A stretch of 62,980 bases of DNA, filler included, from Craspedostauros australis (GCA_030167865.1; 6 parts of 6 records of this genome joined end to end with filler, not necessarily neighbours in it); one strand, 5' to 3'; shown: positions 1 to 62,980, counted from the whole stretch's first letter. Notes: generated by a model from the sequence alone, not told the origin. Program-made: numbers and translations.

Positions 1-49
1 CAAAACAGGACAGAACGATCCATTCACTCACTCCGTCAGACGAGACAAC

Positions 50-3000
50 ATGAATAGCACACACTTATCGCCGACGTTGCATGCCGCGAGACACAACATT
101 CCTACCTCCAAGGTCGAAGCTCTCTCCATTCAACTTGCACCAGACGAGACAACGAAGAGCAAGGAGGCACTCCCATCAACAACATCGACAACAACAGCAA
201 CATCGTCAAAAGACAGCACGGTCACCATGGAACATGCGGAGCTCCCGTTCCGTCAGGTGGGCTTGATCGGAAGGGACAAGGAGCTTCGAATCCTTGAGAA
301 CGCTTTCCGAACCACCTGCGCGCAAAGCAAGAGACACTCCGTGCTTGGCATCAACAACCGCAGCACAATCCATCCAACCCTCCACTCTGGCGAACTCCAG
401 GCGCCATCCTCACCCAAGGATGTGGTCAACAAGCATCAGCCGACGTCCGCAGAAGGCACATCTTCGAAGAGGACGCTCGTGCTCATCTCAGGACATTCCG
501 GCGGTGGAAAGACGGCACTCGCCATGCAGGTCAAGCGCTTCGCCTCCGTCCAAGACAGCGATCCACATCAACCACCATTCCATGGCTTCGCCGTGACTGG
601 CAAATGCGAGATCTCCAAGATGAATGCCGAGCAACCGTACGCCGGCATCAAACCGGCATTGATGGAGCTCTGCAAACAGATCCTCAGCCTGGAGCCTGGT
701 GAGGCTGATACTCCAGTCGATATCATCGACACTCCTCTGAACAAGGTTTCAGCAGCTGACTTGGCATTCCGAACACAAGAATCCGCAGCCGCCACTGTAT
801 CGTCGGCATCATCGACGTCATCATCATCGACATCATCGGCATCGTTGTTGAGCGCGACAGAAGGGGGATCGCACACAGCAACTACTGTCGGTACAAGCGC
901 GAAGGAGGGAAGCCAACAGTTAGGTCTCCCAACACCAACACCCTCCTTCAGCGAGGATCCTAGACAACTCTCCGCCCTGCGAAAGCTGTTGAGGCGAGGC
1001 ATGACGAAGGGAGAGGTCCAGGCACTGTCGAACATCATCCCGGATCTCCCACGTGTCGTCTTCGGCGACGCCCACATGAACGCCAGCGTCAACTTCCACG
1101 ACGACGCCTCCGTCATGAGCGCATCGACGAACTGGTCAGGCACGCAATGCACAGCTCGGGCGAAGAGCCATCGCATCGGATACCGCGCCCACGGCGACCG
1201 ACTCAAGTTCGCTCTGCGGAAGCTCATTCAGATCATCTGCAACTACTGCCCCCTCGTCTTCGTCATCGACGATCTGCAATGGGCAGACAAGGCATCGCTC
1301 GACATCGTGAAATCATGGATGCTGGACAACAAGAACTCATCGCTCATGATCATCGGGTGCTACCGATCCAACCTTCTGGAAGAGAACGATGTTCTCAAGA
1401 CCACGCTGACATCATTGGATGAATCCAAGCGGGAGCGTGCCCTCCGCATCGTCAAGCTTCCTGTCCAGGACTTGGAGGTGCATCACGTCAACGAGATGCT
1501 GTGTCGGCTGTTGACTGTGTCAACGGGTGACAGCACACGCAATGTACAAGGCAGTGGCGCTGACGCCGACGCCGACGCCGAAACTGACATGAGCCACCTG
1601 TCCAAGGTTGCAGAGGAGCTTGCTGATGTGGTACATCAAAAGACGGCTGGAAATCCCTTCTTCGTCCAGCGATTCCTTCAGTCCTTGGTTGACGAAGGCC
1701 TGCTCAAGTACAACGGGTCGAAGCAATCGTCACCGCCACCACCATCCAACACCAAGAGCAGCAGACTCACTTGGGCATGGTCATGGGACGATGCAGAGAT
1801 ACGGGCCAAGTCACCATCCACGAGCAGCATCATCGAGCTCATGAAGGACAAGCTGCATCAGGTGCGCAATGCTCGCCAGATCTTACCTATCGCAGCATGT
1901 CTGGGTGCATCTTTCTCACACTCGACCATCGGCATCGTGATGCGCGGTCTGTCCATCCATTCCGCCCATTCCGCGTTCGTTCGTACGCTATTTGGCATCA
2001 CCCACATCGTTTCCACCAACGATATTGAGGAGATGCTGCAAACATGCGAGCAGGAAGGTCTCATCGAGACATCCGTGGGCATCGCCGGCACATCGAGGCT
2101 TTCCGCCAAGTCAGGTAGAAAAGCGTTGAGCAGAACGCGCAGCAAGATGAAGACTCAGAAGAAAAAGAGGAGGGCGAAGCCATCGACCATCTACAACTTC
2201 AGCCATGACAAGGTCCAAGAGGCGGCATTGGACATGGTGGACGAGGAGCAGTTGTCCGAGCTGAAGTACCGAGTCGGCGAGATCCTGCTGTTCGGTCTTT
2301 CCGAAGACGAGTTGAACGAGCGCATCTTCATGATCGCCAACCTCGTCAACACGAGGCTCGATCTCATCCCAGACATCAACAAGAGCGAACGCGGCAAGCG
2401 CGTCATGATGCTCAACTTCGGCGCCGGAATCAAGGCAGTGAGCTGCTCATCTTTCCACTTGGCGTCCCAATACTTCCGAACCGCCATCTATCTCCTTCCC
2501 GAAAATTGCTGGGAGACCATGCAGGAGGAGACATTGCAAGCCTACACCGCCGCGGCAGAGTGCGCCTTCGTCACGTTGGAGCTTGACCGGGCCCGCAAGT
2601 ACTGCAACATCATCATCGAGTCGAAGTGCGACATGGTGGACAAGATCAAAGCGTACGACACTCTCGTCGATGTGGAAATGGCGGATATGCACAACGATGG
2701 AGATAAATACACCGCCCTCAAGCTCTGCACCCATGTGCTTGCCCAGCTTGGATACAAGTTGCCAAAGCCTGGAATCGGGCGCACGGTGCACACTATCGTT
2801 CGCTTGCTGATGCTGAAGCGCATGAGACGCTGGTTGACGCCGAAAATGATCGCCGACATGCCTCTGATCACGAACAGGAAAGAAGAGGCCGTCATGGCGA
2901 TGATGTCGAAAATGATAACGATCTGCTTCCTCACCAAGCCGGAGCTCATCCCTTTCGTTTCGCTGCAAATCGTCGACCTCACGTTCAAGTACGGTGCTTC

Positions 3001-4060
3001 CGAGTATTCTCCGGGCGCCTTCATGCGTCTGGGAGTGTTGGCAGGAATTGTGATTGGAGATGCCAAGACACGACGGGTCCTGGGGCAGAGGGCCTTGGAA
3101 CTCATGGCGAGGATGGACCATCCCATCTCAGAAGGTGTCTTCCGCGTCCAGTACTACGCGAGGGTGCAGCACCACCTGGGTCCCCTCGAAGACATGGCGG
3201 AGCCGTTTATGGATCTATACCGTCTGGGAATGTCTGTTGGCGACGTAGACAGGGCGCTTTGGAGCGCCACGTCCGGCATGTCAGTGCATATTCATATCGG
3301 CACCACCCTGCCACAGCTCGATTCTGACCTCGCGACATTGGCAAGGGTGGCGACAGATTTCCACCAGGTCCTCCAGACAGCCTTTCTGAAGATCTCCTGG
3401 CAAAAGGTTCTGAACCTGCGCGGAGTATCGCAGCACCGCATCCTCCACATCGGCGACGCCTTCAATGAAGAAAGCGAAATGGAGGGACTCGGTGACAAAG
3501 TCAAGGGCCTCCTCCAGAGCATGACCGACTCCTCCAAGGTATTCTGCTGCGCATTCTTCGGCGAATACGAGCTCGGCGCCAAGATCTCGTGCGACATGAT
3601 CTTTCAGCTGATGAAGGAAATTCCGGGCTCTCTGGGCTTACCGTCGGCGTTCTTCCACGCGGCAATCTGCTTCTTCGCCGCATCACACTCCAAGACGGCC
3701 AATTCGAAGTACTACAAGGTGGGGAAGAAATGCCTGCAGCAGCTGAAGCGATGGGAAGCACAGGGCAATCCCAACTGCCGCCACTACATCCTGACGCTGA
3801 AGGCGGAACAGCAGTTCTTGCGTGGCAAGCATTGTGAGGCAATGACGTTGTACAAGGAGGCCATCAAGGTGTTTGCCCGTCATGGGTACATCCATGATCA
3901 AGGTCTTGCACATGAGCGATTGGGGGACTGTTGCATGGCCTGTGGGCGTGAAGCAGAAGCGAAAGAGTACTACAAGGAGTCGATGAAGGCCTATGACGAA
4001 TGGGGTTCGATGGGGAAGGTCGACGATCTGAACAGCAAAGTGGAAGGCATCGAGGGTTAG
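50..4060 (+). CDS. STAND-class AAA ATPase (AAA_16/COG3899-like) with C-terminal TPR-like helical repeats
   Basis: 1336-aa intronless ORF. GRDKEL pre-Walker motif, Walker A GHSGGGKT, Walker B VFVIDDLQWAD, KTAGNPFF and FSHDKVQEAA motifs, TPR-like end (GLAHERLG...AYDEWG). Confidence 0.85.
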   Translation: MNSTHLSPTLHAARHNIPTSKVEALSIQLAPDETTKSKEALPSTTSTTTATSSKDSTVTMEHAELPFRQVGLIGRDKELRILENAFRTTCAQSKRHSVLGINNRSTIHPTLHSGELQAPSSPKDVVNKHQPTSAEGTSSKRTLVLISGHSGGGKTALAMQVKRFASVQDSDPHQPPFHGFAVTGKCEISKMNAEQPYAGIKPALMELCKQILSLEPGEADTPVDIIDTPLNKVSAADLAFRTQESAAATVSSASSTSSSSTSSASLLSATEGGSHTATTVGTSAKEGSQQLGLPTPTPSFSEDPRQLSALRKLLRRGMTKGEVQALSNIIPDLPRVVFGDAHMNASVNFHDDASVMSASTNWSGTQCTARAKSHRIGYRAHGDRLKFALRKLIQIICNYCPLVFVIDDLQWADKASLDIVKSWMLDNKNSSLMIIGCYRSNLLEENDVLKTTLTSLDESKRERALRIVKLPVQDLEVHHVNEMLCRLLTVSTGDSTRNVQGSGADADADAETDMSHLSKVAEELADVVHQKTAGNPFFVQRFLQSLVDEGLLKYNGSKQSSPPPPSNTKSSRLTWAWSWDDAEIRAKSPSTSSIIELMKDKLHQVRNARQILPIAACLGASFSHSTIGIVMRGLSIHSAHSAFVRTLFGITHIVSTNDIEEMLQTCEQEGLIETSVGIAGTSRLSAKSGRKALSRTRSKMKTQKKKRRAKPSTIYNFSHDKVQEAALDMVDEEQLSELKYRVGEILLFGLSEDELNERIFMIANLVNTRLDLIPDINKSERGKRVMMLNFGAGIKAVSCSSFHLASQYFRTAIYLLPENCWETMQEETLQAYTAAAECAFVTLELDRARKYCNIIIESKCDMVDKIKAYDTLVDVEMADMHNDGDKYTALKLCTHVLAQLGYKLPKPGIGRTVHTIVRLLMLKRMRRWLTPKMIADMPLITNRKEEAVMAMMSKMITICFLTKPELIPFVSLQIVDLTFKYGASEYSPGAFMRLGVLAGIVIGDAKTRRVLGQRALELMARMDHPISEGVFRVQYYARVQHHLGPLEDMAEPFMDLYRLGMSVGDVDRALWSATSGMSVHIHIGTTLPQLDSDLATLARVATDFHQVLQTAFLKISWQKVLNLRGVSQHRILHIGDAFNEESEMEGLGDKVKGLLQSMTDSSKVFCCAFFGEYELGAKISCDMIFQLMKEIPGSLGLPSAFFHAAICFFAASHSKTANSKYYKVGKKCLQQLKRWEAQGNPNCRHYILTLKAEQQFLRGKHCEAMTLYKEAIKVFARHGYIHDQGLAHERLGDCCMACGREAEAKEYYKESMKAYDEWGSMGKVDDLNSKVEGIEG

Positions 4061-4354
4061 CACAGATGCGCGTACCAAGCACAGGAGAGTGAGGCAATAG
4101 CATAATGCCAATACTCTAGATCATCCCCTTGCCAATGTTGCCCCTCATACAAAGGTACCAAGACGTAACGAACTTTTCATGGAGCAAACGAGAATGACTG
4201 TATTACTTGGAAAGTCACATTATTGGAATGAAGGACCCTCGACCTTCTGCGATTGCTTTACTTCACTTCACTTCACTTTAACACAGGTACAGTTTATCCA
4301 ACTATGTATGGTACCATTTACGCGCCCATGCATGTACACGCCCATGCTCAATGT

Positions 4355-5644
4355 CTATTCCTTGGTCATGACGGCCTTGAACTTCTCATCGCTGAGCAGA
4401 AGGATACGCGGCTGCTCGAAGTTGATGTTGATGAGGTATCCCGTTCCGTCTTCCGCCTTCAAATGCGACGTGTGCGTGACCTGCTCGTTGAAGTACTCGC
4501 GCTTGCCCAGCAGCTCGCCGTCGTCGTCGAAGATCTCACGCGCTTCGTTGTTGGCACGCGTCTGGACGAGATCGATCTCGAAATGGTAGGCATCGGCGGC
4601 CGTGCCATTCTTGTTCATGATGGCGATGCGCACAGGCTGCGGTGGTTGGTCGTCCGAGATGTAGGTGTTGGAGAAGGACAGGGAGACCTCGGGATCGAGC
4701 AGGGCCTCGCTCAGCGACTCGCCGCGCATGAAGGCGGTGGAGATTTGTGTGTAAAAGAGGAAGGCCGAGACGACGAAGTTGCGCGTCATGATCTTCTCGG
4801 CCGTCGACGTGGGCACGGTGGAGTAGGCCGGGAAGAGGATCTTGTCGTCGTCAAAGACGTCGACGTTGTCGGCCAACCACGTGCTGCCTTGCGTGTCGTG
4901 GCCCAACCACGCCGTGCGTTCGCCGGATTTATCCTGATTGAGGGTGAAGACGTCGTAGAGCTGCGCCACCCATAGCTTGTCGTCGAGGACCTCGATGCCG
5001 GCCAGCACGTCGTAGCCCGTGCCGAACTCCTCGACCTTGGCGCACTTGTTGGTGAGATCGAGCTTGGCGGACCACACCTTGCCGTAGGCGGAGTTGGTGA
5101 AGGTGGTGCAGCAGCACGGCACGCAACGGCGGAAGGCGCCGCCTGCGACGTAGAGCTGCGTCTCGTCCTTGGGATCGATGCAGACGTCGTTGGGGGACGG
5201 CAGGTCTGGGATCTCCATGTCGGCAGGCACGGGGATGTCGCCGTCCATCTCGTCCAGCTGTTTGAGGTCGTAGATGAGGAGGCTGTTGCGGTTGAAGCTG
5301 CAGAGGATGAGCAGACCGTCGCTGGTGAGCGCGCTGCCGAAGATGGTGACGTCGGTGGTGCTGTCTCCGGAGCCGTTGTCGGGCGTGGCCAGCGGTCCCG
5401 CCACCAGCGTGGTCTTCTTCGAGACGGAGGGCTCGATGGAGTAGACGAAGCTGAGGAGGGTGCCGTTGCTCATCTTGCGCTGGCATGGGATGTACGCCAC
5501 GCCGGGCTTGTAGGCGCTGTTGTGGGCTGCGCTCTCCATGAAGATGGTGTCCTCAGGGAACTCGATGAATTCTCCACCCGCCTCTTCGTCGGACCATTGG
5601 AAGTAGTTGGGCGTGCCTGGGATTGGGGATGGGAGTGATGCCAT
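4355..5644 (-). CDS. Putative six-bladed beta-propeller protein (SMP-30/strictosidine synthase/paraoxonase-like)
   Basis: 429-aa ORF with strong GC3 codon bias. Blade-like motifs PSPNDVCIDP..LYVAG, LAGIEVLDDKLWVAQ and WLADNVDV. The family call is tentative. Confidence 0.6.
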   Translation of the reverse strand: MASLPSPIPGTPNYFQWSDEEAGGEFIEFPEDTIFMESAAHNSAYKPGVAYIPCQRKMSNGTLLSFVYSIEPSVSKKTTLVAGPLATPDNGSGDSTTDVTIFGSALTSDGLLILCSFNRNSLLIYDLKQLDEMDGDIPVPADMEIPDLPSPNDVCIDPKDETQLYVAGGAFRRCVPCCCTTFTNSAYGKVWSAKLDLTNKCAKVEEFGTGYDVLAGIEVLDDKLWVAQLYDVFTLNQDKSGERTAWLGHDTQGSTWLADNVDVFDDDKILFPAYSTVPTSTAEKIMTRNFVVSAFLFYTQISTAFMRGESLSEALLDPEVSLSFSNTYISDDQPPQPVRIAIMNKNGTAADAYHFEIDLVQTRANNEAREIFDDDGELLGKREYFNEQVTHTSHLKAEDGTGYLININFEQPRILLLSDEKFKAVMTKE

Positions 5645-6565
5645 GCTGATGGTGTGTGTTGGTAGTGCAATGGGGTAGAGTGGTATTATAGAATATTATG
5701 TACTCTGAATGTAATGTTACAGAATATTATTTTGTGAGTGCACAAGTGTCCAGCTGTGATTGTGGGCAATGTCGGTTGCGAACGGGTTCGATTGTGTGTA
5801 GTCGTACAACTGTTGGATGATCTATCGCAACTGCTCCGCTTGACGATGACACGGGCAATGGCCATGCACAAAGAATTGGCGATTTGGATCGCTTTCCTCC
5901 TCTCTCTGTGTTGATTGTGTTGTTCGCTCTGTGTGCTTTCGTGTGTCGGATTCATCGTGTTGTTTCCCCAACGCACGATTCCAAAAAGATTCTGGAAGGA
6001 GAAGGATCGCGGGTGTTCCAATCCCGTTCTTGCTTCGTCAGTCACGACATTGAAAACGGAGAAAACGCTCAGAGTGCGTACAATGCATATTTCACCGCAT
6101 TCCCAACATACGATTCGATCGACTGCGGCTTGGGTTGTTCATCGTGGTGCGTCAAGTATGCAAATTAACGGACATTCGGTCTCTGATGGCGATCATGTGA
6201 CGCCAACACAAGAGACATCGGACGCGGACGTTCTTCTCTGTGCGGTTTTCGGGACTGCCAAGCATCCCCAACAAAACTCTTCGTCATCATTTGTGCGCTG
6301 AAGCCATTCACGGTTGCCCAAAAATGACTGTGCGAATTTGGACAAAGCCAGACACGATTCGTCGCGGAATTGTGAATGGAAGAAATTGCATGTCGGATTG
6401 AATCGTGAAGCCGACGACCAAGTAGACCGGCTGGGTCCTCAGGCGTGACAGATAGCAGGCATGGAGAGGACTTGGCGGAGGCGACAATAACGCCGGTCGC
6501 GTAGTCGCAGAAGCAATAGCTCAAGAGATTGTAAATCGCAGGTGCATGAGGAACATCACTCGCTG

Positions 6566-6609
<44 letters not shown>
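6566..6609. repeat. (TCTA)n microsatellite, about 11 units
   Basis: Direct reading of the sequence. Confidence 0.95.
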
Positions 6610-8217
6610 CTCCATGTACGTGTATGTACCTATGCTGATCTATTGGATGTGGGTAATGACGCTGCGGGCAAAGAAGAATGCCAATGGTATCAACATGAAC
6701 ATGCACATGAAAATGATTATCAACATCAACGCCAACGCCAACGCCAACTGTGGCATGGAAGGTGCTCGAGCTGCGCGACTGCCATCAAGAGTAGAGCAAA
6801 CGCAGGCAAGCTATGTAGGAATGTAGAGGCTGCGAATCTTGGTTGGACTAAGCCGTCCGTATCCTGCTTTGCCACCAGCGGCTTGGTCTGAGTTGCAGGG
6901 CATTCGTGACAAATCAGCGCAGATTGGGTCTGCTGCTGGAGTATATATATACTATCGATGGCCGACAGCAGGGTGTCAATACGGTACGGAGAGACCGTCG
7001 GTGTGCCGAGGGCGGCAAGCACCGAGCGGGATAGATCCTAGGAACCAAGGGTCAAGCCCGGAGAAGGTTGGATGCGGACGAGTTGTCGAGGCCAACCGAA
7101 GGCAACCGAAGGAAGATAGCCACTAGCACGAAGCGATCGAAAGGCAGCAAGGGGCAACAAAGCAACTCCTCTGACTCCACTGCAAGAGACGAGCGGGATG
7201 CGAGCAGCGATGCCAACGATCGCCAACCTCAGATTACAGAACGTCAGATGCCATGCTGGGTGACAACTTCGGCCCGGTCCAGTTCTCGTCGATGATGTCA
7301 GCTGATGATCAGAACCAAGAACGCAGTCAGATCCAAACAAGTGTGACAGCCGTTGACCCAATATGACACCGTGAACATAGCGGACGCATGCTCGTGCGAA
7401 TCGAGGAAAGAGGCTCAACAAGCAGCATGCTTCAACAGCCGCAGAGTGTGACGACGTGCAGTGATAAATGAAATGGCGTCATCTTCACACAGGTATTTCG
7501 CTTGGGCGATCGGGGTTTTGCTCTTCCACAACTAAGAGGATCGACAGAGCTACATACGCAAGAAACCAATGCAATGAAGGCTCTTCACTCGCCATGCAGC
7601 ATGGAATCACACATAACAGTAGAATCTTTGCAAGGAGCTCAGAGTATCCTGGATTTTCATTGCCAACGGTTTGTGTGCTCAGAAACAAGAGTCGGCTCTC
7701 GCCTAACGCTGCCTGGAATGTGTACTAATTTCTTCATTTCTCTACGAGTATGACTATACTGCATCGTTCCTCGTCAATACAGAATGCAGCGGTGTACTTG
7801 AGCAAACAGTCTCATTGAAGTTTCCCAAACGATACGCTTCCGTACGAGTGCCTGTCTCCAACCTTGTGCAGCCTTGGTCGTTGTTTTGGATGCATTACGC
7901 GTGGGCGTGGTCGTCATCGCGTGTAGAGTGATACTATTTTCCTTATTCCGGATCGTCCAACGCTCTCAATTCCACGTACTCCGCACTTCTCTATTTCACA
8001 ACCGAGCACACACAGATCTGGTGACAACAGCGCAGCGCAGAGCACTCTACTCGTACGAGTAGAGCATTCCAAGCAGATATTCGAAGCGTACTCAATTCAT
8101 ATGACAGTGCATAGAGGTCTGAGTAGAATTCATATTATACTATGCGTATATGCAAAAGTACAGCCAAATGTCGTTCATTCCATTCGTACAATTCATCCTT
8201 GGCCACAGTCGTCGTGC

Positions 8218-9138
8218 TCATATCACGCTGAAGAGTTCAAAGTCGTTGATGTCCACAGCAAGCTCACTATCATCAACTTCGTGGAAGTTCATGGAGTCGT
8301 CAAAGCACGCCCATGTCTTTGCCTTTTCGATGTCGCATTCCACGACATCAAGCTGCAATTTGGGAATGCAGTCCGTGTCATTGGCTGGTGACTGCGCCAT
8401 GGTGTTGTTCTCGGAGCTGGAGGTTTGTTGCGAAGCCGCTGAAGATCGCAACGGCTGTGCAGCTTTTCCCGCTGGCGAAGTGGAATTTTGCAAAGACTGT
8501 GCTCTTCCACCCACGGTTTGTATCGAATGACTTCCATCATCGGATGTGTGGTCATGATCCGAAACTATCCTGACAAGGCTTGTCTGTGTGGAAGATCCGG
8601 GGATGATGTCCTGGGTCTGAGAGAACGTGGGAACTGCTTGGGTCTCCTGGGATGGAATTCTGTGAACAGCCTCGCTTCGGCTGTCCGCGTTCGCACCGGA
8701 CAACCCGCTGAGTTGAATTGCAGACGAACGGATTTCGGCCAGCTGCGTTTCTGTGAGGGCCTGCTGCATTGCCCGTCGGCGTTTGACGCGGAGCTGCGTG
8801 CTGGACTTGTAGTTTGAAGACAGAGCGTCACGGATCATGCAGCCGACCTTGGTCCTGGCCGCGTTTTCGTTCATCTCGTACCACCGACCGTCGTGGAACT
8901 TGACGAAAGGCGCGGGGCCGACATTGGACGCCTTCACCATCTCGATGATGTCGGTGACGATTCCCGTCTTTTGCTGCTTGTTGGATGCGGACAAGTAGGC
9001 ATTGCGGTGCATTTCGATGACGCAAGCCAGGCGTCTGTTGCCAGTGGCGGAGTTGCACCGCTTGCCTTTGCCAATCAGGATTGTGTGCGGATATGGAGTG
9101 TAGGTCGCTGGCAGGACTCTTGTAGTGTTGATCATCAT
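8218..9138 (-). CDS. DUF6824-domain protein (diatom-expanded putative regulator)
   Basis: Family motif series ILIGKGKRCNSATGNRRL...Y...KQQKTGIVTDII...FVKFHDGRWYEMNENAARTKVGCMIRDAL..YKSS, followed by a disordered tail. Confidence 0.85.
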   Translation of the reverse strand: MMINTTRVLPATYTPYPHTILIGKGKRCNSATGNRRLACVIEMHRNAYLSASNKQQKTGIVTDIIEMVKASNVGPAPFVKFHDGRWYEMNENAARTKVGCMIRDALSSNYKSSTQLRVKRRRAMQQALTETQLAEIRSSAIQLSGLSGANADSRSEAVHRIPSQETQAVPTFSQTQDIIPGSSTQTSLVRIVSDHDHTSDDGSHSIQTVGGRAQSLQNSTSPAGKAAQPLRSSAASQQTSSSENNTMAQSPANDTDCIPKLQLDVVECDIEKAKTWACFDDSMNFHEVDDSELAVDINDFELFSVI

Positions 9139-9350
9139 GATCGCTGTTCTGGTTCGTATTTGCTGTTTGCTCTTGTGCGTTGTCGTTTGGTCGCCGTTGT
9201 TGGTTGCTGTTACTAGTGGCGGGGTGGGTGGGGTTGCAGGGTGCTTGCTTCAGGAAGACCGAGCTTGAAGATGATGAGGGTTGGAATATTGTAGGGTTGA
9301 TCGGGGCTGATGTGATACGGGAAAAGATGAATGCGTCTCTGTTGTTGTCG

Positions 9351-9381
<31 letters not shown>

Positions 9382-11614
9382 TGATGCTGCTGCTGCTGTT
9401 GGAGCGTATTTATTGTGTATCTGCACTTGCCTGTACTTGCACTGTGGTTTCTGTTAGGTGGTTGACTGGTTAGCTGGTTGGCTGGTTGACTGGTTGTGCA
9501 GGTTTGTTACCCGAGCGTTGGAATTGAAAACAGAGTGCTGGACTCGTACGAACACACGCACGAACACGTGAATGTATTGGCATGGCATGGTTTCGGTATG
9601 CTTCGAGTATGGCGGAGGAATGGTCGGAGACGCTATTGGTTGCCTTCCGAGCATTTCCCCTAGCGTGAGCTTGGCCGCGCCACGTGCACGACTTTGCATA
9701 CAACACGCTGGGTATTCACGCGAGGGCTTGAGTTAACGGTTTTGCTGCAGCTGTAGCTCGCGCAGCATCTATCGGGGTTTGGGGTGACACAGACGCGAAG
9801 ATTAATCAATCTCCAGTGTTCCGACTGTTGATGCAAGCTTATGGTTCCAACGAAGGGCGTATCCAGTCAAGGCATCACTTAACCGTTTGTTGCGTCACGC
9901 TGTGTACTATATGATAGAATCACAGATGACCGGTATGTTGCGACAAAGCGACCTCGTACGACCAACGCGCTGTCTGCTTGGGTTCCAGCAAGCAGCGGTT
10001 AACACCCATAATTATGACAGGGTTAGACATTTCCGTCGAACACAAGAAATGCCATCTTTATTTATTGAGTCTGCATTCGCTCACAACAAATGTGTTCCGT
10101 GATCTTCGTTGAAGAACCCGTCGACAAGTACAAATATCAACCAGATATGGTTACTTTGGTCGTAGTACTCAGAGGAGTTTTGGTACGATCCCGTCTTGAT
10201 TCAAGGTTTGGCTGGTGACAAATTCATGCAGACTCGTGATTTTTGGACAACACACAACCGTGATTCGCAAAAGCAGAATTAAGGATACCGAGAACGACGG
10301 AGATCGGATACCGCTGGCTCCCTTACCTCTCTCCACTCTTCCGCGCTTGCGCCTACGTCTGCTTGGTCGATAGAGCTTTGGGATCCTTGGCTGGCTGTTG
10401 GCTGCAAGAGTTGTATGGAGTTTTGGATGATCTGCGTCACACAGAACCACAAAACCAGAGACCACTATTCACAATTGAGACATCATCGCTCCCAATGTGC
10501 CTTCCCCGACAGTGCCTTGCTCCGTGCAGAGGCGCAGCAGCACAAAATTCTTCACCCTTTCCTCTCCAATCGACTTCAAGCAGAGCTGGTGGAGGCTGCA
10601 CAACCGTCGGAAGCAGTTGCTATTGGACACGAGTGCTGTGCTTTCGACGCAGGCAGTATGGAACTGTGATACGAGCACGAACAGAGCAGGTCACCGATAG
10701 CACGGATAACAGGACATCAATCAAGGTTGCTCATGTGAGTTCTGCTCGAGATGTTCTGTCGCAAGCAGGTTTGAACATCACTGTGAGCTCTTGCGGTCTC
10801 TCTCTCTCTCTCTCTCTCTCTTGCTGGAGAGAGGAGCGCATTGCACTTGTGTCCGCAATACAGCTCAAGCAGGTTCATTGGATGCAGCGCAAAAGTCATG
10901 TTCCTCGTTTTGTTCCAGCATCATCTGCTAGATACTGCGTCAAGATGAGTGAGCCCGCCCAGCGGCGCTGAGAACTCACAGAATGGATTGTTCACATCAA
11001 GCTATTGCATTGCTCAACAAGCAATATATCTTCAACAGAGGTGGCAGAACCGCCAATCTACCCTCTCGCTCTCTTGCTTTCTTTGGTTTATTGATTTCAT
11101 TGTTGGATCTAGCCACGCGGCGTTCGTGCCACCCTGTTGTGATCCATTTGGGCGACGCTCTTGCTCACCTCGCTCCAGACCTTCGGTGTTCCTTCACAAC
11201 AGCGATGACAAATAATACACACACAACTTGTAACGTGGCTGTCATCCACTGTGCCCCTATTTGGAGCGGAATGAAAGTTGCGATTGACCATGTGTGATGC
11301 CATCTCATGATCTGACTTCTCATGCCCAGCGTGTCTCCGATTCCTCTGTCGAGCTATGCGACCGCATGAAGCGAGTTTGCTCCAGCCACTCAGCTCCTGC
11401 AGGCCTGACAACTATAGCAATAGGGTGAAGTGGTCAAGTGCCATTGATTCAGCATATTCGCAGAATATAACTAGACGAACGCGTTTTTCATTCTATTGCG
11501 AGTCTGCATGCGTGCGTTTGTATCTTGGGCAGCAGGATTGCTGCATCGTGCGCATCCGATAGAAGGTATGGAGTACGCTGCTCAACTCACATTTGTCTCT
11601 GTCTATGACAACAC

Positions 11615-13042
11615 CTATCGAGTGAATGTGATCAAGTACTCTGGGTAGGCCTGGGCGTCGTGGTACACCACAAAGGTGGATGGATTGTCCACACTGTCGA
11701 CCGTGGAATCAAAGAGTTCCGTCTGTTGGTTAGGTTTGGTGTCAGGGATCAGCTGGTTGCTTGTTCCTTGGCAAAAGTCTCCAATAGCTACGCGGCACAT
11801 GAACATGCGTTGGACGTTGTCGTCATCAGGGACGGAGTATGTATGATTGGTCGAGGTGGATAAATCTCTCGCAAAGTATACACCTTTGCCGTGCTGTGCT
11901 CCGTTGCGCCCGGCAAATGATCGATTGAATCCCTGTCTCTCGATCTTGGCGGCGTTCTCCTTTGTCGTGCCATGAAAGAGCCATTTGCGCTCCACAGACC
12001 GGCTGTGGTTGTTCACAACGGTTTCAGGGTGCTCTTCGAAGGCAATCTCCATCGTTTGCTTTTTGGCTGCATAGATCTGCCATAGCGCCAGGTTTTGAAT
12101 ACGCTCGATCGAGGCGATGTTGATGCTTTGGCCTGAAGAGGTGCACGGAGCGTGTTGAACGAAGCTGACCACTTCTTTCCATTCTTTGGAATGATGGCAC
12201 AGTGGGAATCGTCCATCGTTGAAGCTCTGCTTGTCGTTGCTGAATCTCTCCCATGTAGGCGGTGTTTCCGATGAGACAGCCATTCCCTTCATGCCCTTGA
12301 TGATATCGCCCATCACATCGACGGTGGGGGCGCTGACTGCTGTGATCGGAAACCAACCGGAGGTTGCGCAGGTTTGCAGTGACTGCGACAGTGTTTCGTT
12401 TGGCGCGCGAAAGGCAGATGCAGTTGGTAGAGCGTTGATTGTGCCTGCGCGCAATTTGAATGGGTCATAGAGTATCTCACCGTACGCCCATTCGTTATTT
12501 GTGGGATGTTCCTTCGTTACTTCGATGATCTGGCCTGGCACAATGGGGAGTAAGTTGTTGTGGTTGTCATCAATGTCGTTGGGCAAAGCCGGGATCTGAT
12601 TGGCGCATCCAAAATCAACGATAACCATGACCTCTTCACGATGAATGCTGCGGTCGTACTGTGATGAATGGTTGGTTTGGATCATGCGAGCGAAGTTCAC
12701 TGTGTACGATGCCCCTGTATGAACGTTCCGCTTCTTTACCACCTTGTTCGAAAGATCCAGCGGGAACGAATGCACCGTACCATCCTTTTTGTATTGCTGA
12801 AATGCTCGCTCGATTTGCTTCGATATGTCGTTGCCGTACGACACAAAGTTCGTGTTCTCCAATCTCATTCCCGTCGCGTGCTTTTGCACGGTGTTCTGGT
12901 CCTCCTCCCAGTACCAGGTTACATCAGGGAGGGACATCTTGTTCGATCCTCTCTGATACGTCACGTACTCATTCACGGATCGAAAGGGGATGGTCTGGGT
13001 GACTGCCATGACTCCCGTCTTCTGACAGCTGTTCTTCTCCAT
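11615..13042 (-). CDS. WWE + SH3-like + PARP catalytic domain protein (probable mono-ADP-ribosyltransferase, PARP12/14/TIPARP-like)
   Basis: WWE: WYWEED...Y...SKQIERAF...YTVNFARMIQTN...RSIHR. PARP: IERIQN..LW..Y, WLFHGT, GFNRSFAG, GKGVYFA, MFMCRVAIG, FDSTVD, FVVYHDAQAYPEYLITF. Confidence 0.9.
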   Translation of the reverse strand: MEKNSCQKTGVMAVTQTIPFRSVNEYVTYQRGSNKMSLPDVTWYWEEDQNTVQKHATGMRLENTNFVSYGNDISKQIERAFQQYKKDGTVHSFPLDLSNKVVKKRNVHTGASYTVNFARMIQTNHSSQYDRSIHREEVMVIVDFGCANQIPALPNDIDDNHNNLLPIVPGQIIEVTKEHPTNNEWAYGEILYDPFKLRAGTINALPTASAFRAPNETLSQSLQTCATSGWFPITAVSAPTVDVMGDIIKGMKGMAVSSETPPTWERFSNDKQSFNDGRFPLCHHSKEWKEVVSFVQHAPCTSSGQSINIASIERIQNLALWQIYAAKKQTMEIAFEEHPETVVNNHSRSVERKWLFHGTTKENAAKIERQGFNRSFAGRNGAQHGKGVYFARDLSTSTNHTYSVPDDDNVQRMFMCRVAIGDFCQGTSNQLIPDTKPNQQTELFDSTVDSVDNPSTFVVYHDAQAYPEYLITFTR

Positions 13043-14487
13043 TTTGAAGGCTGTGCTGGATGATGAGTTGAAGCGTTAGTCTGGTTGGTCCGACTGATGA
13101 AGTTGAAGCTGCAACGTGTGGACGGCCACGCTTACGAGTAGAGCCCGTGTCGTGCTTTCGTTTGCTGTGGCCTGCGTTTTATGATCGCATTGATGATTTG
13201 CATTTGCATTTGCATTTGCCTTTGATTGCGGAGAATGGCAGCACTCGCGCGGGGACGTAGGAATTGGCAGTGCTTCATCGATTCCTCTTTCACCCGTGCG
13301 GTCGTGGAGGGTGTGCGTGATATACGTAGTGATTGGAGTAGATCGTCTAATACAACACAGATCCACTCCAGTACTGATGAGTACTGTTTGAATTTTGTTT
13401 CATTTCATGCGAGAGTGGATCGCGATGCGGGAACCGCTCCACCAACGCATTGCTCTTGCGTGACGGATCATCGTCGTGCCATGGTGTCTGCCTGCCTGCC
13501 TGCCATGTCTGATGCGTGTCTCTCTGCATATCGCTCAATCTCAGCTGGAAGAGAATGCGATTTGAGCCAGCCGCAGGATAGTGCGGGACTTCCGCAGCCT
13601 TGCGGCATGCATCCCACAAGAACCGTTGGGTGGGTATCTGTTCGAAGACCACCAGGCACAGCTGAGAAGCATTGCAGAGTGGAATGCCCTTCTCCCGCCA
13701 TCTCGTGTCCGAAACATTCCCTGTTGAAGTATTTGTTGTGTGTGGATTGCGTGTGCGACTCTCTCTCTCTCTCTGGCGTCAATTCCCCCATGTTACTCAT
13801 TTGCAAGCACAGGCTCATAAGCGATCGAACGCCTTTGTGGCCGAGGGGCAAGCGTTGTGCGCAAGACAAGGCACACACAACATCGGCACTGCTCGTCTCC
13901 GCGATGTCGATTCTGGCGCGATTTGTTTCGCAGTCTTTGTTCTTGCGATCTTTCGCGATGGGATTCGATCATTGGCGAACACACGCACACACGTACGGAC
14001 GTTGTCTTGGATGATCATAAATATCAACTCTCTGCTTGCCTATCTCTCTGCACACCACGTCCTTGCTTCTGTTAATCCAAACATCCATACAACACAAGGC
14101 AGCACAAGGCTGCACAAGGCAGGGGCACCCTTGTGGGAAGTTGCGCGGCCGTGAGTCGTCAGTTGCACCACCAAGCAATCATACTGCACAGCTGAATTGT
14201 GCGCAAACTTCTCGAAATGAGCACCACATGTGTGATAATGTGTCCAGATGTCAGCACTGATTAGACCGGCGTAGGCAGTGGTGAGATCGTGGGCTCTGGT
14301 TTGGAGGTAATTGTTATCGTTAGTTGTCGATTAGTTGGTTTACTGTAGGTTGGTGAGTTTGTATTGAACTCTCGGATTATGAGGTGAGGATGAGATGTTG
14401 TTCTGGACTGATTGCAAGTTGCAGGGTCAGCAGCATCTCTCGTGTGAACGACCGTGATCATCATCATCATTCTGTTTGCATTCGTCG

Positions 14488-14615
14488 TGATGCGCCGCGT
14501 TATCGGCCATGAGCATCATCGACATTCGGTTTGGTTCTGTCGCGATGTGCCGTGTTATCGGCCATGAACATCGTCGACATTCGGCTTGTTTCGGTCGCAC
14601 TGTCCCGTGTTATTC
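14488..14615. repeat. 55-bp imperfect tandem repeat, about 2.3 copies
   Basis: TATCGGCCATGA(G/A)CATC(A/G)TCGACATTCGG starts at 14501 and 14556. A partial third copy (CCGTGTTAT) is in register at ~14611. Confidence 0.8.
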
Positions 14616-15629
14616 TGGTCTTGGTCTTGCATTGCGACTGTACTCCGATATCGTATTCGGTGGAGTTGATATCTGTCATCCGATTCCACGGTTGATTCGG
14701 ATGCATTTATCGCGTGTTTTGTGTCGTCTTTTTCGGATTCCCACACCATGGACATTGTTGAGAAAATGTGGCGCGCAGGGATATCTTCGATTCGTGGATG
14801 ATTCGATGATCAATTCATCATGATCGAAGATTTGCTTCCGACACGATCGGGAAATTCCCGTGCCTTAAAATTGAGTCACTGGAATAATCCCACAACATGA
14901 TGTTCGATCAAGTTGTCTCCGCAAAGGTGGATGTAGTGGCAAGAGCGCTGGCTGTGTCTCAACGCAACGGCTTCCAGACGGAACAGTCACCCACAATGAA
15001 GCATCATCACCACAAAAGGGTGTGTGCCACCGTCATGCAATCGTCTCACGCAATTTTCGGCGGGTGTTGGTTGTCTCGTTCTCCACGAACAATCTATCCA
15101 ACGAAGAAATATCGATGTCGCTGGAAAGGCTAAGTGTCGTCCACTGTGTGGATGGAAGGGGATTCTGTCAAATGAGAACACTTTCGGAGTGATGTCAACA
15201 CCACTGCCCCCACGTTCTAAAGAGCACTGACCGCGATAAATGAGCCGCAGGGGTGGAGGAAAGCAAGCCGACGCGGAGCAGCACACAACCTCCTCACAAC
15301 GACGGGTCGGCAAGCGATGGTGGTTGTGTGGATTCGCTCCAACATCACTTGTGCACGTACGACTATGCTTGAAGGAGCGCGGTGCCGAAGTCGATCATGT
15401 TGCGGCGGATGCAACGGACCGAATTGATGCAATAAATCAAACCATGACGTCGCACGCAAGGAGAGGAGAGGAGACGCGTGTACCACCTCTCCGAAGGGTG
15501 TCGCTGGCTTTTCTCCCTACGATCTATTACACGCCCATCACAGGAAATAATTGCTACGTCCCAAATAATAGGCATCAGCTGTGTTTCGTGCGCACGTCCG
15601 CACAGCTGTGAGCAATCGATCAAGTACCC

Positions 15630-15986
15630 ATGGCAGGGCGACCCAGGCAGGGCCGGCACCCGAATGAAGCCATCGCCCAAGCATCGGCGAGCGAAGCACC
15701 GGCTCTGAACAAGCACGACAATGGCCACTTCTTTGGATCGAGGCGTTTGTTGGCCATAATCTCCACCATTCTCTGCTTGTGTGCCAGCCAAATACGATCG
15801 ACTGTGCCAATATCCTCAGCAACGATCGATCTCTCCACAGCGGCAGCCAAGACGGACAGCTCTCACGGTCGTCTGGAGTTCGCGGAAGGGCGCAATGAGA
15901 GGAACCGCACCTCCGTGTTGGACGCGGTGGAGCCGTTGCCCCATTCAGCGTCACTCTCTCTGGATGGCCGACGTCCTCCTCCTTCG

Positions 15987-16021
<35 letters not shown>

Positions 16022-17471
16022 AACGGGAAGGATGGACGGTAGACCAGAAGAGAAGGTGATTGCAACCAAAACGATCCTACTTCCGCTCCAACCAGACTTC
16101 GGCATCATCGGCAGCCTCAACAAGACCTTTGGCGACCTCAACAACTATACCGGGTACTTCTCCGACGTGGGCTGTGTACCAACTGTTCAATTCCAGCTCA
16201 CAATCCAAACAGTTCGAGACAGGGATGAAGCGGTCCACCTTGCAAGCGGAGATGTCGCTACAGACCGCAAGGAGGTGCATGGAAAAAGGTTTCCCAATGA
16301 CCATGCTGAAGCATCTACTGCCCAACCACCATCGCCGCGACTAGTGGCTCACCAAACAACCAGATACACCATCCAGGCACTCGATGAACACGGACAACCG
16401 AAGACCGTGGGTGGTGACGAGTTCTACCCTGTCTACTACGATGAAAAGCAAATGGCACGCCGACCGAAGCGAGGAAGCCTCGTTCCGTCAGCGGTGGCTC
16501 ATGTAAATGACAATGGCGATGGCACATACGCCCTGCACTTTGAAGCGCCTCCCTACGAGGCGCCAGTCGGCTCGTTGCATGGCCGCGGCTTCCTGAAGTT
16601 GCATTATGCTTTCACCTGTGGCATGGCACGCCTAACCCGTCCCGCGAAGGACCATTGGAGAGACGGTGGCAGCCTCTTCGCCACGTACACGATCCACAAT
16701 CTGACGATGTCTCCCGAGATCCATCCGTTCGGATATCCATCTGAGCTGCATGACGGCCAGCAACAAGCAGGCAGCGCGGTTGATCTCGCATCCTACGATC
16801 GCGTCATTTGCTGCGGCGATTCAATCTTGGTGCAGCTGTGTGGCACCCGCCCCAGCGCTTTGGTCGTAGAGTTCCTCTACAAAAACGTGAGAGCTATGGA
16901 AAACTTCGGATCGCTATTTCGGCATGATTCATGGCAGCAGCTCGTTCCCGACCTGTTGAACACAACGTACGGCGAAGATCTAGCAATCGCCAGCGACGCC
17001 GACAAGCGAGTCGCTGTGATTATAAACAGCGCCGCTTGGGAGATCCTTTCCGAAAAGATTCCACCACAAGACAACAACTTCACCTCCAGCATGCGGATGT
17101 ATCGCGAGGTGATCACGTGGTTTCGGCAATCATATCCGAACGTCACGCTCATCTGGAAGCTACCGCAAGCATTCCATCTGCACGCAGCAGACGCCGTGCA
17201 CGCCAGACCCGCGCAGGTCACACGCCTCAAGCACGCCAGCATCGCAAACGCGAAATATCTTCATGGCCAGCAAAGGGCCTTGATGGAGGAGCTCGGCGTC
17301 CCAGTGCTGGATTTGTGGAATGCCTCGTATCTGAGTGGCCACCGCCACCGGAACGGCGATGCTGTTCACTATGAGACACAGCAGAATCACTACTTCATCG
17401 ACATGTACTACATAGATCCAAAGATGAAGCAGCTGGGAAAGCACCGGCGAGAGCGAGGACGGATACTGTGA
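15630..17471 (+). CDS. Type II membrane NXPE/PC-esterase-like protein (filamin/Ig-like domain + SGNH-type acyl-esterase/transferase)
   Basis: N-terminal TM segment LLAIISTILCLCA and poly-Q. Filamin-like IQALDEHGQPKTVGGDEF...VNDNGDGTYAL. GDS motif (CGDSILVQL) and C-terminal DxxH (GDAVHY). Confidence 0.7.
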
Positions 17472-18504
17472 GAGCATTCTTTGGATGAGCCCATGTCTAC
17501 TTGCTGGGTGATACCTGCGATTTGGTCTGCCAATCCACCTCGCCCAGTCGTCCCTTCATCCATCCATAGATCGCAAAGCCAATTGTGTTAAATTGTTCCT
17601 GTATTCGAGCAAGAATCTAGTTCGTCTAAGTTGATGTGTCCTGTGCAGTTTTCGTTTCGTCCAACAACATCATTGTCCGTTTTCTTTCGGAAGGGTAGCA
17701 TATGAATCGAAGCAAGGCGAAGTCCAGACAAGCTCTGCGAAGCGTGGTCGTACCACGAGTACTCCTGCGGAAGATGACGTAACTCCGTTAGGTTTGATAC
17801 AGCTAGAGGAAGCAAACACCCATAGACGTAGATACGGCATCAGGAACGTTGCATCCACCATGCTGGTATGGTGCGGAGGTGCAAATGGATTGGTGTTGCG
17901 AATTGGATCCACATCAACATGGTGTTGACATGCATGTTTTAGGTAAGACGAGCTTCTCCTCTCTCTCCCCATCCCTTTCTCCAAGCAACAAGACCTTGCG
18001 CATTGCCTGCTCAATCTCGTCCCCGCTGGTCTACTCTCCAGAGTGGTCGTACCCAAGCACAAAGTGCAAAGCGCGAAGGTTGCGATACTCTCGTAGTTCA
18101 TTGACCACACTTGTGCTCCCGCCATCGTTCGTTGAGTGAAATCCGAACACCAACCCGAACCTCCCAAAGAACTGAAACGATCAATCATGCCTGTGCCAGT
18201 TCGCTGCCTTTTGAGGTGCACAGAAGATCCAACATCACCACAAGAATCATGGAGGGCGCACGAGGAGTTGGCGACGATAGAGAGCAGCTCCCATCCTCCC
18301 TGTCCAGCATTGGGTGTCATAAACTTCAAACGCACACAATCAGCATCCTCAGCTACTCTACTTTGCTCTGCTCGATTTCTCAATACCGTACACACTATCA
18401 CACCTCACTTGCCTTCACTATCCCTTGCTCTCGAGTATTATATTCTATTCTATAACATTGTAAAATAGAATACATACATCCACACACCCACCGCCAACAC
18501 AATC

Positions 18505-19518
18505 ATGAAGTGGATCGCCAATCTGTGGCAGCCGGTGCTATACCGCATTGAGAAAGCCGTTTCAGAACAGTCCATCCCGAAGACAAACGACATAAAGGGA
18601 AGGTTCACGTGGGACGATCTCGCCCAAGACGATGCCGATGAAGCGCAGACGAACGACGCCAAGGCAACTTCATCCTTCGATCATTCGCTGTGGAATCAGG
18701 TGTTACAACGCCACGTCCATGCGACGCCAGGTCGGCAGGTCGGAACGGTGCAGCATCTGCACACCGTGGACTACGAAGGCATCCGCAAGGACCCCGACTT
18801 CCAGGCCTACCTCGATAAGCTCAAATCGATGAATCAATCACCCGACATCGTGCTATCGCGCCGCCACCGCCTGGCGTTCTGGATGAACGTCTACAACGCC
18901 TTCTGCATCTCGTTGTTGCTGCAGCAGGATGCGTTACCGGCACGCATCCTCGATCTATCCGCATCCAACGATCCCGTCTGGGACCGCGTCGCCGGCGTCG
19001 TGGCGGGTGCATCCTTCAGCCTGAATCAGATCGAACATGACAAACTGCGCAAGCAATTCGCGATTGCGGAGGTGCATAGCTGCATCGTCTGCGCCAGCGC
19101 GTCGTGTCCCGATCTGCGCAACGAAGCCTTCGTCGGCACGGCGCAGCTCAAATTGCAAATGGCGGATCAGATGAAACTGTGGTTGCTCAGCACAAGCAAA
19201 GGCATGCGTGTGGAGGATGGGACGGTGACGTTGTCTCGTATCTTTCTGTGGTTTCGCGATGATTTCGTGGGCACGCGGCCGGGTATTGAGCAGGAGAGTT
19301 CGGGGGAGACAACGAAGGTGCTGAAGACGGCTCCGAGTTGGCTCGCAGCATCCGACTACATCCCCGGCACGGACTCCACAGGCAAGGACGATGATGAGGC
19401 GGGCAAGCTTCGCGCCATGTTGCGATCGCAAAGAACCGCGATTCGGTACTTCGAGTACGACTGGTCGATCAACGATGTCGCAAACTCAACGGTCATCGAT
19501 GGTGATGCCTCAAAGTAG
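18505..19518 (+). CDS. DUF547 domain protein
   Basis: FDHSLWNQVLQRHV, VDYEGI, LAFWMNVYNA, SLNQIEHDKLR, HSCIVCASASCPDL, LSRIFLWFRDDF, YFEYDWSIN. Confidence 0.9.
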   Translation: MKWIANLWQPVLYRIEKAVSEQSIPKTNDIKGRFTWDDLAQDDADEAQTNDAKATSSFDHSLWNQVLQRHVHATPGRQVGTVQHLHTVDYEGIRKDPDFQAYLDKLKSMNQSPDIVLSRRHRLAFWMNVYNAFCISLLLQQDALPARILDLSASNDPVWDRVAGVVAGASFSLNQIEHDKLRKQFAIAEVHSCIVCASASCPDLRNEAFVGTAQLKLQMADQMKLWLLSTSKGMRVEDGTVTLSRIFLWFRDDFVGTRPGIEQESSGETTKVLKTAPSWLAASDYIPGTDSTGKDDDEAGKLRAMLRSQRTAIRYFEYDWSINDVANSTVIDGDASK

Positions 19519-19746
19519 CATCAGCAGCAGTTGCAGATAGAGATGGCTTGGATGCACCGATCTACGACTATAGATCTTGAAGAGTAACCTCGGTGGAGGA
19601 CAGGGTCGCGTAATTGTGACAGTGCGCTAGTTGGCCATTGAGATTTATTCATTGTGCATCAAAAGTGGCGCGTTATAAAATTTATTATAGTATTTGTTGT
19701 CGATTTCGTTGTGCTTAACAGTGTTCCCCTGCGCACATGCCCCTGC

Positions 19747-20705
19747 TCAGCCGGAAGTGCCTCCCACGACGTCTTCGTCCATGATCCCGATGGATTCAGC
19801 ATCCTGCACCCCCTGTACGTATGCCTCGTACTGGTTCTGCAACGACCGATCGAATGCAACAGCCGCCAAGGCTTCTTCGTCGTTCTCGCCCTGATACCTC
19901 TGGCGCATGTGCTCGAGGATGACGGCAACGCGGTATGTTTTACGAAACTCCTTGCGGTCCTTCGAGCCTTGCTTCGTTCGTCCTTCCTGCAAAATCATGG
20001 AGGGTACGGTACAAGCAACGAATGCGATAAGAAGTGAATGCAGCGAGGAAGATGAGGGAGGGAAAGAGAAGGGTGTTAGTATACTGGTACGGCTGCGAGA
20101 GATAGGCGAAGAAGAGAATGGAGCGTCCAAGCCAATGTACCAACCAACCGATGTCGTTCGCGAATCCCCTAGACTCGTAACAACATAGTACTCTCCAATC
20201 ACATGCAGCCGCCAATGGCACTTACCAACCCCCGAAAGCAGAACTCCTCGTCATCGTCCTGCAGCATATCCTCCTTGTGCAATCGAATCGCGATGCGGCA
20301 CTCCTGCTTCATCTGATAGTAATCCATGGCATTGTACCACACGCGCTGCTGCGTGGCGAAGTCGCGAGCGGCGCTGAATCGTCGCACGCGCACCCTCTGG
20401 TCGAACGTGACAGATCGGGCGCTTCCATCGGAGTTGTCGGGACAGGCGTCGCTTTCTACGGACGAGATGGAGGCGTCATCGCAGTCGCAGTCGGATGATG
20501 TCTGCGAGGATGCTTCCGATTCGAGGATGGATCGTCTGGGAGATGGGGACGAAGACGATGATGATGACAAGGATGAATCGTCGAGCTCCAGCAGAGCCGG
20601 TGGTCGGTGCACCTGCTGCTCCTCTTCCTTCGTGGAGACCTGCAGAGATGCAACCATGCGTGGTTGCTGGTCTTGGTTGGCGCGTTCGATCGTGGTGGCT
20701 GTCAT
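19747..20705 (-). CDS. Diatom-type hypothetical protein (SVTF...WY...CxRGLE family), 2 exons
   Basis: Intron 19987-20225 (GTAAG...TTTTGCAG) joins FCFRGL to EGRTKQG and restores the RGLE motif. Start is 20705 (MTATT) or 20756. Confidence 0.75.
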
Positions 20706-23700
20706 GATGGTGTTGATGATGATGATGATGATGATGATGATTGCTCCCTGATTCAATTTATGAGTTTGTGTGGATGCAACGGTGTGATTATGATGTCTGA
20801 CTGTTGCTGTTCCTGAAGCTGTTCGTGATTGTCGTGGTGGGCAAGATCACTTGGCTTTCTTGCTTGGTTGACTCTGTGTTTGCTTTCTGTCGCGGTGTCG
20901 TCGTGTGGAGCTGTTGTGCTGTTGTCGCACTGGGTTGTCGCTTGTCGATTGTCGATCAAGGTGATGGGAGAATTGGATTTATGTGACAAGTATCGGCGTA
21001 GGTCGTTGGGAGGCAGCAAGAAGAAGAAGAAGAAGAAGGAGTTGATGCTGTTGATGTCAACTCCGAAGTTCCTGGTTGCAGCGATTGCTTGTGTTCGCCG
21101 TCTCTTTGTTTCTTGCTTGCTTGTTTACTTGGTTGCTCTGTTCTTGTTCCCTTCCGTTGGTTGATCTTGCTGGTTGTGTGTGAACTTGAATGTCGCTTCG
21201 AGGGTGAGTGAAACGCTGTCGTTACCGTGTTTGTGTGTGTGTTGTCCCTTCCCGTTTTCGCCGCAATTTTCATTCCTGCGACGATCGTCGACACCGTTCT
21301 TTCTTGTCGCTCTTTGTTTTCGCAGCTGCGAACGCACCGTGAGTCAGTCTTCACGACATGCGCCTCTCTTTCGTGTCCCTGGATTGCCAAAGTGATCGAG
21401 TATGCTCACGAGGGCAGCATTCGCCTACACGAAGAAGAGTTTAGTCCTTCCGAAAGTACTGTGAAGGGCGTGATATATGTCGGTTGATGCGACATGGCGA
21501 TGACTCTTGTTTAAGGGTGAATCATGTGTTCAACACAGTCAACGACTACAATGGCTTGTATCGAATGTATCTCTGTGATTCAATTACGCCCAGTATGCTT
21601 GTGGAACTGGACCTTTCGTCACATTTTCTTGCTTCTTGACAGCATCGTTTCGCAGCGCTGCGACATCGCCTTCCGTGAGGCTTTGCTGTTGTTGTTCGCG
21701 TCCGTGGGCTACTATGGAGGCTCGTTCGGCGGCATGACGATCACGGAAGTCTTTATCAAGAGGCTTGCTTTCGTGGCTCGTGCTCGTGATGCTTCAACAC
21801 CACTGGTACGACTACTGCACTATACAAGGCAGCAGGGGCTTGCCTGGGGACAGTTTGTGCAGCAGCGACGGTGTCAACCTCGCTGTCGTGGCCGCACAAG
21901 CACCAGCAGTAGAATTCGTGCCCTGTGGCGCTCCAGGATAGATGTTGCGGGAGGATCGCAGACGTGAAGAAGCTTTCCGCACCCTGGTCGTTCTGTCACT
22001 GATTCATCTCGTTGCGGTTGTGAGGCTTGTGGGTGGGTGGCGATCGGATACTTTCTGCACCACGGATTCAACGATTCTTGTACGTTTCTTGTCGGTTGAA
22101 GGCCAGAGGTAACAAGCCTTCTTGTCTTGGTGATGGAGGTTGGTTGACCGTGATCGATGCAAGTATTGCTTTGGATCCTTCACCGAGCGGCGGTGGATCT
22201 TGTCGTCCTCGTCTTGGCTTTGAGAAGCACTGGTACCGTGGCTACATGGATAGATCGTACTCCAATCGCCGTTGTGGAGGGAAGTGACGTGCCAACAAAT
22301 ACTCCATGGCATTGGCACGCGTGGATAACAAGATCTCCAGCATTCTTTTTAGTTACACCATGTTGGTGGATTCTTAACAGCTCACCAAGCTTGATGGATG
22401 CGAGTACCACCGACAAGATATGACATGCACCTCGAGAATAGCAGCACAACAATGCATCCATCCGCGCCGTGACTTATCGCCAAATAACCAAGGGACGAAT
22501 TGGTGTGGATGCCAACGCTCAGACATTCTAAACCACCATGCATCCGCGTCAGACTTCTCCACCGATGTCGAACAAACAATGGTGCTCCTCTTGGAGATCG
22601 GAAAGCGTCCATCATGGCACTACCGGTACGGATGCACCTTGGTCTGCACCGGCTGGCATCTCCATCCATGACAGCGGTCACGTGAACCTAAAGCAATCCA
22701 AACGATCCTTTCGCAGATCGGCTGCGGGTGACACAATCGATCCCATCACAAAAACAGTCCACTTGCTCTCCTACTTTGTACAAATAAGTGTTCTACAATT
22801 GCAATTTGTTCTGTACTAGAATATTATATTCCTCCGTTCCGAAATGATTGCAACTTATCTATTTTATCATCGGTTCGACACCGTGTCGTGGTGGCCGACT
22901 TTGGGAGCTGCGGGAGACCATTTTCCCAGTCGCCTCCCACCCTGGTCTGACGCATCCTTGTTGGCCTTCGGTACCCATCGGAGTACCATCAAGAATTGGT
23001 ATACTAATGTATGTAGATACATTATGAAACGTACCATACAAACAGAGGACAGCATCTCCACATTTAGACTGCTTGTCCGGCGCCATGCCTCCGCGTTTCT
23101 GTCACTGAAACACTGTGCAAGAGTTGGTTTGTGTGCTTTCACTTGTCCGAATGGTCGGAAGGTTAATTCTGAACGTGACGCCACACTCTGTTCCGTAAGT
23201 CCAAACCGTCCTCCAGTTCCACAGACGAAATACAACATGGTACAACACGCGAAGAACGACGCAATGACAAAATCAAGAAACATCGATTTTCTATTTGACA
23301 TTTTATTTCTGTTCACAAGGACGCAATCGATATTTGTTTGAAAGGAAACCTGAGAACTCCCCTCGTGTTGTGGACATCGGTGTCTTCGTGACCTGTCGCA
23401 GACATCATTGCGTTCCCACCAAATAAGAACTTTGACATAACGCCACGACCCAACTAGCCAATCATGATGGTCAGTTCATGCAATGCCATAGTTATGGTTG
23501 ACTGATGACGCCATCGGGCTTCCGAAGGGTTTGTCCAACACGTCACGTTGGTCGTGTTGTGAATTTTCCTTTTCCGTTTTTACGTTTCGAAGCACAATTT
23601 TTTGGTGTTGTTGTTGTGGATTCGACTCAACAACGTGATTTCTGACTGATTGCTGCACTCATCCATTTCCCGAATCGTGCAATTCTCGTGTTGTATTTGT

Positions 23701-23706
23701 ATTAAA

Positions 23707-23806
23707 NNNNNNNNNNNNNNNNNNNNNNNNNNNNNNNNNNNNNNNNNNNNTTAATTAATTAANNNNNNNNNNNNNNNNNNNNNNNNNNNNNNNNNNNNNN
23801 NNNNNN
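23707..23806. other. Artificial scaffolding linker 44N-TTAATTAATTAA-44N; also at 32164-32263, 44535-44634, 52348-52447 and 53889-53988
   Basis: Five identical 100-bp blocks with a six-frame stop cassette centred in Ns. Confidence 0.95.
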
Positions 23807-26800
23807 CTGGCCAGATGTACATAGGAATGATCAATTCGCGGGCAAACCAACGATGGTGGGCCATGGTATGGTCCCCAATGGGTGCGTTCCGAGTGGTTAT
23901 AGGCCGTCATTGCATATTTAAGGCGTCCTCCGGTCAAATTTGGTGATTCAAATGACAGTGAATATTCAGCGCCACTGAATATCGTGTTCTGGACAGAAGT
24001 GCATACAAATGATGGGTCCGCAAGCAAACCAACGATGGTGGGCCATGGTGTGGTCCCCCATGGGTGCGTTCCAAGTGATTATAGGCCGTCATTGCATATT
24101 TAAAGGGTCCTCCGGTCAAATTTGGTGATACACGCGAAGTTGGAAATTCAGCGCTACTGAATATCGTGTTCTGGCCAGAATTGCATAGGAATGATCAATG
24201 CGCGAGCAAACCAATGATGGTGGGCGACGGTATAGTCCTCGGTGGATGCGTTCCGAGTGGTTATAGGCTGTCATTGCATATTTAGGGGTGACTCCGTCCA
24301 ATTTCGTGATACATATGAAGGTGAATATTCAGCAACACTGAATATCGTGTTCTGGCCAGTTGTGCATAGGAATGATCAATGCGCGGGCAAACCAACGATA
24401 GTAGGCCATGATATGGTCCCCAATGGGTGCGTTCCAAGTGGTTATAGGCCGTCATTGCATATTTAAGGCGTCCTCCGGTCAAATTTGGTGATTCAAATGA
24501 CAGTGAATATTCAGCGCCACTGAATATCGTGTTCTGGACAGAAGTGCATACAAATGATGGGTCCGCAAGCAAACCAACGATGGTGGACCATGGTATGGTC
24601 CCCAATGGGTGCGTTCCGAGTGGTTATAGGTCGCCAATGCATATTTAGAGGTTCTGCGGTCAAATTTGGTGATTCATATGATGGTGAATATTCAGCGCCA
24701 CTGAATATCGTGTTCTGGCCAGAAGTGCATGGGATTGATCAATGCGCGAGCAAACCAATGATTGGGGACGATGGTATGGTCCCCAATGGGTGCGTTCCGA
24801 GTGGTTATAGNNNNNNNNNNNNNNNNNNNNNNNNNNNNNNNNNNNNNNNNNNNNNNNNNNCATTGCATATTTAGAGGTTCTGCGGTCAAATTTGGTGATT
24901 CATATGATGGTGAATATTCAGCAACACTGAATATCGTGTTCTGGACAGATGTACATAGGAATGATCAATTCGCGGGCAAACCAACGATGGGGGACGATGG
25001 TATGGTCCCCGGTGGGTGCGTTCCAAGTGGTTATAGGCCGTAATCGTATATTTAGAGGTCACTCCGTCCAATTTGGTGATACATTTGACAATGAATATTC
25101 AGCGCCGCTGAATATCGTGTTCTGGACAGATGTACATAGGAATGATCAATACGCGGGCAAACCAACGATGGTGGGCCATGGTATGGTCCCCGGTGGGTGC
25201 TTTCCGAGTAATTATAGGCCGCCAATGCATATTTAGAGGTTCTGCGGTCCAATTTGGTGATTCAAATGAAGGTGAATATTCAGCGCCACTGAATATCGTG
25301 TTCTGGCTAGATGTACATAGGAATGATCGATCCGCAAGCAAACCAACGATGGTGGGCCATGGTGTGGTCCCCCATGGGTGCGTTCCGAGTGTTTATAGGC
25401 CGCCAATGCATATTTAGAGGTTCTGCGGTCAAATTTGGTGATTCATATGACTGTGAATATTCAGCGCCACTGAATATCGTGTTCTGGACAGATGTACATA
25501 GGAATGATCNNNNNNNNNNNNNNNNNNNNNNNNNNNNNNNNNNNNNNNNNNNNNNNNNNACAGATGTACATAGGAATGATCAATACGCGGGCAAACCAAC
25601 GATGGTGGGCCATGGTATGGTCCCCGGTGGGTGCTTTCCGAGTGGTTATAGGCCGCCAATGCATATTTAGAGGTCTCTCCGGTCAAATTTCGTGATTCAT
25701 ATGACTGTGAATATTCAGCAACACTGAATATCGTGTTCTGGACAGAAGTGCATACAAATGATGGGTCCGCAAGCAAACCAACGATGGTGGGCCATGGTAT
25801 GGTCCCCAATGGGTGCGTTCCGAGTGGTTATAGGCCGTCATTGCATATTTAAGGGATCCTGCGGTCCAATTTGGTGATTCATATGATGGTGAATATTCAG
25901 CACCACTGAATATCGTTTTCTGGCTAGATGTACATAGGAATGATCGATCCACGATGAAACCAACGATGGTGGGCGATGGTATGGTCCACAATGGGTGCGT
26001 TCCGAGTGGTTACAGGCCGTAATTACATACTTATGGGTTCTGCGGTCAAATTTCGTGATTCATATGACAGTGAATATTCAGCAACACTGAATATCGTGTT
26101 CTGGACAGATGTACATAGGAATGATCCATTCGCGGGCAAACCAACGATGGTGGGCCATGGTATGGTCCCCAATGGGTGCGTTCCGAGTGGTTATAGGCCG
26201 CCAATGCATATTTAGAGGTTCTGCGGTCCAATTTGGTGATTCAAATGAAGGTGAATATTCAGCGCCACTGAATATCGTGTTCTGGCTAGATGTACATAGG
26301 AATGATCGATCCGCAAGCAAACCAACGATGGTGGGCCATGGTGTGGTCCCCAATGGGTGCGTTCCGAGTGGTTATAGGCCGCCAATGCATATTTATGGGG
26401 TCCTCCGGTCAAATTTGGTGATTCATATGACTGTGAATATTCAGCGCCACTGAATATCGTGTTCTGGACAGATGTACATAGGAANNNNNNNNNNNNNNNN
26501 NNNNNNNNNNNNNNNNNNNNNNNNNNNNNNNNNNTACATAGGAATGATCCATTCGCGGGCAAACCAACGATGGTGGGCCATGGTATGGTCCCCAATGGGT
26601 GCGTTCCGAGTGGTTATATACCGTCATTGCATATTTAGGGGTCTCTCCGTCCAATTTCGTGATACATATGATGGTGAATATTCAGCAACACTGAATATCG
26701 TGTTCTGGCCAGAATTGCATACAAATGATCGATCCGCAAGCAAACCAACGATAGTAGGCCATGGTATGGTCCNNNNNNNNNNNNNNNNNNNNNNNNNNNN

Positions 26801-29800
26801 NNNNNNNNNNNNNNNNNNNNNNTCCCCAATGGGTGCGTTCCAAGTGGTTATAGGCCGTCATTGCATATTTAAGGCGTCCTCCGGTCAAATTTCGTGATTC
26901 AAATGAAGGTGAATATTCAGCGCCACTGAATATCGTGTTCTGGACAGAAGTGCATACAAATGATGGGTCCGCAAGCAAACCAACGATGGTGGGCCATGGT
27001 ATGGTCCCCAATGGGTGCGTTCCGAGTGTTTATAGGCCGTCATTGCATATTTAGAGGTTCTGCGGTCAAATTTGGTGATTCATATGATGGTGAATATTCA
27101 GCAACACTGAATATCGTGTTCTGGCCAGAATTGCATAGGAATGATCAATACGCGGGCAAACCAACGATGGTGGGCCATGGTATGGTCCCCAATGGGTGCG
27201 TTCCGAGTGTTTATAGGCCGTCATTGCATATTTAAGGGATCCTGCGGTCCAATTTGGTGATTCATATGATGGTGAATATTCAGCAACACTGAATATCGTG
27301 TTCCGGACAGAAGTGCATACAAATGATGGGTCCGCAAGCAAACCAACGATGGTGGACCATGGTATGGTCCCCAATGGGTGCGTTCCGAGTGGTTATAGGC
27401 CGTCATTGCATATTTAAGGGATCCTGCGGTCCAATTTGGTGATTCATATGATGGTGAATATTCAGCAACACTGAATATCGTGTTCTGGCCAGATGTACAT
27501 AGGAATGATCAATGCGCGAGCAAGGCAACGATGGGGGACGATGGTATGGTCCCCCATGGGTGCGTTCCGAGTGTTTATAGGCCGTCATTGCATATTTAGA
27601 GGTTCTGCGGTCAAATTTGGTGATTCATATGATGGTGAATATTCAGCAACACTGAATATCGTGTTCTGGCCAGAATTGCATAGGAATGATCAATGCGCGA
27701 GCAAACCAACGATGGTGGGCCATGGTGTGGTCCCCGATGGGTGCGTTCCGAGTGGTTATAGGCCGTCATTGCATATTTAAGGCGTCCTCCGGTCAAATTT
27801 GGTGATTCATATGACTGTGAATATTCAGCACCACTGAATATCGTGTTCTGGACAGATGTACATAGGAATGATCAATGCGCGAGCAAGGCAACGATGGGGG
27901 ACGATGGTATGGTCCCCCATGGGTGCGTTCCGAGTGTTTATAGGCCGTCATTGCATATTTAGAGGTTCTGCGGTCAAATTTGGTGATTCATATGATGGTG
28001 AATATTCAGCAACACTGAATATCGTGTTCTGGCCAGATGTACATAGGAATGATCAATTCGCGGGCAAACCAACGATGGTGGGCCATGGTATGGTCCCCAA
28101 TGGGTGCGTTCCAAGTGGTTATAGGCCGTCATTGCATATTTAAGGGATCCTGCGGTCAAATTTGGTGATTCATATGATGGTGAATATTCAGCAACACTGA
28201 ATATCGTGTTCCGGACAGAAGTGCATACAAATGATGGGTCCGCAAGCAAACCAACGATGGTGGACCATGGTATGGTCCCCAATGGGTGCGTTCCGAGTGG
28301 TTATAGGCCGTCATTGCATATTTAAGGGATCCTGCGGTCCAATTTGGTGATTCATATGATGGTGAATATTCAGCACCACTGAATATCGTNTTCTGGCTAG
28401 ATGTACATAGGAATGATCGATCCACGATGAAACCAACGATGGTGGGCGATGGTATGGTCCACAATGGGTGCGTTCCGAGTGGTTACAGGCCGTAATTACA
28501 TACTTATGGGTTCTGCGGTCAAATTTCGTGATTCATATGACAGTGAATATTCAGCAACACTGAATATCGTGTTCTGGCCAGATGTACATAGGAATGATCG
28601 ATCCGCAAGCAAACCAACGATAGTAGGCCATGGTATGGTCCCCCATGGGTGCGTTCCGAGTGGTTATAGGTCGCCAATGCATATTTAGAGGTTCTGCGGT
28701 CAAATTTGGTGATTCATATGATGGTGAATATTCAGCGCCACTGAATATCGTGTTCTGGCCAGAAGTGCATGGGATTGATCAATGCGCGAGCAAACCAATG
28801 ATTGGGGACGATGGTATGGTCCCCAATGGGTGCGTTCCGAGTGGTTATAGGTCGCCAATGCATATTTAGAGGTTCTGCGGTCAAAATTAGTGATACAAAT
28901 GACTGTGAATATTCAGCGCCACTGAATATCGTGTTCTGGCCAGAATTGCATAGGAATGATCGATCCGCGAGCAAACCAACGATGGTGGACCGTGGTATGG
29001 TCCCCAATGGGTGTGTTCCGAGTGGTTATAGGTCGCCAATGCATATTTAGGGGTTCTGCGGTCAAATTTGGTGATTCATATGATGGTGAATATTCAGCAC
29101 CGCTGAATATCGTGTTCTGGCCAGAAGTGCATGGGATTGATCAATGCGCGAGCAAACCAATGATGGGGGACGATGGTATGGTCCCCAATGGGTGCGTTCC
29201 GAGTGGTTATAGGTCGCCAATGCATATTTAGAGGTTCTGCGGTCAAAATTAGTGATACAAATGACTGTGAATATTCAGCAACACTGAATATCGTGTTCTG
29301 GCCAGATGTACATAGGAATGATCAATGCGCGAGCAAGGCAACGATGGCGGACGATGGTATGGTCTCCCATGGGTGCGTTCCGACTGGTTATAGGCCGTCA
29401 TTGCACATTTAGGGGTTCTGCGGTCACAATTAGTGATACAAATGAAGGTGAATTTTCAGCGCCACTGAATATCGTGTTCTGGCCAGAAGTGCATACAAAT
29501 CATCGATCTTCAAGCAAATCAACGATGGTGGGCCATGGTGTGGTCCCCCATGGGTGCGCTCCAAGTGATTAAAGGTCGCCAATGCATATTTAAGGCGTCC
29601 TGCGGTCCAATTTGGTGATTCATATGACTGTGAATATTCAGCACCAGTGAATATCGTGTTCTGGCCAGAAGTGCATAGGAATGATCAATGCGCGAGCAAA
29701 CCAACGATGGCGGACGGTGGTATGGTCCCCCATGGGTGCGTTCCGAGTGGTTATAGGCCGTCATTGCACATTTAGGGGTTCTGCGGTCAAAATTGGTGAT

Positions 29801-32030
29801 TCATATGACTGTGAATATTCAGCACCACTGAATATCGTGTTCTGGCCAGATGTACATAGGAATGATCAATGCGCGAGCAAACCAACGATGGTGGGCCATG
29901 GTATGGTCCCCAATGGGTACGTTCCAAGTGGTTATAGGCCGTCATTGCACATTTAGAGGTTCTGTGGTCAAAATTGGTGATTCATATGATGGTGAATATT
30001 CAGCGCCACTGAATATCGTGTTCTGGACAGATGTACATAGGAATGATCAATGCGCGGGCAAACCAACGATGGTGGGCCATGGTATGGTTCTCAATGGGTG
30101 TGTTCCGAGTGGTTATAGGTCGCCAATGCATATTTAGAGGTCTCTCCGTCCAATTTCGTGATTCAAATGACAGTGAATATTCAGCGCCACTGAATATCGT
30201 GTTCTGGACAGAATTGCATAGGATTGCTCAATGCGCGAGCAAACCAACGATGGTGGGCCATGGTATGGTCCCCAATGGGTGCGTTCCGAGTGGTTATAGG
30301 CCGTCATTGCANNNNNNNNNNNNNNNNNNNNNNNNNNNNNNNNNNNNNNNNNNNNNNNNNNAGAATTGCATAGGAATGATCAATACGCGGGCAAACCAAC
30401 GATGGTGGGCCATGGTGTGGTCCCCAATGGGTGCGTTCCGAGTGGCTATAGACCGTAATTACATATTTATGGGATCCTGCGGTCAAATTTCGTGATTCAA
30501 ATGAAGGTGAATATTCAGCACCACTGAATATCGTGTTCTTGCCAGAAGTGCATAGGAATGATCGATCCACGATGAAACCAACAATGGAGGACGATGGTAT
30601 GGTCCCCGATGGGTGCGTTCCGAGTGGTTATAGGCCGTCATTGCACATTTAGGGATCCTGCGGTCAAATTTGGTGATTCAAATGAAGGTGAATATTCAGC
30701 GCCACTGAATATCGTGTTCTGGACAGAGGTGCATACAAATGATGGGTCCGCAAGCAAACCAACGATGGTGGGCCATGGTATGGGCCCCAATGGGTGCGTT
30801 CCGAGTGGTTATAGGTCGCCAATGCATATTTAGAGGTTCTGCGGTCAAATTTGGTGATTCATATGATGGTGAATATTCAGCACCACTGAATATCGTGTTC
30901 TGGACAGATGTACATAGGAATGATCAATTCGCGAGCAAACCAACGATGGTGGGCGATGGTATGGTCCCCAATGGGTGCGTTCCGAGTGGTCATAGGTCGC
31001 CAATGCATATTTAGAGGTCTCTCCGTCCAATTTCGTGATTCATATGATGGTGAATATTCAGTACCACTGAATATCGTGTTCTGGCCAGAATTGCATAGGA
31101 ATGATCAATACGCGGGCAAACCAACGATGGTGGGCCATGGTGTGGTCCCCAATGGGTGCGTTCCGAGTGGTTATAGGCCGTCATTGCATATTTAAAGGGT
31201 TCTGCGGTCAAATTTGGTGATACATATGACTGTGAATATTCAGCAGCGCTGAATATCGTGTTCTGGCCAGATGTACATAGGAATGATCAATGCGCGAGCA
31301 AACCAACGATGGTGGGCCATGGTATGGTTCCTCATGGGTACGTTCCAAGTGGTTATAGGTCGCCAATGCATATTTAGGGGTTCTGCGGTCCAATTTGGTG
31401 ATTCATATGACAGTGAATATTCAGCACCGCTGAATATCGTGTTCTGGCCAGATGTACATAGGAATGATCGATCCGCGAGCAAACCAACGATGGTGGTCCA
31501 TGGTATGGTCCCCAATGGGTGCGTTCCGAGTGGTCATAGGCCGTCATTACGTATTTATGGGATCCTCCGGTCAAATTTGGTGATGCACGCGAAGTTGAAT
31601 ATTCAGCACCCCTGAATATCGTGTTCTTGCCAGAAGTGCATAGGAATGATCGATCCACGATGAAACCAACAATGGAGGACGATGGCATGGTCCCCGATGG
31701 GTGCGTTCCGAGTGGTTATAGGCCGCCATTGCATATTTAAGCGTGCCTCCGCACAATTTCGTCACACACATGAAGCTGAATATTCAGCAACACTGAATAT
31801 CGTGTTCTGGCCAGAAGTGCATACAAATCATCGATCCTCAAGCAAACCAACGATGGTGGGCCATGGTGTGGTCCCCGATGGGCACGCTCCGAGTGGTTAT
31901 AGACCGTATTTGCATATTTATGGGATCCTCCGGTCCAATTTGGTCATGCACGCAATGGTGAATATTCAGCTCCTCGGTGTTTCGCGATTTTGCTACTCAT
32001 GCATGGGAATGACCAGTCCGAAGGCATGCA
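23807..32030. repeat. Satellite array, 181/182-bp monomer, about 45 copies, with internal 50-N gaps
   Basis: TGAATATTCAGCRMCACTGAATATCGTGTTCTGG recurs every 181-182 bp (ORF echoes at 24949/25130/25311/25492 and 27221/27403). The last unit decays at ~31970-32030. Confidence 0.98.
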
Positions 32031-32382
32031 ACCGATCGGGACCCATCCAATGCCTTTCCGTCGGCATATTCCGTGGGTTTGTACGCTTTCTTTTCTTGCG
32101 TAAGGGGTTGAAACCTTCATGTTCCTCGTACACACGATGACACCGATCGTCGAACGCCACTGTNNNNNNNNNNNNNNNNNNNNNNNNNNNNNNNNNNNNN
32201 NNNNNNNTTAATTAATTAANNNNNNNNNNNNNNNNNNNNNNNNNNNNNNNNNNNNNNNNNNNNCCCAACCTTTTCCGAGTCAGAGTCCAACAGGCTGATC
32301 AAGACGGATTCATTGAACGACGAAGGGCGTTCGTTGTCCGCAGAGCTAGAAGACAACTTCCTGGTGGAAGCTGCACCAGATC

Positions 32383-34236
32383 TCACCAACCGTTCATTCT
32401 TGGAGAGGTGAATTCGGAGGCTGTGGATTGACTGCTGTTTGTTCCTCGCACAGATATGAGAACTTCCATGCCCTGGACGACTGGGATGTCATTGGATGAA
32501 CGTGCGGTTTCCACGAGGTGGCCAACTATCACTGGGTTGGCTGCACCGGCGATCAGGTCTTGCTTTTCAGATCCCGGTTNNNNNNNNNNNNNNNTGGCAG
32601 ATTCGTCCTTGTTGCTGGTTTCGTATGAACTACCAGCAGCCAGTTTGGCCACAGCAAGGTCCATGATGTCTTTGAGAGGAGCCGGAGGAGGCCTGCTGGT
32701 CTCTGCGAGACGTTCAATGCCTTCACTCTGCATCTGCGAGTGAATCATTGCTGCAATCTTCGCCTCGTAGTCGGATGATGTTGAAGAAGAGAGGTCGACG
32801 GCACGGACCTCGCCATTCTTGACACCTTCGGAACGATTCGTGTAGACATTGCTGGATGCCAGGCTGTATGTTCCACTTGCGCTGCTCTCTGCCGACGGAC
32901 GCGACTGCTTGCTGCCACCGGCGTTCTGCGCTATNNNNNNNNNNNNNNNNNNNNNNNNNNNNNNNNNNNNNNNNNNNNNNNNNNNNNNNNNNNNNNNNNN
33001 NNNNNNNNNNNNNNNNNNNNNNNNNNNNNNNNNNNNNGCTGCTCCGACCACGGCCCCAGAAATGAAATGACCGTCGCTGGTGCTGCCATTGGAACGGTTG
33101 GAGCGTGACTCTCCGTTCGAGCACGTCGAATCGTCGTAGTATACCGATCCGCTTGACAACGTGTTGTTGCACCATGTAGACCTGTGTGACGAGCTGGCTC
33201 CTGTGATCACGCTTGGTCGGCGGTGTTGGTGGAATTGTTGCGTGCTGGACGAGTCTGATTCGTTGAAGCGGACCGACTTGTGCGATCCTTCATCTATGAC
33301 CGAAACGGCCCGCACTTCGATGCTGTCGGTAGCTTGCGTCATGGTCACAGCTGGGGGCTGGGCATTTCGTGCCAATTTCTTGGCCTGCTGTTGATTGTTC
33401 GACTGCTGGTCGGCCTCGGACCCAGAAGACAAGGATGCGGAACGTGTTGTTTGCGCCAATTGCAGGTGGTTTGGAGCAAGCACACGGTTTGCAACGTATG
33501 CTCCCGCTAGAATCTCGATGCCTGTTGCAGAGGCTGTTGGCGACGCGATTCGGACCTGCATCATGCTGTTGTCGCGTCGCTGGTTGGAGACGCGATCCGT
33601 GACGTCCATGGATGTGGCCTGACCATCATGATTGTTGTGAATGCTTGAGATGGTGCTCTTTTCGATGCTGGCACTCGCATTCTTGCTTTGTCCAATGCTG
33701 GATGGTGGTTCCTTGCCAAGAGAATTGTTGCAGAACGTCGGCATTGACTGAGAGGCTGCAATTGCACCGAAGGCCGCCACCGCCTGCTTACCACGCATCT
33801 TTCTGGCCGAAGTAGGTGCAGGGATAACAGATACTGAGCCTTCCGCCTCTTTCCTGGACTGTGATACAATGGCAGGGTTGCTTCGGGCTTGGTTCTCTTC
33901 GACTCGGACGGAGCTCGACGCCACCGAGCATGCGCTGGCTGTGCCGTGTTGAGTGGNGNGTGTGGACTTGACTGAAGTGGCTCCGCTGCCTGCCGTCGTG
34001 GCATTGCGTTGGTCGACGGAGGTTGCGGTTGGCGTTGCTGCTTTGAGCACAGTGGGGGTGGTGTTCGATTGAGCGTCCGTAGTTTCCCCACCCTTCTCTG
34101 ACTTGGATGCATCATTGCCGGCAGCCTTTCTTCCAAACATCGTCCCGACAAATCCCAACGTCGCGGACACAAGGCCCAGTTTGGCCCCTTGCTTGCGCTG
34201 CTGCTGCTGCTGCTGCTGCGATGGCAAAGATGACAC
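32383..34236 (-). CDS. Low-complexity S/A/Q-rich hypothetical protein; gapped, termini uncertain
   Basis: Long ORF across N gaps with coding-like codon usage. It begins with GTG directly after TACAG, so there may be an upstream exon. Confidence 0.5.
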   Translation of the reverse strand: MSSLPSQQQQQQQRKQGAKLGLVSATLGFVGTMFGRKAAGNDASKSEKGGETTDAQSNTTPTVLKAATPTATSVDQRNATTAGSGATSVKSTXXTQHGTASACSVASSSVRVEENQARSNPAIVSQSRKEAEGSVSVIPAPTSARKMRGKQAVAAFGAIAASQSMPTFCNNSLGKEPPSSIGQSKNASASIEKSTISSIHNNHDGQATSMDVTDRVSNQRRDNSMMQVRIASPTASATGIEILAGAYVANRVLAPNHLQLAQTTRSASLSSGSEADQQSNNQQQAKKLARNAQPPAVTMTQATDSIEVRAVSVIDEGSHKSVRFNESDSSSTQQFHQHRRPSVITGASSSHRSTWCNNTLSSGSVYYDDSTCSNGESRSNRSNGSTSDGHFISGAVVGAXXXXXXXXXXXXXXXXXXXXXXXXXXXXXXXXXXXIAQNAGGSKQSRPSAESSASGTYSLASSNVYTNRSEGVKNGEVRAVDLSSSTSSDYEAKIAAMIHSQMQSEGIERLAETSRPPPAPLKDIMDLAVAKLAAGSSYETSNKDESAXXXXXXPGSEKQDLIAGAANPVIVGHLVETARSSNDIPVVQGMEVLISVRGTNSSQSTASEFTSPRMNGW

Positions 34237-34820
34237 TGTAGCATCGTGTGTGCTCGTTGCTTCGCGCAGTCATCATGTTGTCTTGTGGAGGAAGAGCCAC
34301 ACGATGTCTCTTCCTCTGTTGTGACTCGTTTTGCATGACGTGGAATCCGTTCCCTGTGACGTAGAAGACGGATCAGCGAGAGCAAACACGAAATAGCTCT
34401 AAATATCCAATCGCCGTTTCTCCCAAAAGCAAGCAAACCAGTGGCAACGAGGGGCCAAAACTCCACAACTAGTGTTATCGCGAGTGCATCAACTGCGATC
34501 TGGACCTCGTATCTTCGTGTTCGCTTCCGTTTGCCTTTGTTTGCCTCCCTCTCTTGATCGCACCCCTCTCTGGTTCGTGTGATTTTGATTCCCCTGTTCC
34601 CATCCACGATGGAAATGCGGAGGACGATGGACAACAAGAAGGAAGAAGTACAACTAGTGCTATCGTGGCCCCATTTTACATTTCGTGCAGGTCGTACTAT
34701 CGAAGATCCATCAACCCGACCACTCCTGCACGTGTTCCTGCGACTCGGCTGCGGCCACCATTCGAACGCGATCGATTGCATGGCAACCGCTGCTTTGTAC
34801 ATATCATACCATATCATATC

Positions 34821-36476
34821 ATGTCCAAGCCCAACACGAGCATTGCGGCCTTGTGGCTGTTGGCGTGTATGGCACTCACGCGAATGCGTTTGCCAACGAG
34901 CGACGCATTCCAACCATCCACCTCCCGTGGCGTTCGCCATGCTCCCACAACGCGCCTGCTTGTGGATGGACAAGGCATGAGCGCAGGAAGCACACGGCAT
35001 CTGCTGGGAGATGTGCTGCGATCGTTGCAACCCAAGTACCTGTCGCAAGTCAAAGACGCCGTGCGATCGAATCTCAATGGACCGCAGACGGTCAATGCAA
35101 CTGCCTTCGTGGATGCTGCTAGTGATCTCGTACTTGAATGGGAGGAGGTGGAACGCAGACTTCCCACACAACGTAGAGCAAAAGTGAATGGGAAGAGCAG
35201 CCAAAGCAACCAAAGCGACAACGCAGACGAACCAACCGTCATATTTTACCGCGACTCGGCAGCATGGTGTCCGTACTGCCAAAAGGTATGGATCGCCTTG
35301 GAGGAGCTCCAGATTCCGTACCAAGTCATCAAGATCGACATGCGATGTTACGGCGTCGGCAAACCGACTGACTTCCTGCGGTTGCAACCCAGCGGCAATC
35401 TGCCATGCGCCGTGATCAATGGCCAAGTCGTGCAGGATTCCGATGACATTATCGATGCCCTGAGCGATGGTGCGCTGCGTCCGCCGGAACATGCCGATCG
35501 CATCCGAGATCTGTGTGACAATGGTCGCGAATCGTTGGAACGACGCATGTATGCACGTTGGATGTGGTGGCTGACGGGTGTGCGACGACCGCAGGAATAC
35601 CGCGACTTGATGATCGAGCATTTCGCGGAGCTGGAGGAGGCCTTGCAGCATGCCGATCCCTTCATGCTGGGCCAATCCATCTCGATTGCGGATATCCGAT
35701 TCCTGCCCTTTGTGGAACGTCAGATCGCATCGTTGGTCTACTTCAAGGGATACAATCCACGTGAGGATTTTCCCAATCTGAATCGATGGCTGTCGGCGAT
35801 GGAAGCCCGCGCTTCGTATCGGCAGACCAAGTCGGATTGGTACACGCACAGCCAGGCCTTGCCACCCCAGCTGGCGGCGGATTGCGTCGCCGAAGATGGC
35901 TGTGAGGAATCTCAGAGTCGCATCGACTATCTGTCAACTGCGCGACCGCATGATGCCACAAACTCGACGTTGTGGGATTGGAATGAGCCGGGATGGGGCA
36001 GCCACACGGCGAAGGATGACAGACATGAAGTCGTGCGCAAGCTGGTTCAAAATCATGTCGCCGTGGCCAAATTCTGTGCGCGCGGCGCTGGCACAATGGG
36101 GAGCAAGGTCGTGTCCGCCAAGCTATCCGATCCCACCGCGAAGCCCAACCCCGATGTCCAATCCGCAGTCGACGTTGTGCTGCGGCTGATCGCCATGGCC
36201 CTGCTGTCGGGCGAGGATGGCAAGATCGAGCACGTATCTGCTGTCGCGAGCAAGACCATGTCAGCATCGAGCATCGCTGCACTGATCGATTGTCTCGATT
36301 ACTTGCGTGCTCGCATCGGCGTGCCACGAGACATGTCACACGGCGCAGCGCAAGAATTCCGGCGGGCGTTGCTGAAAGTGTCTGTACAACTGTCGTCATC
36401 GTGTGCGGCTGCCGCTGCTGTGAATGCTGTCGAGACGGAGACGGAGATGAAAGAGGGAATGGTTGGCACGAAGTAA
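34821..36476 (+). CDS. Cys-type glutathione S-transferase (CPYC), predicted plastid-targeted
   Basis: FYRDSAAWCPYCQKVWIALEE, P..GNLP, DSDDII, FMLGQSISIADI..LPFVER, RIGVPRDMS. The likely start MSKPN gives a signal peptide followed by SDA-F (ASAFAP-like). Confidence 0.85.
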   Translation: MSKPNTSIAALWLLACMALTRMRLPTSDAFQPSTSRGVRHAPTTRLLVDGQGMSAGSTRHLLGDVLRSLQPKYLSQVKDAVRSNLNGPQTVNATAFVDAASDLVLEWEEVERRLPTQRRAKVNGKSSQSNQSDNADEPTVIFYRDSAAWCPYCQKVWIALEELQIPYQVIKIDMRCYGVGKPTDFLRLQPSGNLPCAVINGQVVQDSDDIIDALSDGALRPPEHADRIRDLCDNGRESLERRMYARWMWWLTGVRRPQEYRDLMIEHFAELEEALQHADPFMLGQSISIADIRFLPFVERQIASLVYFKGYNPREDFPNLNRWLSAMEARASYRQTKSDWYTHSQALPPQLAADCVAEDGCEESQSRIDYLSTARPHDATNSTLWDWNEPGWGSHTAKDDRHEVVRKLVQNHVAVAKFCARGAGTMGSKVVSAKLSDPTAKPNPDVQSAVDVVLRLIAMALLSGEDGKIEHVSAVASKTMSASSIAALIDCLDYLRARIGVPRDMSHGAAQEFRRALLKVSVQLSSSCAAAAAVNAVETETEMKEGMVGTK

Positions 36477-36634
36477 TGTGGCTACTAGTACCACTCAACT
36501 ACACTCTACTTCACTCTACTCTTGGGGTGTATGTATGTGTGCGCGTGCAGTGGTGATGACGATTTCCTCCGTATTCCAAGCAGTGCGACATGCGTACATA
36601 CATATTCGTACTCGTATTCATCCAACTGTGACTA

Positions 36635-37688
36635 TCAATAAACACCGAAGTACTGGCGCGCTGTGGCTGCGTCATCATCATCCATTGCATCGACGTCGCC
36701 GTCATCCTCGACGTCCGTTGCGGATTCTGCTGAAGAATGTTGCCGTTGCCGAATCAATGCCAGAGTCTCGTCCACTTCTGGGAACCGTTTGGTCTCGAAA
36801 CGCTCGAACACGACATCTCGGTTGTATGCAATGGTCTGCAAGGGGTGTGGGTAGAATAGGCCGTTAGGTTGGTGAGCAAATGAGCAACGAAGCAAGCACG
36901 GTGTGAGTACTCTTGTGCGCAGTTCCTCCACGCCCGATTTCATTTCAATACATAACGTTCCGGTGACAACAACGTACGAATTGACCACCACGATACGGTG
37001 GCGGACTCGGGATCAGCGTCAGCCACTGCACATCAGTCTCGTGCCTCGTCTCGCCATGAAAGATCTCGTCCAACCCGATTTCTTGCAAAAGGTAGGCCGC
37101 ACGTTGCAGCCATCGACAGCCGGTGCAGTACGTGATGGAGACATCCGCCATGTTGCGATGCAAGATCTGCGGCTGATCACCACGTTGCGTGGACGTTGGC
37201 GTTGGTGCGCACGTCACGCAGTTGTCATCGGAATGACCCAAATGACGCTGCGGTGCCACAACATCTCGGATGGCTTGCTTCATGGTCTTCGTCGATGGCA
37301 TGTCCGTGGCGTTGTGCAATACGATGGTCGAATCCAACGACGATAGCTTCATCGTGAATAGAGATTGTTGTTGGTGATGTGCGGGCACAGCCACGACGAT
37401 GGCATCCAATTCGCCCTTATCAAAGGTCGTGAGCAGCTCCTGCGCGAACCATAGGCTCTGCAAGAGTTGTGAAATGCGAGATTGTGCGTTGATGCCATCT
37501 TGAGTTGCGGTCGCGCTTCTGCGCAAGTGCGATTGTATGGTGAGGACGTTGGCATCAGGGATTTGGGCGATGTTGGATCCTTGCAGGATCGATGGCGGAC
37601 GCGTGGATCGGTGAGCGCCGTGGAAGGCATCGCACGGTAGGATGCCCATCCATGTGGCTGTGATGAGAAGGAGGATGTGTCGCGTCAT
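36635..37688 (-). CDS. Tandem Rdx (SelW/SelT/SelH-like) thioredoxin-fold protein, 2 exons, predicted plastid-targeted
   Basis: Domain 1: WFAQELLTTF...KQAIRDVVAPQRHLGHSD. Domain 2: VSITYCTGCRWLQRAAY...GGQF|TIAYNRDVVFER...RFPE after intron 36836-36977 (GTACGT...CTAAC...TTGCAG). Signal peptide + CDA-F. Confidence 0.8.
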
Positions 37689-39555
37689 GATGTAGTGCAG
37701 AGCAATGCGAGTGGGGATGTGCACACGTATTACATCTGGTTGAATTCTCAGAGGAGTGCTGTACTTCTTTGGGCGGAAGTGATTGCCCTGTTGTGGATGG
37801 AGCTGTGGTCTTTGTGCTGAAAGGATTCTGATTGCGAGGAAGATCGTTGATGGGACTACCGCATTCATAACCTCCGATCTACAATAGCATCTCATTTACA
37901 CTCCATACTTCTGCACGCAACAAGTTCCTATTTACGCTCTATCTTCCATCCATTATTTACCAAGATGTATCTTATATCTCCGAAGCGAAATTGATGTGAC
38001 GAAATGGAGAGTTTCGCAACCAACCAAGGACGATTGTGTCTGTACCTGTCGGACGATTTTCATTGTCCGTTTCGGATGATGCATTGATTGGTGTGATTGG
38101 TTGGGACTTGTTGTGTTGTTGTGGATTCTTGATGTTGAGGCTTTGCGTTTCTGTTGGTCTGTCTTGATATATAGTGTGGGCTTCAATAGTTCCACCGTTT
38201 TTGTCATGAGTCATCTAAGGCTTAAGTTGACAGCTTGTCTCGTGTCAACGCCGCGAGAAGTGATATGACCAATCTACGACCTCGCTTGGTTGAGGTACTT
38301 GCGATAGGCTAATTTCTGCCTCCAACGAAAGGCAAAGAAGAACAAGAAAGGCGGAGACGCGAGCGTGTGCAAGCGGTCACAGACAGCAGCGACCATGTTG
38401 ATCCTGACACGCAACGGGGCACCAACAACAACCACAAGAACAGAAGCAAGAACACCAACAAGAACGAAAGGGACGACGAGACCAGCGAGGAATCACGAAG
38501 TAGGCACGTCGCCAATGATCATTCGAAGCACGAACAGGCACGAGACACAGTGAGAGAGAGAGAGAGAAGAAGACAGCGAGCATCCGCACCAAAGAGTTGC
38601 CCGGATTGCATCGTATCCGCATTCGCAGTCTCCATTGCCATTGTGACCGCATCAGCATCCTCGATACACGCCAACAAGCAGCAATAGACGCAGACGCAAA
38701 AGATCGTCGCAAGGCGAGATCCGAAGCACAACGATCATCACATCCTCGTCTCGTCTCATCGCCACGTCGCGCCAACACAAGACGAAGAAAGCCCGACGAT
38801 CGCGGCTTTGCGCCACCCCACTCGGCTTCGTTTCCCTGCGTTGCCTGCGAGGACTACGATTAGCATCGTGTCAGACATGGCAGATTAAATTCGCGTTTTG
38901 TCATCACCAGTATCGCATTCATCCACACAGAGCCAATGCCCACAAAGCAACGTCAAACCAAAAGCGGAAGCGAGAAAGACTCCCGCGCAACAGAACGCAG
39001 ACCAAATCAGGGATTGGCCTTGTGGGGACGCTCCACGCTGCTGGCATTCTCACCACACTCCTGCTCTTCTTTGCGACAAAGACACTCGCACGACTACTCG
39101 CATTGAGAGAGACAGCATCGCTGGACAACTGGCCACCACACAATACCACCGCACTCTTGACATCTCGCCCTCCACTGGCACGCATGCTGCTGCTGTCATA
39201 CCCACAGTACTAGTCGTATACTACACGAGCTATCGGAACATACAGCCCACCAGTACTCGTCATTGACCAGGACAGCAAGCACAGCCACAATCACAACCAC
39301 ATCACGCTGCTATACTCACACTGGCTCGCACCAGTACCACGTTAATACAAGGGCCTTCGACAACCACAACCATCGCCAGTGTCTCCACAACCATCGCCAA
39401 GGATCAAACGCCATCACCGTCGCCTGATCACGCTCCATCTGGTGTGCCTCTTCGTATTGTTCACATCCTGATACATCACATTACATCATATCGCAATCCT
39501 CCACATACCATCACATACTCCACATACTCCACATACCATACATACGCCGAGCAAC

Positions 39556-41379
39556 ATGACAGAAGCACAGATGGAGCGACCGCGGAGAGTGTCACGATCG
39601 GTGTCCACATCAGAGGCCGATCGCAGACGACCCCGCAGCAAGAGCAAGTCCAGACGCTCCGGCAGGCAGATCAGCACGCGCTCCTCGGGGACGACTGCCT
39701 CTGCATCCACCGATCCATTCAACACCACCAGCACCAGCAAGGGCAAGGGCCACTCGCGCAGAGGCACCAGAACGATCGGCGGCGGCAGAAGCAGCAACGG
39801 CGAGGCGCGAAAGAGAGGCAAAAGCCCGCTGCGCAACGTCATCAACCCTTCGGCGTCCAGCACGTCCCTGGCGTCCGTCTCGTCGTCTCCCCTGCACTGC
39901 GGTGAGCCTCCGCGGGCTTCCACCTCCTCTCTGCCCATCTCTAAATCGCAGAACAACATGATGACACCCCTGAGGAACAAGCAGAGCAGGCATACCAACG
40001 AGAGACCGACCTCTGCGTCCAACATCAGCATCGATTCGCACATCGCCCTCAATCTCATCACGAAGAACATCCGCAACATCCGCAGGGATCAGGACGGCCA
40101 CCTCATCAAGGGCTTCGATACGCGCGGCTTCGACGACCTCGACATCGAAAGCAAGGCCTACGCCAAGACGGTCGCCAGCGCTGGCACGGACAAGACCTCC
40201 CTCATGAGCTCCCTCGCACCGTCCGTCGACAGCAAGTCGCCAAGGCAGAAGCCGCCCATGAAGGGACGCAAACCAACCGCATCGTCAGATGCCATCCAAC
40301 GACAATCGCGCCGAGGCCATGCGCGTTCGAACAGTAATGATGGATTCTCCGAACATAGATCGTCGCATCGATCGTCACGCGCCCCATGTACAAGCGCGCA
40401 TCGCAGAACGGCGCGTGTCAACGAGCTTGCACAAAGCACGAGCAGCAGCAGCCTCTCCAAACGCGGCAGCTCGTCGCATCGACCGCGACGCAGCAACACG
40501 CGCAGTCCTTCGTTGCGCCAACGCAGAACGATGTCGAAGTCATCGCATCGACCGCCCACAAACAAGAATGCGTCGTGGGACAACAAGGCGCGCGATACGT
40601 CCAAGGAGATCTTGCATATGCTCGATGATTTGCAAGATAAGCCGTCGAAGCAACGGCGCAACAATGGCATGGAGGCACAGCAGCAGCTTCGCAATGAAGA
40701 CGACGCGGACAGCGATATTGATGATGATTTGGGCAGCCTCCCGCAGTTCATTGGGGACATACACAGCGACGATGACGTGTCCTCCATCGGATACGGTTCC
40801 ATCGTCGCCAACGTGCGCAAGCAGGAGCTGGCCAAATCGAAGCATCAGCGTCCACGATCCGAGAAGGCGCCGCGGCAGCAAGAACAGACGGACAACCAAG
40901 ACAACCTGCGAGAAACCGTGCTCGAGGTCTTGAATCTGCTGCTCATCAGCAAATCGGATCACCAAAAGCAGCAGGCACCGGACGAAGGCGACGATGATAT
41001 CGACGATGACATCGAACCGCAGCGACGTTCCCGACGCGAACGGTCCCATTCCAAACGCCGCAGCAAGTCCAAGTCCCGTCGTCGCACTGAGTCGCAACAC
41101 CGTCGCACCGAGTCACAACATCGCCGATCGTCGATGGGACATCGTCCAAAGTCCAAATCGCGTCGCGGACGTCGCGCATCCGTCAACGTCGCGACCTTCT
41201 CCGATTCGTCGTTCGATTTCGACACCGAATGGAACAACACCGTGCTGTCGCCCACGACGGCCCAACAGCGCATGCAGGTCGACCGCGCGTTGGATATGTC
41301 GAAGCATACCGGCAAACCACCCCGCATCTTCAAGGAAAACTCCATTTTAAATTTTGAACCGGAGGCTTGGGGGAAATGA
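39556..41379 (+). CDS. Disordered Ser/Arg/Lys-rich hypothetical protein
   Basis: 607-aa ORF with coding-like GC3, RSKSKSRR repeats and a duplicated RRTESQH. Confidence 0.7.
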   Translation: MTEAQMERPRRVSRSVSTSEADRRRPRSKSKSRRSGRQISTRSSGTTASASTDPFNTTSTSKGKGHSRRGTRTIGGGRSSNGEARKRGKSPLRNVINPSASSTSLASVSSSPLHCGEPPRASTSSLPISKSQNNMMTPLRNKQSRHTNERPTSASNISIDSHIALNLITKNIRNIRRDQDGHLIKGFDTRGFDDLDIESKAYAKTVASAGTDKTSLMSSLAPSVDSKSPRQKPPMKGRKPTASSDAIQRQSRRGHARSNSNDGFSEHRSSHRSSRAPCTSAHRRTARVNELAQSTSSSSLSKRGSSSHRPRRSNTRSPSLRQRRTMSKSSHRPPTNKNASWDNKARDTSKEILHMLDDLQDKPSKQRRNNGMEAQQQLRNEDDADSDIDDDLGSLPQFIGDIHSDDDVSSIGYGSIVANVRKQELAKSKHQRPRSEKAPRQQEQTDNQDNLRETVLEVLNLLLISKSDHQKQQAPDEGDDDIDDDIEPQRRSRRERSHSKRRSKSKSRRRTESQHRRTESQHRRSSMGHRPKSKSRRGRRASVNVATFSDSSFDFDTEWNNTVLSPTTAQQRMQVDRALDMSKHTGKPPRIFKENSILNFEPEAWGK

Positions 41380-41867
41380 GATCGAACCTTGTTCATATAT
41401 TATAATGCTCTAATCATGATCATGTAACAGAGTGAATAGTTCCCTGACGAGTGTCGCTCTAGCGACAATGGATTCCCTCAACGCGGTCAAGCTCCACAGT
41501 ACTCTGGTCTGTCTAGCTTCTAAAGTCGGAGTCATTTCAAACTTCGCCGAGGTTGCACTCTGGTCGTGGATGCTACCTCTTTGGTAATTCCCAAACTGCA
41601 ACAGTACGCTTGATAATTTCATTTTCATTTCTGCGACGAGTCCTGCAGAGAAGAAGTCTTGATGAAAATTCTGGCGAAGCGACAGTCGTATGCGACATAC
41701 AGCAACCCAAAGTGGTGTTGGTGGCAGTTTCAACACGATCAAAGTGCCAGGCCCAAGGGCAATCACCACACCATTTGCAAAAGCGCGCAAAGAAAGTTCG
41801 TGCACGGAAGTCTCCAATTCATCATCACACCTCATTTCGATTCAGAGCTGCACATACCAATAGAACC

Positions 41868-44138
41868 ATGGATGTCCTGAATCACTTGCAACAGGCCGAT
41901 GATCTGGCTGCGCCCAAGAAGAGCAGCAAGAAGCCCAAGAAACGCAGCAAATCATCATCGCGTTCGAAGAATCGGTCCAAATCGCGGTCCAAGAGTCGAT
42001 CGAAGAGTCGTTCGAAATCTCCTTCGCGCAAATCGTCGTCGTCGAAACGACGCAAGCAAAAGAAGGCGGAGTTCATAGAACAGCTCAATGCGGAGACCCA
42101 TGATGAGGTTGAGGTGACAGCTGAGACGGTGATTGTGTCGTCCGATGATGACCTTCGAGACGAGGGAAAGGATGCCGCGAAGGATGCCGTCGATGAGGCA
42201 ACTGATGAGGCAGTCAAAGAGGACAATGATGATAGTGACAAAGATGCGGCACACCAACAATCCCAACAAGCCCAAGAAGAAGCAGAAGAAGAGGATGATG
42301 CTGACAACGATATGAAACGATCTGAACGAAAGGCCAAATCCATGCGCGTGTTCACCACGACCAGCTACGAACTTCTCGAGGATGATGCCCAAGCAGAAAC
42401 GCCCAGTTCCGACAGCCAGGATGCAGACACGACCGAAGACAAAACGGAAGCTCCTCGCAAACCCATGTCTCTGCGATTGCCGCTGCGCAGCCGCTCGTCC
42501 GATAGTCTGATCGATGACAAAACCAAACGACGCGGCCGCTCCAAGAGTCGCAAGGACTCGAAGAATAAAACGAAATCGCGCTCATCCTCTTTGGGTAAGA
42601 TCCTCTCGTCGAGCAGAAAATCCAACAGCAATCATTCCAGCGAGAGCAGCAAGAAGAAGAAAAAGAAGAAGGCAACCAAGAAGTCAGCGCTCTCTCAGTC
42701 CTTGCGTGTCTTTCGCAAGTCCCATTCGGATGATGGCGCATCCACAAATGAACAAAGTCCGACCGACACTCCAGCACAGCAACCCACGAAACAACGATCG
42801 TTCAAACTGCCGTTGCGTTCGTTGTCGGATCGTGTCGTACGTGCCGTTGTGCCATCGCGTTCTCATAGTGGCAGCAGCAACGATTCTTTGAGTGATAACA
42901 AGAAGAAGAAGACCCTGTCGCTGGGCAAGCGCATGAAGAAGGTGGGTCAATCGTTGCGACGCAAAGCATCGTCCAAATCCGATGATGAAGCAATCCAGGA
43001 AGAAGACGGACAGCCACCAGCTGGGAATCAGAAGGACGCGCAGCAACCGGATGGCGTCGAGGCGAAGACTGCTGGCAACGAGGATGTCAACAGCAAAGAT
43101 GATGCCGAGAAACAGCTTGCTGATAAGCCCAGTGCGAAGGGCGAAGACGCTGATACCGACGATGGGGCCAAGCAACAATCACCGAATGAACCCAGCCAAT
43201 CCGAAACACCACGCGCCAAAGATGAGCCAGAAAAACTCAAAAAGTCTGTTCGATTCCTGCAACCAACGCAAACGGGTGGACAGCTCACAACGGAGAAGAA
43301 GAAATCTTCCAAAAAGTCATCCAAGAAATCGTCGTCGAAGAAGTCATCCAATGGTGGTGATTATGAGGTTGCGCTGAAATCATCCTCATCTTCGAAGAAG
43401 TCCAAAAAGCGGTCCAAGAAATCATCCACCAAATCCAACGATCGGGCGGCCGCTGCCATTCAACGTCGTGCCGTGCGTGAGGAAGCATTGAAACAGAACC
43501 AACAGCAGGGAGAAGAGGGGGAGGAAAAGAAGCAGGAGCAGAAACAAGAGAGTGCTGAAGTCGCTTCGCGGGAGGAGACGGATGCGGGTAAGAATGCAAA
43601 TACTCCCGCCGTTGATGAGCAGCTGCAACCACAAGACCAACAGAAGAAGCCTGTTGACGAAGACGACAACAACGATGATGCAACGAAGAATGCCATCAGT
43701 CAAGACAAGGATATCTCGTCTCTGGAACCAGCACCACCGTCCAGGAAAGATCCAGAAGAGCAAACATCGGAAAATCACCAGGCACTGGATCCATTCGAGC
43801 TCGAGAACGCAGAGAGTGAAGAATTTGAGATCGGATTGAACGACGTGAACGACTATGCCAACAATCAAGATGAGAATGAAGCGTCCGCATCCGCCGTGGA
43901 ACTGTCGCAGTCCAATCATAGCAACAGTGACACCGACACTGATGATGAACAAGCGGAAGACATGGAAAATTCGGCATCCGCCCTCTCCTTTCCAACACGA
44001 TCTCAAGACTCAGAAGAACAAGCTGATGAGGAGGACGGTGATGGCCACGAAGATGATGGCCACGAAGATGATGAACCTGACGAAGACGACTTGGACGAAC
44101 ATGATCCATCCTTCTCATCAGTTAGGATTCGTGCGTAG
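41868..44138 (+). CDS. Disordered Lys/Ser-rich then Asp/Glu-rich hypothetical protein
   Basis: Long ORF 41553-44138; the likely ATG is 41868 (MDVLNHL). (RSKS)n, poly-K and an acidic tail. Confidence 0.7.
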   Translation: MDVLNHLQQADDLAAPKKSSKKPKKRSKSSSRSKNRSKSRSKSRSKSRSKSPSRKSSSSKRRKQKKAEFIEQLNAETHDEVEVTAETVIVSSDDDLRDEGKDAAKDAVDEATDEAVKEDNDDSDKDAAHQQSQQAQEEAEEEDDADNDMKRSERKAKSMRVFTTTSYELLEDDAQAETPSSDSQDADTTEDKTEAPRKPMSLRLPLRSRSSDSLIDDKTKRRGRSKSRKDSKNKTKSRSSSLGKILSSSRKSNSNHSSESSKKKKKKKATKKSALSQSLRVFRKSHSDDGASTNEQSPTDTPAQQPTKQRSFKLPLRSLSDRVVRAVVPSRSHSGSSNDSLSDNKKKKTLSLGKRMKKVGQSLRRKASSKSDDEAIQEEDGQPPAGNQKDAQQPDGVEAKTAGNEDVNSKDDAEKQLADKPSAKGEDADTDDGAKQQSPNEPSQSETPRAKDEPEKLKKSVRFLQPTQTGGQLTTEKKKSSKKSSKKSSSKKSSNGGDYEVALKSSSSSKKSKKRSKKSSTKSNDRAAAAIQRRAVREEALKQNQQQGEEGEEKKQEQKQESAEVASREETDAGKNANTPAVDEQLQPQDQQKKPVDEDDNNDDATKNAISQDKDISSLEPAPPSRKDPEEQTSENHQALDPFELENAESEEFEIGLNDVNDYANNQDENEASASAVELSQSNHSNSDTDTDDEQAEDMENSASALSFPTRSQDSEEQADEEDGDGHEDDGHEDDEPDEDDLDEHDPSFSSVRIRA

Positions 44139-44655
44139 GCGTCGCGAATCGGTGGAGAATGCCTCGTGAATCTGCCGGCTTCGGGATAGCCGTGTGATGC
44201 AGTTCAAGAGAGGTGTGCTGTTTGAATAGTTATAACTTGTAACGATGAGAAGTAGAGTGCTTTGTAGCTAATCCTTGTCCGTTATTATGAGTTAGCTTAT
44301 TGGTGTTAGTAGGGTGAAGAAACGATGCCACACAACTTGGCGAGACCCTGCACTGATGCACTTGATTCAGTGCANNNNNNNNNNNNNNNNNNNNNNNNNN
44401 NTTGCTCTCCGCACATGTAGTTACACTGCAGTGTAGGTCATGACAATCAGTGGTGACGGTCATGAAGCAGTGGCTGTGGCTGAAGCTGACACTCGGATTC
44501 CATTGCTTGAGTTGAAGCAAGTTGGATACGCATGNNNNNNNNNNNNNNNNNNNNNNNNNNNNNNNNNNNNNNNNNNNNTTAATTAATTAANNNNNNNNNN
44601 NNNNNNNNNNNNNNNNNNNNNNNNNNNNNNNNNNACACAAAGCAAGATCACTTAC

Positions 44656-45732
44656 GCTGTTGTATTTGCGATTCTTGTACGGCCCTCTCCAAGCACCCCT
44701 CCCACGACCGTAGGAGGTGTGTTGCGTGCGGCTGTCTGCACGTTGCTTTGCCCGGATTGCCTCGATTTGTGACAATCGTCGTGCATTGGCAATCAGCACG
44801 CTGTTCAAATCACGCGCTGGTGGCTTTTTGCTGGCAAGCGACGTGCCTTCTCCACCGTGCTGGCTGACTTGCGCTGATCCTCCGCCAGTGCCAGCGATGG
44901 ACGAAGAAAGCGTACTGCTGCTCGCCATACTGGAGACTCGGCTGTGTGTCTCCGATTCATGAGATTTCAACACATCGTCTGCGTCGCCATGCCACGTTAT
45001 GCTTCCCTTCTGAGCGTAGGGGTTGCGGGTAATCGTGGTGTTGGTGGAGGCAGAACTCTGCGTTACCTGGCGCTGATCGTTCGGGAATGCACCATCATCC
45101 TTCATCAGACCAATCCGGCTGTCCCGCATTCCCAAATCGGCCGTCGCGCCTTGGTGTTTCTTGGCACACCGCTTCATGTGAGCAACACGGTGCTTGATCT
45201 GCAGCAGCGACTTGCCACATATGAAGCAGATGCTGTCCTCGCGGTGTGCGTCGTAGTCGGTGCTGCTGCTGCCATTGGCAGTTGCTGTCTTCGTGATGGT
45301 CACGGTGTGGAAATCAACCGGAGTCGTCTGTATGGGTGGAGTGCGTGCGTGTGCATTGACATTGGCAGGTCCGGCTTTGCAAAGTGCTGAATCTGTTGTC
45401 CCATCCTCAGTATCATCCAACCGTCCATCTTTGTTGTTGCTGTCTTCCACGTCGAAGCTGCCTTGTGTGCAATGAATGTCGTCGCCGCCCTCGCTGCCGC
45501 AGCAAATCACGCTGGCATCATCGGCACCAGCAGCATGAACATGAGCAGTGCCACCCGCATCCTCCTCAGGAGCTGAAGACAGCAGATCGATCATGTCTAC
45601 TGTGTTCGTTGGTGCTGCATCGGAACTCTGCGCTGTGTCAACTGCGTCGCAACATGCATCGCACACAGGTGCGTCGGCCAACGCGATGAATCGACGAACG
45701 CAGAGACCGCATTCTTTGATACGTCGCACCAT
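44656..45732 (-). CDS. 5' exon of a zinc-finger protein (UBZ-like CxxC...HxxxC), possibly the N-terminus of an SNM1A/PSO2-like DNA-repair protein; truncated by a linker
   Basis: CGLC..CDAC at the N-terminus, CFICGKSLLQIKHRVAHMKRCAKKH and an RG-rich end. GTAAGT donor at 44655 just before the gap. No catalytic domain is visible. Confidence 0.45.
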
Positions 45733-46129
45733 CAAATGGATGCTTGTTGATCCGTCATCGATGGACGGACGCAATGGCAATACGCAAATGGAGCATCACT
45801 CTTTCGTTTTGACATTCAACCTGCTGCGCTGATGAGTACGTGTTGTTGTTGTTGTTGTCTTTGTTGCTCTTATTCAGGTTGAGGCGTTGGGTTGGCATCA
45901 ATTCTTGATTCGTGTTTTGGTGGTTGTATTAGCGCTACGTAACATTCGGTATGACAATTTACGCTAAATATATGTACAATTTCAATCTGTTTTACAGCTA
46001 TTTCGCGATCAACAGATTTACCAAGCACTTTCAAGTCTACGACGGTTGTGTAGATTTTGTAGACTTTGCAATCTTGAAGTTGTAATCCGCAAGCTTAGCT
46101 TACCAGCGCTCTGCATCAACAATACCTCT

Positions 46130-48439
46130 CTAAATGATGAGCGGAATATCGCAGAATGTGCCCTCGAAGAAGGTGTCCGAGCAGTCGCAGCCATTCACCA
46201 CGGTGCATGTGCCACCGTTCTTGCAAATACTGGCGTCGCTGCAATCAAAGATACCGCAAGTCTCTCCGATGTAGCCTGCCGTGCAATTGCAGGATCCATC
46301 AGCATTGCACGAGGTCGCTTTGTTGAAGCAGATTTGGTCGGATTCGAGGCAAAGGTGAATCTGGCACAGAACGCCCACGAAGGACCCTTCGCAGTCGCAT
46401 ACTCCCGTGGTCGCATCGCAGATTCCGCCATTCTGACATGGCTCGTCCAAGCAGGATGCTTCCTTCTCGCACAGGGCGCCGGTCGTCGCGGTCACTGGTG
46501 AGAGGCATTCGCATTTACCGTCGTTGCAAGCGAGGTCGTTGAAGCACGCGTTGGTGACGGCATCGCATACCTCACAAAGGAAACGTGAATCGATCGGTTG
46601 TCCCACGCTGTAGTCCTGCGCAGTGACTGATCCGCGTCGGAACCAGCTGAGGCCTGTGGGCGTGGCCACGTTGGAAGGCGTGGCGAGATCCACCGTCGAC
46701 GAGAGGTACAATGGCACGGACTGGAAGTCGTTGGCCAGCAGGATGTGAAACGACTCATCTCGAAAGGCTTCGGCGAGCTCCTGCGACGTAGCCAAGCGGT
46801 TGGAATCCATGATCATCCAACGGCGGCCGTTGAACATGACGAGCTCGTGTAGGTGGGGATAATCGGTGACGTATTCGTCGATGTACACAGGACGATGATT
46901 GACTCTCACGGGCGTGGTGGTGTTCGTCGACTCATCTCTATAATCCAGTCGGATGAACGTCTCGGAAAGGAAGATGAAGGTGCTGGAAAATGACCTCGTT
47001 CTGGAATCAATGCCAATGGCGGGACAAACATCATCGAATTCGCACCGTTCACCGAACTGGCTGTCATCGCAAATGCATCGGTCGTTGTGGCAGGGTCCGT
47101 TGCAATTCCCGCTGCCGCACGTCACGCATTGCATGTAGAAATGATCAACCGGCACTTCGAGAGAGCTGAGGATGTTCTGCTTCGTGCCGAACGTTCGGAT
47201 CTTCCAGTCGGAGGCGCTGCTGAGCCTCAGGAGGTTGAAGGTCTCCGTTTGTTTTGAAATCATGAGGTAGTCGTCGCAGATTTGGTCAACGCTTGTGGCG
47301 TCCGCGTAGTCCATGACCTGAAAGACCCACGCCTTGTGCTTGTGACAGTATCGGAAGTACGATGCCAGATCTCCCTCATACTCACGAGAGATGTATACTT
47401 GGCGTCCGTCAAGGTGATGGGTGCCCTTCTTGACGAATGTTCCGCTGTGAGTCGGAAGTGTGGCATGGTAGGCGTCTCCGAATTGCACGAGGATGGATTT
47501 GCATATATAGTAGCCGCTGAACTGTTGGACGATGATGTGACACCAACCGCCGAGCATACCCAGAAGAGTAAAGGTCATGATGATTCTATGGAGAGGGTAC
47601 CGGCGTTTCTGGATTGGAACCCGCTGCTCGTCGACAAGCTTGCAAGTATCCCGGATCGACTCCTCAAAGAATCCCTGCAGCCCGAGCTCGAAGAAGACGT
47701 CGTCAATCTCGGAGATGAAGGCCAGCGCGGCGAAGTTGAGAAAGATCTCGATGACGGAGCTGCTGCGGACGACGAGGACGAAGATGACGGCAAGGAATGC
47801 CGATCCGACCAGGAGCTGCGCAATGTAGGCAATCATCCACGTGGTGAACGTCGCATCCGGAAGCCGGTTTGTGATGCTGGGATCATATCCCGCGTGCAGC
47901 ATCTGGATGGATTGCTTGAGATCGTTCTGGACGGCCACCGCGAGAATGAGCGCCAGCCCCTGTGCAGCGCGGATGGTGCCGACCACATCTTCTGGCACCT
48001 TCAACGGATTCTTCTCGTTGTCCATGTCGATGAGATCGACGAGAGCGAGCGAGATCATGGCGGCCTGGAACATGAAAACGATGGTCGCGAAGGTGAAGCT
48101 GTTGCTATCGAGCGCGGCGAGGAACATGACGCTGTACAGATTGTGCGGCAGTTCTTTCAGTTCGATGACTGACTCTCGCCTGTTGTGCTTGCGTCGTGAT
48201 ATGGTTGCAGCCATGACTTCGTCTTCAGGCGTGTTGTCGTTTGCCCCGTCGAGGAAGGCATTGGTCTCATCAGCGTTGCGGGTGCTTAAATCTCTAAGCT
48301 CAAGGCTACCTCCTCCATCCGGAGCTCCTTCGTCGTGAACAGGAGTCTCTGGTTCATCTCCGTTTGAACGCGAGACGATGGACACTCCCGTGCTCATTTC
48401 AACTTCGGCAGCTGGTGTTGCTTCTGTTGTTGGATTCAT
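46130..48439 (-). CDS. Diatom-type multi-pass membrane protein with extracellular EGF-like repeats
   Basis: Several TM helices with SSSVIEIFLNFAALAFISEIDDVFFELG, then EGF repeats (CQNGGICD..CDC..FVG..C; CKNGGTC). Likely start MNPTT at 48439; the ORF is open to 48811. Confidence 0.8.
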   Translation of the reverse strand: MNPTTEATPAAEVEMSTGVSIVSRSNGDEPETPVHDEGAPDGGGSLELRDLSTRNADETNAFLDGANDNTPEDEVMAATISRRKHNRRESVIELKELPHNLYSVMFLAALDSNSFTFATIVFMFQAAMISLALVDLIDMDNEKNPLKVPEDVVGTIRAAQGLALILAVAVQNDLKQSIQMLHAGYDPSITNRLPDATFTTWMIAYIAQLLVGSAFLAVIFVLVVRSSSVIEIFLNFAALAFISEIDDVFFELGLQGFFEESIRDTCKLVDEQRVPIQKRRYPLHRIIMTFTLLGMLGGWCHIIVQQFSGYYICKSILVQFGDAYHATLPTHSGTFVKKGTHHLDGRQVYISREYEGDLASYFRYCHKHKAWVFQVMDYADATSVDQICDDYLMISKQTETFNLLRLSSASDWKIRTFGTKQNILSSLEVPVDHFYMQCVTCGSGNCNGPCHNDRCICDDSQFGERCEFDDVCPAIGIDSRTRSFSSTFIFLSETFIRLDYRDESTNTTTPVRVNHRPVYIDEYVTDYPHLHELVMFNGRRWMIMDSNRLATSQELAEAFRDESFHILLANDFQSVPLYLSSTVDLATPSNVATPTGLSWFRRGSVTAQDYSVGQPIDSRFLCEVCDAVTNACFNDLACNDGKCECLSPVTATTGALCEKEASCLDEPCQNGGICDATTGVCDCEGSFVGVLCQIHLCLESDQICFNKATSCNADGSCNCTAGYIGETCGIFDCSDASICKNGGTCTVVNGCDCSDTFFEGTFCDIPLII

Positions 48440-49737
48440 GGCGTGGTTGGTCACAATGAGTGTGTTGATACGAGTACTCGTACGATGCGGGGTGACAATC
48501 GGTGCCGATTGAAGTGGAGACAGTGGTGTCGATCCTGAAGCATGTGGTGATATCGCTTCTGTAGGATACCTACCAGTAGTGTTGCTTTGGCTATCGACTT
48601 GGCGGTCGACTTGGCTGTCTTTGATGTTGCTTAGCCAGACTTGTTGGCTGCTCCAGTGTTTGCGGATGTCGTTGTGGCTGTGGTTCGGATGGCGTGGAAT
48701 GGCGTGCGCAACTGTGCCTGGATCGTTCGTATTGCCGCATGCAACTGCGTTGCCTTCGTTGCCTCTGTTGGTTTGAGTTGTGTCGGAATCAAGAGCGTCT
48801 GGACCATGCATCTATCAACCATACGATTGTGCGGAGAGATGTTCGTTGCATGCAAGTCTAACCCAAGCGAGCGAGAGTGTGGCACGATCGACCTGCGGCT
48901 GCGGTTGTAAATGTGAATGTGCCTGGGGTTGCGGCAGGCAGGGTCGAAGGTGCTGTTGGGTTGGGTTGGCTGCCACCACCGCACAGAGCGCAGAAGGCGC
49001 GGACGTGGGCCCTTGCGAAGAGGGGAACATGATCTTTCGGTGATTCGTGGTGTGCTGTGATGTTCCAGTATCTTGTGCCAGAACCGTTTTGGGCAAAATC
49101 TTTTGAGGCGAAATCGCACGTGTCAGCGACCTGCAGGAACTTCCAAACCGTTCCATGACTAGTAAGCAACGAAGACAGAATGATACAAAATTGGTCGCAA
49201 CCATGTCGCATTCAATACACTGTTCTAGTCACAAGGAGGAAGAACGGAACTTGCCTCACCAGCGTTCGGATCTTGCGACCGCCCCCACTCTTTGGGCAAC
49301 GCGCGATCTTGGAAATTTGGCTCACGCAAGTCTCTTGCCGCAGCGAGAGAGAGCGAGAGAGAGCGAGAGAGTTGGAAGAAATGACGACAAGATACGAAGT
49401 TATTACGAGGGCAGCTGCAGGTCCAGATGGCGTCGGAGCGCTGGATGTTTGCAATGGCCCCTGCAGACTGACCATGCTGCCACCCACCCTCTCTCTCTCT
49501 CTCCTTCTGTGTGTGTGTGTGTTTGCGAGTGATGTGTTGCGTCATGCCTCTCGTTCATCTTCATTTGTGCAGCGCTTTGGTAACGTTGTTGTTGTGCGTT
49601 GCAAATACTAGTGGAGAATGAGAGTTTTCCTTCTGTTATCGTTTACTCAGGAAAAGGCAAGCTAAAATGTTGGTGATGTACTTGTGCTGGCATGCTTCGG
49701 CTTCTGTCCAGGCTTGAGAGAGACATGGTCATGAACT

Positions 49738-50741
49738 TTACGCCGCCGCATCGCCACCTCCTTCAGCGCCTTCGAAGAAGTTGGTGTTGATGAAAATGGT
49801 GGTTGCCATCAGCATTCCCTTGTGATCGACTGTCGCAGTCTCAGGAAAGTCCACTTCGAAGGCATCGGCGTCGGTGAAGAGCTCGGTTTTCAAAGACTTT
49901 GGCTTCTTCATGATCATTCCGATGTACGGAGCTTCGCCGTCGGTCTCTGCCTGATCGGCGGGGTACATGCGGAACGACACCTTGCAGCAACCCTTGCCAC
50001 ATGGATTGCCTTCGGCGCAGCAGTTGACGCACATACCACCCCAGCAGGTTGGCTGGTGGATCTTGTACACCGGTTCGCCGGTGTGATCGAAGATCTTGAA
50101 GGATGGGACGCAGTACCAGTAGTCCTCCTTGATGGTGCCCAGCATGGTGCCGCCGCTGGTGAAGGAGGCCTCCTGGTAGCAGCAGCACTTGCATCCAGAC
50201 GGCATGCAACGGAAAGGACGATCGATCGTGACGATTTCTGACTCCGTGGTCAGCTCCTTGACAGTCATCGTGTAAGGGTGCATCGGCGCGCAGCAGAAGC
50301 GGCACATGCAGCTGGCGTCTTCGAGAGACTCGAAGACCTGGTCGTTGCCAATGAAGTATTTGAACTCAGTGCGTGCGTCGCAACCCAGCAGCTCCTGCAA
50401 AGTTGGATTTGGGTGGTGGTATTGAAAGTATTATAGTTGTGGAATGGTGTGGCATGCAGAGTGAGTGTACGTGAGAGAGAGTGTGAGTGCAATGCGGATA
50501 CGAGGGCACCATGACCAACATCGTGGTTGCGACGAGGCGAATCTCACGTCAAATGAGTAACCCAGAACAACAACGAGAACAACAAACGATACCGCCATGA
50601 CGGCTGATGGAGACTATTGCTTCGATGTGCCCTTACCTGACACCATCCACGACGAGTTTGACGAATGTCCATCTTCACGCAACTGCTGAGGTGCGACTGC
50701 ATGGCATTGGTGCCGCGGCCTTCCATCGTGTTGGCTTGCAT
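49738..50741 (-). CDS. Phospholipid scramblase family protein, 2 exons
   Basis: Exon 50637-50741 plus exon 49738-50394; intron GTAAGG...TTTGCAG. Motifs IRQ..GWCQELLGCDARTEFKY, RPFRC...CCCYQE, ELFTDADAFEVDFP and a Cys-rich palmitoylation-type stretch. Confidence 0.9.
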
Positions 50742-51093
50742 CTTGCTTGTTTGCTGTGGCGTTGGTGTACAGGAGAGGTGCGCTGTGGGGCTGTGGCTGT
50801 TGTCGTCCTTTCCGTTGTTTGCTTCGAACAGGATTTTGTTTTATGATCTGATGGGGGCAAGATCTTGTTGTCGGTGACGATTCGCACGTGCCGCCAACAC
50901 TACTCGGCCGAGCAAGTCAGGCGCCGAATGTTGAATGGATTCCTGTAAGTCTCGCAGTACGATCAGTAGCGACCACACGTTGGATCACAGGATGGTTGCC
51001 GACCCCAGCGCGACAGAGCGCGTGGTGGGGCTTGTGTGTCGTCTCGTGATACTTTTCCTCCCTTGCACGACTTGTTTGCTGCCGTTGTTCGGA

Positions 51094-51982
51094 TAGGAGC
51101 CCCCCGAGTGAGTCGATCAAGACCTTGAAATGAAAAGTCTAATCGGATTTCTGGGATTTTCAAACTAAGCACATATTCGAAGTCCTTGTAGTCTCTTTAT
51201 GTATAATGGAACCTTTCAGATTGTAGTTAGTTTCATTTTAAGTTTTATGGATCAATCAATGTGTTTAGTCTAGTCGCGTGAATCCAACAGCACAAAATTC
51301 GTTTGTTTCTGCCGAAGGTTCGATGATGTTCTCAAGTATTTATCGTCTGGTGATCAGTCACGAACTTGCTTCCGAAGGTCTCAGTCGTTTGGTACACGTT
51401 AATTACACGTTAGCATGTGGCGCATGATTCCACATTCTGCTCGTCACATAACACATGACACAAAACACATCACACAAAACACATCACACAAAACACATCA
51501 TCCCCATCATTTTGCAAAATCGCGCCACACTTTCGCTCCNNNNNNNNNNNNNNNNNNNNNNNNNNNNNNNNNNNNNNNNNNNNNNNNNNTGATGTGTTTT
51601 GTGTGATGTGTTTTGTGTCATGTGTTTTGTGACGAGCAGAATGTGGAATCAGGTGCCACATGCTAACGTGTAAGAGCCCCCCGAGTGAGTCGATCAAGAC
51701 CTTGAAATGAAAAGTCTAATCGGATTTCTGGGATTTTCAAACTAAGTACAAATTCGCAATCCTTGTAGTCTCTTTATGTATAATGGAACCTTTCAGATTG
51801 TAGTTAGTTTCATTTTAAGTTTTATGGATCAATCAATGTGTTTAGTCTAGTCGCGTGAATCCAACAGCACAAAATTCGTTTGTTTCTGCCGAAGGTTCGA
51901 TGATGTTCTCAAGTATTTATCGTCTGGTGATCAGTCACGAACTTGCTTCCGAAGGTCTCAGTCGTTTGGTACACGTTAATTA
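51094..51982 (+). repeat. 312-bp AT-rich direct duplication (51094-51405 and 51671-51982) flanking a TIR element
   Basis: Near-identical copies 577 bp apart, with a small SNP cluster (AAGCACATATTCGAAGT vs AAGTACAAATTCGCAAT). Confidence 0.9.
51406..51670. mobile_element. TIR DNA-transposon ends (at least 81-bp imperfect TIR starting CACGTTAGCATGTGG); interior collapsed in a gap; second left end at 51983
   Basis: 51406-51486 is the reverse complement of 51590-51670 with few mismatches. Subterminal 14-bp repeats ACACAAAACACATC. Flanks are TTA| and |TAA. Confidence 0.75.
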
Positions 51983-52182
51983 CACGTTAGCATGTGGNNN
52001 NNNNNNNNNNNNNNNNNNNNNNNNNNNNNNNNNNNNNNNNNNNNNNNNACACAAAACACATCACACAAAACACATCATCCCCATCATTTTGCAAAATCGC
52101 GCCACACTTTCGCTCCGTTTCACAACTTTCCTCGCCAATGGCATGCACACTCGCTCTTTCGCTCAATGCCCGTTCTTGTCAG

Positions 52183-52240
52183 AGTAGTAGTAGTAGTAGT
52201 AGTAGTAGTAGCAGTAGTAGTAGTAGTTGTTGTTGTTGTT
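52183..52240. repeat. Compound (AGT)n(GTT)n microsatellite
   Basis: Direct reading of the sequence. Confidence 0.9.
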
Positions 52241-54174
52241 GCTGAATGATCGGCCTTCATCCTGTGCTCTCCTTACCTCACTTCCTCTCAGACCAGTTCA
52301 TCACATCCAACAAGCAAACAGCACTACTCTCCAGCAACAACTCCACCNNNNNNNNNNNNNNNNNNNNNNNNNNNNNNNNNNNNNNNNNNNNTTAATTAAT
52401 TAANNNNNNNNNNNNNNNNNNNNNNNNNNNNNNNNNNNNNNNNNNNNGTTTCCTACTGATCGACAGTTTGGGGGTCATGCGTACAGACGGATGTTTTGTC
52501 ATGTACATAGCACCAGAATGAATTGACGATCGTGTGGTTCCGTTTCTGTTCCCGTTCCTGTCCCACCAAAAGACGCGCCGAATTGGTTGCATCTGGCAGG
52601 CGTGCTTCATGACCGTCGCAACGAAACGTCAGGAGAGCGAGACGAAATGATTGGACTGAGAATCAAATGATGACGTTTGATAGTGTCAACAACGAAATCA
52701 AGTGAACAATCATCTCATTTTGAATGTGAACCTGCATCATACACGTATCACGCATGTAGACATTATGTAGACAAGTCCTTTTGAGGACGAACTCTATTGT
52801 AGGACGTGACGCAAGCCAATATGTAAACTGAACACCCTTGCTCCAAAGTGATGATGAGCGAGAGGGTTCCACCATTTCCCTCCCCCAGCTTCCTCACTAC
52901 CACCCAGAAGACTACAGTCACTTCACTGTTTCATCAATGCTCTACTTCTGAGGTTCGAAATGATGGTGTCATATATATACCTCACTGATTATAACTGTTA
53001 AGTTATGCGCTGGGGGGNGCTTTGATTCTGCCTTGTTTATTCTCCATGTCTGCACGCAGTGGGAACGGATGTGTCAGTATTATGATCGTGTTGGGAGAGA
53101 GGGCTGTGTCCATTGGGCAGGTCTGTTTGCTGGCGATGTTGTGGTGGCAGGGGAATCGTCTCAGGGTGCGATCCGCCTATAGTTCCATTTCCAGTTCACA
53201 AGCACTGCCGTGGCTGGTGGCACATTGCCTCCAAGGCCTTGGTGCATGGCTTGGACCCACGGAATGAGCTGGGCGGTCTGCTCAGTGTGCGGANNNNNNN
53301 NNNNNNNNNNNNNNNNNNNNNNNNNNNNNNNNNNNNNNNNNNNGGCTTGGACCCACGGAATGAGCTGGGCGGTCTGCTCAGTGTGCGGATGATGCTCCCA
53401 AAGTGGGTGCAGGACTGCAGGGATGGTAGTTGGCGGGCATATTCGCAGCATCTGAAAATATTGGAGCAGCACGGGCGTCGTGTCATTGGAAGTCTGGGAC
53501 GCTTTGACCTTGGTCTGGTCCTGCCATTGCATCAGTGTCATGTGCCACATGAGGTTGGTGACACTGTNNNNNNNNNNNNNNNNNNNNNNNNNNNNNNNNN
53601 NNNNNNNNNNNNNNNNNNNNNNNNNNNNNNNNNNNNNNNNNNNNNNNNNNNNNNNNNNNNNNNNNNNNNNNNNNNNNNNNNNNNNNNNNNNNNNNNNNNN
53701 NNNNNNNNNNNNNNNNNNTCGCGAACGCCAGAGAGATGATGGTGTCAACATGGCTTGGATCCAACACCTGATGTCGAACAGTGTGGACAAGACTATCCAC
53801 AAATGTCTAACACAACCATCAACCATGTTGTTGATCACAGCATCACTCTCCATCATCATCTCAGTCTGAGGATGCATTGAACTGGAACNNNNNNNNNNNN
53901 NNNNNNNNNNNNNNNNNNNNNNNNNNNNNNNNTTAATTAATTAANNNNNNNNNNNNNNNNNNNNNNNNNNNNNNNNNNNNNNNNNNNNGCCACCCCTGGA
54001 ACCTGTCGTGGTGACAACCAGTGGGGATCTCTCCCCAAATGTTCGCATTCGTGTTGGATCTTGGAGGGACTGGATTTAGTCTGTGTAGTCGTACATGTGG
54101 GTCGTGATTGATGCCTACCTTCGTGCTTCAGCAGATATCGTTGGCGCCACATTTCCATCCCGAAGCCGTACGAG

Positions 54175-55548
54175 ATGATGGCAAACTATTTCTTGTTGTT
54201 CTCCTGTGCGGGGGCACGATACTTTTGGTCCACACATTCTCCCTGCCTCCTCCTGCCTATCTTCCCTCGCCTATTTGCTGCGTTTCAGTTCCGCTTGAGT
54301 GCTTCTCTCTTCCCTTCGTCACCTTCTCTTCGCATGCCTCGCCGCGTCTGGAACTGTCTTCCCGAGCGTCAGGCTTGCTCTGAGGCAAAGGATATGTTCA
54401 TCGACGCGGCCACATGGCTGTCACAGGTCCACATCGACGAACTTGACGACGACGACATCGAGACCTTCGTCCAGCACTTCGGCAACGTCATGGCCCTCGG
54501 GATCCATGCTTTGCGATTGCAGCGCCAATACCTTCTCCCCATGCAGCCACCTCGGCGTCATTCAAATCGCGGCGTCACCATTCGTCAGATCCGCGATGGA
54601 GAGGATATCGACCACTTTCGGTTCCGCAAGGACCATCTGCGACGGTTGGTCGTTGCCTTTTGGCCCAAATTTCAGGCTGTATCCGGTGAGCAAGACCCCA
54701 CCTCCATAGAGGTCAAGAACCGTTTGACGGTCTCCTTTGAAGTTGGCTTCCTGATCATGATCTATCGATTGGCGCATCGAGGTCGGTTTTGCGACATGGA
54801 GGACCGTTTTGACATGGATGTCAATCGGCTTTCGTGCATCTGTGGCACCTTCTTTTTCTACTTTCATGCCATTGCAGCTCCATACCTCAGCGACCTGGGG
54901 TTGTTCCAGCCTCGGTTCGCCTCTTACGCTCACAACGTCAGTGTGCTCACAAAGGACTTGGTGGACAACATTATTGGATTCGTCGATGGGACATTCAGTG
55001 CAACATGTCGGCCGACGTACAACCAACGGATGGCATACTCTGGGCACAAGCACATGCACGGAATTAAGTTCCAGGGTATTGTTGGTGCAGATGGCTTGAT
55101 CCTGCATTATTATGGTCCTATCCTTGGAAGCCGCCATGATTCCTTCATGCTCCGCGAGAGTGGCGTCGAGCCGCGGATGAGAGAATTGATGCCACTTCCA
55201 GGGTTCCAAAGGCCATACCGTTTGTACGGTGATCCAGCATATGCCACAACAGCATACGTGCTTGGTGCATTTCGAAACACAGTTGAGGGTTCCCCTGAAG
55301 CTCTGTGCAACAGGGACATGTCCTCTGCGCGAATCTGCGTCGAATGGGAGTTCATGGAGATTGGTAAATCGTTTCCCTTCCTCGATGTGAAGAACCAAAT
55401 GAAAATCTATTGGAACCCCCTCACACACATGCACTACATTGCGGCATTCCTCACAAACTTCCGTTGCATCTTCTATGGCAATGAACAATCTGCACGGTAT
55501 ACTTCTGCAAAGCTCACAGCAGAGGAGTACCTTGCCTTGGTACCATGA
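54175..55548 (+). CDS. Harbinger/HARBI1-like DDE transposase (DDE_Tnp_4)
   Basis: FRFRKDHL, HTH region LIMIYRLAHRGRFCDMEDRF, IIGFVDGT (D), YSGHKHMHGIKFQ, GSRHDS, LYGDPAY (D), NRDMSSARICVEWEF (E). The triad is intact. Alternative start at 54334 (MPRRV). Confidence 0.93.
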   Translation: MMANYFLLFSCAGARYFWSTHSPCLLLPIFPRLFAAFQFRLSASLFPSSPSLRMPRRVWNCLPERQACSEAKDMFIDAATWLSQVHIDELDDDDIETFVQHFGNVMALGIHALRLQRQYLLPMQPPRRHSNRGVTIRQIRDGEDIDHFRFRKDHLRRLVVAFWPKFQAVSGEQDPTSIEVKNRLTVSFEVGFLIMIYRLAHRGRFCDMEDRFDMDVNRLSCICGTFFFYFHAIAAPYLSDLGLFQPRFASYAHNVSVLTKDLVDNIIGFVDGTFSATCRPTYNQRMAYSGHKHMHGIKFQGIVGADGLILHYYGPILGSRHDSFMLRESGVEPRMRELMPLPGFQRPYRLYGDPAYATTAYVLGAFRNTVEGSPEALCNRDMSSARICVEWEFMEIGKSFPFLDVKNQMKIYWNPLTHMHYIAAFLTNFRCIFYGNEQSARYTSAKLTAEEYLALVP

Positions 55549-55899
55549 ATCACATCAACTAGTCTGATACACATAATACATATTTAGGCTCTGGCTATAT
55601 TCAAATTCTCTCTCCATCTTGCGTGGGATGCTCCACGGTTGATTGGTTAGATAGTCAGCAGTGCCAGTGAAGTCAGCGGCTACGACCATGCAGCAAATAC
55701 CGATCCACTACCATGTGTTCTGCCATGGATGGATTGGCAACACCAGCAGCAGCTTCGGTGGCCTTGCATTCCACAATCCATGGATGTGCAGCAACAGCAA
55801 CCACGGCGAAGACTGTGACGACCATGCTGTGCCATGTGCCGCCGTTGCTCCTCATCCATCATTTGTAGATTGGATTGGACAGAGACAGTGACGGAGGCA

Positions 55900-58800
55900 T
55901 GTCCAGCCGCGCGCACCATGTGGGGTCCATCGGCGTCAGTGCTCCTCCACCATCTAAGGATCAACAGTGGCGACGGCAGCGACGATCGAGTGGAGCATGC
56001 CATGCGCCATCATCACTGCTCCTCCATCATCCATTGATTGGCAGCGACGATGGCAGTGACGATGGCAGGGACGATCGCGCAGACCATGTGATGCGCTGCC
56101 ATCTCTGCTCCTCCACCCAGGGATCGGCAACAACGATGGCAGTGACGATGGTGGGGACGATCGTGCCGAACATTCGATGCGCCACCATCTCTGCTCCTCC
56201 ATTCATGGATCCGCAACGACGATGACAGACACGATGACAGGGACGATTGTGCCGAACATTCGATGCGCCGCCATCTCTGCTCCTTCACTCATGGATCGGC
56301 AACGACGATGGCCGCGGCGATGGCAGGGATGATTGTGCTGAACATTCGATGCGCCACCATCTCTGCTCCTCCATTCATGGATCCGCAACGACGATAGCAG
56401 ACACGATGGTGGGGACGATCGTGCCGAACATTCGATGCGCCGCCATCTCTGCTCCTCCACCCAGGGATCGGCAACAACGATGGCAGTGACGATGGTGGAG
56501 ACGATCGTGCCGAACATTCGATGCGCCACCATCTCTGCTCCTCCACCCAGGGATCGGCAACGACGATGGCAGTGACGATGGTGGGGACGATTGTGCCGAA
56601 CATTCGATGCGCCACCATCTCTGCTCCTCCATTCATGGATCCGCAACGACGATGGCAGTCACGATGGCAAGGACAATCGCGCGAAACATTCGATGCGCCT
56701 CCATCTCTGCTCCTCCATTCATGGATCCGCAACGACGATAGCAGACACGATGGTGGGGACGATTGTGCCGAACATTCGATGCGCCACCATCTCTGCTCCT
56801 CCATTCATGGACCCGCAACGACGATAGCAGACACGATGGTGGGGACGATCGTGCCGAACATTCGATACGCTGCCATCTCTGCTCCTCCACCCAGGGATCG
56901 GCAACGACGATGGCAGTGACGATGGCAGGGACGATTGTGCCGAACATTCGATGCGCCACCATCTCTGCTCCTCCATTCATGGATCCGCAACGACGATAGC
57001 AGACACGATGGTGGGGACGATCGTGCCGAACATTCGATGCGCCNCCATCTCTGCTCCTCCACCCAGGGATCGGCAACNACGATNGCAGNNACGATGGTGN
57101 NGACGATCGTGCCGAACATTCGATGCGNCACCATCTCTGCTCCTCCANNCANGGANCNGCAACGACGATNGCAGNNACGATGGTGGGGACGATTGTGCCG
57201 AACATTCGATGCGCCACCATCTCTGCTCCTCCATTCATGGATCCGCAACGACGATGGCAGTCACGATGGCAAGGACAATCGCGCGAAACATTCGATGCGC
57301 CTCCATCTCTGCTCCTCCATTCATGGATCCGCAACGACGATAGCAGACACGATGGTGGGGACGATTGTGCCGAACATTCGANNNNNNNNNNNNNNNNNNN
57401 NNNNNNNNNNNNNNNNNNNNNNNNNNNNNNNCATCTCTGCTCCTCCATTCATGGATCCGCAACGACGATAGCAGACACGATGGTGGGGACGATCGTGCCG
57501 AACATTCGATGCGCCACCATCTCTGCTCCTCCACCCAGGGATCGGCAACGACGATAGCAGACACGATGGTGAGGACGATCGTGCCGAACATTCGATGCGT
57601 CACCATCTCTGCTCCTCCATTCATGGACCCGCAACGACGATAGCAGACACGATGGTGGGGACGATTGTGCCGAACATTCGATGCGCCACCATCTCTGCTC
57701 CTCCATTCATGGATCCGCAACGACGATGGCAGTCACGATGGCAAGGACAATCGCGCGAAACATTCGATGCGCCTCCATCTCTGCTCCTCCATTCATGGAT
57801 CCGCAACGACGATAGCAGACACGATGGTGGGGACGATTGTGCCGAACATTCGATGCGCCACCATCTCTGCTCCTCCATTCATGGATCCGCAACGACGATG
57901 GCAGTCACGATGGCAAGGACAATCGCGCGAAACATTCGATGCGCCACCATCTCTGCTCCTCCATTCATGGATCGGCAACGACGATGGCAGTCACGATGGC
58001 AGGGACGATTGTGCCGAACATTCGATGCGCCACCATCTCTGCTCCTCCACCCAGGGATCGGCAACGACGATAGCAGTGACGATGGTGGGGACGATCGTGC
58101 CGAACATTCGATGCGTCACCATCTCTGCTCTTCCACTCATGGATCGGCAAGGACGATGGCCGCGGCGATGGTAGCGATGATGGCAGGGATGATTGTGCCG
58201 AACATTCGATGCGCCGCCATCGCTCCTCCTCCATTCATAGATCTGCAACGACGATGGCAGTCACGATGGCAGGGACGATCGCGCGGAACATTCGATGCGT
58301 CACCATCTCTGCTCTTCCACTCATGGATCGGCAAGGATGATGGCCGCGGCGATGGCAGTGACGATATGATGGCAGGGATGATTGTGTTGAACATTCGATG
58401 CGCCACCATCTCTGCTCCTCCACCCAGGGATGGGCAATGATGATGGCCGCAGCGATGGCAGTGATGATTGTGCCGAACATTCGATGCGCCACCATCTCTG
58501 CTCCTTCACTCATGGATCGGCAAGGACAATGGCAGTCACGATGGCAGTGACGATGGTGGGGAACATTCGATGCGCCACCATCTCTGCTCCTTCACTCATG
58601 GATCGGCAATGATGATGGCCGCGGCGATGGCATTGACGATGGTGCCGAACATTCGATGCGGCACCATCTCTGATCCTTCACTCATGGATTGGCAAGGACG
58701 ATGGCGACGACGATGGTAGACACGATGGCAGGGATGATTGTGTCGAACATTCGATGCGCCACCATCTCTGCTCCTCCACCCAGGGAGCGGCAATGATGAT

Positions 58801-60450
58801 GGCCGCGGCGATGGCAGTGATGATTGTGCCGAACATTCGATGCGCCATCATCTCTGCTCCTTCACTCATGTATCGGCAAGGATGATGGCCGCGACGATGG
58901 CCGCGACGATGGCAGACACGATGACAGGGACGATCGCGCGGAACATTCGATGCGTCACCATCTCTGCTCCTTCACTCATAGATCGGCAAGGACAATGGCA
59001 GTCACGATGGCAGTGACGATGGTGGGGAACATTCGATGCGCCACCATCTCTGCTCCTTCACCCATGGATCGGCAGTGACGATGGCCGCGGCGATGGCAGT
59101 GACGATGGTGCCGAACATTCGATGCGCCACCATCTCTGCTCCTTCACCCATGGATCGGCAGTGACGATGGCCGCGGCGATGGCAGTGACGATGGTGCCGA
59201 ACATTCGATGCGTCACCATCTCTGATCCTTCACTCATGGATTGGCAACGACGATGACCGTGGCGATGGTAGACACGATGGCAGGGATGATTGTGTCAAAC
59301 ATTCGATGCGCCACCATCTCTGCTCTTACACCCAGGGATGGGCAATGATGATGGCCGCGGCGATGGCAGGATGATTGTGCCGAACATTCGATGCGTCACC
59401 ATCTCTGCTCCTTCACTCATGGATCAGCAAGGATGATGGCAGTCACGATGGCAGTGACGATGGTGCCGAACATTCGATGCGCCACCATCTCTGATCCTCC
59501 ACTCATGGATTGGCAAGGACGATGGCCGTGGTGATGGTAGACACGATGGCAGGGATGATTGTGTCGAACATTTGATGCGCCACCATCTCTGCTCCTCCAC
59601 CCAGGGAGCGGCAATGATGATGGCCGCGGCGATGGCAGGATGATTGTGCCGAACATTCGATGCGCCACCATCTCTGCTCCTTCACTCATGGATCCGCAAC
59701 AACGATGGCAGTCACGATGGCAGTGACGATGGTGGGGAACATTCGATGCGCCACCATCTCTGCTCCTTCACCCATGGATCGGCAAGGACAATGGCAGTCA
59801 CGATGGCAGTGACGATGGTGGGGAACATTCGATGCGTCACCATCTCTGCTCCTCCACCCAGGGATCGGCAATGATGATGGCCGCGGCGATGGCAGTGACG
59901 ATGGTGCCGAACATTCGATGCGTCACCATCTCCGATCCTCCACCCAGGGATCGGCAAGGACGATGGCGGCGGCGATGGTAGACACGATGGCAGGGATGAT
60001 TGTGTCGAACATTCGATGCGCCACCATCTCTGCTCCTCCACCCAGGGAGCGGCAATGATGATGGCCGCGGCGATGGCAGTGACGATCGCGCGGAACATTC
60101 GATGCGTCACCATCTCCGATCCTCCACCCAGGGATCGGCAAGGACGATGGCCGCGGCGATGGTAGACACGATGGCAGGGATGATTGTGCCAAACATTCGA
60201 TGCGCCACCATCTCTGCTCTTCCACTCATGGATCGGCAGGGATGATGGCAGTCACGATGGCAGGGACGATCGCGCGGAACATTTGATGCGCCGCCATCGC
60301 TCCTCCTCCATCACCCATGGATCAGCAAGGACGGCAGTAGCAGTGATAATGGCGACGATCGTGCGGAACATTCGATGCGCTGCCATCTCTGCTCTTCCTT
60401 CACCCATGGATCGGCAGCGACGATGGCAGTGGCGATGGCAGCGACGATCG
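55900..60450. repeat. Modular tandem array, about 50 units of 86 bp with 98- and 110-bp variants
   Basis: Core GAACATTCGATGCGCCACCATCTCTGCTCC at 58561, 58647, 58745, 58831, 58941, 59027, 59113, 59199, 59297 etc. (spacings 86/98/86/110/86/86/86/98). Decayed copies at both edges. Confidence 0.98.
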
Positions 60451-60837
60451 CGCGCGACAAACCAATTCCTCACTGCGCGTCGGTTGTGGATGAATCGATG
60501 GCATCAGTGGGTTGCCACATCGGGAACGCGTCCTGTGCAGCAGAGACACGTCCGCTGCATGATATTGCAGGCGCGGGATACTGATTGCTGGCGGCGGCGG
60601 CGGTGAAGGTAGTGTCCAAGCGTAGACTTGGCTATGGTTTCGTGTCCTGTCTCAAACAGATTCAGGTTTACGCTGTTGAGGGGCACCTTGCTCATGCAAC
60701 ACAACCTGCAGCACCGGATGAGGAATATGAGATTTTGTGTGTGATGCATTGGTTACATGTTATTGTGGGCACACTGATTGGAGCGATCACTGTGGCCATG
60801 TAGTAACCTGTGGCTGGTATGGATGCATGAAAGTGTA

Positions 60838-60915
60838 ATGATGTATGCGATGATGTATGTGATGATGTATGCGATGATGTATGCAATGATGGATGTGATG
60901 ATGAGTGTGATGATG
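60838..60915. repeat. 12-bp minisatellite (ATGATGTATGYR), 6.5 copies
   Basis: Units start at 60838, 60850, 60862, 60874, 60886, 60898 and 60910. Confidence 0.9.
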
Positions 60916-61111
60916 CCTTTGACGAATGCATGGAGGATGCCCTTGGTGTATGTAGCTGATGCATGAAGTGATGATGAAAGTGATGACGCATTTTGGGAAA
61001 GCTGGGAAAATGGACTTGATGTTGCGAGGGGATGGAAGGAGCGAGGGTATCACGAAGGTGCCAATGCAGATGTTAGAACTGACGTAACAGATGCACAGAA
61101 TGAAGATTTTC

Positions 61112-62584
61112 TCAATCCTCATTGGCCCCCTGCGACTGATTTGACATGATCCCCACCAGAGCCGAAAGGCTAGCAGCAATGCTGGTCTGCTGCGCAATGA
61201 CCTCGCGGTTGTGCTTGTCGATCTTCTCCTGTTGGAGAATCTGCTGGCAGTTCATTGCCTGAAGCATCTGTTCCTGTTGCTTCAGAGCAGCGAGAATGGG
61301 AGATTTGCCTGAGGAGGCTTCTGAATCTTCATTTTCCATTCTGTTTGAGGGGGTGGCCTTGCTCTGTTCCTGGCACACTTGAACTAGATCCACTGGCGCT
61401 GTGATGGAGCCAGTGGTCTTCTTGGTATCGAGTCTCTTCACCAGAGATGCGTGAGACTTCTGAATTGCATCCGCAAGGAGGAGTGTGTTTCGATGATCCT
61501 CCATTGCGTCCCTCAAGGTGGCTCTTGGTTTCCTCTCCTTCTTGCGACAAGGGGGTGGGGTCTTGGCTTTCGCTGTCTTCTCAACCTTGACGATGGTGTT
61601 GGACTTTGAGTTGGGAGCCACAAGGATTGGCCCTCGCTTCCCCAACATTTGCTCCAACATGTTTGCTGTCACCAGCTTCTCTTCGTCAGCTTGCACCTGT
61701 TGTTTGTGTTCATTGGTGTTGTACGAACAGAGGAGTTCATCCAATTCGGTCAACTTCTTGAGGTAGTCACTGTAGGGCTCGTTACCACCTGTGCGGTGTC
61801 CATGCGCCTGAATGTACCTGCGAACGAATACCATGAGGTATTCAAAGCGCTCAAGCAAGCCTCTTGACCGAGGAGGCTTCGTCAATCGCAACACTGACTT
61901 TGAAAAAAGATGATTGCTCACCGCCTTCCAGTATTGACCGGATGGAGCCAACCATGGCTTGGGGTCGTTTGCCCAGATGTAGGCCATCATGGTTGAATCA
62001 ATGGGCCTGGGTGTCTCCAACCAAGGGTAGAAGGGAGGATCGTCCACACAGTACTCCAGGTAGAGATACACACGTGGTTTCCCTTTTGCAATTTTCTTGG
62101 TGCTGGACGGAGATTTGGAGTTTGCACGAGGCTTGGCGGTGGTGGAAGCCATGGCGATGCCTGATGATTTGGGGTTGGGGCTATTGTTGAGGCTGGCATG
62201 GAGGACAAGGGATCCCACGTCTTTCTCTGCAGCAGAGGCTGTGGAAGCGGCAACAGCACGGTAGGCCCTTGCAGCGCTTCTGGAATTGCGACGTCGAGTA
62301 TCCGAAGGAAGGTCTGAGACAGATCCCCCAACTGATGACGCAAAGTTACAAGCACCAGTGTCGCCTCCCTCGTCCAGTAGTCCGCAGGGCAAGACAACGG
62401 GCCCTGTTGCTTTCTTGCCCAAGGAGAAGTCACGAGAGACACCCTGGACGGATTTGAAGGGAGAAACAGGACCAGCGACTGTCAAGGTGGCAGCCGAAGT
62501 GCCTGTCGGTGTGATGCTGTTGGCTTCATCGCTGTCATCAGAGGATAACATGCCAAGGAGACTAGGCTGGAAGGGGGATGCCAT
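61112..62584 (-). CDS. Harbinger accessory protein with Myb/SANT (trihelix)-like DNA-binding domain and C-terminal Q-rich coiled coil
   Basis: DSTMMAYIW...P..W...YWKAVSNHL...RGLLERFEYL...RTGGNEPY...LTELDELL pattern, basic KKERKPR, tail LKQQEQMLQ...LSALVGIM. Convergent with the transposase. Confidence 0.7.
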   Translation of the reverse strand: MASPFQPSLLGMLSSDDSDEANSITPTGTSAATLTVAGPVSPFKSVQGVSRDFSLGKKATGPVVLPCGLLDEGGDTGACNFASSVGGSVSDLPSDTRRRNSRSAARAYRAVAASTASAAEKDVGSLVLHASLNNSPNPKSSGIAMASTTAKPRANSKSPSSTKKIAKGKPRVYLYLEYCVDDPPFYPWLETPRPIDSTMMAYIWANDPKPWLAPSGQYWKAVSNHLFSKSVLRLTKPPRSRGLLERFEYLMVFVRRYIQAHGHRTGGNEPYSDYLKKLTELDELLCSYNTNEHKQQVQADEEKLVTANMLEQMLGKRGPILVAPNSKSNTIVKVEKTAKAKTPPPCRKKERKPRATLRDAMEDHRNTLLLADAIQKSHASLVKRLDTKKTTGSITAPVDLVQVCQEQSKATPSNRMENEDSEASSGKSPILAALKQQEQMLQAMNCQQILQQEKIDKHNREVIAQQTSIAASLSALVGIMSNQSQGANED

Positions 62585-62888
62585 GGTGGTTCGATGGTGT
62601 GGGGTATTGCTTGAAAGTCAGAAGGTGAAACGGCTGGAATGTAGTAAGATGAGAGATGGAGGTCAGGCAGGTTGGATGCTGTTGTGTTTGGAAATCCAAA
62701 TCAGATGCAACAAAAGTCCGATGTGATGCCACGAGACCTTTTCCAGATGGAGTATGGGTGTCGTCGTCCTCTTTTTTGTTTGATGTCGCCGTGTGCCAAC
62801 AAAAACGTTCGCACAAGGCGTAAAACGTGAAGGAGGCTAGGCTATTCCAAGAACAACGAAGATGCGAACCGCAACCACTTCAGACGAT

Positions 62889-62949
62889 ATGATTGGAGAA
62901 AGAAATGTCGGCGTTCATACGTTACGCGTGGAGTTCGTATTTGGCGGGA
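62889..62949 (-). promoter_or_regulatory. Putative promoter of the accessory ORF: E2F-like site (TTTGGCGGGA on +) and CCAAT box
   Basis: ATGATTGG at 62889-62896 and TTTGGCGGGA at 62940-62949, about 310-365 bp upstream of ATG 62584. Confidence 0.35.
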
Positions 62950-62980
62950 CTCTTCAAATTACATGCCATGTCAAACGAAA

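What the first reader, a model, noticed from the sequence alone, without database searches (positions are those of the whole stretch)
53989..62980. Intact Harbinger-type transposon whose two genes converge on a ~4.5-kb modular repeat array
Seen in sequence: an intact DDE transposase (+) and a Myb/SANT-like ORF (-) point at ~50 well-conserved units that fill most of the 5.5 kb between their stop codons. Established: PIF/Harbinger elements use a transposase plus a Myb-like protein that binds repeated motifs, normally subterminal ones. Plant VANDAL elements use internal tandem repeats as targets for their own anti-silencing proteins. Inference: the array may be a functional third component, such as an accessory-protein landing pad or anti-silencing platform, or a bidirectionally transcribed source of repeat RNAs. 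This is the best candidate for an undescribed system here. The neutral alternative is a satellite born inside a TE.
Basis: partly seen in the sequence, partly recalled or inferred. Interest (0 to 1): 0.8.

Follow-up and report, generated by a model that had tools for sequence, protein, structure and literature searches.

The report
Pangu transposon with swollen repeat spacer
This is a recently copied two-gene "cut-and-paste" transposon of a known type whose gap between the two genes has filled with about 50 tandem repeats; relatives carry different repeats or none there, so the array is likely a tolerated passenger rather than a new working part.

Summary
Observation confirmed. An intact DDE_Tnp_4 transposase (54334-55548, +) and a 491-aa ORF2 (62587-61112, -) face each other across about 50 units of 86 bp (55993-60453). 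ORF2 has a predicted Myb/trihelix-like fold (weak). The window holds a collapsed contig; the genome has two identical insertions. TIRs start AG and target duplications are ANT (57 of 67 termini, 0 TWA), so this is a ~9.1-kb Pangu-type PHIS element, not PIF/Harbinger sensu stricto. Tail-to-tail genes are normal for the group. The 86-mer occurs only in this element. Two related lineages carry different arrays at the same spot (15-bp; GGAT-based), so the spacer is a repeat hotspot. But most relatives have 0.29-0.44-kb spacers without arrays, including a recently copied family. Array-free 1.4-kb derivatives outnumber array-bearing copies at least 9 to 2. Each family's repeated subterminal motif, the likely ORF2 site, is absent from its array. 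The array has no ORF, no Rfam match and no consistent folding signal, and shows local-duplication signatures. Best reading: neutral spacer expansion (0.65); VANDAL-like landing pad about 0.13, untested. Side finding: elements of this clade sit end-to-end sharing one ANT at 5 or more sites.

The parts
53989..54333 (+). Left subterminal region and 5' leader; the first 25 bp of the element (TIR starting AGGGAG) lie just outside the contig
   Evidence: Identical ends in C1243 and C1242 continue 25 bp to the TIR and an ATT / AGT flank
54334..55548 (+). DDE transposase, 404 aa, catalytic D218, D300, E337
   Evidence: Pfam DDE_Tnp_4 E 2e-17; invariant D/D/E in alignment A2; 100% identical in three contigs
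55549..55700 (.). AT-rich 60 bp after the transposase stop (likely termination zone, inferred) plus short unique spacer
   Evidence: 67-70% AT in 55549-55608
55701..55992 (+). Four decayed edge units of the array
   Evidence: nhmmer with unit profile, E 2e-5 to 0.37
55993..60453 (+). Tandem array of about 50 units of 86 bp (85-110), containing a 50-N gap at 57382-57431; left and right sub-types
60454..61111 (.). Unique right spacer with a small 12-bp repeat (60838-60915)
   Evidence: sequence
61112..62587 (-). ORF2 accessory protein, 491 aa; conserved helical core at about 61790-62030 with predicted Myb/SANT/trihelix-like fold
   Evidence: homologues beside the transposase in 18 other own-genome loci and 3 metagenome contigs
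62588..62950 (-). ORF2 leader/promoter region (inferred)
   Evidence: position upstream of ORF2
62951..62980 (.). One arm of a perfect 30-bp hairpin carrying an inner copy of the TIR motif; the other arm and the right TIR lie 1-121 bp beyond the window

Best explanation
This is an intact, recently copied Pangu-type cut-and-paste transposon of about 9.1 kb, and its 86-bp array is likely a selectively tolerated tandem expansion of the spacer between the two gene ends rather than a working part. Shown: two open genes tail to tail, AG-starting TIRs, ANT target duplications, two identical insertions, and an array confined to this element. Inferred from PIF/Harbinger biology: ORF2 binds the short motif repeated at the ends (GCATGTAA at +12 of both ends, and at +99 inverted and +136 of the right end) and brings in the DDE transposase, which excises the element and inserts it at A-W-T sites. 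Inferred: the spacer is the only stretch that is neither coding, promoter nor terminus, and it is strand-biased and GATGG-rich. Short seeds there grow by slippage, unequal exchange or template slips during gap repair, and do so separately in different lineages.
For: (1) Spacers in relatives with clean ORF2 and no array are 288-439 bp (10 of 19 loci measured; 5 carry arrays; 4 have a broken ORF2 and unreliable values). Whole array-free elements are 4.1 kb (C4655, C5522). One array-free family has two copies 98.8-99.5% identical. (2) At least 9 left ends of a 1.42-kb array-free derivative against 2 array-bearing ones; its outer 180 bp are 97-99% identical to this element's right end; two complete copies have matched TSDs AAT/AAT and ACT/ACT. 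(3) Four families repeat a family-specific motif at 124-125 bp spacing in the right end. For the three array-bearing families the own 8-bp motif occurs 0 times, even with one mismatch, in the own array. k-mers shared between termini and unit are not clearly above shuffles (6-mers p 0.05, 7-mers 0.16, 8-mers 0.17). (4) Unit identity falls with distance (0.89-0.90 for near neighbours, 0.83-0.85 at 20+ units); 9 identical unit pairs; left and right sub-types; decayed edges. (5) Array length is labile: about 0.24, 0.31, 0.8, over 1.0 and about 2.0 kb among copies of the sister family; 0.33, 0.45, 1.3 kb in the GGAT lineage, whose compact cousins hold a 25-60-bp seed. (6) No long ORF, no Rfam match, folding z from -2.4 to +0.4, with 1 of 11 folds below -2. 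(7) 3 of 80 metagenome loci with a recognisable ORF2 homologue have 22-465-bp spacers.
Against: Arrays recur at the same spot in three lineages: this one, its 74%-identical sister (15-bp unit) and the 55%-identical C5711 lineage. Of 8 regions with arrays of 200 bp or more in 323 kb of fetched element-plus-flank DNA, 6 are these spacers, so the site is special. All three arrays are GATGG-rich on the transposase strand (19-37 per kb against 1.5 in host DNA). The first third of the unit has fewer common variants than column shuffles (p 0.01; anti-conservative, and the two invariant-column tests were not significant). The decayed edges mean the array has persisted a long time in an element that still moves, at double the normal length. 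Sister-family derivatives that lost ORF2 kept their array. Array-free non-autonomous copies do not test a role in expression of the autonomous copy.
Confidence: 0.65

Rival explanations
1. The array is a family-specific landing pad for ORF2 (or ORF2 plus transposase) that would counter host silencing, as VANC targets do in VANDAL elements; arrays and ORF2 DNA-binding domains would diverge together.
For: Different arrays in related families at one position. The ORF2 core diverges faster than the transposase (56% vs 74-78% with the sister). VANC targets are tandem repeats that differ between related TEs (PMC5735166 passages). Domesticated Harbinger pair HDP1/HDP2 acts in anti-silencing (PMC9710019 passage; PMC5339849 listing). 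Array CpG o/e is 1.11, not depleted.
Against: Most relatives have no array yet are intact and recent. The family's terminal motif is absent from the array. There is no third, VANC-like gene. The array lies over 1.3 kb from either gene start. CpG o/e is equally high (about 1.0-1.3) in most compact spacers.
Confidence: 0.13
2. The array lies in the 3' untranslated part of one or both transcripts (most likely ORF2) and acts at RNA level: as a source of double-stranded or small RNAs, or as a stability, termination or collision buffer that tunes activity.
For: Convergent layout. The only AT-rich, terminator-like stretch is just after the transposase stop. Spacers are G-skewed on the transposase strand across most families (0.3-0.5), as if they belong to one transcription unit (inference). 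Each unit holds a short internal inverted match.
Against: No consistent folding excess over shuffles; no Rfam match; array-free relatives; no conserved unit sequence or length between lineages (86-mer vs 15-mer alignment p about 0.08).
Confidence: 0.12
3. The array is a mildly selfish or mutation-driven satellite seed that uses the transposon as a vehicle and could later spread as free satellite DNA.
For: Ongoing local amplification; TE-derived satellites are documented (PMC5932611 passages).
Against: No free copies: all 38 core matches of the 86-mer and all 22 matches of the sister 15-mer pattern lie in contigs carrying the respective element.
Confidence: 0.06
4. The length and modular pattern are largely an assembly artefact: a shorter array, or arrays of two copies, merged across the gap.
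For: The contig is a collapse of at least two copies, with a 50-N gap and ambiguous bases.
Against: About 16 units are contiguous with the transposase and about 34 with ORF2 without a gap; most units differ from each other; both flanked copies run into the array identically to 56201.
Confidence: 0.04

Closest known systems
Pangu group of the PHIS superfamily (Han et al. 2015, PMC4482050; ANT-targeting 'Harbinger' of Ectocarpus, PMC12477816)
   Same: ANT TSD; TIR starting AG; DDE_Tnp_4 transposase of about 400 aa; second ORF without a Pfam hit; tail-to-tail genes.
   Different: About 9.1 kb against a mean of about 3.5 kb and at most 7,867 bp in the 29 of 34 families seen in Table S3; the excess is the internal array.
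PIF/Harbinger sensu stricto (e.g. Harbinger3_DR)
   Same: Transposase plus Myb/SANT-type partner; short motifs repeated in subterminal regions; MITE-like deletion derivatives.
   Different: TSD is ANT, never TWA (0 of 67).
VANDAL/VANC anti-silencing system of Arabidopsis (PMC5735166)
   Same: Family-specific, length-labile tandem repeats in non-coding DNA of a DNA transposon.
   Different: VANDALs are Mutator-like (recalled) and encode a dedicated third protein; binding and demethylation are shown there and untested here; most relatives here lack an array.
TE-internal tandem arrays such as Helitron/DINE-1 central repeats and Tetris (recalled, from no call)
   Same: A tandem array nested in a mobile element and carried with it.
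   Different: Here it sits between two intact convergent genes of an autonomous element, and no free satellite copies were found.

Membership tests
Pangu (PHIS) | 3-bp ANT target-site duplication | tested here: met
   57 of 67 distinct termini of the clade are flanked by ANT; matched pairs in two complete derivatives. For the autonomous copies ATT/ATT and AGT/AGT are paired by inference; no empty allele found.
Pangu (PHIS) | Short TIRs (11-40 bp) beginning AG or GG | tested here: met
   19-bp TIR beginning AGGGAG at both ends
Pangu (PHIS) | DDE transposase plus a second ORF, usually without a recognised domain | tested here: met
   DDE_Tnp_4; ORF2 has no Pfam hit
Pangu (PHIS) | Transposase falls in the Pangu clade | not tested
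   No named reference transposases were held; the tree (quick method) has only own-genome and unnamed database rows
PIF/Harbinger sensu stricto | TWA target-site duplication | tested here: not met
   0 of 67 termini
PIF/Harbinger sensu stricto | ORF2 with Myb/SANT/MADF domain | tested here: inconclusive
   No Pfam or PDB sequence hit. Conserved W..PW..W..RF pattern. Model pLDDT 76; best matches Sap1 DBD Z 7.1 (rmsd 3.4, 100 aligned), GT-1 trihelix 5.4, ISWI 5.2, NgTRF Myb 5.2, Zeste 5.0, all under Z 8; Foldseek E > 0.8
ISL2EU | 2-bp AT TSD; THAP domain; YqaJ exonuclease ORF2 | tested here: not met
   3-bp ANT TSD; no THAP or YqaJ Pfam hit
VANDAL-type anti-silencing system | Element-encoded protein binds a motif amplified in tandem repeats | not testable with these tools
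   Indirect only: the family's repeated terminal motif is absent from its array
VANDAL-type anti-silencing system | Dedicated anti-silencing gene besides the transposition genes | tested here: not met
   Only two long ORFs in the element
VANDAL-type anti-silencing system | Loss of DNA methylation and derepression | not testable with these tools
   No methylation or expression data available

The most novel reading that the evidence does not exclude
The tail-to-tail spacer of these Pangu elements is a second, fast-evolving binding platform for the Myb-like ORF2. Lineages under host silencing amplify family-specific GATGG-containing arrays there to keep their own copies expressed: a two-gene, non-plant parallel of VANDAL/VANC and the mobile ancestor state of HDP1/HDP2-type anti-silencing.
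Probability: 0.13. Interest if true: 0.75.

Novelty: new member of a known kind. Interest (0 to 1): 0.33.

Why it matters
As it most likely stands, this is an apparently active, unusually long Pangu element and a clean natural series of tandem-array growth inside a transposon (seed, 0.3 kb, 1.3 kb, 2 kb, 4.5 kb at one site in three lineages). That is useful for satellite-birth studies and as a possible algal gene-transfer tool. If ORF2 did bind the array and protect the element, it would show sequence-specific anti-silencing by a still-mobile Harbinger-superfamily pair outside plants. Array-bearing and array-free sister families in one genome make that directly testable.

Tried and rejected
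Sequencing runs: no run was listed for the array stretch; no RNA holder listed, so no read mapping was done. ORF2 homologue searches in the large protein sets found none; the ESM Atlas gave only unnamed or phage clusters at low recognition, rejected as leads; the PDB sequence search gave only designed helical bundles, E > 1. The first metagenome scan with the single protein found nothing; the alignment scan found 87, of which 80 were kept; short-read contigs break at arrays, so these under-report arrays. Empty-site searches for both insertions found only the occupied locus. CpG as a signal: arrays are CpG-rich but so are compact spacers; transitions at CpG sites 45/628 against 61/1147 at other C/G, no clear methylation-decay signal. 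Common origin of the 86-mer and the 15-mer: suggestive (29 of 33 weak non-self nhmmer hits fall in the sister family, all E > 0.09) but not significant (p about 0.08), so two or three independent origins remain open. The window array matches another family's terminal 8-mer with one mismatch in 42 units; this is one site per unit among six cross comparisons and was taken as chance. Coding role of the arrays rejected for the 86-mer (not a multiple of 3; no long ORF); the sister 15-mer gives open low-complexity frames, as any stop-free 15-mer would. Apparent array relative in C4959 is unrelated low-complexity DNA. The careful tree did not finish; the quick tree was used. No earlier scan findings. 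No protein-complex prediction was run.

Full report
Observation. The region 53989-62980 carries a 404-aa ORF (54334-55548, +) matching DDE_Tnp_4 (E 2e-17) with intact D218/D300/E337 motifs, and an open 491-aa ORF2 (62587-61112, -). The stop codons are 5563 bp apart. TRF and direct parsing give 49 anchored units of 85-110 bp, 35 of exactly 86 bp, from 55993 to 60453, and four decayed units back to 55701. A 50-N gap and scattered Ns mean the real length is uncertain. The stretch is one entire contig (C5934) between N-linkers, so the rest of the window is probably not its true neighbourhood.

What the element is. Two other contigs hold the left 2.2 kb and two hold the right 1.1 kb with no difference from the window, each running into different single-copy flanks. 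The ends are 19-bp TIRs starting AGGGAG; left flanks ATT and AGT match right flanks ATT and AGT. This gives two identical insertions of about 9.14 kb; the pairing is inferred from the duplications. Across 67 distinct termini of the clade in fetched DNA, 57 are flanked by ANT and none by TWA. Han et al. (PMC4482050; parts 1-2 of 4 of the text and 29 of 34 Pangu rows of Table S3 read) define Pangu by ANT TSDs, AG/GG-starting TIRs and a second ORF mostly without a known motif. The Ectocarpus TE paper (PMC12477816, passages) says all its autonomous Harbingers have tail-to-tail genes and that ANT-targeting ones are Pangu. Convergence is therefore ordinary; length is not (mean about 3.5 kb, longest row seen 7,867 bp). 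Placement by phylogeny was not tested.

ORF2. No Pfam, PDB-sequence or protein-database hit. Homologues lie tail to tail with the transposase in 18 other own-genome loci and in 3 of 80 metagenome loci. A 13-row alignment shows an invariant W..PW..W..RF pattern. The model (pLDDT 76) best matches Sap1, GT-1 trihelix, ISWI, a telomeric Myb and Zeste DNA-binding domains (Z 7.1-5.0). This fits a Myb/SANT-type partner but is below the tool's confidence level.

Does the array recur? Yes, in part. Of 19 loci with both genes measurable, 5 carry arrays: this element (4.6 kb), the 74%-identical sister C6669 (2.0 kb of a 15-bp unit) and the 55%-identical C5711 lineage (1.3, 0.45 and 0.33 kb of GGAT-type repeats). 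Ten have 288-439-bp spacers with at most a 60-bp seed. Four have a broken ORF2 and were set aside. In the quick tree this element and C6669 are sisters, and C5711 nests among compact families, giving two or three origins; homology of 86-mer and 15-mer is not significant. Each array is private to its element (38 of 38 and 22 of 22 pattern matches). In 323 kb of fetched DNA, 6 of 8 regions with arrays of 200 bp or more are such spacers (these six represent two lineages).

Is it needed? Array-free whole elements of 4.1 kb exist, and one array-free family has two copies 98.8-99.5% identical. A 1.42-kb non-coding derivative with near-identical ends (97-99% over 180 bp) gives at least 9 typed left ends against 2 array-bearing ones. 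This is a lower bound, as only part of the 113 terminal matches was fetched. It shows the array is not needed in cis for movement, assuming the same transposase moves both, but it does not test a role in expression.

Where would ORF2 bind? In Harbinger3_DR the Myb-like protein binds a 9-bp subterminal motif (PMC9710019 passage). Here the right end repeats an inner-TIR motif in direct and inverted copies, forming a perfect 30-bp hairpin. Three other families repeat their own, different motif at the same 124-125-bp spacing. Variable sequence with fixed geometry is what a protein-binding array should look like (inference). In none of the three array-bearing families does that motif occur in the array.

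Array behaviour. Identity decays with distance, identical units cluster, left and right halves have different majority types, and edges are decayed: the pattern of local duplication and homogenisation. Sister-family arrays range from about 0.24 to 2 kb. There is no ORF, no Rfam match and no consistent folding excess (10 single units and one 4-unit stretch; z -2.4 to +0.4). CpG content is like that of compact spacers. Against pure neutrality: the first third of the unit carries fewer common variants (p 0.01 in one of three tests), all arrays share a GATGG strand bias (also present at lower density in compact spacers), and the array has persisted in an active element. VANC targets are also labile, family-specific tandem repeats (PMC5735166 passages), so lability alone does not exclude function.

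Literature. Searches for Harbinger or PHIS elements with internal arrays listed no paper describing one, judged from listings; a C. inopinata Harbinger preprint has no occurrence of 'tandem' in its main text (its supplements could not be seen). The library lacks most subscription papers and Repbase entries, so this is weak evidence of novelty. TE-internal arrays in general are well known (recalled).

Verdict. A real, intact, recently active Pangu-type element with an unusually large spacer array. Neutral expansion at a permissive, repeat-prone site 0.65; ORF2 landing pad or anti-silencing 0.13; RNA-level role 0.12; others 0.10. New member of a known kind; interest 0.33. The end-to-end insertion pattern noted in passing may be the more surprising feature of this clade.

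Noticed in passing
G000 C789:11414-11442, C3188:516-544, 1311-1318 and 1877-1905, C3537:1682-1710, C4822:593-621, C414 (L006:1158): Elements of this clade sit end to end, TIR against TIR, sharing one ANT: 5 exact junctions genome-wide (control 0) among about 113 terminal matches (control 6), plus two more in fetched loci. C3188 is a chain of four elements with three different TIR types. Random choice of ANT sites would give far less than one such junction (my estimate). This suggests targeting of kin termini, perhaps through proteins bound at resident ends. Double insertion at one site is described for P elements and others (PMC5932611 passages); searches listed nothing for PHIS elements.
   Followed up: partly
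window 62951-62980 and L070:6621-6771; L058, L080, L091 right ends: Right ends of four families repeat a family-specific inner-TIR motif at a fixed 124-125-bp spacing, mostly with an inverted copy between; here it forms a perfect 30-bp hairpin at which many contigs break.
   Followed up: partly
window 61112-62587 vs 54334-55548, and relatives: ORF2 is CpG-poorer than the transposase gene in nearly all families (o/e 0.55 vs 0.93 here); cause unknown.
   Followed up: no
window 23807-31970: A separate 8-kb satellite of 181-182-bp units (about 45 copies, several gaps), near nucleosome repeat length, on its own contig.
   Followed up: no
flanks of 47 non-junction termini: Target preference beyond ANT: middle base nearly always A or T (41 of 47), with C (26 of 47) and A (22 of 47) at the two bases outside the duplication.
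   Followed up: partly
L064, L109, L012, L214: Sister-family derivatives share one deletion that removes ORF2 but keeps the 15-bp array and the right end, and the transposase side where assembled.
   Followed up: partly
window 23707-23806, 32164-32263, 44535-44634, 52348-52447, 53889-53988: The window is a concatenation of contigs joined by N44-TTAATTAATTAA-N44 linkers; adjacency across them is probably artificial.
   Followed up: yes
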